From: Auanema rhodensis
Taxonomy: Eukaryota > Animalia > Nematoda
Length of the DNA: 64,000 nucleotides
Reading direction: 5' to 3'
Assembly: GCA_964057225.1 (NCBI GenBank)
Contig: OZ059898.1
Location: 12,214,001-12,278,000 of the forward strand
Shown: positions 1 through 64,000 of the stretch, piece after piece
Layout of the letters: every line of letters starts with the position of its first letter
Position numbering within the stretch: the stretch's first letter is position 1
Translations under genes and position numbers: made by a program
The notes under the pieces: model-generated
Databases searched by the model: none
What the model was told of the DNA's origin: nothing
Seen by the model: only the letters and a program-made list of their open reading frames with translations

Positions 1-3000
1 CTTTCGCCTCATATCCGTAAGAGCTTTGGTTAGTTCATTTCTAAAAAAAAAGATATATTTAGAAATTTGTAAATGTTATTTACTTCTCGTTAAGTAGCTG
101 ATAGTGGTTCTGCTTTAGAGAGAAAGACTCTGTTTCGGTAGCCTAAAAAGAAATCCATGATGATTAGAACCGTAGAAATATAACCTTCTGATGTTTCAAT
201 TTCGCAAAAAGCTTTCGATTACGATTAGCATGAAGTAAACGACAACTTCTTTCATAAAGTAAATGCTGATTAACTAGCTGTAGCCGAGTTCGAAGAATAT
301 CTCTCTGAACAAAGATAATATTGATACAGTAAAAAAGATAAACCAAACCTGCTGTTTCACATCTGGCAAACCTTCAGTTATATGAGCCATATCATCGTAA
401 ATTTTTCCTGGAAGTTTATCAGCTAAACCAAGTTCCTTCAAACAGTTATGAAAATCCTAAAAATAGCCTTTATGTTGAATTAGACAAAGCTCTAAGTGTA
501 CCCGACTAGCATCCATATATGAGACCCGTCGCACTTCATGTTCTCGCTCAAGTGTTGAATCAAGCTGATCATCTAAACTTGATAATGATCTTAGAAATAT
601 GAAAATAATGCTTACAATATTTGTTATCAATAGGTAGAATGAGCTTTAAATATGGAAATTGGTCAATAAGTGAAGATTGCTTAGGCACAGTTTTTGACTC
701 TATCTCAGCTCGAACCTAAATTTCTTCGTTTAAGTGAACAAACGGAATCAAGCTTACCTCGTCAGCAGGCGCTTTGGCGTACATTTCCCCCATAATATTA
801 GGACAAGAATTAGTCCTTTCAGTAATTTTGCAACAAGTGTGATGTTTGTTGGTAGTCCATTCATTAAGCGTGTCAGGCTCGATGGTTGGACATTCACTAA
901 CAAATCTTTGTCTAGAACAATATTGAAGTAAAATTAGGAAAAAACTATTACAAAACCTGTTAATCTTGCTGAAATATGATGTAACGGAAAAACGACTTCT
1001 AACACCATCCATAGAATCATTTGGGTTTTCTCCATTTTCGCTAACCTGAACTTCAAAATTAGTCGATAAACAAACTGATACTCACTATATCAGTTCCTGT
1101 TTCCACTGTACTTGTCCTCTCTTTATCATCAGAGTTTGGATTACTGAAGAGAAACGAAGTAGAGCGTGAACGAACAACAGAATTTTCTTCTTGTTCAGCA
1201 GCAAATGCAGCAAATGCAGCCCTTTCTCGCACAGCTTTAACAGCAGCCTAATTACGAATATTTTATTGTGAAAAAACAATAAAACACATACCTTTCTATC
1301 TTCCAACAGTTTTAAATTCTTCTGACGGAAAGCTACTTCGATTGCTTGGGGAGAAATGATATTACAGTCTGGTGGAATTACTGTAGGCGTAGGAGCAAAT
1401 GACTACAAGAAACCATTTGAAAAATATTTAAATGATTAATACCTTGTTCATATTTAGATTAACTACAGTAGAAGCAGATGGAGGTGAACCAGATTCATTT
1501 TCTGTGAATAAACTTCTAGCAACTGATCTTAATGATTCAGCAGGGGTTCGCTAAAAACAGAAGCAAATGTCCAGGAAAAACATTAAAATGAAAAACTTAC
1601 AATTCCATCGTCATCTTCATGCTCTGGTGGTATTCCAAAAGCCTCCTCTGCAAGCTCAGCAGTATCATTCTGAAAATAATACTAAAGAAACACATTGCAA
1701 TAGGGGATATACATCAGGATAAGTCACTTCTTCAGCTTTTACTTCTTCAATATATGGAGTTGGGTTGGAATTTCTGAAAGAATTCTTATTCTACATATAG
1801 AAGTGAAAACACTTACCTATTAGCCGATCTACTACTAAATATACTGAAGAGTCTGAATCTACCTTCATTACCAGTGGATCTTCTTCTCTTAAATCACATC
1901 CATTAAAAAATAGTTGGAAGAATAGAAATACCTTATTCTTATCTTCACTTTTAATAAGTATAGGGTCACAATCATCAATATTCCCACGTTTCATGCTAGG
2001 GGTGCTAATATGACTTCCAGGAGGAGTATTAATGTAATTCATGAGATTATCATTGCTTTCTGTATCATCCCAACAAAGATCTTTCCCAACTGAATTAAAT
2101 AGCTCAACAATAGAGAATAAATTGAAAATACAAACCATTTGAAGAAGACGACGAAGTATCGTTTGGGAACATATGAATAAAAAAGTTAGGTGGAATCACA
2201 CCAGGTGAGTCCGCCTCTTCTTGTGTTTGACTAGGCTCTAAGAATATTTAGTTTTTTAATTTATCACTTTTTTTTCAATCTAACCGCCTCCGACAACTGG
2301 GATAGGAATCAACCCTATAATTACACGGCGAATATCATCAAGAAAATCATGAGCTTCCCTGTGTGCAAACCTGGAAATATAAAATTTTCAAAAAATTTTT
2401 CAAGAAGTTTCACCTGTCTTTGAAAAGTTCTTTGTCTTTTTCATACAGTATTAGATTTGGATGAAGCCTGACACCATTACAAAGAGGTACAAGCACATTT
2501 TGAATCAGATATTTTTTGTCATCTCTAATTACAGAGTATCTGAATCGAATGTTGGAATTTAATTAAAATCTTCGGTGTATTATACTTGAGAAAATGAAGA
2601 AGACTGTTTGGATATATGCCGTATAAAGCATGAAAAAATTCACGTATTCCAAAGCCCAAGTGAAACACATTAACCCGATCAACATGATTTGGCGGAATTT
2701 TGCCTTTCTCTACTTCTTTTATCTAAACATCGCATATATTAATTCAAACAGCATCATCTATAACGAACCCTTCTTCTGAAAAGATCACAACAGGCTACAA
2801 AAGTTTGAAACATTGATTGTAAGTTTGTTCCGTTAATGTTGGGACAATGAGGAATCAGAAGAGCCATAAAAAGAAGCCCCGCAATACAATCTGCCACTTG
2901 TTCCCCCGATTTCTATATATTCAAATATTGAAGTTAAATTTATTGATCACGGATTCCTACCCTGATCATATCTAAAAGCAGTTTGAAAATAGCATGATTA

Positions 3001-3469
3001 GCTATTTTTGGTACCCAGCTAGGAGCTTGCTGAACTACTTGCCCTAAACACAATAGGGTTTATTCACGTTTTTGTTTTATCGCACCTAATAAAATTAGAG
3101 TTTCTTGGCTTTTCTTTGAGGCAATAGCATTTACAAGAGAATCCAACAATATCTAAAAATATAAAGTTTTACCCCGAAACGATACAATCGAATTACCTTA
3201 TCATATGGCTCCTTGACTTTACATAAAATCTCCAGAACTCTTTCAGATCGATGATCTACGTAGTAATCAACTAAATCTGATACGCATTCCCCTGAATATG
3301 GTATTAAACCAAACATAAAACAGTATATCCCCTTACCAACGTTGATGAGGTAAATCAGGGAAACACGGGCATCATTGGATACCTTTATATCCTGAGACTC
3401 AAGCAAACGTATTTGCTTCTCAATGTCCGTTTTCTTCGTTAAATTTGCATCATCCATTATAGTCATCAT
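1..3469 (-). CDS. TSC1: Hamartin (TSC1) homologue, multi-exon, 3' end runs off the left edge of the window
   Basis: Spliced exons give LVDYYVDHRSERVLEILCKVKEPYDK, GQVVQQAPSWVPKI, FFHALYGIYPNSLLHFLK, VRLHPNLI and QHLLYERSCRLLHANRNRKL, colinear with hamartin motifs LVDYY..QEPHDK, QPSW, FHRLYGMYP, VRIHPEL, QLLYER..HALRNRRL. Introns checked are GT-AG. Start ATG ambiguous (3469, 3466 or 3457). Confidence 0.93.
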
Positions 3470-4207
3470 GCTCACGTCATCATATTCACATCAGAATTCT
3501 ACCAAGTTTCCAAGAAGTGGAGAAAATACTCAAATCTAAGGTAATCCTGCAAGTTGTACTTGACAAATCATATGAAAAATCGACACAGTACACAACCCTA
3601 AAACGGTTAGGATAGAAAACTTATTATGTTTTAAGCAAGCTATCGGTTACTGATACATTATCTTAGAAATATTGAAAATGGAAAGCTCAAGCTTACAATT
3701 AACAATTGGAATGCCGTCGATTCACATTAGAGCATGTAAGTGGAATAGAGCGCCGTTCACAAGCATAATCAGAAACTACCCGCCTGTGTTTCTCATTGCT
3801 TGAGTATTCTCATTTATCTTTGATGCAAAGTATGCTATCTATTCGGTATTCATAATTTTTTTAAAAAAGAACATAATTTAATCAACCAAGGCGTTAAACT
3901 GATGTTTAACACAATGTCTTATATTCGATATTGTGAATTGAAGCATTTTTATGAAGTTGCAGCCTAGTTTTCATAAAAAGTTTACTTTCCCATTTTTAGA
4001 GATTTTTACAGACGATCATGCGTATCGTGTAAGCCATACCCTGAGTTGGATATTGTCTTCTTTTTTTCCTCTCGGACGTGCCTTTTCTAGCGCCCTTCAT
4101 CGATCGATCCTGTTGTCATACCTCATACAACAATATTCTTGATCAAAAATAAATTATAGTGAAGACAATAAAAAAAATGTTTATTATTCTCAAAAATTTT
4201 AAAGTAA

Positions 4208-4906
4208 TCATTCTTTCTTGGGAGCATTACGTTCTACGAACTTTTTGTCATGCTTTTCTCCGGGGTATTGAACCTATAATAACTCATTTACTCGCAAGAA
4301 ATAACAATTAGCGTGGTTTGTAGTTTGTACAAATTACAACTTCGGAAAGTATTCACCTGAAGGTTTAGAGTTCCGACATCATATGTTTTCTTAGCCTTTT
4401 GACCAAGAGTTACATATTCGTAGGGAACATTGTAGTTGAACTTGCGGTAACCATTCTATAATTTGTCATGGTGTGTATCTTGATTTTTCGAAATAAACCT
4501 TGGCAACTTTAGAAGCATCCTCATCGCATGAGTGGTAAAAACTAATTACTGGTTTAATATCCGTTTCGTTCAGAGGAAATCCATTGGTATTACCCTCGAC
4601 ATGGAACATTCCACCTGGACCAGTGAGAGACTCGTCCAAGATCTGATTCAAATCTACGAACACAGTTCAAAATGAAAAACAAAAAATTGATAAGGAGTAA
4701 CCATCGTTCTTTTCTTGAGCAGTACGGAAGAGACGAATCTTGACGTTGGGGACAGGCTTTCCACCACATAAGACAGTACCCTCAAGAAATAATTGACTTT
4801 ATTAAATTTCATGTTTTTCAGTTACCTTTACAGCTACAACACGTTTGGCGACACTAGCAGCAAATGCAACTGAGCAGACTGCCAAGAGAAGTACAAGTAG
4901 TTTCAT
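4208..4906 (-). CDS. Transthyretin-like (TTR-52 family) secreted protein
   Basis: Signal peptide MKLLVLLLAVCSVAFA, then VAVKGTVLCGGKPVPNVKIRLF, G-F-VEG, PVISFYHSCD, YDVGTLNLQVQYPGE; nematode ttr family signature, 5 exons. Confidence 0.92.
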
Positions 4907-5575
4907 TCTACAAAAAAATAAGGAATAAAATTAAATTTATTTATACAAATTCAATAATATTCTTATCAATAGAAAAGAAAATTGGTTTATCATGCTATAT
5001 AGTTTGAGAAAGCGAAAAGAAAGAAAAGAACAAAGGTATAAGCATGAAAAGTACACAAAGAAAAGAAATAACAAACTGGGGTCCGACAGCCTAAGAGAAG
5101 GTCGGCTGTGATATTGAACGGGATGATAGATTAACAAGACACTTGCCACTATCACTAACTTTGTGCTGATAAGAAACTTAATAAACATTCAATGTTTTGA
5201 GAATTTCAATGTTCTCTTAAAGACAATCTACTAAAAATAATATATATGCACTGATAGTATACTGATAATTGAAACAGTTTATTACTTTATATTTGTTTCA
5301 TGTATTATAATGTAACATAAACTAATATAAATGAAAAATAGTTTATAAAAGCTAACGATTAGAAGATATACTATGTATAGCCTAAACATTGAATAGATTA
5401 GTCTCTACTTTAATTTAATATATAAATAAAGAAACATATTGATTTTATTTTAGTTTTTGACTCTTTATTTTATCAATGTTACATCTATTTTTCCTCATTT
5501 TCTTTACATTCTCCTCATCTAAGACAAGCGAACAATTTTTTTGCCGATATGCTTCGTTTGTCGAAACATTTTCGT

Positions 5576-5657
5576 GCAGTCATGTCCGAGTGGTTAAGGA
5601 GATTGACTAGAAATCAATTGGGCTCTGCCCGCGTAGGTTCGAATCCTGCTGACTGCG
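5576..5657 (+). tRNA. tRNA-Ser(AGA)
   Basis: 82 nt; GCAGTCA/TGACTGC acceptor stem, anticodon loop CT-AGA-AA, long variable arm, GTTCGAATCC B-box, downstream T-run terminator. Confidence 0.97.
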
Positions 5658-8600
5658 AAATTTTTGTTTTTCTTTCAAATCAATTATTTGAACTTTCTAG
5701 TGAATGAAACTATTATTTTCTGTTTTATAATTTGAAATAGCAGATACGTGATCTTATATTGTTATCTTATTTTCAGATTTTTTATATCTTCTACGGAATG
5801 GTAAGAATTCAAAGAATTTCACATTATATACACGCAAGATTCTATAGTCCATACCAACAGATGACCTAAGAACAGAACAGAAGGTGGTTGTCATTTTCGT
5901 TTACGGTAAAATATGGTTTCTATTTATAAATGCACCCTGGGAAGAGAAAAAGATAAATCAGAAGAGCCTTTGTGAAAAAAACTTCCAAAAAATCTTTTTT
6001 ATCTCTTAAAAATTTCTCAACTACATATGTACTAATTAAATTACATCAAGGTCTTTTTTTGATATAACTGTCTTTTTAATTATTAGGAAAACAAATGTCA
6101 AATGAAATCTCAATGAAATGTGAAAATTCGAACTTTTCCTAACAATTCGTCCTTACTCTAGACGCCCCTTCTTAAAATGGCAATAACACAACCGTTCCTC
6201 AGCAAAGAAGTTTTAATAATAAAAATGATTCATTTACAAAAGTTTGTTTATTATTTTAATTATTTTCATTTTTGCGCATACGCTTCCATAAACTTCGCCG
6301 TTTTGGTTCTATTAATGCTTTTTAAGTGAACTGAAAATCTATTCCTTATAATTAATTTTCATAATAATCCTATTAAATCTTAATTATAATTATAAATCGT
6401 CAATGAGATGATAATTAAATAGTTATATCAGAAAATTCGACAAACTGAATTCTTTTTGGTCATTCTATGTGACAGTCGCATTCTCCCTTTTTTCCATCTT
6501 TTTTTTCTTTAAACCCTCCAAATAGATAACTTGAATTTTGACCGAAATAAGATATAATGTAGTGAAGAACTATTCCAAAAAACGAGAAGCAGTAAAACAA
6601 AGTTTTTTTTTGGTCAAAAATCTAAACGTAGCGCCTGTACAACAAAAACTGCCGGATCATGAACCGGTTAGAAAAGGCTTCGCTTACGTTCAAGTTGTCA
6701 TACTTTCCACACCTTCCACATCCTTTTCCTGAACTTTTGTTTCATTTCAGCGCTCTTTTTTAATATTTTGTTATGAGGAACAGAAATGAACAACGATTCA
6801 TGGTATTTGATAACATTGGGAGATTGTGATAATTTTCTTCTCTTTTTTTCCTGATTTTTTGAATTTTTAATACCGTGTTCTAGTTATCGTTTCCACAAAT
6901 TGTATGAAATATCACAGTTGAAACATCTAGTATGTGATGAGGCTAAATTTTTGCTAAATATTTATCAGAAAAATCAAAAATTATACGAATTTCCCGTCAA
7001 ATAGTTATTCAAAAAATGAATATTTAAAACGGGAGATTCCCGCTCAACACTTTCATTGGACTGTCAGTTGGAAACAGTCAATGTTGACAATCACCTTAGA
7101 TGCTATTCTTTTATCAAATGTAAATTATATATAAACTAGTATTGTTGTGTATCTCTTTAAGATTCTTTTTGAGTCAAATAGACAAAGTTTTGATTTCATT
7201 GATATCATTCGGTTTAATGTTTTCTAATTTTTTTCAATTATAACTGTGTGTAATCTAGTCGTTTCTTGTCGCCTCATTTGGATGGATCATCAAGCTGATT
7301 CAGCAAAACATATGATATATAAGAAATATGGTTGATAAATTGGCTGAATCTGAAACTGAACCGAGTTCTTTTGGCAATTTCATTGATCAAAATGCTTAAA
7401 AATATATTTTTATTTCAACAATACTAAAATACATTCAAAAAGTTACAAACTTTTTTTGGTCTATTCAATAGTTACCAACAGTTAGCATTGGTGTATGAAA
7501 AGGCATTCAGACAAAACAGAACAGTTAGCATTCTTCATTTCAAATAGCTCTCAGTTTCTTTACAATTTTTTGTTTCCTTTCTCAATGAGTTGTAAATAAT
7601 GTTTCTGTGCTACTATGAGTATGTGATGCTGATAGATAGTCTTCTCTTTTTTTCTGGAATATCTGTTAGAACGCATCGCTTGAATGCTTCAGCCGATGCT
7701 ATCCTTTGTTTTTCTTTTTCTGATCTTCTGCTGCTTTCACCTGCACCTTATTTGAAGATTTTCCCTAAGATAATAAGCAGAAACACGCAGTCGCTTGTAA
7801 GATAAACTTCGGATCAATTTTGCCGTCTGAATCTTTCCAACTATACGCTTTTGGGGCAAGTCCGCAACTCGTTTTCATCTGACTCAATTTAGTTGTCCTG
7901 CTGTTTGCCATAGGGGGGGTCCATCTCAATAGGATATGCTGCTAAGAGAAAGAGAAAGAGAAGAAGAGATAATTGAAACATATAATACACTGTAACGAAA
8001 AAGAGATGAAAAAGACAAGATCATTGGAAGTGATGACGTCGATTCTATCAACAGCCAAATGTAAGAGATGAATCATATAGTAGCCAGCTTCTTCTTTTTA
8101 TTGTCAGCTTCACTTTTTACTCTTATCATCCACAGCAATCAACTAAGCCCTTATAAGTTTATATATTTTTAGTTACGAGTTCGAAGAAATTGGAACATTT
8201 CATGCATATGTGTATTTGTACATTCTGATTCTCTGTATTTTGTTCCAAAATATATTGAAATCCAAATAAAATCATTTTAATAGTAAAGATTACAATAAAT
8301 GCAAACGATTTTCTGGTATTTTTTTTCAAATTTAGCTTTAATCGGTTTGCTTTTTGACTCGCTCCCATCTTTTTTGTTCGCAAATATCTATTAGCTATTT
8401 GAACTTCCTATTCCATATATCATTCTTCCGAAATGTCACTAGACACACCTAACCATCTAATGCTTCTCCCCCCATCAGAACGATGGTCTGATCGTCAGCG
8501 AACCTTTTATGGGAATAGGCAACTTTTCAATTTCATTTAGAACATTTCTTCTTTTACATGTTTCCATCTTTTCATTTTCAAAACTTTCACCTTAGCCTCA

Positions 8601-9311
8601 GAACATTGAACATTCCCGGTCAGAATAGTAAGTCTAAACTGATAATATATATATATTTCTCTTGACCGGAAGAGCAAGTGACATCTTATATTAATGTACA
8701 TGACATCAACTTGTACAGTTAGCTAATAGTTATTTCATGACCTAATTCAAGATGAAAATTTCTTTTCTATCTTCAGCTCAATTTTCTGCATCTTCGCTAT
8801 AAGTCTATTTAGATTATTAGAATTATATGTTATACATAATAGCTGAAACAACAATGACCCGTCTTCGGCTGACATTCTTCTTCTTTCTCAAACGCATACT
8901 AGTTCTTGTATATCGATGGATAGCATACAAGCATTATCCATAGCTTAGTTAGTAAACTTTCCTGAGCACCTCATCTGCCGGAAAAATCACTTCCTTAAGT
9001 TCCTGCAACAACTACAATTACTTGACGACAAAATGGCCATTGTTCTCAGACATTACTCATTTTGCCAATCATTTTTCGTGTTTTGTACTTTTCAATAGTT
9101 TCATATCTTTTTATACATTGTGGCGTATCAGACATTTGAATATGTAAAGTTTGCAAGTTTGTAAACCTCAACCCTGAAGCTTTAATCCCCACCTTTTTCA
9201 TTTAACCATTTTCTAACATGTCTTCAAAACGTTTTGATCTCAGTTTCTGATACGCTTTACACTCCATTCAGTTTTCTCATTCATCAACTTATACGTTTAG
9301 GTTCTACGCAA

Positions 9312-10390
9312 ATGACCATAAAATATCTTTGGGTATTCCCAACATTAACATTTACCTTCAGTACCCTAGCATTTATCATTTCGTGAGTTGTAACATGATA
9401 GAAGAACAAAACATGTTCTTATACAATTTTAGATCGTGCCTTGCTCACAATAATGACCACGTCGGCGAGATACCATTCATCAGTGACACTGGTGCCCAGC
9501 CACCTGAAAGTTGCTACTTTGGGCTATTTTTGATTTTATCTGCAATATGCAGTATGTTTACTCTTTTATAAATTAATAGTTTGATTTATTTCTCAGTGGG
9601 AATCTCGATGTATCTGAGACATCGTGAGATAATGGAATATAACTTCCATGAGAGCGGCGAACATCCTTGGTGGAACACATCTTCTAGATTTTTTCTATTT
9701 TTGGGCTACATTTCGGTATTTGGACTTATACTAGTAGCTACCTTCCAGGTTATCAGAAATCGAATTCATAGCCATCAAAAAAACAAAATTTTATAGGAGA
9801 CAGTTGTCATTTATGTTCACTACTTTGGCGCTTTTCTAGTCTTCACGTGTGGTGTTATCTATATTCTGTCTCAAACCGTTTTCAGGTACTGAAAAAAAAT
9901 TTTTTTTTCTATGAAAGTGAATTTCAGCTATTTCATGCAGTTTGTAACAAATCGTTATATTTTCGTTGTTCGGGCATTCATTAGCTTTTTAATTGTTGTT
10001 CTCTATCCTATAGGTATAAATTTGGAGTCGTTCATGAAGCAGGAGAACTTAAAATACTTTTAGGTGTATATTGTATGATAGTTGCCCGTCCACCAGAGGG
10101 TGTCCATGGAATACATAAATGGACTCCATCTGAAAAGGTTAGTCATATTTGCATCGTAAAATCAAATTTCAAATCTGTTATAGAATTACGAAATCAGAAA
10201 AACGGCTGCTGTATGTGAATGGTTAATGGCCATATCGTTCCAAATTTATATTTTAACACTTGGAATCGAACTGAAGAATGCTGAATGTCATGGACCCAAA
10301 TTAAAGAACCAGAATAGAAGCACTTCAAGTGTATCTACTTTGTCCGAGACAATAAGCACAGTCAGTCATGCTGAATCTCGTATTGTTTGA
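9312..10390 (+). CDS. DRAM/Frag1/TMEM150 family multi-pass membrane protein
   Basis: 7 exons giving IPFISDTGAQPPESCYFG, LVATFQETVVIYVHYFGAFLVF and AAVCEWLMA, the hallmark motifs of the family. Confidence 0.9.
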
Positions 10391-10945
10391 TGAACTTGAT
10401 CTGATGAGTAGTTAATTATCATGAAATTACATGAAAAAAATGGCAATAAGCTTGCTTAAGCTTTCTCGTCAATTGTTTTATTTTACTGTACATACCCGAA
10501 ACACTGACCTACCCATCGAATGCAACCGAACTACTTGCGTGCTCATTCGAAAATGAATCTCATCTCACGCACATATTAAAATTTTTTGCTAATTGTATTA
10601 TTACCCTCATCATGTTTTTAATCTAATTGAGTTCCGGTATAACCACTATAATGCTTTTCTGACGTGATTTTACGCCTTTTCGACCCCACTGTCCCAATTT
10701 GTCATTTTCAGTAAGTTTGCTCATGACTATTACCTCGTTAACAGTTTCCTGTGACTTTTGCTCTTTTAACATTTTCATAAACTTTTGTTGTTGTTCTATT
10801 TTTAGTAATTTAGATGTTTACGAAAATAAATTGCTCGACTCTATGGTTTGTGATGGTTAAACACTACTATTAAATTGTCATACAACTGAGTACAGTTCAT
10901 TTTAATGTTGCACAACATGTACTGACTTCGTAGTAAACAAGTCGT

Positions 10946-11018
10946 GGCCTTGTGGCCTAATGGATAAGGCGTCGGACTTCGGATCCGAAGATTGCAGGTT
11001 CGAGTCCTGCCAGGGTCG
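10946..11018 (+). tRNA. tRNA-Arg(TCG), copy 1
   Basis: 73 nt cloverleaf, anticodon stem TCGGA/TCCGA with loop CT-TCG-GA, B-box GTTCGAGTCC, T5 terminator. Confidence 0.96.
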
Positions 11019-11307
11019 AAATTTTTGAAGGATTATGGTGTGATTCAACCGTTTTCTCGAACATGTAATTCTGCTAAATTATGGTGGAAACTTATATTAA
11101 CATATCAGATAACTGTAAGTCCTGTTGATGGTTGTTGCGCTCCAATCGTGCAATTGGCATTGGAGAGATCAATTTTACAAATTTTTGACAAACTGTGTCA
11201 TTTTCATACATATCTTTGCTCATGGAAATCTTCTTTTTATTAAGTATTTTAGAAATTACTAGTTATATCTTTGACAACATATACCGACTTTACAGTAAGT
11301 TATCCGT

Positions 11308-11380
11308 GGCCTTGTGGCCTAATGGATAAGGCGTCGGACTTCGGATCCGAAGATTGCAGGTTCGAGTCCTGCCAGGGTCG
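11308..11380 (+). tRNA. tRNA-Arg(TCG), copy 2
   Basis: Identical to copy 1, followed by a T-run. Confidence 0.96.
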
Positions 11381-11631
11381 ATATTTTTGAGGGATTGTGG
11401 TGCGATTCAACTGTTTCCTTGAACATAACTGTGTTAAAATGTGGTGCAAACTCACGTTCGATACATTGGAACACTGTAAGTCCTGTTGAAGGTTGATGCG
11501 CTCCAATCGTGTCAATTCGCATTGGAGCGAACTATCTTATAAATATTTGACAAATTGTGTCATTTTCATTCATATCATTGCTCATAGCTATCTTTTTATT
11601 AATTAACTATTTTAGAGAGGTTACTGATTAT

Positions 11632-14467
11632 ATGTTTGATTCTTCAGATAACTCAGTTGTTTCACCAACAGTATGTTTCTATATTTGTCTGGATTAAATA
11701 TCTTGTTTAGGTATTAAAACTTAGGGAAGAGTTATCGGCAATAACATGCTCTACTGCAGCAGAGTTTTTCGCCGGTGTGAGAGAAGTAAAAATGTCGATC
11801 CTATTGTTATAAACATGAATTCATAATTTAGATAGCTAGGAACTATGATCAACGCTTTGCAGTTATTGAGACTGAATTAGCTATAGTTCAACAAACGCTT
11901 CCGGAGAAGCTGAAAGAATTAAAAGAGTATTTGTTTTAATTGCTTATTCCTCTAACTGATATTTATAGAGCAAAAGAAGAATTGCTCGATTTAAAAAACC
12001 AAATAGTAACGCTTCGAGATGGTTATGTGAGTGAAGCGAAAACTATTTTGGAATCATTAAAAAAGGTTTTATTTCTTGGCCACGCCATAGATTTAGCAAA
12101 ATATTTAGAATGTCCCTTTTGCTGTGGAGAAAATGGAAAGTATTGCACAGAAGAAGGAACAGCTTAGAAAGTATGTAATCCACTTTTACAAGAAAAACTT
12201 TGATTTTCAGACTGGAATGCTTGGAGCAAGGAAACTTGCTTTTATCTCAATGCGAAAAGGCAGTAGAATTAAAAAATTTATCTGACACTCAAAAGTTTTT
12301 TGCTGCTCTATTGGATCAGTATAAATTAGTCATGGAAGTTCGTAAAACATCGTTTACCGTAATGTACTTAGTATTTAAGTTTGGAGGTGAATCTTTGACA
12401 GAAACGTTTGAAGAATCATTCCATTCTATATGTTCGGAAGTCAAAAATTACGCTGATAATGGGATAACTTCAGTGTTAACCAAGTTAGGTTTTCCATTTG
12501 ATGATTCTCTAGGTATTTCATTTTTCGATATCTTATTCCTCATTTGTAAACATAGATTATAATGTTATGAAATCGGATATATCAACGCTTATAAGCTACA
12601 TTGTTCTATTATATCAATCTTATGACTGCAAAGCTGAAGGCTCGGGGTAATTTTATTAGTGCATGTGTTTTTTAAAGCTCTTTTTTCAGCATTGAAGCCA
12701 TCTATTCTGCAATTTTTGACCCTATTCGGAAAAGATTTTTATATTTTTTCTATGGAGATAGAAAAACTAATGATATTAGTAAACCTCAGTGGTATACTTT
12801 TTCTATAATGCTAAGCTTATGTTATGTTTAACTCAGGTACTTTTCACTAGTCTTATCTTGGTTCCAAACTTCGTTACCCTTCTTTGAACTTGTTATTTCT
12901 GGAGTTGCTGAGTATTTGGTTAGCATTATTCAATTTTTTGTTCTAATTTTTTGTCATAATTTCAGCGCATTAATCTAGAGCCTGCTATATACTTTCATCG
13001 TTCTTTATCCGACTTGATTATAGAAAAAACAGAATCTTTGTTGGACAATGAGGACATCTTGCAAAAAACCTTTTTATTTTCTCATTTAGTCGACGAATGC
13101 ATATCATACGAAGAACATAAATCTCGTAAGCTTATTTTTGTAATGTTATAATCCTATATTTTCTCAAGAAATCGATCTTTGCCAGTTTGGAAAGAGCGTT
13201 TTGGATTTACTTTGTCGTCATGATATACTTCTGATTTGGCTGACTGTATGCTTTTCCTTTCTTTCAGTTTTACTTGGTAATTTATTTTTAAGATTGAGAA
13301 AGATTGTTGCATAACCAAAATAGATGATATGCTAGCAAACCCAAATAGATGGCAAAATAGGTATGCTTTATTAGAAGATGCGGATCAGGTAATGATGATT
13401 ATATACATATGAAAGTTAATGATTAATGTTTAGTACTGCGTTTGTGAATGTGCTGAAGCATTCGTTTCTCTCATTCAGGGTCTCCAACAAAGATCTAGGC
13501 TGTTAACTGACGAAAATGCTCAGCGACAATTTGTAGATTTACAACTTATTCTAGTCGACGATTTCCGTCAGCGTTTAGTCCAAATAGCAAGTCAAGCAGA
13601 ATCACCATGGACAGAGCCTTATCCCCAAGTAATGAATGCTATTTGGTTTGACCTTCTCTAGGTTTTGATCACGAAACTCATCTGTTATAGGTATTTGCAT
13701 GACGTTGTTGAGGAATGGAATGAAACATTTGTTTTAGCTGGAATTCATCCATTGGGTAATCGAAAACCCGTGTTTCAGATTAGTAAACAGTTCTATGAGT
13801 GAGTATATCAAATAATCGGCTATGATCTGATTTTCTGTTTTAGGCACGTATGGGCTCAAATGGCGGACGATGTGGTAACATCCCTGAATGTTCAATGCAA
13901 AGGTTTGATTACTGATTATCAACAACAGAGATGGTAATGGTCTTCATTATGATTGTAAGCCAGCATTTCATACTTTTAGGAGCTCTATGGATAGCAAGGC
14001 TTTGAGTGTGGAAAGAGATATATCTGCTGCTTTTTGTCCCTTACTAATGAAGATCAGAACTTCCTTCTCCAATGTTGGCAATCACTATTCTAGAGTTGGT
14101 TTTAAATTACCATTCCGGTCATAAATATATGTCTATAGGTCTCGGTTGCAAAGTTATTCATGAAAATGACTTCTGTGGTTGGTCAATTGTTATTAGATGT
14201 TGTTCAAGGAACCTCTTATAAGTTGGTATAATCGCGTGATTCAAATAAATTTTCATTTTCAGTGCGGAAGGTGGTGCTCAGATGCTACATGACATTGAGA
14301 AAGGACTTTTACCTGCTTTGAATTTTATATTTTCCAGATGTGGGGTGACCAACTTTAGAGCCGAACATGATAAGGTATGGTGCTAAAAGTTTGTTGAATC
14401 TATTTCTTAAAATTTATTTCAGCATTTTATTCAATTGATTGGCTCACTATCCCCGCAAACATCCTAA
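11632..14467 (+). CDS. RINT1: RINT1/TIP20 ER tethering (NRZ complex) protein
   Basis: PIRKRFLYFFYGDRKTNDISKPQWY, FSHLVDECISYE, QFVDLQLILVDDFRQRL, YNAEGGAQMLHD match RINT1 motifs. The 3' end is uncertain and looks short. Confidence 0.88.
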
Positions 14468-14697
14468 CAAAGTCCATGTGTTATGCTATTCATAATTTTA
14501 GTTAATAACTAGAGCGGGATTTTATATAATTTATTCATTAAAAATGTATTTTACGGGTTAGTAAATGGTTTTACGATGAAGGATTAAATTTAAAACTGTT
14601 TTTGTTGTTCCTTAAATAAGTTGAAGAGTTTCATCATATAATACTGATTCTAGGAATCACTTTAACAAACTTATATTATAACTTATATTCTATCAGA

Positions 14698-15461
14698 ATG
14701 CATCAAGATAGTATAGAAGTTATCCCAATTATTATTGGTCACACCAATCTGCCTAGAGCTACAGGATCTGTGAGTTTTGAAGTGAATTTTGAATTATTCT
14801 TTTCTCTCAGGTAACTTTAGTCCGTACCCAAGGCTTTACCTTATTAGTTGACTGTGGAGATCCATGGAATGGGGAAGAATTACGTGAAAAATTAATTGCT
14901 GCTGGCACAGCATCAAATCAGATAAGTATTTGATGAAACTAAAGTTTTTTCTCATTGTTGAAGTGTATATTATTAATTTCTTTTCACATTACTCATGTTG
15001 TAATTACACATGGCCACATCGATCATTGCGGCAATGTGAATATGTTTCCTCAAGCAGCTTTTTTTATGGCTCGTGATATCGCCAGTAATCAAACATATTC
15101 TGAACTAAAAGAAGTATGTTTACATTGAGCGATAGTTTTATAACTACTATCTTAAGAATAAAAAGATATTGTTCCCTGATGTGGAACTTCATGTGTTTAG
15201 TGGTCATACAGATTGCGATCTAGTTATTCTAGTCAAGAACACGAAATATGGAACAGTGGCTATCACTGGTATTAACAAACTTTGCAACATTTAGTGTAGA
15301 TATAACTTTTAGGTGATATTTTCGAGAATGAGCACGACGAAGAGAGCTATGTAGAATTTTCACAGTACCCAGAACGTCAAGCTGTTAGTAGAATGTTAAT
15401 TAAGCAAGTTGCTGATTTTATTGTACCAGGACACGGTCCTATTTTTTCCGTCAGAAAATAA
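14698..15461 (+). CDS. MBLAC1: Metallo-beta-lactamase domain protein 1-like
   Basis: LLVDCGDPW, ITHVVITHGHIDHCGN (HxHxDH), GHT, TGDIFENEHD, ADFIVPGHG. Best model needs an AT-AC intron at 14922-14987. Confidence 0.88.
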
Positions 15462-15857
15462 TATATTTTTGCGAAACTCACAGCAAATGTAAACAATTAT
15501 TTATTATATGAATATTCGGACAAACTTTTTATCTTGTCGTTGTTAATTGTTGTTAGATTTACGGAGATAAAGTTTGCATATCATGTATATTATTAAATAT
15601 TATTCTGTGTCATTTCAGAATACTTTATGATGAATTATAACGGTTAAAATAAAATCGAAGTCTGAAAAACTGAATAATGAAGCTAATTTGTTTAAAATGA
15701 ACTTACCTATTCGCGCACACAATTGTGGGCGTGTCTTTTTTGAAGCTATATAGTACTATTTGCAACTTTATCAAAGCTTTCAAATTTAATATTTTTATTC
15801 ATAGAACGAATAATTTTTTTTCAGTGTCTTTGTAGCAGGTTTTATTATTGTTGATAG

Positions 15858-18800
15858 ATGTCCAGATGTATACCACTATTCACATTAGTAAGGAGGTATC
15901 CTAGTAGTTTGCCGGTAAGAAGCTATTCAAATTTATGTTTCATGTTATTCTTTCAATTAAGAACGTATCTAGTTCACACAACACGATTCGATGTTGTTTT
16001 TCATCACAAAATAGGCGTGGAAATGGACGGGTATCTGGAATTGCTGCCAAGAAAAGAGTGCCTGGTTAGTTATAACTGGAATTAATGATAGAAGTTCGAG
16101 TTTGCAGGCGTTCCAGCTGATCGAGGTGGTGCCCAAATTGATGATTTAGTGATAGCCAAATCAGTTGTTCCCTCAAGAGTAGCTTCGACGGGTATAGAAG
16201 AATTTATAAAAGGAATAGATATGGTAATAATCAAGGGGATTTGGAAATAGTAACTTCGTTTTAGAGTTCGGTTGGTTTAGCTCTCGATGAGTTTAGTAGA
16301 CGACCATTAGTTAGACAGTTAGCCGCTGAACATGATATTAGTATGAAATTATTTATGCCTGCTTACAAATCATTTAGACAACATTGTTTATCAGATACGG
16401 TAGTTTTATAAAAGTTTATGTTGTTTTTATATCTTGCATTCCAGGGTGGAGTTGAACCAGCTCTTCTTGCTAAATTTCATGATATTTTGAATGAAAATCA
16501 TGAGGTTGATGGACTATTTCCTTATTTTTTGGCACATGCTCGTAAGGTTGTCTTTTTGTCTTGTAAACACTTGTTAAATCATGACCAGTCCAGGTTTTTC
16601 CGCATTTGGAAGCCATGGATGATTTGAGACTTATATCGGATTTGACTCAACCTCATAATTGGTATCCTGAGGCAAGAACGATACAGAGAAAAATTATATT
16701 CCATGCAGGGCCTACTAACTCTGGTAAAACATATCATGCTCTTAAAAGGTAATAATTATGAAATTATGAAAAAAATATTTTCATATACAGATTTCGTGAA
16801 GCAAAAAGTGGTGTTTTTTGTGGCCCATTGAAACTGTTAGCAGCTGAAGTTTTTCAAAAAAGTAATGAATCTGGTTTAAAATGTGATATGGTCACTGGAG
16901 AAGAGCGTCGGTTAGTTTCTTTAACTCTTTTTCTGTTTTTATTTTCCTCTTTCACAGATTTGCCGTTGACAATCATCATCCTTCAGCTCATCTTTCTTCA
17001 ACAGTCGAAATGTTAAGTACCCAAATGAGAGTCGAAGTAAGTTTGTAGTTTGTTTTTTTCTTATTTTTGATAAATAGGTGGCTGTGGTTGATGAAATTCA
17101 AATGCTTCGGGATGAGCAAAGAGGTTGGGCTTGGTCAAGAGCTCTTTTAGGGGTTGCAGCTGATGAGGTGAGCAGTTGTTGCTTTATACGGTTTCATAAT
17201 TTTGAATTTACTAGGTACATTTATGTGGTGAACCTGCAGCTATTGATATTGTGAAAAAACTACTAGAGCCTATTGGGGAACATGTAGAGGTAATTGACTT
17301 AATATAGTTTATATTTTAAAAAAATATTCCAGGTACGATATTACAACAGAAAAACACCTCTTAGAATAGCTGATCAGGGTCTGGGAAGTTTAGATCATGT
17401 ATGTTTGGATCTAATAATTTATTAATGTAATATATCTATTTCAGATTCAGCCTGGCGATTGTATTGTATGTTTTAGTCGCAAAGCTATCTTTGCACTAAC
17501 CAAAAAATTGGAAAAGTTGGGAATTAAACCAGCTGTTATATATGGTGATTTACCACCAGGCACAAAATTGGCTCAGGCAGCCAAATTTAATGACCCTGAT
17601 GATCCATGTAATGTTTTGGTACGAGCTCTTCAATAACCTAACCATTTAAAAATTTAATTTCGTTTAGATTGCCACTGATGCTATTGGAATGGGATTGAAT
17701 CTTAACATAAAGAGAGTTATTTTTGCCGGTTGCACGAGACAGGTTTTGAATTTTTAACTTATTTTTATGAAGTATACTGCTATAGGGAGAACTTTTACCT
17801 AATTATTCTGCTCTTCAAATTGCTGGACGTGCTGGAAGGTACGGTACTGCCTATGAAAATGGAGTAGCTACAACATTGAGAAATGAAGATATAGGAATCC
17901 TCAAAGATATTTTGGCTCAACCGGTATTTTAGTTTCCGCTTTTTTTCTTGGAGTAAACAACATATTTGAGGTTGAACCAATAAGTTCAGTTGGAATATCC
18001 CCAACTTTTGAACAAATTGAAACTTTTTCTTTCCATTTGCCTCAAGCCTCTTTTGTTCATTTACTTGACCTATTTGTTTCTGTGTGTTCGATTTCTGATC
18101 ACTTTTTCATCTGTACTGTGTCGCAGATGAGGGAACTTGCAGAGCTTATTGACTATATTCAATTACCTCTTAAGGTTTGTGATTCTGATATTTTGAAATT
18201 AACCAATGAATTAGGTTCGGTATACATTCTGCATATCACCACTCAATGTTGATAACAAGTTATCAGCAACAGCTTTTGTGAAAATGGCAAGGAGATTTTC
18301 TTCTGGACAGCCTCTCACATATGATTGGTTAATGGATCTCTTGAGTTGGCCTCCTCAGTCACCTCGTAATCTCAATGATCTTGTTAATCTAGAAAGAGTA
18401 TGAGGGTTATGTTTAAATGATAATTTATATTTGCAATTTGAAGATATACGAAGTAATGGATGCATATTTATGGCTGAGCTTACGTTTTCCAGATATGTTA
18501 CCTGACGAAGAATTCGTAAGGTATTTCTTTGTTTTTTTTCGCTCTCAAAAGTATAAAAAAATGTTGCAGAGAATCCACTAGAGAATTGGATCTTATGATT
18601 CAAGAAGGGATTGACAGTTTGAATGATCTTCTAGCAGATCCTCATGATAGTAAACAGGTAATTTCATTTTTCTCTTTGTATTTACATTTTTTCCATATTT
18701 TCAGAGTTCAATGTTGAAGAAAGCTAAAGCACGAGCCCAAACACAATCTGATAAGAAAGAATTTGAAAAAAAAAGCGCGGAACTAAAATTACCAGAAAAA

Positions 18801-18955
18801 AGAAAAGGAAAGAGAAAGTAATATTTTTATAACTGTTCATTCCAACTATATTGAGTATATTTAGGACTGTAATTGAATCTATAATGGAGCGTACCGGTTT
18901 AACAGAGGAAGAAGTGAAACAACTTAAGGCAGAGTTGGAGAAAAGCAACGATTAA
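15858..18955 (+). CDS. SUPV3L1: Mitochondrial SUV3 RNA helicase
   Basis: [71 protein letters not shown]. Confidence 0.96.
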
Positions 18956-19172
18956 TTATTAGTTTTATTAATATAGTAAAGCCTAGGATATGATTCAAAG
19001 GTTTTGTTAGGATTCTAGTTGTTATTGTTGATATTTGTTTTTGTTGTCTAATGAATTTGCAAAAATACTTATATTAAGTACTTGTTTTCTTATACCAACC
19101 ATTTTGGTTTTTCCAGTAAATACTATATGTTGTAGTTCTTAAGCCATTATAAAATAATTTAAAAGTGTCTAG

Positions 19173-21359
19173 ATGTCAAAGGATTGTTCTTCAGGTGAGG
19201 AGGGAAGTGATCAGAATGTGGTAACTTATTCATATATCCTCCTAATAATGATCTTAATATGTACAGCAAATGCTAAGCTCTGAAAACATTTCCAACAGCG
19301 GAGTATCTCTGGAACCCAATGTATTTGTTTCCGGTTATTTGGTTATTTTCTTTACATTTTAGATACATAATTATATTGAAGCTGATATGTTATCTGATAT
19401 AACCGAAACTTTGTCTAGAATATGTGATCAGATTACAAACCCTGCAGACACTGAGCCAGTGTGGAAAAAACGAAAGATGAATTCTGGTTTATCTGGTATC
19501 CTAGCACAAGTAATTTAGTCTGGAAATTGCTATCAAATTTATTAATATGTAGTTGCGTGGAGACCAAAATAGTACAGTAACAGAAGATAAGCCAGAGGAT
19601 GAGATTCCTGTTGATTGCTCCATTACAAATGTAGATTTATCGAAATTAAATCGTAAAGAGAGAAGAGCTTTAATGCAAAAGCAAAAAGAACTAGAAAACT
19701 CACAGAAGGTTGTTAATTAACATTTATTATCTTGATAAAGTTTTCTATCAAGTTATAGAATGAAGCTTCTGAATCACCTGATATTGTAATACCTCAAATT
19801 CAGTACACTTCTTTTTCAAATGATGGTAAACCTGAGCATTTATACAGGTTCATATATCCTAGATTAACTGGTAATACTGAGTAATTTTTAGTGAGAAAGA
19901 ACTTTTTTCCAAGGGTGCTCCAGATCTTGGCTTCAATGTTTGTGATAATAATTATGTAAAACAAGTTATATTTTCGCCGTATGGTCAGTATCTGGCTAGC
20001 ACTTCACAAGATAGGAAACTTCGTACTTTTCGATTCGATGAGAATAATAATACGGTAGAATTATTGTATATTTTTGTATAGTAAACGTTGGTTGTTTAGT
20101 TATCATTGGCTAGTACTATTCCTCAGGGTGACTGTATCCATGAGACAACTTGGCATCCATGCGGTGATTTAGTAGCTGTCACCTCAAAGTTTCACCCAAT
20201 TCATTTATATGATGTAGACGGTGAGCGCAAAGCAAGCTATAGAGGAATTAATCATTTAGTTAGTTTTTTTTATATTAGATTAATAACATTTATCGATAGT
20301 TCAATATTGTGACAAATGTGATTGTGATTTCATTTTTTAATATTCGAGGACATTGACGGCTTCGAAATTGTTATTTTCAGGATGAATTGGCCTCAGCAAT
20401 TAGTATTTCTTTTTCAAAAGATGGTGAAACTTTATATGCGGGTTATAAGAAAATAATACGAGTTTGGGATGTTAGAAACCCAGGAAAACAGTCATATAGT
20501 ATTGATACCTTCAGTATGTTTATTCTCAGCATTTCAAATTGCTTACGGGTATTATAGGAAAAAAGCCGTATGGATGTGGACAAAATGCTTTAATAAGTTC
20601 AATAGCCATGCATCCTAACAATTCCACCTTTGCTGTGGGCTCCTATGGACCATATAGTAGTAGAAATAGATTTCACGCATATTAAGTTAACTATTTACAG
20701 TTGCTCTCTATTCAAAAAACTCTCGTTTTTACGAATATTTATTCGGTGGAGATTTTTCCGCTGTCACTGACTTAAAATTTTCATCGGATGGCACGAAATT
20801 GTTCAGCTGCGGGAGAAAAGTAAGAGCGCCTCTTGGTCATTCAATAAATATACGGATCAATCTGTTCATTTTAGACAAATTCAATAATATGTTGGGATGT
20901 CCGTAATCCGGGGAAGGTCTTATACACATTACAGCGACCTTTCAACACCAATCATAAAGTGTATTTTGATCTCGATACGTAAGATAAAATTATAGTATTC
21001 ATATTACGATATATTTTTAGAACAAGCCACTTTCTTTTCTCTGGCACATCAGATGGTGAGATTGCGGCTTTTAACTTAGAGGGAAATGATAGCGAACGTC
21101 AACCCTTATCCTTAACTAAAGTGTCAGAATGTGCTATACCATCTTTAAGGTAAACATAAACACATTTTAGTAAAAATTAGGTTTAAAAAATTGAACATAT
21201 TTCAGCACTCATCCTAGTCTTCCTATTGTCGCTTGCTGCACAGGTGAAAGAGTTTTTCCATTTCCTGATGTAGATCATGAAGAAGAGCATATATCCGGGT
21301 ATACGGATATTCGTAAGACAAATATGTTGCAAAATGGTGTACATTTATGGAAATTTTAA
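19173..21359 (+). CDS. WRAP53: WRAP53/TCAB1 WD40 Cajal body (scaRNA/telomerase RNA) protein
   Basis: NNYVKQVIFSPYG, HPIHLYDVDGERKASYRGINHLDEL, IICWDVRNPG, TNHKVYFD, HPSLPIVACCTGERVF. Confidence 0.9.
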
Positions 21360-21880
21360 AGCTAATATTATTTAAATAAAATTTTTATAACTATATTAGT
21401 ACTTCTGAGACAGGCAAAGTAGTACGGTTATAAAGATACATCGAAAAGTTATTACTAGAAATCATATAAGCGGCTAACTATTATTAATTGAAACAGTTTC
21501 AACATATTATATGAAATATTTGAATCATAGCATACAAAAAAAATAAATTATTTTAAAGACTTCTATTTAAAAAATGATACAACCAAATATATAAATGGTA
21601 GATTACTTAAAAATTACTAGAATTTTGGTAGATATTGTGATTAAAAACTGCCGTTTTATGGTTAGTATTCTTGATTCCTTTATATATTACGGAGGAGAGA
21701 AAAGAGTTCAGGAGATCCCCTCAATAGGTTTCCTTCACTCGTACGTTGTTTACAAATTCTATCGTTGGGAAAAATGTATGTCATCGTTTTCAAATTGTAG
21801 TTCTTAGTATTGCTATTATTTTGTTCTTAACTCATTTGTTTTAATTTTATATTAATTTAATTTTTATATATTTTAGAATT

Positions 21881-23009
21881 ATGGCTTCAGCTGCTGTTCA
21901 TGAAAATGCTAGGGACATCAATGCCGACAAGGGGGGTGCTTTTGATTTCTCTAACTGCATTAGAAACATGGCTATTGTGAAGTAAGCTTTATTTAAACTG
22001 TTTCTATTCTTTTTCCTTGATTGTGTTTATTAAATAATAAAATCACAATTTTAGGATGGGTGCTCCTGCTCCTAAGCTTCGTTCTACTGGTACCACCATT
22101 GTTGCTGCTACTTATCAGGTTAAAAATCTTTTGGTATATGAATATCGAATTTTTTGTAGGGTGGTTTGGTCATGGGTGCTGACTCCAGGGCTACCGCTGG
22201 TAATATTATTGCCGACAAGCATTGCGAAAAAGTTCATTACATTACTGATGCTATCTATGCTTGTGGAGCTGGAACTGCTGCTGATCTTGACCAGGTTTTG
22301 ATCACAAAAGACTTAACTTCATTGATTTTTTTTCAAGGTCTGCAAAATGATTTCTGGAAATCTTCGTCTTCAAGAAATTCAAACTGGCCGAAAAGCACGT
22401 GTTATTACTGCTTTGCGTAGAGTCAAGCAACATTTGTTCAATTATGGTGGACATGTCGGAGCATATCTTCTTATTGGTATTAGCTTTATTAGTATGTATC
22501 CTAATTAATATTCCTTTTCAGGCGGAGTAGATCCAACTGGCCCACATCTTTATGAATGCTCAGCTAATGGAACTTCAATGGCTAAGCCGTTTGCTGCTCA
22601 AGGATCGGGTAGTTATGCTGCTATCACAATTCTTGAAAGAGATTTCAAAACTAACATGACCGTGAGTTTTTGTTTATCTTGTTTTAGAAATTTATGTGAA
22701 GCCTTAATTTCAGGAAGAGCAAGCTGTTGAACTGGTACAAAAAGCTCTTCATGCAGGTATGCACGGAGATAATGCTTCTGGAAACAGTTTGAACTATGTA
22801 GTAATTACTCCAGAAAAATCAACTTTCACGGTAAAAAAATACTTTGAAATATTTTCTAGTTTTATTTTCAGGGACCAGTTGTTCCTGATTTCTGTAAGAA
22901 GCCAGAACCCGTAGATTTGGATTATGCATTCAAGAAAGGAAGCACCAAGGTTTTGAAGCAAAAGAACATCAAGTACGAAATCGTTGAATCTATGGATATC
23001 AGCCATTAA
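21881..23009 (+). CDS. pbs-2: 20S proteasome beta2 subunit (PSMB7)
   Basis: [11 protein letters not shown] propeptide, STG/TTIV catalytic Thr, [24 protein letters not shown]. Confidence 0.97.
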
Positions 23010-23645
23010 ACTTTGTTCGGGAACACAGACTGGTTTCTTTTATTTATTGGTAATTTAAAATGTGTATGTTCTCGGTGTTTAACCTGAAATATTCTCCTCA
23101 ATGAAATAAATAAATTTTGTATTAATTTAAATTATTTTATATTCAAGGTCAGCTCTGCCTTGTATCATATTTTGAAAATTTTTCAATATTATGTAGGCAA
23201 AGGTAATTACTGGTTATAATATGAATTTTTCTTAATTTAATTGAAACTGATCTCATTGCACTTTCCATAGCAATCCCTCCCCTTACTCAATCAGGTTCTG
23301 ATTCCGGCCCGAGTTGAGGGTGTCGATAGGAGTGTGGCAGATAGCAACGCGAAACCACTTATTTTGAGAAAACGTAATGCTTGAGCAAAACCTATGCCAA
23401 TATGGACTTCCTGCTTGGGGAAATGTACCTACTTTAATTTGATTATATTAATTTTGATATGTTGTTATGTTAGCATTACATTGTAGATATATGATTTGTC
23501 CCATTTTACTTATTATATGTGTTTAGTGTATATATTTGTTGGGATTTAGCCTGTAAGGATTATTTATTTTGACAGTAAGTTAGTTAAAAGGTAAAAAATC
23601 TTTGAAATTTCATGAACAACTGTTATCATTTAGAAAAAAAGGGAG

Positions 23646-24654
23646 ATGTCTTATTTTGATGAACATGATGTTGATAATGACAACTCTGCGTCGGGCGTTG
23701 AACGAGAAGGTGAGAAGTTTTACCGAATATTTAGAAAAACATCGTATTTTAGATGAGCCGGTACCTGCCTTTAGTGTCGGAGCCCATGAAGATGCTATAA
23801 GGGAGTTAAGGCAGTCAGACGTGAGAGATGTATCAGATCCAAACGGTAATACTTTGTTAAATTGCTTTTCTTACTCTTGTTTTCTACAGAGGAATGTCTT
23901 ATTTGCTTTGAAAAGTTTGGGCTTTATGAAAATATTCGAACCAGTCCTTATGCTTCCCTATTAACTATGCCCTGTGGGCACTATTTTCATTCAAAATGCT
24001 TACATGGATGGTTAAGACAAGTTAGTCTCTCGATGACATATCCTTTACATAATAAGTGATTTGATAGGCTCATACCTGCCCTCTATGCCGCCATAAGCTT
24101 CAACCAGCCGGCGACGCGCCTCCGAGTGCAGGAGAGGTTAATTACAGCGTTTCATATTTGCAAAACTAATGATAAATTTAATTTTTAGCCTATTTTTTTG
24201 GGAACAACTGACCTGCAAACGATTGAAGCTTTTGCTCCGGACCCCTATGGATCTCCAGAAGAACGCTATAACGTACCGTAGAATACTAAATATTAAAAGT
24301 TTTGTTATATTTATTTATTCAGCAATTCCGAACTAGATCTCAATTCCTCCTAACTAATGCTGCATTCATGAGGATTTACCTACGTAACAGAAGAGAGAGG
24401 GCAGGCATGGGACCACCCGAAGACTATGGAATCGATACGGTATATTGATAATTTAGAACATTGAGTTTTTTTTTTTTTAGAGTTTGCTTAACTATGATAG
24501 TGAGTCAGGTTCATACGTTGATAATTCTAACAGTTCAACTGGAAATAATCAGGTAGATTCATATTTAATCTTATTTTAAATACTATGCTTTCAGAATCGC
24601 CGTAATGATGAGCCTCCTCCCGATAACGACGGAGCCTCGGGAATGTATGTATAA
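23646..24654 (+). CDS. RNF181: RING-H2 E3 ligase, RNF181-like
   Basis: N-terminus MSYFDEHD, RING-H2 CLIC..MPCGHYFHSKCLHGWL..TCPLCRHKL, C-terminus GMYV-stop; middle and tail divergent. Confidence 0.8.
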
Positions 24655-25851
24655 AATTCATTTTACTTTAATATAATGCATTAATTTAATTTTTTAATAT
24701 GTAAGTATTACTTTTATCATTCAATTAACTCGAATGTATCTATGTATCTCTGTAGAAAGAACAGTTTCATTGTTACATTGCTGTAGCTAATTTCTGAAAA
24801 CTTCATAATTTATTTCACCGATCCAATAAACTTTAATATTTATACCACCCTGATCTTATTGCACTGCTTTAATAGTTAACGATGAACATAATTTTTCATC
24901 GCTAATTAAACATTACAACAGAATTTCACTTTGAAGAATATTCATTACTAAGTGATCATATTGAGATTTTTGAATGCCAGATTAATTTGAACCGTAACAG
25001 TATTATTTAGAATTTGTTTTTGGTATGCCTATATTTTTTATAACATCCATAACTTGCGATATGTGAATATGAACGTCATTGGAACCGGGGTGCCGAGTAA
25101 CAGCTTCTAAAGCTGCTTTCACCAAGCTGTTAGCATGTTCTAAATAATTGATATTTAATCATATATTGATATTTGGACAAACCTATTGATACGCTGACAA
25201 ACTGAGGTAGGTATGAAATAGCATGACGTGAAACTTCTCGATCTGGTGACAATATAGCGCATCGATAAGCAGCAATGAGGTCCCCTGATGTCTGAATTAT
25301 TTAAATTACTTCCTTCTTTTTGAGTCATATTAACTGCTGGGCTTGCACTGATGACGGCAACAGCCGAATTAAAGGCGCCTTTTCTAACTAATGTAGATGA
25401 ATTGCAAAATAGCCCGCTCAGGAGGTGCGAAAATCCGACAGCTCTATACGTATTCATTTCCATATTTCGGTGAACCACAGTTTTACCTCTCCGGCGTATC
25501 TTTAGCATATGCCTCCAGATCTTTTATAACATCTAATAGTTCGCAATTTGTTTCAGCATTTAATATTCGGCCAGCAATATTTGACATTCTATAACATATT
25601 ATCATTCAAATTTTCATCTATTCTAATTCAAACAGTAACAAAAAAGACTAATTGCTGCTCATTGATTTCGTTTTCACTACATTTAGAAATATTAGCTAAT
25701 TTGAAATTAGAAGCATTCATGTGATTCGAATCAAAATCTAATTTTTCTTATGCCTTCATATTTCAGTTTCCAAAAAAATGTTGATACCAAAGTCTTTTAT
25801 AATTTGACACTTTTTTGTTCTAAAAAGTACTGTTCTGAAATTTTAGGAAAT

Positions 25852-26542
25852 ATGAAATGCCTAGTCATGATACTATTCTTTCTACTATTAATCGACGCAT
25901 CGAACGGTGATACTCTTGTTTTCCGTCTTCAGCAGGCCATTAATAGAGAAAAGGAAAGAAGAGTGGTAAGTGATCTAAATATATAAATAAATAAAGTTGG
26001 TTCGCAAAGCCGCTTTATTGTTTACTTTTTTCAACTATATTTCATTTATAACTAACTTATTAAAATGAGAAGCATAGATATATAAAAAAATAGTTTTAAC
26101 TTTAATCTTTAAACATTTTCTCAACTATATAATTGACTTAACGTTACGACGCACAGAAATGATTAGAACATGGTTAACGCAACCGTGCTCGCACGTTTTA
26201 AAAAAAGAAATGAAAGTTCAGGCGCCGCCCAAGGCGAACTGGCTTTTCCGTCTAATTCAGCGTTAAGCACTTGGAAGCACTTATATCTCAATGCTAAGCG
26301 AGATACAACAGAAGAGTGCCAAAATAATCAAATATCCAAAAATCAATACATAATATTCTTTAAATAAACACAAGTTACAGCAACGTTTCCTGGAGGATGT
26401 TCTTATTAATCAAATGCACCGAGGAGACTTACTAAAACGCGGTACGTATTTTTAAACTAATAGCAAAGACTGTTATCTTCTTTTTACAGAAATAGCGATG
26501 AAAAACACAAAAGATAGAGAAGATATAGTGGGATTCAACTAA
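25852..26542 (+). CDS. Small secreted peptide precursor, 75 aa, 3 exons (25852-25965, 26381-26441, 26490-26542)
   Basis: TTTTAG acceptor before ATG, signal peptide, phase-compatible GT-AG introns (GTAAGT..TTACAG; GTACGT..TTACAG), dibasic RR and KR sites. Confidence 0.72.
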
Positions 26543-29500
26543 ATTCGCTAATACAGACCAACGAAGATAAGAAAAAAATATTTTATTTGTAAAACTGTTC
26601 AAATAAACCATTACGTAACCCTTTTAATGACCTAGTGTACACGAGAATGACGTCAGCAACACCTCAAATGCCCCTTTGTGAATTCTTGAACGGATCATGA
26701 CTCATCGATCATATCCTCAAATTGGTAATGTTATCGAGGTCTTAATGAATTCACTCAGCTGTCTTTTCATTTACGTTCATATGATAGTCAATAGAAATCA
26801 ATAAAACTTTAACTGTATGTTCCAATTTCATTTTTTTCGTCATAGCCATACCTAAGTATGTGTTTATAAGTATATCCATATTTGTGGATAATATTTATAT
26901 ATTATTTGATGTTGAATTAATAGAAAGCCAGAAAATACTTATCATTTTTCGTACAAAGTTGTTGCCGTACTTGTGACAAGCTTTTGTTGTCTGGACTCTC
27001 TTGTTGCCACTACACTAGATGAGATTCCTCGTTCAGTAGTCTGCATGAATGCGGCAAGCCATTGCTGTCAGCGTTGAGTGGCAAAGGCATACTAATATCA
27101 CGCTTTTATCAAACCGTGGGCATTTTATCTTCGAAATGAGTAATTAGCACTGTTCATAATTTCTGTTTTCATTTATTTCTTCATTTTTTAAATTTTGAGG
27201 CCTATGCTCTATTGTTATCGTTGTACTTATTGAGTTTGAATACAGCTTCTCTTCTATCTTATTTTATTATTCAAGAAAATCCAAGGAATTATTAGTGGAA
27301 GCTCTACTGTTATTGCTTTGTTTATAATACATGGAATTATACTTTGGAAAACATTTGCTTTCAGTTTATCAGTACCAGTAATCATGTAAAAATTATTCAA
27401 ACTAATAGGGGTGGTGTTTAACTATGCATAACATCGAAATTTATATAATTATGGAATTTATAAGCTGAAGTTTTTAAGGAGAACATTTCTCAGATTAATC
27501 ATTTTATGGAAGGCTTCTTTCTTCTAGAGCCAGATGTTCATACACTGCAGCTTTTCCTATTCAGTTATCGATCATTCTCCTTATTTCTTTTTCTTACTAT
27601 TTTGACTCTGCTAATATCAAGGTTTCAAGTTTTAATAAGCCTCTTTTGCTGTGAGAAAAGTTGATGTTTTTCTTCCTTTTTGTTTACTGTCTAAATTATG
27701 TTGTTCCAACTAGGTATATATGTTGTGCTCATTTCATCGATGAGTATATTGGGTTTCCCCTGCATTCTGTTATATAATCCTTTAATTGACCGTTAGCTCG
27801 TGATACTTCTATGTTAGTACTTTTTCCATGGTGCAGATTATGTTTCATTGTTTCAGGTGCCAAGCTTTTGTGCTGCATCTTAGTCTAATATCTGACCACT
27901 GATGGTTAACAACGCGATTTCTATTGGATTAATTTATTAAACTATTGTGTAAGTTTTATCTTAATTATATTTTTCTCAATCAAGATTCTTGCTTAATTGT
28001 TCTTTTTTTTTATATTTGTGTCGCGTAGCAACCAACTTTATATCTTTTCGCATTATTCTAGAACGGAATTCGATATAGATTTTCGGGATGTTTGCGAAGC
28101 TAATTTTGCAAATTTCATGACACTAGATAGTGTCGAAATGCTTCAAGTCCTTCACAGGCTTTTGTTTCCAAGATCAATGACTACTGACCTGAGCACTTTC
28201 TTAGCGACTGGCAGTAATGCCCGATTTTTTTTACAACTTATTTATGTTTTTCAGTGTTCTTGTAGGTTTAGTCATCCGTTATATAATTGTGAATCATCAT
28301 CGACAAACCCATGTTTTAATTTTTGACTTAATCGTTTCGCGGTGATCTTCATTATTATATTATTCCTTATTCAGTGAAGACTTTTTGTATTTATCTGAAG
28401 AAATGTTTTTATTCATGAATGAGTTGTAACTTTCTTATCTATTCTCACATACTATCTCCAGAACATTATTTGATGCAACCGCTCTGTTAAAATGAAAATT
28501 GAAAATGACCAGGGCATCATGTCGAAAGAATCGTCTTAATTAGCTTCGTTTCACTTCTGAAGAATGTTCTGATATAGAGCTGATTCTTGATTTTCCTTCT
28601 TTTGTTATTACTTGCCTGTCTTTGAGAGCAAGTGCCGATTGCACAATTTTAAACCTCGTCATCGGCTTGTTTGTATTCGAAACGGCCACACCATGAACAT
28701 AACTCTTTCTTTTTTTCTCTCTCTCTGCCTCTCAATCTCTTTTTCTCTTGTCCTCGTTTTCAATTCGTGTTAGTCGTGATACTGATCATCCGACGTATAT
28801 GTCCACCAATAACCTAGCTACCACCGATTGTCGTCGTTATCATCACCTTCGCTGTATGATCTCTTTCGTTTCACACCCTTTGTCTTTCTTTTCTTCACCG
28901 TCATTTTCCCTAGTTATTCCTATCGAACTGGCAGCTTGGCCACTGCTCGAGGACTTCACTTTGGAATCTATTTGCTTTTGATCTTGATATGAATCACCGT
29001 GGACAAATAAAATATGCCGTTGGCGTGTGCGCTCTATCATCAGTCCCCCCATCCGCAGTGCTGGTTGATTGGGCGGAGTCACCATTGACTCTCACGGTCT
29101 CCTCCCTTGCCTCCTCCTCTTTCTCGCCTACCTTTCTCTACACTCTTTAGCATCTGTCTCCAAGACAGTTTCGCGTATAGTAGAAGTTACTCGGTAAATC
29201 TTATGCTAGACTGATTTTATTGGTCATTTCGCATTGCTAGCTAATGCTCTGTTATCATTTTTGTATCTTTTTTCTGTATCTCAGTTTGCTTCTCTGTTAG
29301 TCACCCGACGTTATATAAGACCACCTGGTTGAGTTTTATCTCTCATCAATCCATAATCTTAAGTATACGGGTTTCTATGTAATGTTTTTAACTAGATAAT
29401 AGGTTATAAGGTTTCCTATCTTTATGTCCGTAACGCCTTACAGCTCTCGTTCATACTAACTTCAGACTAGAAACTAAAGTGATTTTCTCGATTATGCGTT

Positions 29501-29666
29501 GATATAACCTTAGAAACACTTGACCTTTATATTAAAACATTCTTTTTCTAGACCAGCGTACTTTACCCTGGCGTTTGCTGTTGATCTAAATTGTTTGATC
29601 ATATCATTTTAAAGTTCCTAACCATTTCTAATTTCAGATATATGCATTAATTGACCATTAATAACT

Positions 29667-32600
29667 ATGTTATTGTATAATTTGTATATTTATCGATTAC
29701 ATTATATACGGTTTATATGGTTAGCGTTACTAATCATTTCTTTTCAAGGTAAGTTAAATTATCATATGATCTGTGAACAGAGAAGTTTGTTTTCCTAACG
29801 TAATCATCATTTCAGATGTCGTTGATGCAAAATGCATGATGTACGATATTTGCCACTCCGAAAATGGGATGAAAATGAACTGCCCCGCTCCAAATATGGA
29901 ACCTGCACGATTGAAAAACGAGAGCTCATTGAAGATACTTGAAGCTTATTGTCCATACATGGGTGCACGTAAGTTTTCGCTTCTTCTTTAAACTTTGGAT
30001 TATCGTCTGTGTGTGCGTTTGTGGACAATCAGTTTATTTTGGTCCTACGTTTCTCTGCAATATATTTTTCCTGTGCATCTTTGATGGACAAACTTCACTG
30101 AACTAGCTCATGATTATTGTAAAAATGTCAAGATTTCAACAAATGAGTTCTGAAATAACTTTTTTTGTTCCACAGTTTTAAGCTCTATATCAAAAGCAAA
30201 AGCTTACCTTGTTTTTCAAAATTGAATCAAACTGCCTTGTTACAGGAAGATTCGAGCCATTATGCTGTTCCGAAAGCCAAATAGAAGATATGTCAGTAAA
30301 ATTACGACAAGCCCTTGGCCTGCTATCGAGATGTCCATCTTGTATTGATAATTTTCAAAAGCTTTGGTGTGAATTTTCTTGTTCTCCAAATCAAGCAGAA
30401 TATGTAACGGTTAGTGTTTATTATGTTTTGATGTCGCCCATTATTTTATTTAAAATTTGGTTTCTTGGTTGTACGTTTGTAGTTTTATTTTTTGAACACT
30501 GGACTACCGGCTTGCTCTTATCTTGCAACTGAAATTTATCTTAGCATCATTACGATTACTTTTATCATTTTAACTATGCTGAGTGAATTATAAGCTCTGA
30601 AAGCTCATATGTTATTTATATAACGCGCTCTTTTTGCTGGCGCAGCTTCTACCATTTCTTGTTCTATATGAAAGTGAATGAAACAACAGCTAGTTTTAGA
30701 TCTTGGAAACTTTGGAAACTCGCAAGGAAAATATTTCTTATGTAAACTCTGTACGATACCATGTAGGAGATCAATTCGCTTCGACATTGCACGAGTCATG
30801 TAAAAACGTTTGTTGACTAACATTTTTACTTTGGCTCATAAAATCTGTTCTAGGTTCATCTTCCTAACTCGAAAACACTATCCATGCTTTTAATGTGCGG
30901 TGCTCTTGGATTCAATGAGACTTGTACAAAAGAGAGGTGGTTGAAGTATATGGGAACACAGAATCGTGAAATGGCTATTCCTTTGAATATTGACTTTGTT
31001 TTGCATGATTCTGTAAGTCAAAGCAATGTGTTAAAGTATACAAATCTTAATTCAGGATGATAATTCTCGTATGTACATGAATGAAGGAGCTGCGAGGTGT
31101 AACCAAGCTCCAAGGATAGGAATGGATAAGTGTAGTCGTTTTGATTGCCCTATTATTGACACGGAGCAAGAGTTCTTCCCCGAAGATCAAGGAACGAAGG
31201 TATGAGTTTAAACTTTCTTAACTACTATTAAAAGAAGAAAAGTACATTCGGACTTTTTTGTCTTATCAATGACGATAACCTCGTCATTGATCCTTTCATT
31301 TCTTATGAAAATTTTAAAATATTTATCACGTTAATCACCGAGGAATATTAAATACTTAGCACAGAATGTTAAGCCTTAACTATACATAGCAATTTGGTCT
31401 TGATCCCAAATAATGCTTGATCAGAGAACTTTTCTATTTTGTTTAGGACAAAACTTTCGACTGTGAATTTTTAACGATTCTGTTTAGTTTCGTGTTCGTA
31501 AAGTAGTTGTAGTTGAATGTATAGTGGGGTTGATTTCCGCCCTCAGCCTAGCAACATGACATCCTCGATTCATCTGAGAAGTAACGCTTTTCAAGCGAGG
31601 TTCATCTCAAGGTTTTCAAACTCTAATGAGCCCTGAGCAACGTTCACCTGGCATCAACCAACAATTGAAAAACTATTAGGAAATAAGATTTTTCTTATTT
31701 TTAAGAATGAGCAAACATTAGCTTTGATATATGTGTTTCTATTCGCTTTTTGTTTCTGTTTTGGACGGAAATGCGATCTAAAGTGATCCTCAAATATCAA
31801 GTCACGAAGCGTATTATTGCGATGAAGGAATCTTCTCTATAACTCACTTTAAAAAAAATGACAAAAAATCAGAATTATGTTTACCTTCGTTGACCAAGAT
31901 GTGTCGTGATGACATCTCTATGTACTTTTGTTGTGAAAAATGAATGATTGCACCGAACTTTCCTTTTCTTGATTTTGAATTACTGAAGACCCTTGTATGT
32001 ATACTTTTTATCAAACCCTAGAAATTGGCTAGAAATCGACTTTTTAAGACGCTGTTCCCAAAATTAATCGGTCATTTTTCCGAATTCTGTATTTTATATT
32101 TTTCCATATGCTTTTGATAACTAGAAAATCAAACTTTGAGCTCTAGCTGTGCTATTGATTTGTCGCTGCAACTTGTCCATATGAGGGAACAATCCAGTTT
32201 TTTGATTTACACTATAAAATGTGTGGCAACTGTAGCCGATTATGATGAAATGAAACGCTTGTGTGTCAATCATCTTGTTGTCTGAGCCTAGTCTTATTCA
32301 AATACCATTTTTAGTTTAGAACCTGCATGTATTGCACTATTTGTATGTAGCTCTCCTCTACACCAAAACGAGTTAACTAGTATTCAACCGTATCCATTAA
32401 AGGGTGAGGGGGTTGATTATAGCTATGTTTCTTACTGATCTGTAACTAACGTTGAATTGTAATGTATTCAATATTGAGAATACATTAGTACTTTCTCGAG
32501 TGCCAAAAGATGGCTGGTGAATTGTTTCGGGGTTGAAGATTCCGATGCTTATCGAAACTCGTAGAAAGACCTACATCTTCGCTATTGGGTTCAAGGCTGA

Positions 32601-35600
32601 AAACATGCGGTAATTCTAAGTAATTGTTTCCTCAATTATTCACTGCGTACGGAACATAAACATGAAAAAAAGTAATATATGACAGTGAATCTTATTAATG
32701 GTTTACAGGAAGTGTGTTCTCTTCTGGGCATTGGATGCACATCTTGGTTTTTAGCTGTGGCATGTATCATTTTTATCGCAGTACTGTTCTGTGTCATATC
32801 GGCAAATGTTTGCAAAGCTGGAGAAGAACCATTACCAGATTATAAGGTGGGTCTATTGTGAACAATTTGAATTTATTATTATTGGCATGCTAATTCCACG
32901 TATATCACGTGATCTTGTTTTTTTTTTGGCGTATCTACTCATTTTACTTATTTCAAGTTCATATATCGGTTGTTAGCTATTAGCAATCCACTAGATAAAT
33001 AGATACTAGATAAACTTTTTAAACTAATATAGTTCAATTATAGGGCGTAGAAACAAACCCCGGAACTATCGGAAGTGTTGCCTATTGGATCGAAAAACAA
33101 ATTCAAATTAGTTGTTCTATGCTTGGAGAATTTACATGCCGAAGATACTCCCTGCTTGTTGTTTTTGGAATGTTTGTACTAATTGTATGCAGCTTCGGAA
33201 TTCTATTCGTCAACGTAACCTCCGATCCAGTAGAATTATGGTCTGCTCCTAATAGCCGTGCTCGTATGGAAAAAAAATTCTTTGATACTCATTTCGGGTT
33301 GGTTTTTTTTTAATTTTAAAATTTCTTTTAATTTTTTAAATTCTTCTTCAGTCCTTTTTATCGTATTGAGCAAGTCACTATTTATCCCAAGAATATGACT
33401 TCTATTAAAGGCAAGGAATTAGAAATGGGACCTGTTTTCCAAAAAGAATTCTTGAAAGAAGTTAGTATACTTTTTATTACTTATCTTATCAAGTTCTCTA
33501 GGTGTTTAATGTGGTTAACAGGATCAGAAATCTGGTTGGAAGAACGGAAGATGGCTTAACTATTACCTTAGCTGACATTTGTCATAGACCTTTGGGTTCC
33601 GCTTATGATTGTTTAATTAACAGTCCTACTAATTACATGCAGGTATATATAAAAACAAATATCATTGATATTAATTATCTAATTTCAGCATGATGCTAGT
33701 CTCTTAGACAAAGTAATTGTGTCGCAAACATCTACTGATCCCGAAAATTTCGATTATTATTCTGATGATACGGAGGAAGAGGCGGCAGTCACTAAAACTT
33801 ACCTAGATCATTTTTATGATTGCATAAAGTATGGCATATAACCTTATGGCTTAACTATTAAAATTCAGGAATCCTTATTCTTTTGAAACCAGCCTCGGGA
33901 TGTCTTGTCACGGCACCTTTGGTGGACCCTTGACACCTCTATCTTTGTTCGGGGGAAGTGGTGTAGATGATTATGTTAGTTTAACTTACGAGTTTTTTTT
34001 AAATGATAGCAATATTATAGTATTACAATTCAACAGCCATTAATATTGCTTTTATAATAAACGGAAAAGTAAACAAAAAGAAGGCTTTAGCGTGGGAAGA
34101 GAGGTTTCGAATATACATTGCTCTACTTTTACAATATTGGTTTTTTAGTTTTATTAACCATATGAAAGAATATAAACATGAATTGGTTCAAGTTTCATTC
34201 ATGGCTGAAAGGTCGATTTCTGATGAGATTCAGAGAGAAAGTGAATCGGATGGGTACACAATCATGATATCTTGTATTTTAATGGTTTGTTTTTTATTAT
34301 TTGCATTTAAGTCAAGGCAAATTTCCAGGTCTCCTATGTGATTTTTGCGTTAGGTACTTACAATGTGGACAACAACAGACTTCTTTCCATACTAATACAT
34401 TCTAAATTAACCATTGGGGTTGGTGGAATGTTCTGTATTTTCGCCAGTGTCATAAGGTAATTATTTATTCTTATGTACCACAAATAGTTACATTTTTGAA
34501 GCTCTATTGGAGTATTTTCTATGTATGGGATGATTGTTCCTCAAAGTGCTTTGGTCGTTCAGTTTTTCGTTATGCTGGTTATTGGTGCCAACAGAATGTT
34601 TAGCATTGTTTCGGCAGTTACAGTTAGTGAACAATACTTTGATTACTGAAGGGTTCAAATATATTTAGCGCAAAGCAGCGGTATACCCCCACCTACCTGA
34701 CCTAATGTTTCATGTTTGCGGAGAAGTATTTCCCAGTTTTCTACTCTGCACGGTTGCGCAAAGTTCTTGTTTTTTTATTGGTATGCTGAACTTGTAATTA
34801 TACGTCTAAATTCGCTTTTAGGTTCAATTTGGGGAGCTCCAGCTGTTAAATGTTTCTGTCTTATAGCTGCTCTGGGAATGATTTTCCAATTAATGTACTT
34901 CTGTACATTCTTCATGCCTTTAATCATCATTGACTACAAACGAGAGAAGGTTTGTAACATAATGAAATCAATTATATATTATCTATAAACATATTAGAAA
35001 GGATACCCTGAGCTCTGCTGTTTCCGAAAAATTCCAACTGAACCTGTAGAGTATGATGGTTACATCAAGACTATAATACAAAAGTATGCTGCACCATTTT
35101 TAATGCGCCCAGCTGTCAAAACCTTCGTGGTATGATTTCAAGATCCAATAAAAAACTATTTGATAAATTAATCAAGGTTGCTCTAAGTTGTGCAATGCTG
35201 GTTATTTCACCTTTGGGATTCTCGAAAATTAAATTAGGCCTGGACCAAAAAATGGCAGTTCCAGAGGTGAGAATTTTAACACTATATTTCAAGTTTGGGC
35301 TTCATTCTGTATTTTCAGGACTCTTATGTTTACTTGCACTTCAAAAATATAGATAAATACTTGAATGTTGGACCACCAGTATATTTCGTTGTTCAAGGGG
35401 ACTTTGATCTCTCAAAGAAAACATGGCAGGCAAGTGACGATTCTTATTGACCTATCATATTTTTTTTCTTAGGATAAGTTTTGTACTCTACCTGGATGTG
35501 CAGAAAATTCTGTTGGAACAATACTTAATCAAGCAATCGCTAACTCCAATAAGTATGATATTCGTTTTTTATTTAGAGCTCTTTCTTTTTTTTTGAAGAA

Positions 35601-37011
35601 CTCACTTAGCTGGCTTTGTTTTGAACTGGATCGACAATTATCTTGAATGGCTTAATCCAGACAGCGGATGCTGCAAAGTTGTTCTGAACACCACTAGAAC
35701 AGAGTTTTGTCCTAGCAATAATCGTTTTGGTAAGCTTCAACAAATATACTTCTCTTTAAAGTTTAATCTCAGGAAAAACTTGTGTCGCTTGCGATAACTC
35801 GAAGATCAGAAATCGACCTAGTGAAGCTGCATTTTATAAGTTCATCGACTATTATTTGACCGATGTGCCAAATGCTGACTGTATCAAAGGGTAAACAGTT
35901 TCTATCAGAAAATATGTTCAATGATGTACTCTTTTAGGGGTGTTGTCTTCAAAGATTCTATTTATCTCAACCCGAGAGGTCATATTGAAGCTAGTCATTT
36001 TATGACTTACCATCGAGCTTTGCGCAACTCTTCTGATTTCATAGGTATTATACAATCATTGAAATAATTAACATATGCTTTTTAGCTGCAATGGAAGGTG
36101 CTCGAATGGTTGCAAGAAAAATTGAGCATGAATTGAATTATTCTGTTAAAGTATTCCCTTACAGGCTTGTTACAATTTTATTTCTTTTTTATGTGTTTCA
36201 TTTCAGTTCATACTATGTATTCTACGATCATTACCTTACCCACCAAAAGGAAGCAGCTGCTCAACTTATTATTGCCATGGCAGCTATTTTCGGTTCTGTC
36301 AGTTTGCTGTCGGGATTAGATGCCGTGTTCGGAATGTTTTTAGGTAAAGTTGAAACTCATTTCTTCTAATATTTGTGTGTGTATATAGTTGCTGCCTCGG
36401 CGTGTCATCTGTTCATTCAAGTTAGTGTAATGTGGTTATGGAATATTGAATTCAATCCTATTACGGCAGTTAATTTAATTATGGTTAGTAAAAGGTTTCA
36501 CATTTAGTTGACGAACGTGTTCTTTAGAGTGTTGGTGCTGCGTTAGAGTTTTTCATTCCAGTCCTCATGGCCTTCTCACAGTCACTTAAATGCAATAGGG
36601 ATGAGAGAGCTAAGGAAGCCTTAGTTATTGCTGGACCAACTGTGAGATTCATCTTTCCTAACAGTAATTTCGAAATTTTCAAGGTGTTCTCTGGAATCTT
36701 CTTAACGATGCTCATTGGAACAATCGTCTTGGCCTTTTCACATTCGCAGTTTTTCAAAGTTTTATATTTCCGAATGTTCCTCGGAAGCGTTCTGAGTGGC
36801 GGTTACTTTGGATTATTCCTTTTGCCAATAATGCTCTCATATTGTGGCCCTGTGATCAAACATTGGCGTTTTGTTGAACAGTTAAATACTGCCAAGCAAA
36901 GCAAGTATGTTCTTTGCTCTTTTTAATTTGAGCTCAATTATTGTTATTTTCAGTTTTCAAGCGTTACGACCAAATGTGAACTGTTTACCTCCAGGGGAGT
37001 TTGCTAAATAA
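29667..37011 (+). CDS. NPC1: Niemann-Pick C1-like sterol transporter (ncr-1/ncr-2 type)
   Basis: Signal peptide, [110 protein letters not shown]. Includes two GC-AG introns. Confidence 0.95.
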
Positions 37012-37908
37012 GAGTGGCTGTTCTGGAATTATATCTCCTTTTTAATCTTAACCCTTCTCTCTCTATATAATATATTCTCAACCTCAAATTCAACTAGTCT
37101 TTCTATTCTGCATACGTTGTTATCGGCCGAAAGGCTGATAAACATTTTTTTGAACAAACCATATCATGTTTTGCTGCCTTCCGTGCGTTAACTGCTTGAT
37201 CTCATCTGATCACCACAAAGTTCGGTGCTTGCCCTATCTTATGCTTATAATATTTCTCATGCTTTAAATTTGATATATACCTCCATATCTAGAGAGGAAT
37301 AACATAAAGAATTCATATCTGGCTGGTGACAATCAGCTTCTTTTTTCGGGTTGTAGAAATTTTATGTTTCCATAATTTCTAACCAATTTTTAGTTTTTTT
37401 TTGTAGTTCCATATCTTTTATTAAGCTCAGTGCGCAGAGATAACTAGTCCATTAATCTATGCGTTGGAAATTTGTGGCTTTATTCATGCCTTTCCCTCAA
37501 AATCTCGGTGATGCTTGCTTTACGGTTACAGAGCGATTGGACTAAAAGTTCATCGTTTCTTTTTAATTTCACTAGTGACTTAATTGAAACCTGTGATTTC
37601 ATTGTATCTACACGACTTCTCTTATGGTTGGTGATCATGATTTTCATTTTCTTGTCTTTTTATCTGTGATTTACATTTACGGATTCGTAAGCCTACTAAT
37701 CAAACCATATGTATAACGGTTAGTAACTTGTGTCAATTCACTTATCATTCTTTCTTAAAACTGTATTTATTCTCACTTGCTAATAATATTAATAAATTTT
37801 AAACTATATATTTTGATTTAACAAAAATAAAAGAAAACAATTTCTGTAATTGAGGCGACCGTTAAAAATAAAACATGAGAACATGTGAAACGAAGTTGTT
37901 GCATTTTC

Positions 37909-39275
37909 TCATTGCAAGAAGTGGGAACCAGAATGCCATAACTTTTCCAAGTATTCGGGAGAGTGACGAGAATATTGGTAATGATAAACTACAAAATCCG
38001 AAAAAACGTGTTTGTCAAACCCATCATGATGTATTTGATGAAGTGATATACAATTTGTAATCAAACCTAAAAAAAATATGCATTCCGTTTTCTGGAATAT
38101 TGTAGTTGGAACATACCTACGAAAATATCATCCAAATGAACAAAAGGAACTTTGCAAACGTTTTCTAATAAAAGGCGAGCCCCTTCACGGGAAAGAATAA
38201 ATGATGATCCCTGAAATAAACTATGCCAATAGAATTGAATACAAGAATTACTTGAGTAAATCTAGGATAGCACAAGTTAGGATACATATCTCCAGGAACA
38301 TGCCAGGGTAGCCAGGGCATGAACAAACGCGGATACCCTCGCGAGACTTTACCAATTATCCAAGGTGATGTAGGAGGCAATGGCCTTTTTAACTAAGAAA
38401 ACAATGTCATTAACATACATACGTATACACAAACATTTCTCAAAGCTTCGGCATTTACTATTGTATCATCGTTTATAACAATTATTTCTTGTACTGTAGG
38501 TAATTCGCGAAGCACGAATCCATATATTGCCATCATTTTCCAAGATAAATTGTGATATGAATCCGCGAACTCAAACTGTAGGATGTCTATAAATAGAAAA
38601 TTGTAATAACTATAGAAATATTTTAATAAATTACCTTCATATTCTTTAGCCTCCATTTCTACATCTGTTCTTGTTGACGTTGCGCACACGAAAATCACAG
38701 GAGCATAGGGGGCCACCTTAGAATATATTTTAACAGTTATGTCAACTTATATATTACTTTTGGTTTCCACGTGTTTCGTATGAAATTACGATAATTCAAA
38801 GAGCCGGGTCCCGTTCTTATCACTAGTACTCTATCCAATTTCTCAGGTAAGTTTGGACGAATGAGCACTCTAGGAGGAGTGGACAGCTGACAGTCAGGGT
38901 TCGGCTGACGCTGGGGAAAAAAACGAGACAAACCTAATTGCATTTATATTGGAAAAACAACCAAAAAAACTACTCTTACATGTACCAAAATCTTTAGATA
39001 ATGGTTCTGGAGACAATAAATCAGATTGAGTATAGCATAGAAGCCGAAGAGGCAGAAGAGATCGCTCGAGATAGTTAGCTAGCTGTAACCTGTTTTTGAC
39101 AGATGTTGGATTTGAAACTTTTAATGCTACTCTCAAGAATTAAATGTAAATGTGAACTTACAAGTAAGTAGGGTAAAATCCAAATAAATTGTAAGATTAG
39201 AAGTTTACATGGCGAAGGCGTTAACCGATTCGACGACAATATCAGAACGCCGGGTGATAATGCCCAGCTAGGCAT
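37909..39275 (-). CDS. GT31 beta-1,3-galactosyltransferase family protein
   Basis: N-terminal hydrophobic anchor, RNFIRNTW, DILQFEFADSYHNLSWKM, INDD, GSSFILS, LDDIFVG. Start codon less certain. Confidence 0.87.
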
Positions 39276-40520
39276 GAAATATTCCAAAAGTTCCTACGGA
39301 AGTCCGACAGAAAAAATAACAAAAATAAAACTTTTATTCTGTTTAAAAATATAGGAGCTCTTCTCTTGAACTGCTGCAAAACGGTAAAAAAAAAAGGAAT
39401 TAATATAAAAGAGAATTAAAATAAAAAGCAGTGAAAACTTTAGTGAGATCAAGAGAAACAACATGACTTCTACTATTATGGAATGTGGACGTCTGAGAGA
39501 TGTGACGTTTCATCCAGGACTTCGATTTCGCAGATTCTAATCTCCTCTGTTCTTCTTCACGTACCTTCGTTACACATAATCAGCATGATCTATAAGAAAA
39601 GTCAATACATTTCCATACTAGGTTCTAAATTCTGAATGTCCTTTCATCGACCTATTTCTGACCTCAACCGTTATATACCAAAGTCTCCTTACCTTTTTGA
39701 GATCACGAGATCTCAGGGAAAAAATATTCAAAAAATTTGTTTTGCTGTGTTGATGCTACTTAGTTTCTATGCTGACATTAAGACTTTAATCGCTATAAAT
39801 TCGTTCTAATTAAGTAATTGATAGAATCACATGCATATTATGTCATGAGAAAATAGAACAATGTTCAAGAGAAAATATACAAAGCAACAATAGGTAATCA
39901 GCAAATTCCCAGAGAATCCTCGAAAAAGTTTCATAGAAAGCAACAGAAGATGTTTCAACTATGTTAGGGGTTAGCGTAAAATTAGCATATTTCGTGAAAA
40001 AAAGATTTTAAATCATAAGGAAAAAATAAGGAACTGTTGTCGCATTTGATTTACCGGTTGCTATATTAATAAGATTTTTAAAGAGAACTTGGTAAAGAAA
40101 ACCTTATAACAATTGTTGTTTTTTTTCACTTTCTTTTGTAATTCAACTTCAACTTGTTTCTTATGTTTGGTATACACCAGCATATTTTAAAAATTTCAAT
40201 TTGTTGAGTTCAAACGTTTTCAGTAGTTTCAAAAATAAAAATATATACATGATATATTTCCAAGTTTTAATAACAATTGTAACTAAGAAATGTAATAGTG
40301 CTCATTATTTTAAACATCTTACTATTCTTACATACACTGGTTTGAAGTGCGCCCCAATGTGACTACGGGTCCCACGAAGAATTTTACCATGACAATGCAA
40401 CTACTTGATCCCCAGTTCGTCCTAAAATATATTATTTCATATTTTCTGGTAGTTCTTGATTGAAGTTTAACTTTGGTTTTTATGTTTATAACTTTTGAAA
40501 TTTATAGGTAAATCACCGAG

Positions 40521-41124
40521 ATGGCTGCTGCTACTAGCTCCAAGAAGACTCAGGTATGTGTTTGTTACTTCTGGAGTTAATCGTAAGGCTGAGAAGGATC
40601 CGAGATCTGGAGTCTGTTATGATTAATTGAGAAGGGAGTAGCATTCCAATTCAATAATGAACGGCTCATGACTTGGCAATCTTGTCAGTTCTTGTACGGA
40701 ACTTTGTAATTCGTTATTTGGTTTTTGTGATTTGTTTCTAAGATTTGTGTTTTCAGGTCAAGAAGAATGCCGAGAACATTAACTCTCGTCTTTCCATGGT
40801 CATGAAGACCGGAAAGTACGTCCTCGGATACAAGCAAACCCTTAAGACCCTCCGCAACGGAAAGGCTAAGCTTATCCTTATCGCCAACAACACTCCTCCA
40901 CTCAGGTTTGATCTTAGTTTATGAATCTTTGCATATCTCTTTCATTTAGAAAGTCCGAGATCGAGTACTACGCTATGTTGGCCAAGACCGGTGTTCACCA
41001 TTACAATGGAAACAACATTGAGCTTGGAACCGCCTGTGGTCGTCTCTACCGTGTCTGCTCCCTTGCTGTTACCGATCCAGGAGATTCTGACATTATCCGT
41101 AGCGTCCCAACTGAGACCGCTTAA
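40521..41124 (+). CDS. rpl-30: 60S ribosomal protein eL30
   Basis: [65 protein letters not shown]; 3 exons, intron 1 is 40554-40756. Confidence 0.98.
40563..40643 (+). promoter_or_regulatory. Intronic RNA hairpin with two kink-turns (candidate eL30-binding element)
   Basis: Hand-paired stems with two copies of the bulged strand UGA-GAA-GG opposite CU-GGA-G; see finding. Confidence 0.8.
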
Positions 41125-41462
41125 GGCAAATAATTGTTATTTGTTGTTATTCCAATGAATTTTTTCGTTGATTATCTTGTTTTATAATTTTCTGGCTTGC
41201 CTAAAAATGTCTGGCCGTATTAAGTGCATAAGGGGGTGCCTGGGAGACATTGCACTTCAGGATTGCGATAGTTTCAAAGTTGTTAGAATTTGACAATTTT
41301 ATTTTTGACGAAACGTTGCGCCTGATTATGATATCGTATATAGTATTATCAGTGATGATTGAAAAGGTCTTTGATATAAGGGGCCGAGTGTAATGTTTCT
41401 ACAGCTTCGCTGGACGCTGTATCCTTCATTCCATTCATTGTGCTGTTCGTGTCTTAGCTGCC

Positions 41463-42533
41463 ATGTTTAGAAAGATCTCAACGATGCGATCAAATCGTCT
41501 TCCTTTCATAATCGGTGTGGCCGGTGGAACTGCTTCGGGAAAGGTAATTCTTAATAGTTTCCTTGCGCAGTTCATATGTCCTTTAGTCTCTTGTAACGGA
41601 AAAAATAATGGAGCGATTGGCTGATATGCAGAGTAGGAAGAAACAAGTTAGTTTTACATTATTGTATTTAAGTGCATTGTCTTATAGGTGATTATTATTC
41701 CATTGGAATCATTTTACAAAGAGTTGAACGAGGAAGATAAAGCTAAAGCCTTATCAGGAGATTATGATTTTGATCACCCTTGTACTGTTTCCTTCGCCTA
41801 CTTTTTATAATTCTAATCTTTGCAGCTGCCTTCGATTTTGATTTACTCCTAAAAGCTTTAGAAATGTTGGAGAGCGGGCAGCCTGTTGATATTCCAAAAT
41901 ACGATTTTATCGAAAGTAGAAGGTGCTATCTCAGATATTATAACTTCAGAAAACGCTGTTACGGACATTTTCTTTTAGAAAGGGGTCAATTCATCTGGAA
42001 CCTGCAGATGTCATAATCGTTGAAGGCATTTTGATTTTCTACGATGAACTGCTTCGAAATAAATTCTCGATGAAACTGTTTGTTGATGCCGACGCCGATA
42101 TCCGGCTTGCTAGACGAGGTTTGTTTCTGTAATGGTTTTTAATCTTCAAAAGATATTTTTAGTACGTCGTGATACTGTTGAGAGGAAGCGGCCATTGACC
42201 ATTGTGTTACATTCTTATACCAAGAGAGTGGGTTTTGTGTTCAATTAATGAAAACTTTTCTGTGCTATAGGTTAAACCAGCATTTGAAGAATTTTGCCAG
42301 CCTACCAAGAAATGGGCTGATGTCATTATTCCGCGAGGCGGAGAAAACGATATTGCTATTGACCTGTTGGTTCAGCATATCCAGGTACTTCTTTGATAAG
42401 TTTCTCATTCAAATTTAGAATGTTCTTGTAGGATCTTCTTAAAACACCTAGAGGGAGTCCAGACATATCTAGTAAACGTAGTTCGATCGATGAAGGTTCT
42501 GAGGTTGTGAAGTCAAGAGGAAGACCCCATTAA
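41463..42533 (+). CDS. Uridine-cytidine kinase
   Basis: [75 protein letters not shown]. Confidence 0.95.
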
Positions 42534-42894
42534 TACGATCACTTAGTAAAAATTACATTTTGACATATTGTTTCATCTGGTGACTTTTCTTCGCTTTAAA
42601 AATAATTTATGATCAATCATACTGGGCAGTATTCAATTGCATAAACTTCGACTTGTTGAATTTATCCGATTTTGTCTTTCTAGTTCAGAAATCATTTCGA
42701 TTTAAAAGATATCATTGCTTTAAGGGCATTAGGAATGCGTATATTTACTCGTGGATTCCTGTTGAACATTTGCATTAATAAACATTTATACAACATTTTC
42801 ATGAACTGTAAAAGTGTCTGGAAGATACACCAATTTATATTTTCGACACCAGGAAAGAAATTTGCATTAGATTGTGAAATACATTTCTACTTAG

Positions 42895-43738
42895 ATGGAT
42901 AGGATGGAACTGGGACCTGACGGTAAGCCTTGCCGGGCTTGTGTATCAGTGGAGGAAATGATGAAAAAGGGAAGAGAATTAGCGGAGAAAAAACTGAAAA
43001 GTTCGTCAATGTTCTGCTTATTTTCGAAAACCATTTATTTTTTGATGAGGGAGATAAAGCACCTAAGGAAGATATTGCAAAGCAACCATATTCTTCCACA
43101 AGTAGTGACCACCAAACAAACTGCCCTGTGGACAAGGATGAATTAGGTGATTATTACTCGAGAAGCATGATGAAATATTGAGATTAGGAAGGTCAACGTG
43201 GAATTTGCTGCATACTATGAGTGTGTATTACCCTGAGGCGCCTACAGAACAAAAAAAGGCGGAGACCGCTAGCTTTTTACAGAACCTTTCTCGAGTATTC
43301 TACGAGCTAGTCCTTCAAAAGCTATATCATAACTGTTTTACAGACATACCCATGTGACGTTTGTGCTAAAGATCTCCAGCAGGACTTGAAGGATGAACCT
43401 CCAAAATTAACAAATAGAACTGAATTTGCCAATTGGATGTGTCGTCTTCATAACAAAGTTCGTTTTCTTTTTTTTCTCCGATATTTTTGGTTTAAATGTT
43501 TATCAAAACAATTAAGTAGATAAGGCATCTATTCAGCATTTTCTCTTTAGTATTAGTTTAATGTTATTAGTTTAAGCGTAACCCTCTGTACAAAAGTGTG
43601 ACAACACAGTACTATTAAAAAGCTTTTTTCCTTGCGAGTTTTCAGGTCAATGACAAACTTGGAAAACCAGAGTTTGATTGTGCCAATGTATTTGAACGTT
43701 GGAAGGACGGGTGGAAGGATGGCAGCTGTGATTTTTGA
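42895..43738 (+). CDS. GFER: ERV1/ALR FAD-linked sulfhydryl oxidase (mitochondrial intermembrane space import)
   Basis: [61 protein letters not shown]. Confidence 0.96.
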
Positions 43739-43880
43739 ATGCTTTTAAATTAGGGACATTATATACATTAATAGAAATACATAGTTTTGAAAACACTTCT
43801 CTTGTTTTAACTTGATGGTTAAATTCCACTGATTCCTGTTCGTAAAAATGAAAATGTTATTTTTGATAAGAACTTCAGTT

Positions 43881-46528
43881 ATGCACAAGCAAGACCTTTG
43901 GAACAAACATGCCGATAACTACTTGGCAGCCCCAAGTCGGCGTTCGAAGTTTGTTGGCGGTGAGTTCGCTGCATCTATTTCATAATTTATCATTATCTAC
44001 AGATGCTCCCATGGCCAATGCGGTTGTTGCTCATAAAAACACCAAAGTAAAGCAAAAGGAACTTGACTCCGAAAAGTTACAAGCGATGTTGTCAACATGT
44101 CTCTTAGATTTGTTTTGTGATAGCTTCCCCTCGAATCGTAGATCTCATATTAAAGCCGGTAAGATATGTTCAGAATATACATAGAAAAAATAAACTCGAA
44201 AACTTATAGAACTTAGAACAGTAATGGTTAAACTGAATCTGATACCTTCAACATATTTTTCTGAAGATTTTCTATCAATCAGAAGTGCATTTTCTAGCAT
44301 GCTATCTGATGTAATACGCATGACATTAATGAATGAACCGAGCATTTATCCACAGTTTGTTATATTTGTTGTTTTTAGTTTAAAATTTTGTTTCTATAAC
44401 AGAATCACAAATTCTAATGCCAATTTTTCACCTCATCGTGATAGATATCAAACAGATTTTGATGAAATTGAACAAATTGGGCAAGGGGGATTTGCTACAG
44501 TACACAAAGTCGACATTAGACTTTATCACTCGTTATTAAGTATTCGTTTAGGTGAAATCTCGAGTGGATAATTGCTTTTACGCAATCAAAAAAATTAAGT
44601 TCAAGCGTCGTGTTCAGGAAAAGTCGATGGTGGTTAGTGTACTTGAGTTTATTCATCTGCTTCACAACATATTTAGGTTCTAAATGAAATTAAAGTATTA
44701 GCTCAATTGGAACATAGAAATGTTGTGAGGTATCATTGTGGATGGGTGGATATGGAATCTACTTCTAAACAACCTCAACCTACTGATGGTCAACCAAGTT
44801 CACCAATTAGAATTACCGAAATGTATATAACTTCATAAACCGTGAAATGATCTAGTTTACAGACATGATGTAGATACAGATGAAAGTTCTCAAGAGCTTT
44901 CGTCATCCCCTACTGTTGAAAAGAAAACTTGCATGAAAGATGATCTGTCAAAAGGAGATGATGAGAGGTAATATTCCCAATTTGTGAGTCCTATCTATAG
45001 TGTTATTATAAGATCTGCTGAAGAAACGATTGAATCGAGTGTTTCATCATTATCGTCAACGTCATCATCATCCAACATATCAGCTCAGTCAGATGATGAT
45101 AACACTGTTAGTGATAGTGATAACGAAGGTGAGGACTTTTGATAAACACAACCAAGCACACGTTTGCTCAATTTAAAATGAAAAGGGGTTAATAATAACT
45201 TCACGTTTTACGTGAAGTGTATATAACTACTATGTTGATTCAATGTTTATCCACAGAACCTGCGCCTATAAAAAAATGTAGTGGAAAGTTTTGGGCCAGA
45301 AGCTCAGATTCAACATCAACAGAATTGGAATATGAAAGCAGCGTCGCATCTTCAACTAAAACAGCTACAGTTCAGGAACGACGTGAAGTAATGGATTACG
45401 CGTCTGTATGTCATATATTGTTGTCAACCAACAAAATAGCATATTTCAGGTGTGGACTCCAGTAATTTTCATTCAAATGGAACTATGTAATACAACTTTA
45501 GCTCAGTTTTTGATTGATCGAAATGAAAGTAATCCTTCAGGAAGTATGTTTTTTACTATCTGTATTAGTTTAAGATGTTTTTTCTTACAGACATGTGCAT
45601 AAACGAAGGGTTTAATATAAAACTAGTAAAGCAATTGTGTTCAGCTATCGATTACATACATTCTAAACATCTTATTCATAGAGATATAAAAGTAACTAAC
45701 TTATTTGAAATAATTTTGAAATTTTAAACGTTTTCAGCCAAGCAATATTTTCTTGAAAGAAGAGAATGGAAATGTTAGGCTTCTCTTAGGAGATTTTGGA
45801 TTAGCTTGTGTAGACAATGTAGAAGATGAGACTCAAATTTCCAACGAAAGCATTACTGTGAAAACGTACTCATCTTCGAATTAATAATGTATATAATGAA
45901 GATTTTGTAGCAGAAGAAGACGTTCCTCATCTGTTCAAACAATTCATTCTGTTGGGGTTGGAACATACGCCTATGCTGCCCCTGAACAACTTGTTCGAAA
46001 CGATTATGGTCCAATGGTACTGTTGAATGATTTGCAGCAGTTTCATAAAATAGTTCTACTTTAGGTTGACATATATAGTGCTGGAGTAGTTTTATTTGAG
46101 ATATACAATGTTTTTTCAACTGATATGGAACGCTTAAGTAGTATTCAAAAGCTTAGAGAAGATAGACTTATAGAAGAAAAATTATTGAAAAGCTGGCCAT
46201 CCGTGGTATAATCTGTCCCTTTTAATTCAAAGAAAAAAGTTTGAAAATTCAGGTTGAAATGGTTCTAATGATGACAGATCCTGATCCGGCGAAGAGACCA
46301 AAAGCCAGGGACCTTTTACAAATGTGTACTCACACGAAAACAGGTTTAATAATCCTTTTTCATATAGCTAACTTTGAAGTTTCAGTTGAGGATCTTTTGG
46401 ATATGATTCATCTTAAAGATCAACTCATAAAGAACCGAGATGAGCAAATCAAAAGTCATGAAAAAGAAATTGATACATTGAAAAAAGAAGTTGCTCGTCT
46501 TAAAACTATAATCAAAACGAACCAATAG
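43881..46528 (+). CDS. EIF2AK1: eIF2-alpha kinase, HRI-like
   Basis: RYQTDFDEIEQIGQGGF, YAIKKI, HRNVVRYHCGW, long acidic/Ser insert, FIQMELC, HRDIKPSNIF, DFGLA, GVGTYAYAAPEQ; HRI-like N-terminal helical region and C-terminal coiled coil; no signal peptide/TM (not PERK) and no RWD/HisRS region (not GCN2). Confidence 0.85.
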
Positions 46529-49500
46529 CAGGAGCATTTTAAGCAATTTGTATCATTTTTATATTAGAAACACTGGTCAGGACAATATTGTAATTCCGGG
46601 TATTATTTTCATTTGAAAATTTTCAAAGAAATGTTGTTTATATACAAACCGTATTGATTCTCCTATTTCTGTGATCTTATTTTCTAGAACTTTTTTTCCG
46701 TTAAAAAATGTTTGTAGATACAAATTCTTATTACAGGTGCTCAAAAAGATACAAAGAGAAATAATTCACTAAAATTTATAATTATTGTTTTGAAAACAAG
46801 AGATATTAAAGTTTTATGTACAGTCTTTTCAATTCTTTCTTTGTTAAAAGATTTTGGGTAATGTTGACTTAGAAATGAGTTAAAACAACAGAATGTTCCC
46901 AAGCAAATGTTTTTTTGAACTTCATTTACATTCGGCAGGACAAAACTATAAGATGACAAATTTTTGTTAGAAAAAACTAAACGTACTTCGATTCAAATAG
47001 ACAATTTCTTCTTCATTAGACACATCCCCAATATTTTATGGATTTTCCTCTCCTATCTTCTGTATTTTATTCTGAGTCACAACCATATATAGCCGTCGTC
47101 TTTTGGAACTTTGACTCACATACTTCATTTATTTGTTTGAGTGAGCATCATTAGCAATGCTAATAATAGCTTATATTTGAATTAAACTTTTTTTTCAAAT
47201 TATTGTATTGCTAATAATTAATTTTATTTATTATTTTGAAGATTTATACTGTTATAATTTTTATCATTTTAACATTTTGTTTTGTTTTTCATGTATGAAA
47301 AGGCAACACGTCAGACGTTTACCTCCTACGCATTACCTCCTCTCTTTCCTCTCTACTTCTCAAACTATTCAGACAGATGTTTTCCATGACAATATTATTT
47401 AGAAGGAAATGTTCTGACTAAGAACTTGCTCATATTTGGAATGTTTGCCTATTGAAGGAGTTTTGTGATGCATTGACGTGTGCAGGTGTTCGCAAGAAGG
47501 ATTATCGCTCACCTCTGCCCTTGTTTCGAGCATCTGATTCTACTTGGCCTCTTATTCTTCTGCTTATTATCCAACATAAATTGCTATATAGATTAACAAT
47601 TAAGTGTATGTTGCTTCTAATAGCCCATTTCTAATACCAGGATATGTCTATTTTCTTTTTTTTTTCATGAAATATTCTTTCTGTTCACGAACTATTGTGA
47701 TATTTATACCTGAATATTTCCAAATTGTCATTCTCTATAATCTGTTATCCGACCTTTTCTTGTAGTCAAAGCAATTTTAGATGATTTCCTTGACCGAACA
47801 ATCTTAATTCAAATCATATATGCAAGCCAAATACGGTCTAGATGATGATGACTGTGAATCGGAATGCTTATACTCAACAACAGCTGGATCTAATGATCCT
47901 TGAAAAGAACATCATCACTTATGCATGGATTCACTTTAATAGGCATATCGTTGAGCCAGATTGGCTGAGAAAATGAAACTCTAGTTGGGAAATGTTTATC
48001 GTCACGCAATGCTAAGAAAATTTATCTAACCAGATGGATGAATAATCTACAGAATTCGGCAGATTTCATTCTTTCTAGCAGTATCTTCAAAATTCTCCGA
48101 ACTGTTTGTAGTGCGCAAATGATAAGCGTTCACTCATTCAATAGCACAATGATGATTGTATGTGTGATCGATTTAGCCATTTTCGGCAACATCTTCAGTT
48201 CTTTTCCGTATAAAGTTAGTGGATGACTCAGAGGAAGGGAGGCAATGGTAGAGATATGTTCTCACGACTATACTAAGCCATAAACGTACGCAACTTATAT
48301 TGTTCTAATCTGCTAAACAATCAATAAAAGTAAGATAAAAACAAGTTGTAATTTGTTTATTTGTTTGTTCTTCTGATATAAAAACTGTTGCCCAAATAAT
48401 AAACATTTACGCATTTTTGGAATAAAATTACTTGTATATAGTAGGTCATTTGAATAGTTGCTTATCTAGTCATGTACGCTTATCATCCCAACTTTGTGTG
48501 TTCATCATTTTCATTTTGCTCCTTTTCTTCCCTTTGTACTAAATTTTACTGAAAGCACCCTGTTCTTATTTATTTGAACATTGAATCGTCAGCAACATTT
48601 TGTTTTAAACTTCTCTCCTTAAAACATTCATTTAAACACATTAATAACACAATCATATATTCCTTAAAAGCTCTTACTTCTGATTGCTAAATGTCATTTA
48701 TTGTAAAAAAAAGTTTTTTTTATATGTACGTCCTGCTCTCATTACTGTAAATCCATCAGATGAATCTTCTAACTTCATTTCCAATTCATATTGTTCGATC
48801 TTTATTCAAGTAATTTGTCTCATTAAGCTGACTAACAAGCTAACGACCTGAATTTAGTTAGCGTTGGAGGCATCATCCAAATGCGCGTATTGTCCACTAT
48901 AATGACCTTTAAAGGCTTGTCCGTTGTTTCTATAGATTTCCCGGTCATTAGTCATCGGCTGGCTTTGTCTTATTGCTTTAGCTTTATGAAATAGCAATCC
49001 AGCTCGTATGGATGAATTACGACTCATGTTAACTGTTGTGTTCATGTTATTCAAAGAATTTTCAATATTTCCTTGTACGGCTCATTCTATTTAAGATTTT
49101 AGCCCGCAAATGCAGCTCAGATGTTTTCTTCTTCAAGTCCTATTTATAATAATAGTTTTATTCTGCTTCTCTCAAAGTTCCAATCGTGTGCAGCAATGTG
49201 TCAAAGCCAAAAATTCAATTTGCCTTCTTTTGTATGAGTAGGCACTTGTATTCTCTGGTCTATTTAAAATGCTCTGCTTCCAGAGATTCTTTATGAAACT
49301 TGAGATTTTGGAACACCATTGTAGTGCCTGAAATAAACTCATTTCCATATTTGGCATTTTTCGATCCATCATTTTAAGTCAGCTGTCAGTTAAGCTTTAT
49401 GTTCTCTTTCGTGATGTTCTTTCTTTTCTTTGTTCTTGGCATAAGCTCATGGCCTACAACTGATTTATCTCTTTTGGAATTTTATTTGGGTTCAGACAAA

Positions 49501-51209
49501 TTGCGAATTCCTTAGTGCTCAGTATTTAACCATAAACGACAATACTCGTGATTACAAAAACTTCGTAAGGCCATGACCTTATTTCTTGAATGTGTTCACA
49601 ATCCAGGCTGCTCATTACGTTGTAGTTTGATGATTATGACTTCAGGTGTAGATTGCTTTGTTAGTCATCTCCTCAATTATAGTTGTCGTACTACTATCCA
49701 TGTATTTTTTCTAGTATTCTAACTATAATACCTGGGATATTCTTTTCTCTATTTCTCTCTTTTGCTCACTTTGTATTCATGTGTTCAGGGCCATGTGTCG
49801 GCTATCCGTACCTTTCAATGTCCAAAAATGATTTTTCTATACTCAATGATGGTTCTTTAACGAAGAGTTTTCATCTATTCACTATAAACTCTTGATTAAA
49901 TGAATAAAAATTAGCTTAATCGTTTTCGATTTCCTTTATATGACATTTGGCTCATTAGCATACTGATAGCTATGTCTTTGTGTTGTCGAGAACGCCGAAC
50001 ATACTCACTGAACACCAGTCAACCGGCTGGTGTGTCCTGTTCCGGTTCTTGGCGACTGGCTGACCGGAAGACAAGCATTCGACATCAAATGGTTCACAGC
50101 CTGTATCAATAGCACATTTAGTTTGCCGATAGCCTGTTAGCTTCTCCAAATTGTTGAGTAAACCAGCAAAACATTGAGAGCCTTCTGGTCCATATTGCAT
50201 GATCTTTCATCCAATTTCTTTATTTTTCATATATTAATACGCATGTGTGTATGTGCAAAGCAAAATGAAGCATCGTATAAGATCATCTCAAGATCACATA
50301 CTCTGTACGTACATGTGGATTACAGATTACTATCCTTCATTTATCCCCTCTCTTTTGCCTCCAAAACACTTGAAAAGGGCTATTTGTTAAGACGTATTCA
50401 TTTTCAAATTTTTAGCATGTAGACCATATCCTAAAGAGTTTTATAAATCTGGTTTTTCATCACTTTTGCATTGTTTTACTATGTTTACTTATGCTTTTTT
50501 CTATGTTCTGTTACTAGTTGACCCGTTAAATTAGCCATCTCCCCATTTGGCTACACTATAATTGAAACGATTACTGCCTTCTGTCGTATTTTGCCTACAG
50601 CCCAAGCTCTAAGCTAATTTAGTGTGCTATTGGGCTAAAATGAGCAGAAACAACGTACTTTTGATGATTCCTTTCTTTGCTCTAACTTATTCTTAATAAT
50701 ATTTTGGTTGTTTCCCATCGTTTGATGTTCCTTCTTCATTTCTGTCAACAAGCCCTCTGTATACATTGTATTCAGTCCTATCTTCTGAAGACAATACAAA
50801 CTCAATCCCACCCAGTGTGCTGTTGCGGCTTCCTCCCGTATCTAACAATCAACCGAACATTTAGCTGCCCTTAACGATTACCGCCATATACAGTCACTAA
50901 TATTTCTATTCTTCGTTACTAAATCCGTTCTTTTCTGATTTTCTTCAATATATTAATTTTGGTTATAATTTCCATTTCGCATGATCAAAAGAGTATCCAT
51001 TAATTGAAATTCGCCTTCTGTTTCGGAACACATTGCAAAACTGACAGATTTTGAATGAAAGCTGTTAAAACGGAAATGAGATGAGCTATTTCAGTTCTTT
51101 TAGAGTCATCACTATACTTGCTTCTGTAATCTCAATTTGTATATAAATGATTTGAAGCCAGGCGTCAGTGGACTGTGTTTGTCTTTCCAATAGCCACTTA
51201 TGGACATCT

Positions 51210-51265
51210 TTCTCTCTCTTTCTCTCTCTCTCTCCCTCTCTCTCTCCTCACTTCTCTCTCTCTCT
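51210..51265. repeat. Imperfect (CT)n microsatellite
   Basis: Direct inspection; further GA/CT tracts near 51762-51787 and 54265-54303. Confidence 0.9.
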
Positions 51266-54200
51266 TTCCTTGATCTTACTATGTCCCTCTGTATATCGCA
51301 TTTAATTTCTCACAACATCTACATCAACAGCAGCAGCAGCAGTCGCAGCAGTAGTAGGAGAAGGAGACAGCCTCCAACTTCTCACCGTCAGCTCTTTGTC
51401 ATCATCACAATGTCTCTCTATATTTCTCTCGCTTTCTCTATCTGTCTTTCTCCCGTTCTCGTTCTTCTTTTCCTTAACAATTTGAATATCCCCATAGTTG
51501 ACTATTCGCTCGTCCCATCTCATTTCACTATTTTCCATTCTTCTTCAATCTGACTATTCATCTGCTTTCGTTCTCATTGACAAAGCAGAGATAACAAGAG
51601 AACTGTACTACATTGCTTCGAGTTTCGACAGCCTACTGAAAAATGCTCGACCCTCCTGTATAAAACCTTTCTCTCATTTTTTTAGATTTATCGTTATTAG
51701 ATTTGTTATCTTTTCAAGTGACTATTTTAGCTTTGGTATCTTAGTTCCTAATGATTTCTAGCGAGAGAGAGAGATAGAGAGAGAGAGAAACAAGGAGTTC
51801 TCCCTTTTTCTTTCAATTTCTCTCACTCATCCGTCAGATTGTAGTCTCCGGTTGATAGGTTTATGGTCCTCGATGTCTCTTTTCATTTACTTCCTGAACT
51901 TTTTCAACCCCATCTATTCCTTATCTGATATTTACCCGCCCACCTCTCTATAAACTTTAATTTTGGAAAAAAAACATTTGGGTTTTTGTCTCAATAGTTT
52001 TATAAACAGCTATCGTAACATTAGAATGAATGAAACATTATTTTTGAATAATAATACTAATGAAAATATAAATTTACCCTTTTCTGCCAAAATACTGAAT
52101 GCAACCGTGCGCAGATGTTCCGCTAAAATGAAATGATGATCTGTGGTTCACGTGAAATGACGCGCAGACGTAGCATAGTAAAGAAATTTGCATAAATCTC
52201 TATTGTAATCATTCAAATCAAGCAGTGAAACCATTAATAACTCGATGACAACTAAGTGTATACAGTCTATCATACCATATTAGTCATATTAACGATTGAA
52301 AATTATTTTCTTTTCCTTCCTATATGAGAGATTGTCAAATGCAGTGCCCTTCTTGTACCTGTAATTGCTATTCACCCATATACTTGTCACGATAATGCAC
52401 AACTTTTACGATTTTAACAGCAGCAATTTCTATTCTGTCGGCTAATTCTCTTTTACCTCATATCTAAGAGCTATAGCAGCCGTCGTTTTGATTCGCTACC
52501 GTTCCGGCTGTCCGTTGCGCAAGCACAGCGGTCGAATCTTATATCTGCTACTGCTCAACGACCCTAGTCATGGCCTTTACGGAATCAATGGCATTGGTCT
52601 AAACGGATTTTGTGGTAGAATGTGGATCTACAAGAGAGAAAGAGAGAAGGAAAGTAAGAGAGTAAGTCAGAGAGTGAAAGAGATCGATGATGATAGTCTG
52701 TACTGTATCAGAAGATTTGATGTATTCGTTTTTTTTCTTTCCACCTCTCGCTGTCAGATAAACTTTCTCTTATTCATCTGTCCAACAGTCATTTATATAT
52801 CTCTGAGTCTTTTTTCAGAGGTAATCTCATCTTTACCCTCTGACTCTGATCAGCATAGAGAATGGATTGAGTACTATTGTCATAGCCTCATCTCACTAAC
52901 TCAAACTACAAGATAAGAAGATGTTTTGAGCACAGTTGTTGTGTTCCAATTGTAAAATAGCTGTCAGACGATTCTCTTTCTATCAATCTCGTACATTAAC
53001 AGCTCATTGGAATATTTCTTAATCAAGATCTTACTACATATCTTATGCTCTTCTAATTTTTCTATATTCTCTATTGTATTCTATGTGTAAGCAACTGTGA
53101 CTTTTCCTGTATTCACTGTATTGTTTTGACTTACTTACTACCATATGGAGCATTACTCTTAACAAAACCCTCATCATCATCACCATCATCATCATTATTA
53201 TTATGTTTTCAGTAGGAAAAAAACGATATAAGATAGACTGGTCATCTGGACTGTCATCATTCAGTCTTACTGCTCTTACTCTGTTCTCTAGTTTCTTCTT
53301 ATTGTAAGTATACATAAGTATATGTGTGTTCATCTGAATACCCATGTGGACATCTTTTTCTGGCCAGATGTCCTTCTTCTCTTCATCGTTGTCAGTGCAG
53401 AAAACATTGGCATTGCAGAAGGAATGAGAGAGAATGAGAGAGAGAAATAAAGAGTTAGAAAACATAGAGACTGTTCATGATAGAGATGAGAAAAGAACTA
53501 GAAAGAGCTCCGTAATTAATCCTTCCTCTCATTCTACTATGTAATTAATGTTCCCGCTTCTAAATAAAAATCTGTAAGTCTGTATACCAGTAGATATGTG
53601 CTAATAGTTTTTCTTAAAACTACCAATTATTCAAAGAGACTACTTGTGTTGTTGTGTCTGTCACAATACATTGCTGCAATACATCGCCATCGCCCACACT
53701 CATTCACCACATTCCCATACAAAGTTCATTTTCATTATCGTTTGTGGATATTTGACTATGAAGGTTCTATCATTATCATCACTATAAAACTTTGACTCAT
53801 AGTATTAAGCACTAGAATTCAATAATCACATAATCTCACTTATTCTCTCATCATCTATTCTTAAACATTTTTAAATTATCTTATCAAAAAAATTTTTTTG
53901 TCTCCATCAAAGCAATTATTATTGTATTGAATGATGTAGTTAAGATGGTTTTTTCTCTATTTTTTTCGTCTTTTCTTTATCTTATTTGTCTATGTTTTAA
54001 TGCTTTAATAGCATCATATAACTATAATATTAGATCATATTATACTAAACTTTGTATTTTTGAAATAACTTTTTGAAAGTTTGAGATGTTTTGAGATGAA
54101 CATGATGTTCATAAAAATTATTTTGAACAAGCTGTTATCTTCTAAATGTTCATTTATGTCAATCATCATATCTTTTCATTCTTGTTCATTTACATCCCGT

Positions 54201-54947
54201 TCATCTAAAGAATTATAACAAACTAACACCCGCTGTGGTTTATATGTCTTTCGAGACTCCATGCTCTCTCTCTCTCTCTCGTTTTAATTTTTCTCTCTCT
54301 CTATCTCTTCTTCTCTTTCATTATCATTATCACTTTCATTTATCTCAATCATCACCAAATTTGATAAAATCATTTCCAGATGGTTGATATTTGAATTCTT
54401 AAGGAAAACTATATAACCCTCTCTTATGTTTCATCTTCTTCCTCCTCACATTCATTCCCTTTTTGTTCATTTGTTATAGACTATAGATAGATAAGCTTTT
54501 CTGAACGTTTTACTAGCATTTCACTTCTTCAACTTGAACCCAATGATGATGGTGACACCCTCCCACCCATTCAGGGAATTCGTCCAAGCATCTCCCGTTT
54601 ATAGCCATCAATCTCTGTTTAATTGCACAAAATGCCAGAAATGACCGAAGTCCAGCTATAGCACCCACAACCCCAACCCCCCCCCCCCCCTTTTCTCTCA
54701 TAACTCCACCCAAACTATTATTTTCTTCTCTCGGCATCAAGTCTATTCTTATGATACCTGATTAATATGGTCGTATATTTTATTTCAAATCGTAATATCT
54801 TGTTTCTTTTACAATAATTTTCCCTTTCTAACTGTTTTTCTTTAATTTTCTGCTTTTTTCTCTCAAATGTTTTATATGAATCTTGTGAATAACGTCGTCA
54901 TTTTTAAGCAAATGTTTATTTAAAATTCATTTTTTCTACAGAAAGAT

Positions 54948-57819
54948 ATGTGCTCGGATTATCACGACCTGCCAGGCACATCAACCGGAGGGCTATCTGA
55001 TCAGATTTGGTATCATGGTCTTGTCACTAGAATACATTCAGAATCCATACTCAAAGAAGATGGACAGTTCTTGGTAAGATATTAATGTTGCAAGTATTTG
55101 CTTGCATTTGATCATTCAAACTATATGACTTTTATTCCATTAAATTCAAAGATTGAGATGGTGTCATCTGGCTTAAACACAATTTTCTCAACCATTAACT
55201 CAAAATCTTATAAAAACAGCTGACATTCTTGACTTTTCAATTTAGTTTTTTATTCAATTTTAAAGATTTTATAATGAGAATCATTAAAGGTTCGAGATTC
55301 TATAAGTAATTCTGGAGATTATGTTCTTACGGTCAGATGGAAAGGAAAAGCTCTTCACTTTCAAATCAACTCCAGCATTGAAAAGGGACGAAAAATGTTT
55401 TATGTACGTTATTAAGAAAAACATATGGACTTTACTCTAATGTAAATATTTTTTTCTAGTTTGAAGAAGAGTACTTTTCTACTGTTACTCATCTAGTTAA
55501 TTTCTATTTGGCTCATAAAAGAGCTGTCACCCTAACTAGTGGATGTCAAATATCTCAACCCGTTGAACGGCAATCTGATCTTACTCCTAAATCAAAAGAA
55601 CTTGAAGCAAGTTATATGCATATATTCCGTCCAGGTATTTACCGCTTTGAAGCTCGTACACACTAACTAGTTATGCTCATGTTCTAGGAAATCTATCTAG
55701 TCAACCAAATCGCTCTCTTAGCCAGCAAGCTATCTTGAATCAAGCACTCCGCCAAAACTCTTTGCCAAGCTCTACGATGACAGAAAGAGCAGCCAGACCT
55801 TTTTCAACCATTGGAAATCAGTATGTCATTCAGTTGAATTGGCAAAAAAAACTTATTATTTTCAGTGTTTCTGTTCCACCTTTATCTTCCTCACTTAGTC
55901 GTCGTCCATTGCCTGTACCACTGAAACCAGCAATAACTAAGGAAGAGCCAGATGACGTAAGGATATTTATCAAGTAATGAAAACAAACTTGTTTATTTAG
56001 TATTGTGATATTGATTATGATGCAATGGAAGATATCCTTGATGCCTCTAATGGTCCATATGACCATAAGGCCAGTAATCTCAACTTATCAGCTTGGCCAG
56101 GTATGAATTAAGTTGCAAAAGTTGTTTGTTAAACTTCTTTGATTACAGCTGCTCATTTGTCTCGTCAGTTTCAATCATGTTTCAATCTACGATCTTCATC
56201 TCCCTTACCGTCTCAGAAAGGTTCCACGATATCATTGGCTTCTCGTCCTCCATTACCCCCTCGACCAGTTAATCTCAAAGAGGTATTATCAATAAATATC
56301 AAAATATCTTACACATATTACATATTCAGATGTGTCAATCACCTTCTTTATTAGTTCCAAACGCAACAGTTCAGGAAGATCTGAGTAGCTCAGAATTGGA
56401 ATATGATGATCCTAAATCATCCGTCAGAGCTGAAGAAGATTATAACACAGTAACTATTCGCATAGATATATTTGTATTCAAAATTCCTTTCAGCTTACTA
56501 AAAATGACAAATCTTCACGATTCAGTAATTTTTCGGATTACGATGCCTTATCAACTGACAAACCTTTTCATCAATCTCGTCAACGAGATTCTGGAGTTTA
56601 CACGTAAGTTAGAAGTACAAAAAATCCCTGGTGTTGAATTTTTCAAAGTTAAGAGCATATTGATATATTCATCTGTTTCAGCTCTCCTTCACCTCCAAAC
56701 GAAGTTGTAAACATCTATTCACAAGTTCAATGCAGTCAACTTCGTAGCTTTCTATTATCAAAAACAGCTATGGAATGTGCCGAGATCATAACTTATGAAG
56801 ATGTGAAAATTCTTAATTTATTGGAAACTTCTGAGGTTTTTCTTATGCATTCGTCAATGAGTCCTCTAATTTGCGCAATATTCAGAAGTTAGGCAATGGT
56901 GTAAGCAATGGTCTACGACAAATCTTATTGCCCACTGGATCTGCTCTAAGATCTGAACTGATTTTGAGGTAAATTAAATATTTTAGTAGAACAAAGAGTA
57001 CTTTGGGTATTCAGATCTAGACAACTTCAAATGGCTGTCATATTATCAACAATTACTGCTTGTAAAAATGATTCTCCTAGGATTTTGAGACATGTAAGCT
57101 AATTATCTTTAATTAAATATTTGATTTTTAATTATAAACTTTTAGTGGATTTCAATTCTCAGCTTTTTATTGAATACCCAGAAGAATATTTATGGATTTG
57201 CAAACATTATATCAGCTTTAGAAGCTAAATATGTATGTTTCATTAACCTATTTCTATCGAAGATTATCTTATTTTACAGTTAAAATCATTAACTTGGCTG
57301 TGGAATTCACTTGATAATGAGATTATGAGCCAATTTGAAGATTGTAAGCTACGGTATCAATCATATCGTTCAAGCTCTAGCCCCGAACTTTCAACATCCT
57401 TAATTTTAATTCCATTCCTTCAACCGATTTTACAAATTTTCGGAGGGAATGACAACTGTTCCTTAGACGGAACATCATTATGTACTGATTTAGGTAAGTT
57501 CAATATTTCTCTTGTTATCAATTAGTTCTGAACATTTTTCAGAATCTTTCTGGTTCTGGCTAGATAACGCTCGTTCTTGGATGGCTTTGTCTGATAAAAC
57601 TAGTGCTACTGCAAAAAATCGCTTTATGAATTGTAAGCATGCAGCTGAAAACCAGCTAACAAACAAACAACTTAAAAGGTTTGTTTAGAGATAGTTGAAC
57701 TGAATTCATTGAAATTAATAAATTCTAGATTATTCCTTGGAAATACAGAATTATTTGATGATGATCGTTTTCATCTCACAGTGGAATCTATACATAAAAT
57801 GGTGAATGATGTTGTATAA
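54948..57819 (+). CDS. SH2 plus RasGEF-like adaptor, BCAR3/SH2D3 (NSP) family
   Basis: WYHGLVTRIHSESILKEDGQFLVRDSISNSGDYVLTVRW..HFQIN, FEEEYF, SGCQISQPVER; Pro/Ser-rich linker; GLRQILLPTGSALRSELILR. Additional upstream exons possible. Confidence 0.85.
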
Positions 57820-58106
57820 TCTTTATAAAATTGTAAAAAGATATAGTCGCTAATAAATTTTTGAATATCCATAATAGATGTTAGACATATTCAATGTAAT
57901 ATAAGATAATATTGAAATTTATGAGAAAAATAAGAAAACAGAATGAAATATTACCCGTAAACTTGCAGAAAATCCTATTTTTTTTTCTTATAATTTTTAG
58001 TCTACTATCCTGGTTTTAATGTTATATAGCTTTTGAAGTTTGAGTTACAACAAAGAAATTTATGAAAACTTGATTATTTATCCGGTAATATCTACCTAAT
58101 AAGAAA

Positions 58107-58193
58107 GTGCCGGCAGGGCTTCAATGTGGTGTATTGGTAAATGGCGCATTTACAGTTATAGGCACTCAAGTTCGAATCCGAGCACAGCCGCAC
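58107..58193 (+). ncRNA. tRNA-like / Pol III-type structured element, not a canonical tRNA
   Basis: A-box-like TGGTGTATTGG, B-box GTTCGAATCC, terminal stem GTGC(C)GGC/GCCGCAC, internal stem GTAAATG/CATTTAC. Confidence 0.45.
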
Positions 58194-58261
58194 AAAATAT
58201 GAAATAAACATATATAATATATTGGAAATAATAATTGAATGATGAATACTTGAAAACACTT

Positions 58262-60659
58262 TTATGATTCAGATTGTTCATTATATATAATATTATTAAG
58301 ATTTTTATTATAAGAAGTAAATGATGTTCGTATAGTATTTAGTGTATCTGCATTAGCACTTTCAATAGCTGATTGTAGACAATTCTATAATAATTAAAAA
58401 TAATTATAAACATCTGTTTATATGAATATTCTTTTCAATTTTTTTTCCAATTCTAACCTCATCCAGAAAAAGTTTCATCTGTTTAAAAAGGATTTCTTTT
58501 TCTTTTATTGTCTTCTTTCCTACTGACAAATCTGATTCAAGTTCATATAATTTCAAAATTTTTTCGGTCATTCGCTGAAAATAAACAAAAGAAGTTGAAT
58601 ATATCATATCCAATATTTAACTTCAATTTCTTTTTCTAATAGCACAATCAATTTGAAAGAATTAAATATTTTCTCCGGCAGCTCTGAATCATCGGTATGT
58701 TCAAACAGTTTCTATAGAATTTAAGTTTTATTGTTTTAGAGCTTTGATAAATAATAAAACCTTGTTGAATGTGGAACAGCTTTCTATATATGGTAGGTAA
58801 TAATGTGCAGCAATTGCTATCTTTTCATTTGATTCATAATCAAACATGGCGATTGTTTTTCTGAAAAGAATCTAAGCTTTTAAATTTAAAAAGTTGTAAC
58901 TTACGCAGTTATATGACAAGCTAATGTAGTTGCATATAAATCTGTTGTATAAATAAATGTTTTCTTCAGCCATTCTCTTACTTCTTCTCCAAAAATATCA
59001 AAAATTGTATTTAATTGCAAAACAGCTCTGTGAAGACGAGCAGCTAAAAATTGAAAAAAAAATGAATTCTTGCTCTGGAAATCCTTAACCACATGTCTTG
59101 ATGTCAGCTTTAAATGATGTAACTTCCAAATCAAAAAAAGATAATTGAAGATAAAGACATTGTTTATCGTATTTCAGCTAAAAAGTTGTTGAACAACATT
59201 TGGAAAACTTGTGCTAAAGCTTTACCTGATCTGAGCAATAACTATGAATTGCATCAGCTAATAACAATGATATTGAACGATCATTTTCAGAAGAATCAAT
59301 GATAGATGGAGCATCAACACAATAATATGAGCAAATAGAGAAAATTATAAATCTTATATGATATAATAAAGATATAAATTAATTTAAATTAGAATTATAT
59401 ACCTTTCTAATTGAAGATGATTGGGAATTCTATTTTCATGTATTCCAACAAATGTCAGAAGTATAGTGATTGTCATTTCAAACGATAGCTCATCTTCAAG
59501 AATATTTTGAGCTGTACTCAAAGCATTCTGAAGAAATGGTGCACAGCATCAAGAACATTTCCTAATATCTGTATTTTACCCGAAATAATCTATTCACACC
59601 TATATGAATAACATGATATCGATCATCCCACGAATTATCCCCACCGTTCACCTAGAATTTCTTTTTTTTTTCAAAACGTGTAAAGTTCGTTGTGGTCATT
59701 TGGCTGAATTTGAAATGCCAAAAGCTTATTACATTGGGACATTTGAACATAATAAAAAAAACATTTCGATGAAAAATAAAGGATATAATGAACTTAACAG
59801 ACTTGTAATTTTGGAATAATTGCTATAAATTGATCGGATTGAGGGATTTGCTGTTGCGTTTGCCATTCTAATAATAATTCTGTCTAAAATAAAGTAAAAA
59901 AAAAAGTTTTTTTCAAGAGAATTTTAATCTTCAAAACATAAAAGGAGTTAAATTGGTTGGAATTAACCTAGATCAAGATGCATACCTCAAGTTGTGGCTT
60001 CATTTCTATTTTAACTTTCTTTTTAGCAGGTTTCTGCTTTCTATTTTTATTTTTTTCCCTGAAATGCAAAAGTTCAAGAAGAAAATAAATTTAAAATAAA
60101 AAAAAATACAACAAGGAAATTGAAAATAACCTCCTAATTGGCTTTGTCACATTTTTTATGATTGTCCTCTGTTTTGTTTGTATTGATTCCTTTTTAGCTT
60201 TTATTTTCTCTTCAAGTCCTTTATGCACTTTTATAGATGGATTAACTAATTTTATTTTTATGAAAAATATTCGAAGAAAAGAAAAAACCTGGTTTCACTT
60301 CCTCTTTCACCACTACTTCGATAATTGGCTCTTCCTTTTCGATAGGTGGTTCTGGCTAGATATATGTAATTTCACATGATTCAACATTGTTTTATTTACC
60401 AACTCAGGCTGCAGAATAATCTTTCGAATGAGAATGAACAATACAGGAAATGAGTCTGTTGATGCAGCAAATGTATTCAGAAGAGCAGTACCTTCTTGAA
60501 TCAAATTGTTGATTGGCTTATCATCGCATAGAAGTAATTGCTGAATTTTCTGCGATATCCAGGTTTCTGCAATGAAGATGTAGAAAATAGACAACGAGAT
60601 GTTGAATTGCTACCCATCTTCTCAGGCGAATCTTCTGGTGTTGATGAATCAACTGACAT
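58262..60659 (-). CDS. Multi-exon protein of unknown function with a Lys-rich (NLS-like) segment
   Basis: Open exons flanked by GT-AG sites from MSVDSSTPEDSPEKM to ..NEQSES-stop; not every junction was phase-checked; no family recognised. Confidence 0.7.
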
Positions 60660-61522
60660 TTTTGATAATTGATATAAAGCAAAGTTCATATTTAACTGTC
60701 GTTTCAGTTATCTGAAGTCAAAGAGTCGCAAACTGCAAAGCCCTTTGAAGCTTTGAAGCATAGAAAATCAATTCGGAAACAAATTGACAGCTCATGTATG
60801 AAATACACTTAACCTATACCTATGAGTCAATTTAATAATTTGAAGAATATAAGGTATTTCTAATAGTTTTTACACATTTCATTTCAAAATTTTTCAATAA
60901 TCAATAGCTTTTTCTCGTTTTTTTTCTCGTTTATCGTTTTGAATAGGTTAAAACAAACAAAATTGTGTGAGGAATAAACAAACCATGATACTTTTCTTCG
61001 AACAATTAAATTGAAAAATGACTTTGACTGTATGATTCATTTAAAGGAAAAAATTAAAATAATTAATGTTATATAAAGATTGAAAAAAAGAAAATTCATT
61101 TTATTATTTATTAAAATATAAAATATAATTAATATAATTAACTGAAAATTAAGGAATCACATAACATAGCCCATCAAAACTGATAGACGAAGATTAAAGT
61201 TGGAAAAGAAAGATATAATACTTGTAAATTACTTTTCATAAGATCTTATTTCCATTGATTTCATATAAGTTTTCGACACAAAACTAAAAGTTTTTAAACA
61301 AAGTTTGTTTTTCAGATTTGATCTGATTGGAGGGTATATAACCTCATAGAAACTTTATTTAATATATAAAAATAAAAATAAAACTTCATTACATTGTTGA
61401 GATTATTGTAAAGAAAATACAAAATAAATCAGATGTTGTATGTACAGTATAATGCCTAGTAATACACGTATTTGACGGCGATTATGTTACTTATATCAAG
61501 ATATTGATGATGAAAGTTGTTA

Positions 61523-62427
61523 TCAACGTTGTGCCAATGAGTGAAGTGCTGTTCCAACTTCAACTTGACATTCACAAGCTGCTGCTGATTCAATTGTTAT
61601 CGGTTCCCATCTGATAATGGTTAAACATATTTTTAAAATTTATTATTTATTTAAATATCCTACTTGGCATTCTGTTTTGGTCCTACTCGCTTTAATATGT
61701 TTAAAACACGAATTACTGGACGACATGCACCAAAACCTAGATTCAGAAAACATAAAAACATATAAATAACACTTTTCAATAAAGTTTTAAATTTATAAAA
61801 TAAGTTCCAACCTGCTAAACATGAATTATCGTTAACATCGCAACTAACTTCATTGATGTAGTTCGGAAAATAATCTTCTGGTAATCGACGCCATTGCCAG
61901 CATAAATTACATAAACCGCACCATTTATTGTCCTGAAAATTAAAAAAAAAAGTTTTTCTATTGGAAATTTAAGAAATATAATATTTCCTTGACTCACATT
62001 GCTTAATGCTGTTCCTTTCTTATAGTCACATCCAATTTGACTAGTTATTCCAAGTACTGAAATACTTTAAGTGAACATTGATGCATAATGAAAGAAAGGG
62101 GTGCTGCCTTTTTCTTTTCAAGTTGAAACTTTTTTAAACTTTTAAAAAGTTGAAAACTAAGTTTGAGAACAAATATGCATTATATGTTCAAAGTTATTGA
62201 AAATGGTATCGTTGAGTACATTATAGACACATATGGAGACTCTATATCTACAACTTCTAAGAGGAGCAAGAACATATTCTCGCTAATCAAACTTCAGTTC
62301 AGTTCAACTTTTTAAACTTATGCTCAATCTGAACTTACATTCATCTGTAACATTCATATCTTGTCGCTTTGCACGATCAACAGTAGTGTTTAATATGCGC
62401 AAAATCTGGAATTTGTTCTTTAAAACT

Positions 62428-62468
<41 letters not shown>

Positions 62469-63679
62469 AAACATTTTTTTAAACTTAGCGTACCTGATTT
62501 GCTTTCTTTTTAGGTTGTTTTGCCTTTTGATTATTCTTAGCAGCTCTTCGTTGTCTTGAATTTTTAAACCGATCACAACTAACAGATGGACTAGCTGAAA
62601 CAAGACAATAAAATAAATTTAGTTGAAAAACAAATAAATTAAAAAGTAATAATGAAAGATTAAAATTCAAATAATTATTTAAATTTCTTGTTTTAACTTA
62701 TTCATCACAGTTTATTTGTTTAAATTTTAGATACAAATGTTTTTTCTTCTTTTTTTTTGTTTCAAAGAAATCAAAGAAGATATTTTATTTATTTCTTTCA
62801 GATCATATAAATTTTTTGTCGGTTTAATTCGTTCTTAAAGAAAACAAAGTATAAATTAAAATTTTAAAAATACTGTAATAATAATTATTAATTAAGATTA
62901 ATACTTCTTTTTTTTGGACACGGAAACAATTTAAAGGATTAAACGTTTACAGCTTAATCTGTTAAAACCTGAATTGAGAGAAATTCCATACCTACTTGTC
63001 CCTTTAGTTGTTCTCTGGTTTTCAACAAAACATCATCCGATGAGTTCGAATTTTGCAGAAAACCGTTAACAATTGACAGTTTACATTCAAGACATTCCGG
63101 ACTATTACATGATTGTGGTTGCACTGTTCTAGCATTTGCTATTGGAGGTGCGGGTGCTGATTGAACATTGAGAATTGAAATCTGCAAGTTTTTAAAATGG
63201 ATTCATGAACTCAGTTTCTGGCAACTAGCACTACCAGAATTAATTAAGATTGAAATAAAAGAATAGAAAATAGAATAGAAGCAAATACCTTAGGAAACTT
63301 ATAATCTACCTGGTTGGTTGCAACTTCTTCAGTTGGTTCGGTTCCAAATAACGGAGTACCATCGTGCTGAACTAAATTGGGAAATGAATACATTGCTTCA
63401 TCAAGTGATGTAGCCATGTAGCGTGGATCATAGTTCATGCACTTTCTTGAATTCAGTGGAGTAACACAAGGACATCTTTCCTGGAGTTAAAGTTGAAGCT
63501 AATAACAAGACTTGAATAGATGGCACAAGCTGCCATCAGTAGAAGAAATATTGAGAATCCAGGATGAATAGCTCAGCTTATTGAGATTTCTGATTACTTA
63601 CCTGATCATCCGGCACAAATACGCCAAATACAGAAGTAATACATAGAGAAAATGATAAAATTCCAATTATGATATGCAT
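61523..63679 (-). CDS. Secreted cystine-knot precursor, Trunk/PTTH/noggin-like fold
   Basis: Signal peptide MHIIIGILSFSLCITSVFG, furin-type sites RQRR and RAKR, C-terminal LCNLCWQWRRLPEDYFPNYINEVSC..CLAGFGAC..ACECQV. Confidence 0.78.
62429..62464. repeat. (GA)18 microsatellite within an intron
   Basis: Direct inspection. Confidence 0.95.
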
Positions 63680-64000
63680 TAATCTCAACAAATTGTCGAA
63701 TATGAGTAATGAGAAAGTGGGACTGGCAAAACGGTTGCGCAAATACAATTTCAACTGGTCTGCTCTGTCTGTTATCTTTCCTCGTTTTTCTCCACCCACT
63801 TCAAACTGAATGCTATATGTCAATAGGCGACCTTTGAAGTGAAGTTGAAATAGGAAGAGAGGAGGACGACTGAAGTTGTATGTTGGCTGAACAAGCTGTC
63901 GCCAGAAATCAGTTTGCCTTTTGTTTCCTAAAACTAATTGATTAACATGCTGCTTGCTAAGATTATAACTATACTACATCATACAATAAAATGAAAACTA

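Follow-up and report, generated by a model that had tools for sequence, protein, structure and literature searches.

Is the second intron of a small gene of the nematode Auanema rhodensis, which begins with AT and ends with AC, spliced out at exactly these termini and, if so, by which machinery? The gene lies in the window analysed here, a stretch of 64,000 nucleotides of contig OZ059898.1, where it was read from the sequence and the list of open reading frames as five exons on the + strand (14698–15461) separated by short introns of nematode type. The initial annotation had proposed a rare natural U2-type AT-AC intron, and a collinear join of the flanking exons, the pairing of the donor with U1 snRNA, the TTTTCA signal and the lack of U12 motifs support this proposal. 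Hence, with a probability of about 0.8, intron 2 of what appears to be a functional single-copy MBLAC1-like gene is an AT-AC intron that the major (U2-dependent) spliceosome removes through the join 14921^14988; both the splicing itself and the machinery are what we infer from the sequence.

The window is A+T-rich (∼32–35% G+C), and apart from intron 2 the architecture of the gene is conventional, all features being on the + strand. Exon 1 (14698..14769), taken from the list of open reading frames and its translation, comprises 24 codons (MHQDSIEVIPIIIGHTNLPRATGS), ends in phase 0 and aligns weakly with the N-termini of orthologues. It is followed by the canonical intron 1 (14770..14810; 41 nt, GTGAGT...CTCTCAG) and by exon 2 (14811..14921; 37 codons, VTLVRTQGFTLLVDCGDPWNGEELREKLIAAGTASNQ), which ends with ...GCA TCA AAT CAG and could be aligned with orthologue residues 26–53 and similar ranges. 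Intron 2 (14922..14987) is 66 nt long with AT...AC termini, 79% A+T, phase 0 and in-frame stops; its 5' splice site (14919..14929) reads cag|ATAAGTAT, and its 3' splice site (14976..14987) reads ATTTCTTTTCAC|att. Exon 3 (14988..15113; 42 codons, ITHVVITHGHIDHCGNVNMFPQ...) starts with ATT ACT CAT GTT, translated as ITHVVITHGHIDH, and carries the HxHxDH metal-binding motif. The two remaining introns, intron 3 (15114..15156; 43 nt, GTATGT...TCTTAAG) and intron 4 (15269..15312; 44 nt, GTATTA...CTTTTAG), are again canonical; they flank exon 4 (15157..15268; 37 codons plus 1 base, ...FSGHTDCDLVILV..., phase 1 end), and the gene closes with exon 5 (15313..15461; G-DIFENEHDEE...VPGHGPIFSVRK, stop TAA).

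Database searches conducted exon by exon point to the metallo-beta-lactamase fold. Exon 3 matches the Pfam family Lactamase_B (E=7.5e-7) at profile positions 44–67, starting from the first residue of the exon, and its top PDB match, likewise from residue 1, is human MBLAC1 (4v0h, residues 107–137; 4.6e-5). The sole PDB match of exon 5 is the same structure (4v0h, residues 192–237; E=3.6e-7), while exons 1, 2 and 4, taken singly, yielded no significant PDB or Pfam match, being too short to score. The metal-ligand motifs appear in the expected order, that is, HGHIDH in exon 3, GHTD in exon 4 and GDIFE together with PGHG in exon 5; the predicted product is an MBLAC1-like protein of the metallo-beta-lactamase fold, with MBLAC1 as its closest relative among characterised proteins. 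All five exons are open, so that ∼190 codons remain open in DNA with 68% A+T, and every motif checked is intact. A search of the genome for a paralogue or retrocopy exhibiting the spliced junction found none; the gene is single copy, and its lesion-free state is thus not covered by any paralogue.

Orthologues were collected with a library-wide phmmer search using exon 3, followed by a word search with the best match, and were found in Auanema sp. JU1783, which has the nearest protein, as well as in Ancylostoma, Necator, Cylicocyclus, Elaeophora, Ascaris, Diploscapter and Dracunculus. No protein or transcript product of the species itself was among the results of the word search with the JU1783 orthologue, and one with the 61-residue open frame around exon 3 likewise yielded no candidate.

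The next question is whether the AT-AC join is forced by the coding sequence. On re-reading, the coordinates and letters of 14922–14987 (66 nt, ATAAGT at the start and TTTTCAC at the end) proved exact, with AT at 14922–23 and AC at 14986–87, and the stretch holds TGA TGA as well as TAA in the frame of exon 2, so that the in-frame stop noted earlier stands. The claim that GT-AG solutions fail also holds, since none of the GT-AG pairs that can be formed near the gap is both in frame and free of stops. What can be found are stop-free in-frame GC-AG pairs that connect 14898, 14901 or 14910 to 14963, and one AT-AG pair from 14922 to 14963. All of these depend on the poor acceptor ATTGTTGAAG and would add eight residues, CILLISFH; the pair 14910–14963, which the initial annotation had rightly called weak, would in addition cost four residues. 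The next AG after 14963 lies past the HxHxDH motif.

Spacing within the protein discriminates among these joins. In 19 of 21 homologues, D.G.PW and HGH.DH lie 25 residues apart, and the join 14921^14988 alone yields this value (18+7=25), whereas the alternatives yield 29–33. The Pfam profile leads to the same result: exon 2 residues 1–28 correspond to Lactamase_B positions 8–34 and exon 3 begins at position 44, and the nine residues of exon 2 that are left over fill nine profile positions under the join 14921^14988. Moreover, when each exon was aligned locally with the ten full-length orthologues, exon 3 began at the residue next to the one at which exon 2 ended in every case (10/10); these orthologues comprise those of Ancylostoma, Cylicocyclus, Elaeophora, Ascaris, Diploscapter and Dracunculus plus four more. 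The join 14921^14988 is therefore the only one that is collinear with Lactamase_B, human MBLAC1 and the ten nematode and invertebrate orthologues, and it is from this exact protein collinearity that we infer the use of the junction in the mRNA. The dinucleotide AT occurs both at 14922–14923 and at 14988–14989, which leaves the register ambiguous by 2 nt, as AT..AC, TA..CA and AA..AT registers would give an identical mRNA; of these, AT..AC alone represents a known splice class and alone aligns the ATAAGT and TTTTCAC motifs.

The signals at both ends of the intron are those of the major spliceosome. Two of the genome's own U1 genes begin with AAACTTACCTGG, and the U1 5' end is AAACUUACCUG, to which the sequence cag|ATAAGTAT is complementary at positions −3 to −1, +2 to +6 and +8, with mismatches only at +1 (A) and +7. 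Within −3 to +6, the donor cag|AUAAGUAU thus deviates from U1 solely at +1, and it exhibits A at +4, G at +5 and T at +6. Under the criterion for U2-type 5' splice sites in PMC1557818, it conforms to the consensus apart from +1, pairs with U1 and shows the expected G at +5; A at +4, G at +5 and U at +6 have been stressed as features of known U2-type AT-AC introns (PMC2831892). The acceptor, ATTTCTTTTCAC|att, is the nematode UUUUCAG signal with its last G replaced by C and thus has a 3' region of U2 type (the nematode consensus being TTTTCAGR; PMC1557818). The initial description of U2 consensus sites in which both terminal Gs are changed accordingly agrees with the U1 complementarity and with the TTTTCA signal.

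U12 signals, on the other hand, are lacking at both positions at which they would be expected. The donor ATAAGTAT differs from ATATCCTT at four of eight positions and lacks the TCC core, which confirms the earlier statement that the U12 donor ATATCC is absent; the branch-site motif TCCTTAAC is likewise absent 10–15 nt from the 3' end, the best match being TTATTAAT, which agrees at five of eight positions, has no CC and lies in sequence with 79% A+T. The genome (180.9 Mb in 112 contigs) was also searched for the components of the minor spliceosome. No match was obtained for U11, U12, U4atac or U6atac (RF00548, RF00007, RF00618, RF00619) among the ∼40–50 first-look candidates scored out of thousands, whereas the same search gave 47 matches to U2 and 42 to U1 among the candidates scored; given this sampling, and given that the built-in controls were prokaryotic, the minor snRNA negatives are weak. 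PDCD7 had no match in the own-genome search either. These results are in line with reports that nematodes other than Trichinella have lost the minor spliceosome and that rhabditids lack U12 splicing (PMC2846911; PMC10639083).

The same search showed that the major snRNA genes form arrays, with intact U2 genes in tandem at a spacing of ∼2.1–2.5 kb (C1:10958341-11283156) and U1 genes in tandem with a period of 727 bp (C3:15862280-16077301). They fit a description of Auanema rhodense in which snRNA arrays are restricted to the germline and which reports a 180-Mb PacBio HiFi germline genome with U2 and tRNA arrays (10.64898/2026.08.27.747507).

A plausible course of splicing can be sketched for intron 2. 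U1 snRNA would recognise the donor cag|AUAAGUAU by pairing from −3 to +6 except at +1, and the U-rich UUUUCA tract would draw nematode U2AF despite the final C in place of G. Both catalytic steps would then go ahead with A as the first and C as the last base, because A...C makes a non-Watson-Crick pair between the intron ends of the kind that G...G usually makes. In the spliced product, ...ASNQ would be joined to ITHVVITHGHIDH..., and the active-site motif would be restored. It is established that the major spliceosome accepts A...C in place of G...G at the intron ends, as suppression experiments in yeast and mammals reportedly showed, and the dependence of U2-type AT-AC introns on the major snRNAs was reportedly demonstrated by Wu and Krainer (1997) and by Dietrich et al. 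(1997).

Intron 2 of MBLAC1 is no isolated case, as the genome contains at least three more AT-AC introns of the same build. Re-reading of the respective loci identified (i) an intron of 40 nt in cdk-2 (aag|ATAAGT...TTTTTCAC|ag, phase 0), with the downstream exon matching Pkinase (8.9e-19), (ii) an intron of 66 nt in a HORMA paralogue (aag|ATAAGT...ATTTCAC|ag), and (iii) an intron of 45 nt in a second HORMA paralogue (cag|ATAAAT...TTTTTAC|gt). The introns of cdk-2 and of the meiotic HORMA genes resemble that of MBLAC1 in having an ATAAGT or ATAAAT donor and in being short (40–66 nt) and A+T-rich, although they reside in different genes; in all four, the donor is preceded by ag| and the T-rich 3' end closes with (C/T)AC.

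Counting motifs across the genome proved far less informative. The strict motif AGATAAGT-N24-54-TTTTCAC has 15 matches genome-wide, two of which are the MBLAC1 and cdk-2 introns, versus 30 for the reversed control; a census of the kind proposed by the initial annotation recovers both introns but exhibits no enrichment, so that the motif alone proves nothing, and the case for intron 2 rests on exact protein collinearity rather than on chance motif counts. A further complication is that ATAAGT itself contains GT at +5/+6, so that real ATAA|GT donors produce false AT-start candidates in such a census. A look-alike of the form ATAAGT...TTTTCAG is seen at 14218–14262 of the window, in the upstream gene. 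Screens based on open reading frames in the flanks were rejected as non-discriminating, as many pairs other than G...G pass by chance near real introns. For this reason, the intron at C3:10652627-10652683 (+; ag|ATAAGTTC...TTTTTTCAC, 57 nt, phase 1), which is flanked by 56 and 65 open codons, ranks only as a candidate; a Pfam search returned no family. AT-AC introns would then number on the order of a handful in the Auanema genome, which is comparable with the 0.003–0.008% in mouse, fly and human and differs from the zero in C. elegans (PMC1557818).

When placed among the known intron classes, the predicted MBLAC1 intron 2 is a further case of the already known but rare U2-type AT-AC class. 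U2-type (type II) AT-AC introns are known from genes of vertebrates and Drosophila such as those for voltage-gated sodium channels, and are very rare, accounting for 15 of the ∼185,000 introns in human and for 3 in Drosophila (PMC1557818; PMC2831892); the 2005 set of C. elegans introns contained none among 94,072 (Sheth et al. 2006, PMC1557818). Like its vertebrate and Drosophila counterparts, the Auanema intron has AT and AC termini, A at +4, G at +5 and an otherwise U2-type donor, and is devoid of U12 motifs. Unlike them, it has, within its 66 nt, a short UUUUCA site for U2AF instead of a long polypyrimidine tract, and its host belongs to a lineage without a detectable minor spliceosome, its splicing being predicted here from sequence. 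With U12-type AT-AC introns it shares the AT and AC termini, but neither an ATATCC donor nor a TCCTTAAC branch site, and minor snRNAs were undetected among the candidates scored. A parallel is provided by the minor and minor-like introns reported to be spliced in C. elegans in spite of the lack of minor snRNAs, for which the major spliceosome has been suggested (Olthof et al. 2024, PMC11347168). In both cases, introns with unusual ends are found in a nematode without detectable minor snRNAs; the C. elegans introns were, however, chosen for U12-like motifs, whereas the Auanema intron is U2-like and non-standard only at its two terminal bases.

Three other explanations of the locus have to be weighed against splicing of an AT-AC intron by the major spliceosome. 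The one that we consider improbable, rather than very improbable, is that the junction is not used, either because the gene is a young pseudogene with destroyed intron-2 splice sites or because the GC-AG pair 14910–14963 or the AT-AG pair 14922–14963 is used instead. That splicing at 14921^14988 is a sequence-based prediction leaves room for this explanation, as does the existence, on paper, of three in-frame, stop-free options with AG acceptors. Such pairs would nonetheless combine the poor acceptor ATTGTTGAAG with non-consensus donors, and would insert CILLISFH at a point where a motif spacing of 25 residues, and not 29–33, is conserved. Decay of the gene, in turn, would not be expected to have hit just the two terminal Gs of the intron, turning the first into A and the last into C and sparing everything else, with ∼190 codons remaining open and all motifs intact, nor would it account for the recurrence of the same A...C pairing in cdk-2, an essential gene.

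The intron might also be of U12 type, or a divergent minor-like AT-AC intron, with a minor spliceosome that the searches missed. AT-AC termini are indeed typical of a U12 subtype, the A of TTATTAAT is located 11 nt from the 3' end, where a U12 branch site would be expected, the negative snRNA searches carry little weight, and very divergent nematode minor snRNAs have been raised as a possibility (PMC11347168). Yet the donor is a near-perfect U1 site that lacks the TCC core and mismatches ATATCCTT at four of eight positions, and the branch-like match of 5/8, without CC, lies in sequence of 79% A+T. U11, U12, U4atac, U6atac and PDCD7 went undetected in the search that detected U1 and U2, and rhabditid nematodes are reported to be without U12 splicing (PMC2846911; PMC10639083); we hence regard a U12-type intron as very improbable. 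Least probable of all appears to be an error of assembly or base calling that conceals a true GT-AG intron. It is the assembled sequence that was read here, but an error would have to consist of two independent substitutions that fall exactly on the first and the last base of the intron and create the one compensatory pair. In addition, the same A...C pair was re-read at three or more other loci, and the assembly size and the U2 arrays fit the PacBio HiFi germline assembly (10.64898/2026.08.27.747507). Splicing of an AT-AC intron by the major spliceosome remains the preferred reading.

On the origin of such introns we can but speculate. Auanema might repeatedly have turned GT-AG into AT-AC introns (MBLAC1, cdk-2, two HORMA genes and perhaps C3:10652627-10652683), which would imply either that the checking of terminal bases by the major spliceosome or U2AF35 is relaxed in this lineage or that slow-splicing introns serve a regulatory use. 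Alternatively, the MBLAC1 intron might be the fossil of an ancestral U12-type AT-AC intron that became trapped once nematodes had lost their minor spliceosome, a pathway that has been proposed (PMC2831892). We consider these scenarios rather unlikely.

If spliced as proposed, intron 2 is a clean addition to the small set of AT-AC introns handled by the major spliceosome in an animal lineage that has no detectable minor one. It and the other cases in the genome would offer natural substrates for studying how strictly nematode U2AF and the second catalytic step require the terminal G, and also how a paired change of G to A and G to C becomes fixed. There is a practical consequence as well, as gene finders that allow only GT-AG and GC-AG introns would truncate or split the MBLAC1-like gene. 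The models of Auanema sp. JU1783 (144 residues) and Necator americanus (163 residues) lack the N-terminal 50–60 residues of other orthologues, and these truncations may reflect mis-annotation near the position of the intron. The N-terminally truncated JU1783 model begins 14 residues ahead of the junction and continues across it (...NCEE-VTHVV...), and the JU1783 gene may have a canonical intron, no intron or an RNA-hinted AT-AC intron at this point.

The MBLAC1-like architecture of ∼195 residues has many homologues in metagenomes. A metagenome scan with exon 5 identified 62 loci, all of them intronless, mostly G+C-rich and prokaryote-like, with the matches of all exons in one frame; these many homologues from soil and sediment metagenomes share 40–59% identity with exon 5, and the protein search also gave MBLAC1-like members from Patescibacteria and Methanomassiliicoccaceae. 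Being intronless and prokaryote-like throughout, the metagenome homologues were set aside as uninformative for intron 2. At the 5' end of the Auanema gene, finally, a putative SL trans-splice acceptor (TTCTATCAG; 14688..14696, + strand) that fits the TTTTCAG consensus is located 1 nt 5' of the ATG, and in view of this resemblance to an SL acceptor the gene may be trans-spliced or belong to an operon with the + strand gene that ends upstream.

Follow-up and report, generated by a model that had tools for sequence, protein, structure and literature searches.

A conserved double kink-turn in intron 1 of nematode rpl-30, a candidate eL30-sensing splicing switch

The rpl-30 gene and its first intron

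Within the window, by which we mean the whole 64-kb stretch of Auanema rhodensis DNA analysed here, the gene model for ribosomal protein eL30 (rpl-30) runs from an ATG at 40521 to a TAA at 41122-24 on the + strand, as do all features described below. Translation places the coding part of exon 1 at 40521..40553; it is followed by intron 1 (40554-40756, 203 nt, with GT..AG ends), exon 2 (40757-40905), intron 2 (40906-40949, 44 nt) and exon 3 (40950 to the stop). The RNA data consisted of four small runs from one study, none of them of NMD mutants, which gave spliced contigs of rpl-30; the contig from run X2 begins at 40508 and has both canonical joints, 40553^40757 and 40905^40950. The C-terminal half of the protein matched the eL30 chains of solved ribosomes (E about 1e-30), its C-terminal part is 88% identical to RPL-30 of C. 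elegans and C. briggsae, and it carries GRLYRV at the place where L30 has its RNA-binding aromatic residue. The nearest locus that we found is the rpl-30 of Auanema sp. JU1783.

The joint that skips 203 nt in X2 identifies the proximal, productive 5' splice site as GUAUGU (40554..40559) and the 3' splice site of intron 1 as UUGUGUUUUCAG (40745..40756). If the proximal donor is left unused, the first in-frame stop, located by translation and by script, is a TAA at 40578..40580 (intron position 25), and further down the intron lies a candidate distal, unproductive 5' splice site, GUAAUU (40706..40711), use of which would leave a 51-nt intron. An earlier reading of this DNA, made from the sequence alone (hereafter the sequence-only reading), had given the coordinates and length of intron 1, the read-through TAA and the GTAATT at 40706, and all of these proved correct. 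Upstream of the start codon, UUUAUAG (40501..40507) is a probable trans-splice acceptor, and the start of the X2 contig directly after it, at 40508, is what would be expected for a trans-spliced mRNA; the rpl-30 mRNA is thus probably trans-spliced, with a 5' UTR of 13 nt.

Two opposed kink-turns on one hairpin

An 81-nt hairpin (40563-40643) starts 9 nt past the productive 5' splice site and comprises two predicted kink-turns that share one C helix, on whose opposite strands they sit back to back. The outer NC helix, which adjoins the 5' splice site, pairs 40563..40572 with 40634..40643 (10 bp, three of them G.U). In the outer kink-turn the non-bulged strand comes first, its GGA (3n, 2n, 1n; 40573..40575) facing the GAA at 40631-33, and the bulged strand second (40628..40633), with the loop UGA at 40628-30 ahead of that GAA. 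The 5' strand of the shared C helix (40576..40589) pairs with its 3' strand (40612..40627) in two blocks, one of 11 bp including two G.U pairs (40576-86/40617-27) and one of GGC with GUC (40587-89/40612-14), separated on the 3' strand by a 2-nt bulge, UG, at 40615-16. At the tip of the hairpin the motif recurs in inverted orientation as the inner kink-turn: its bulged strand (40590..40595) reads UGA (L1-L3) and then GAA (1b-3b, 40593-95), the latter facing the GGA of the non-bulged strand (40609..40611), and these two strands enclose a short NC stem-loop (40596..40608) made up of GGAUC, the loop CGA and GAUCU, with its stem at 40596-600/40604-08.

Minimum-free-energy folding of 40558-40648 (91 nt) reproduces this architecture (-30.0 kcal/mol, z = -3.8), and only one of 200 shuffles was as stable, while the stability of intron 1 as a whole was nothing unusual against its shuffles (z = 0.1). 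The sequence-only reading had listed the full set of pairings for both kink-turns, and every one of them is present at its coordinates and agrees with the fold. The combination is also rare by chance, as the pair CUGGAG...UGAGAAGG, searched for as CTGGAG-N(8-20)-TGAGAAGG, has two matches in the 64-kb window against 0.01 expected, both in this hairpin.

Conservation among nematodes

We reached further rpl-30 loci via their proteins, and found the same double kink-turn in intron 1 of 12 other nematode loci, spread over several Caenorhabditis including C. elegans, Auanema, Mesorhabditis, Ancylostoma, Toxocara and one metagenome contig (L028). The Caenorhabditis loci were those of C. briggsae (L001, L011/12), C. 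angaria (L003), C. elegans (L007) and five further assemblies (L008-L010, L013-L015), among which we provisionally assign GCA_000143925.2 to C. brenneri, and both GCA_010183535.1 and GCA_000149515.1 to C. remanei; the others were from Auanema sp. JU1783 (L004), Mesorhabditis spiculigera (L005/6), Ancylostoma duodenale (L017) and Toxocara canis (L018). The H. polygyrus locus (L002) was left out owing to an assembly gap over exon 1 and intron 1. All 13 loci share the motif order CUGGA(G/U) ... N-G-N-GA(A/U)-GG ... CYGGAG ... N-G-N-GAAGG, with the CUGGA of the outer kink-turn always 13-17 nt past the intron 1 donor, and each locus when folded alone gave a helix, an asymmetric loop, a second helix, an asymmetric loop of the opposite sense and a stem-loop. 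An alignment of rpl-30 intron 1 across nematodes had been proposed as a check on the GA and GGA motifs, and in these 13 loci the motifs are kept. The constraint falls on the hairpin, which is 83% identical between the window and Auanema sp. JU1783, against 31% in the 62 nt that follow it.

The 13 sequences, that of the window included, were used to build a covariance model, which found a single match in the 64-kb window (40561-40649, 68.6 bits, E about 2e-18) and recovered all 13 nematode loci at E ≤ 3e-12. It found no match at the rpl-30 loci of Trichuris suis (L086) and Dirofilaria immitis (L087), in which intron 1 has the same position and the element is absent; therefore the switch is dispensable in some nematodes. 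Among the genomes examined, the element occurs in the Rhabditina and in the single ascarid (Toxocara), but not in the single filarial or the single trichinellid. A metagenome scan with exon 2 gave 67 RPL30 loci, among which the double kink-turn occurs in L028 only.

One contig (L016, from Logan ERR15726719) looked like a C. elegans allele that lacks both rpl-30 introns, an interpretation that we rejected. Compared with L007, its neighbouring pab-1-like gene is also intron-free and its flank diverges before position 632, which indicates an RNA-derived contig that joins two divergent transcripts, and not an edited strain.

The kink-turn core consensus

We tabulated the cores of the 26 kink-turns in the 13 loci by anchoring them on their CU-GGA motifs and not on an alignment, which avoids a register problem described below. 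The consensus is YY-GGA-(G/U) opposite N-G-(A/C)-GA(A/U)-GG, in which the GGA, the GA and the G at loop position 2 are invariant (26/26). Loop position 3 is A in 20 kink-turns, C in five and U in one, and the 3b.3n pair is A.G in 18 and U.G in eight, and never U.U or G.C. The outer kink-turns have GAA at 1b-3b with GGA opposite in all 13 species, as well as a U.G at 4n.4b and a C-G at 5n.5b; their loops are UGA in ten, and CGA, AGA and UGU in one each. The bases at -1b.-1n of the outer kink-turn pair in 12 of the 13 species, nine of them through a G.U wobble where standard kink-turns usually have C-G; Toxocara has the imperfect outer kink-turn, with the loop UGU, a G.A at -1 and an interrupted C helix. 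The inner kink-turns are somewhat more varied, with the loops UGA (five), AGC (five), AGA (two) and CGA (one) and with GAA (five) or GAU (eight) at 1b-3b; GGA lies opposite in 13/13, where -1b.-1n is likewise always C-G and both 4b.4n and 5b.5n are formed, and the apical part differs by species, e.g., GGA-GUAA-UCC in Caenorhabditis.

Each of the 26 motifs has, at the level of sequence, the 3-nt bulge and the GA / (G)GA of a standard k-turn, with sheared pairing predicted, together with a C helix at the bulge and a continuing NC helix; on these features the motifs are kink-turns, whose kinked three-dimensional shape is predicted. The C helix between the two kink-turns ranges from 7 to 16 nt per strand across species, and a fixed two-protein geometry is hence not conserved and not required.

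Covariation

Standard pairs account for 91.0% of the cells in the model alignment; column shuffles gave 75.4%, and none of 500 reached the observed value. Changes on both sides are seen in 18 of the 26 pairs, again matched by 0/500 shuffles. Sliding the partner strand by one to three columns lowered the pairing to 28-53%, and with eight lineages only the result was much the same (89.3% vs 73.1% paired, with double-sided changes in 17/26 pairs). Taken helix by helix, in the outer NC helix (helix 1) 91.5% of cells are paired and 7 of 10 pairs vary on both sides, and in the shared C helix (helices 2 and 3) 90% and 95% of cells are paired and 10 of 13 pairs vary on both sides. RNAalifold on a plain MAFFT alignment arrived at the same shape, and 16 of its 25 pairs show compensatory changes. 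MAFFT, and the covariance model derived from it, shift the window and Auanema by one column at the inner kink-turn, which makes the covariation counts slightly conservative. Covariation had been suggested as a check on the structure, and the helices do covary by column shuffles, slid registers and the eight-lineage subset; both predicted kink-turns are conserved, covarying structures across the Rhabditina and in Toxocara.

RNA contigs and unproductive splicing

Besides its spliced contig, run X2 (depth 3.8) gave a contig that continues without a break from exon 1 across the hairpin as far as 40700. A similar contig in X3 ends at 40707, with a depth of 54 against 1272 for the exons (about 4%) and with essentially no cover over 40708-40753. 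Position 40707 is the exact point at which a 40705^40757 product and unspliced RNA cease to share letters, since both continue with GT. A contig of X1 starts at 40568, crosses the 3' splice site and enters exon 2, and reflects either retention or pre-mRNA. These contigs are what use of the distal donor together with some retention would give. The sequence-only reading had proposed to look for the 40705^40757 joint or for retention: retention or pre-mRNA was found in X1, and contigs that contain the hairpin end near the distal donor, but the 40705^40757 joint is absent among the RNA contigs listed, and the contigs give no isoform ratios. The GUAA of the distal donor aligns with the Auanema sequence. 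Candidate distal donors are present in Auanema, Mesorhabditis and the Elegans-group Caenorhabditis, 48-58 nt ahead of the 3' splice site; in C. angaria the sole candidate is 96 nt upstream of that site, and in L015, another Caenorhabditis assembly, no clear one could be made out close to it.

Unproductive splicing coupled to NMD had been named as established for several C. elegans ribosomal protein genes, and it holds for rpl-30 itself, which has a smg-2-dependent PTC isoform (LC006014) and an alternative intron that is 68-84% conserved within Caenorhabditis (Takei 2016, PMC4937301). In that study the productive fraction of rpl-30 went up only with knockdown of rpl-30, and was lowered by knockdown of the other seven ribosomal protein genes tested, including rpl-7A; whether the feedback is direct or indirect was left open by Takei et al., who also left the cis element and its ligand undefined (PMC4937301). 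The gene has later been used as a model NMD target (PMC12129023). The rpl-30 of the window fits this class of ribosomal protein genes by its PTC form and its conserved alternative intron, with the NMD sensitivity coming from C. elegans only.

The probable ligand

L7Ae-family proteins differ in the base that their pocket accepts at loop position 3: Snu13/15.5K and L7Ae strongly prefer U, while yeast L30 prefers A or C and tolerates G, and U binding by it was not demonstrated (PMC1874613). The 3b.3n pair is U.G in the kink-turn of the yeast L30e pre-mRNA and A.G in Kt-58 (PMC5061560), and L30 binds the kink-turns of H58 and of its own pre-mRNA via an aromatic residue, F85 in yeast and Y89 in rat (PMC3706390). 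The nematode kink-turns have A or C at loop position 3 in 25 of 26 and U.G or A.G at 3b.3n in 26 of 26, and at 13/13 loci they lie in eL30's own transcript and adjoin the 5' splice site. As both the loop base and the 3b.3n pair match the published L30 preference, the consensus, as read from sequence, fits an eL30-type site and not a Snu13/15.5K-type site.

It is unlikely, though still the best of the alternatives, that the kink-turns are real and are bound by SNU-13/15.5K, NHP-2 or eL8/RPL-7A, which would couple the splicing of rpl-30 to the supply of spliceosomes or snoRNPs. What the whole family recognises is a 3-nt bulge with tandem G.A pairs after it (PMC5061560), and in mammals 15.5K, when bound to K-loop RNAs inside introns, represses removal of the host intron (preprint 10.64898/2026.08.03.742641). 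The base that Snu13/15.5K and L7Ae prefer at loop position 3 (PMC1874613) is, however, found in only one of the 26 kink-turns, and the 3b.3n pairs of the C/D-box and U4 sites, U.U and G.C, are not found at all; further, the element lies inside the eL30 gene itself in every species that carries it. The knockdown data point the same way, as a productive fraction that is raised by loss of rpl-30 only and lowered by loss of other ribosomal proteins, rpl-7A among them, argues against eL8 as the ligand.

A hairpin that acts without any protein, its fold alone modulating donor choice or splicing kinetics and the feedback arising elsewhere or indirectly, seems to us improbable, and marginally more so than a different ligand. 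Kink-turns with A.G at 3b.3n do fold in metal ions without protein (PMC5061560), and the question of direct versus indirect feedback that Takei et al. left open would leave room for it. Yet loop bases that are dispensable for the fold are constrained (L2 is G in 26/26 and L3 is A or C in 25/26) and match the L30 preference, and in most species the inner kink-turn shares the U.G at 3b.3n of the protein-bound yeast site.

We consider it very improbable that the hairpin gives rise to a stable small RNA processed from the intron, whether snoRNA-like or of the ktRNA/klRNA kind, with a function unrelated to eL30 dosage: long first introns of ribosomal protein genes are often snoRNA hosts and two kink-turns resemble a C/D plus C'/D' layout, but the hairpin lacks the pair of RUGAUGA and terminal CUGA boxes, the contigs over it extend into exon 1 or exon 2 with no discrete piece, and no single-stranded guide region is left, the stretch between the motifs being a covarying helix. 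We rejected membership of the element among box C/D snoRNAs or 15.5K-bound klRNA/ktRNA, as it has no C/D boxes and loop position 3 is U in only one of the 26 kink-turns. An Rfam scan of 38000-43000 (E ≤ 10), which had been suggested as a check, found no match to any family over the hairpin; the nearest matches flank it, at 40441-40531 (snoR64a, 20.6 bits vs a 45-bit threshold) and at 40672-40775.

A model for eL30 feedback

Our preferred reading, to which we give a probability of roughly 70%, is that the intron 1 hairpin is an eL30-sensing RNA switch by which eL30 in excess would send its own pre-mRNA into a transcript that is destroyed. When synthesis of eL30 outpaces its use in ribosome assembly, free eL30 would settle on the kink-turns, most likely one molecule on each, and would fix the kinked hairpin against the proximal donor, from which the outer NC helix starts only 6-9 nt away; this donor would then be used less. 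Splicing would shift to the distal donor at 40706 or the intron would be retained, and as either transcript carries the TAA at 40578 it would be removed by nonsense-mediated decay and the output of eL30 would fall. In this model we infer direct binding by eL30, occupancy by two molecules and a steric block of the proximal donor. The direction of the proposed feedback agrees with the knockdown data from C. elegans (PMC4937301). The testable parts of what the sequence-only reading had put forward are borne out by the conservation, the covariation, the eL30-type consensus, the hairpin-containing RNA contigs and the C. elegans feedback.

Comparison with known regulatory systems

In yeast the output of the RPL30 kink-turn is a block to spliceosome assembly plus translational repression. 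The nematode element resembles that site (PDB 1T0K) in lying on eL30's own transcript next to a 5' splice site, and in its 3-nt loop, tandem G.A pairs and A or C at the pocket position; the U.G at 3b.3n of the yeast site is that of 8 of the 13 nematode inner kink-turns, the topology and strand order of the nematode outer kink-turn are those of the yeast site and of a yeast-like metagenome locus (L052, described below), and negative splicing feedback is the outcome in yeast and the proposed one here. The differences are that the nematode element has two kink-turns, both intronic, where yeast has one that spans the 5' UTR, exon 1 and the donor; that the likely nematode output is distal donor use or retention followed by NMD, unlike the assembly block and translational repression of yeast; and that the nematode element, unlike the yeast site, cannot act on mature mRNA. 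On this evidence we regard the element as a novel form of the autoregulatory kink-turn of yeast RPL30, doubled and intronic and, in the model, tied to donor choice and NMD.

Within C. elegans the closest parallel is the L10ARE of rpl-1 (Mitrovich & Anderson 2000; PMC4937301), likewise a conserved element between two alternative donors; the set of eight genes to which it belongs, rpl-30 being one of them, has in common an unproductive isoform removed by NMD and gene-specific feedback. The L10ARE is a 39-nt sequence that is bound by L10a and conserved into mammals, whereas the rpl-30 element is a structured double kink-turn. In archaea, too, an L7Ae-family ribosomal protein, L7Ae, represses its own expression by way of a kink-turn that lies in the 5' leader of its mRNA, but this is a single kink-turn, with a different protein, which acts on translation with no part in splicing (PMC5539422, PMC6298567). 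The mammalian klRNA/ktRNA also place kink-type motifs in introns and repress excision of the host intron, but these are stable small RNAs bound by 15.5K, with terminal C (RUGAUGA) and D (CUGA) boxes (preprint 10.64898/2026.08.03.742641).

Literature linking rpl-30 with a kink-turn or K-turn was not found in the searchable library, whose coverage does not include subscription journals, and the remark of the sequence-only reading that no description of such a tandem K-turn was known stands for rpl-30 within that same library. The two C. elegans papers on rpl-30 and NMD (PMC4937301 and PMC12129023) make no mention of kink-turns. The unproductive splicing and NMD of rpl-30 in C. elegans have been known since 2016, and the hairpin now supplies a candidate cis element and sensor for them; with four short invariant motifs in an 81-nt hairpin, it opens the mechanism to direct tests in a genetic model. 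A hairpin whose two opposed kink-turns probably hold one and the same kind of small protein would also be a compact, natural two-site RNP switch, relevant to synthetic-biology devices built on L7Ae and kink-turns.

Putative kink-turns at RPL30 loci beyond nematodes

Several of the metagenome RPL30 loci carry a single putative kink-turn near the start of the gene. In a protist-like group (L037, L038, L040, L043 and L046) it lies in the 5' UTR and reads YU-GGA-UUCC ... GGGA-AG(A/C)-GAA-GG, about 45-50 nt before the AUG in L037 and L046, and the nematode covariance model matches L037 at E = 2e-4. In L019, L020 and L022, GAC-UGA-GAA-GG ... CU-GGA-GUC stands directly before the donor of a 5'-UTR intron. 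A strict automatic kink-turn finder applied to the RPL30 loci gave five loci on the gene strand vs five on the opposite strand, with no separation, so that these non-nematode single kink-turns rest on inspection of their position and on their recurrence; that they would share the eL30 consensus of the nematode element is to be taken as no more than a lead.

The nematode element connects the classic yeast L30 circuit with animals. This suggests that feedback between eL30 and a kink-turn is very old, and that its output has shifted from blocked spliceosome assembly and repressed translation to the choice of a 5' splice site plus NMD. We offer as a tentative idea, one that we hold to be somewhat less probable than its opposite, that such feedback is both ancestral and widespread in eukaryotes and that nematodes moved the sensor into intron 1 and added an inverted duplicate, giving a two-site and possibly cooperative switch between two 5' splice sites. 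The move into intron 1 would follow from trans-splicing, which leaves only about 13 nt of 5' UTR. The single kink-turn most like that of yeast is in the fungus-like L052, where ACC-GGA-GUGU ... ACAC-AGA-GAU-GGU lies around the AUG, in what we take to be the layout of yeast RPL30.

Kink-turns in RPL30 transcripts

Outside the nematodes, several metagenome RPL30 loci were found to carry, in the 5' UTR, one kink-turn of the consensus that they share with the nematode element (YY-GGA opposite N-G-N-GA(A/U)-GG), placed either near the AUG or directly 5' of the donor of a 5'-UTR intron. These single kink-turns lie at 91-151 of locus L019, 669-729 of L020, about 1400-1480 of L021, 357-417 of L022, 47-78 of L037, about 254-300 of L038, about 39-85 of L040, 49-79 of L043, 44-72 of L046 and 181-213 of L052, and their occurrence suggests that kink-turn feedback by eL30 is widespread among eukaryotes.

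Among the nematodes, the codon position of intron 1 is unchanged in Dirofilaria immitis and Trichuris suis, and neither intron (1518-1706 of L087 and 4260-4428 of L086, respectively) contained a kink-turn motif or gave a covariance-model match; the double kink-turn is therefore missing from one filarial and one clade I nematode, yet is found in Toxocara. In the A. rhodensis window the spliced rpl-30 mRNA contig starts exactly at 40508, directly after a UUUAUAG acceptor and 13 nt 5' of the ATG, a start that fits SL trans-splicing with a very short 5' UTR; the shortness of this leader could be the reason that the sensor is intronic in nematodes.

Splice donors, gene models and the downstream neighbour

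In most species the outer NC helix includes, in its 3' strand (40636-40643 in the window), a donor-like GGA^GUA(A/G)C (the caret marking the potential splice point), which reads GGGA^GUAGCA in the window and has equivalents in the rpl-30 loci of Auanema sp. JU1783 (L004), C. elegans (L007), C. briggsae (L011), two further Caenorhabditis (L013 and L015) and Ancylostoma duodenale (L017). The helix, once formed, would mask this sequence, and no RNA contig showed use of the site at 40636-40643. In the Elegans group of Caenorhabditis, a small hairpin (about 930-960 of L007, with counterparts at the corresponding position of L008, L011 and L013) holds the candidate distal donor, CAAU^GUAAGC, in its loop; the stem of this hairpin, judged by eye only, seems to covary (GUGC/GCGC, GCUC/GAGC, GUGCU/AGCAC).

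In many public nematode eL30 protein models, spurious residues extend the N-terminus or are inserted where exon 1 meets exon 2 (P0122, P0124, P0125, P0127, P0128 and P0129, from strongylids and Caenorhabditis); it seems that gene-prediction programs run on into the long regulatory intron 1. Just 3' of rpl-30, a 1235-nt contig from RNA run X1 matches the minus strand at 41202-41400, and the downstream neighbour gene is thus transcribed convergently.
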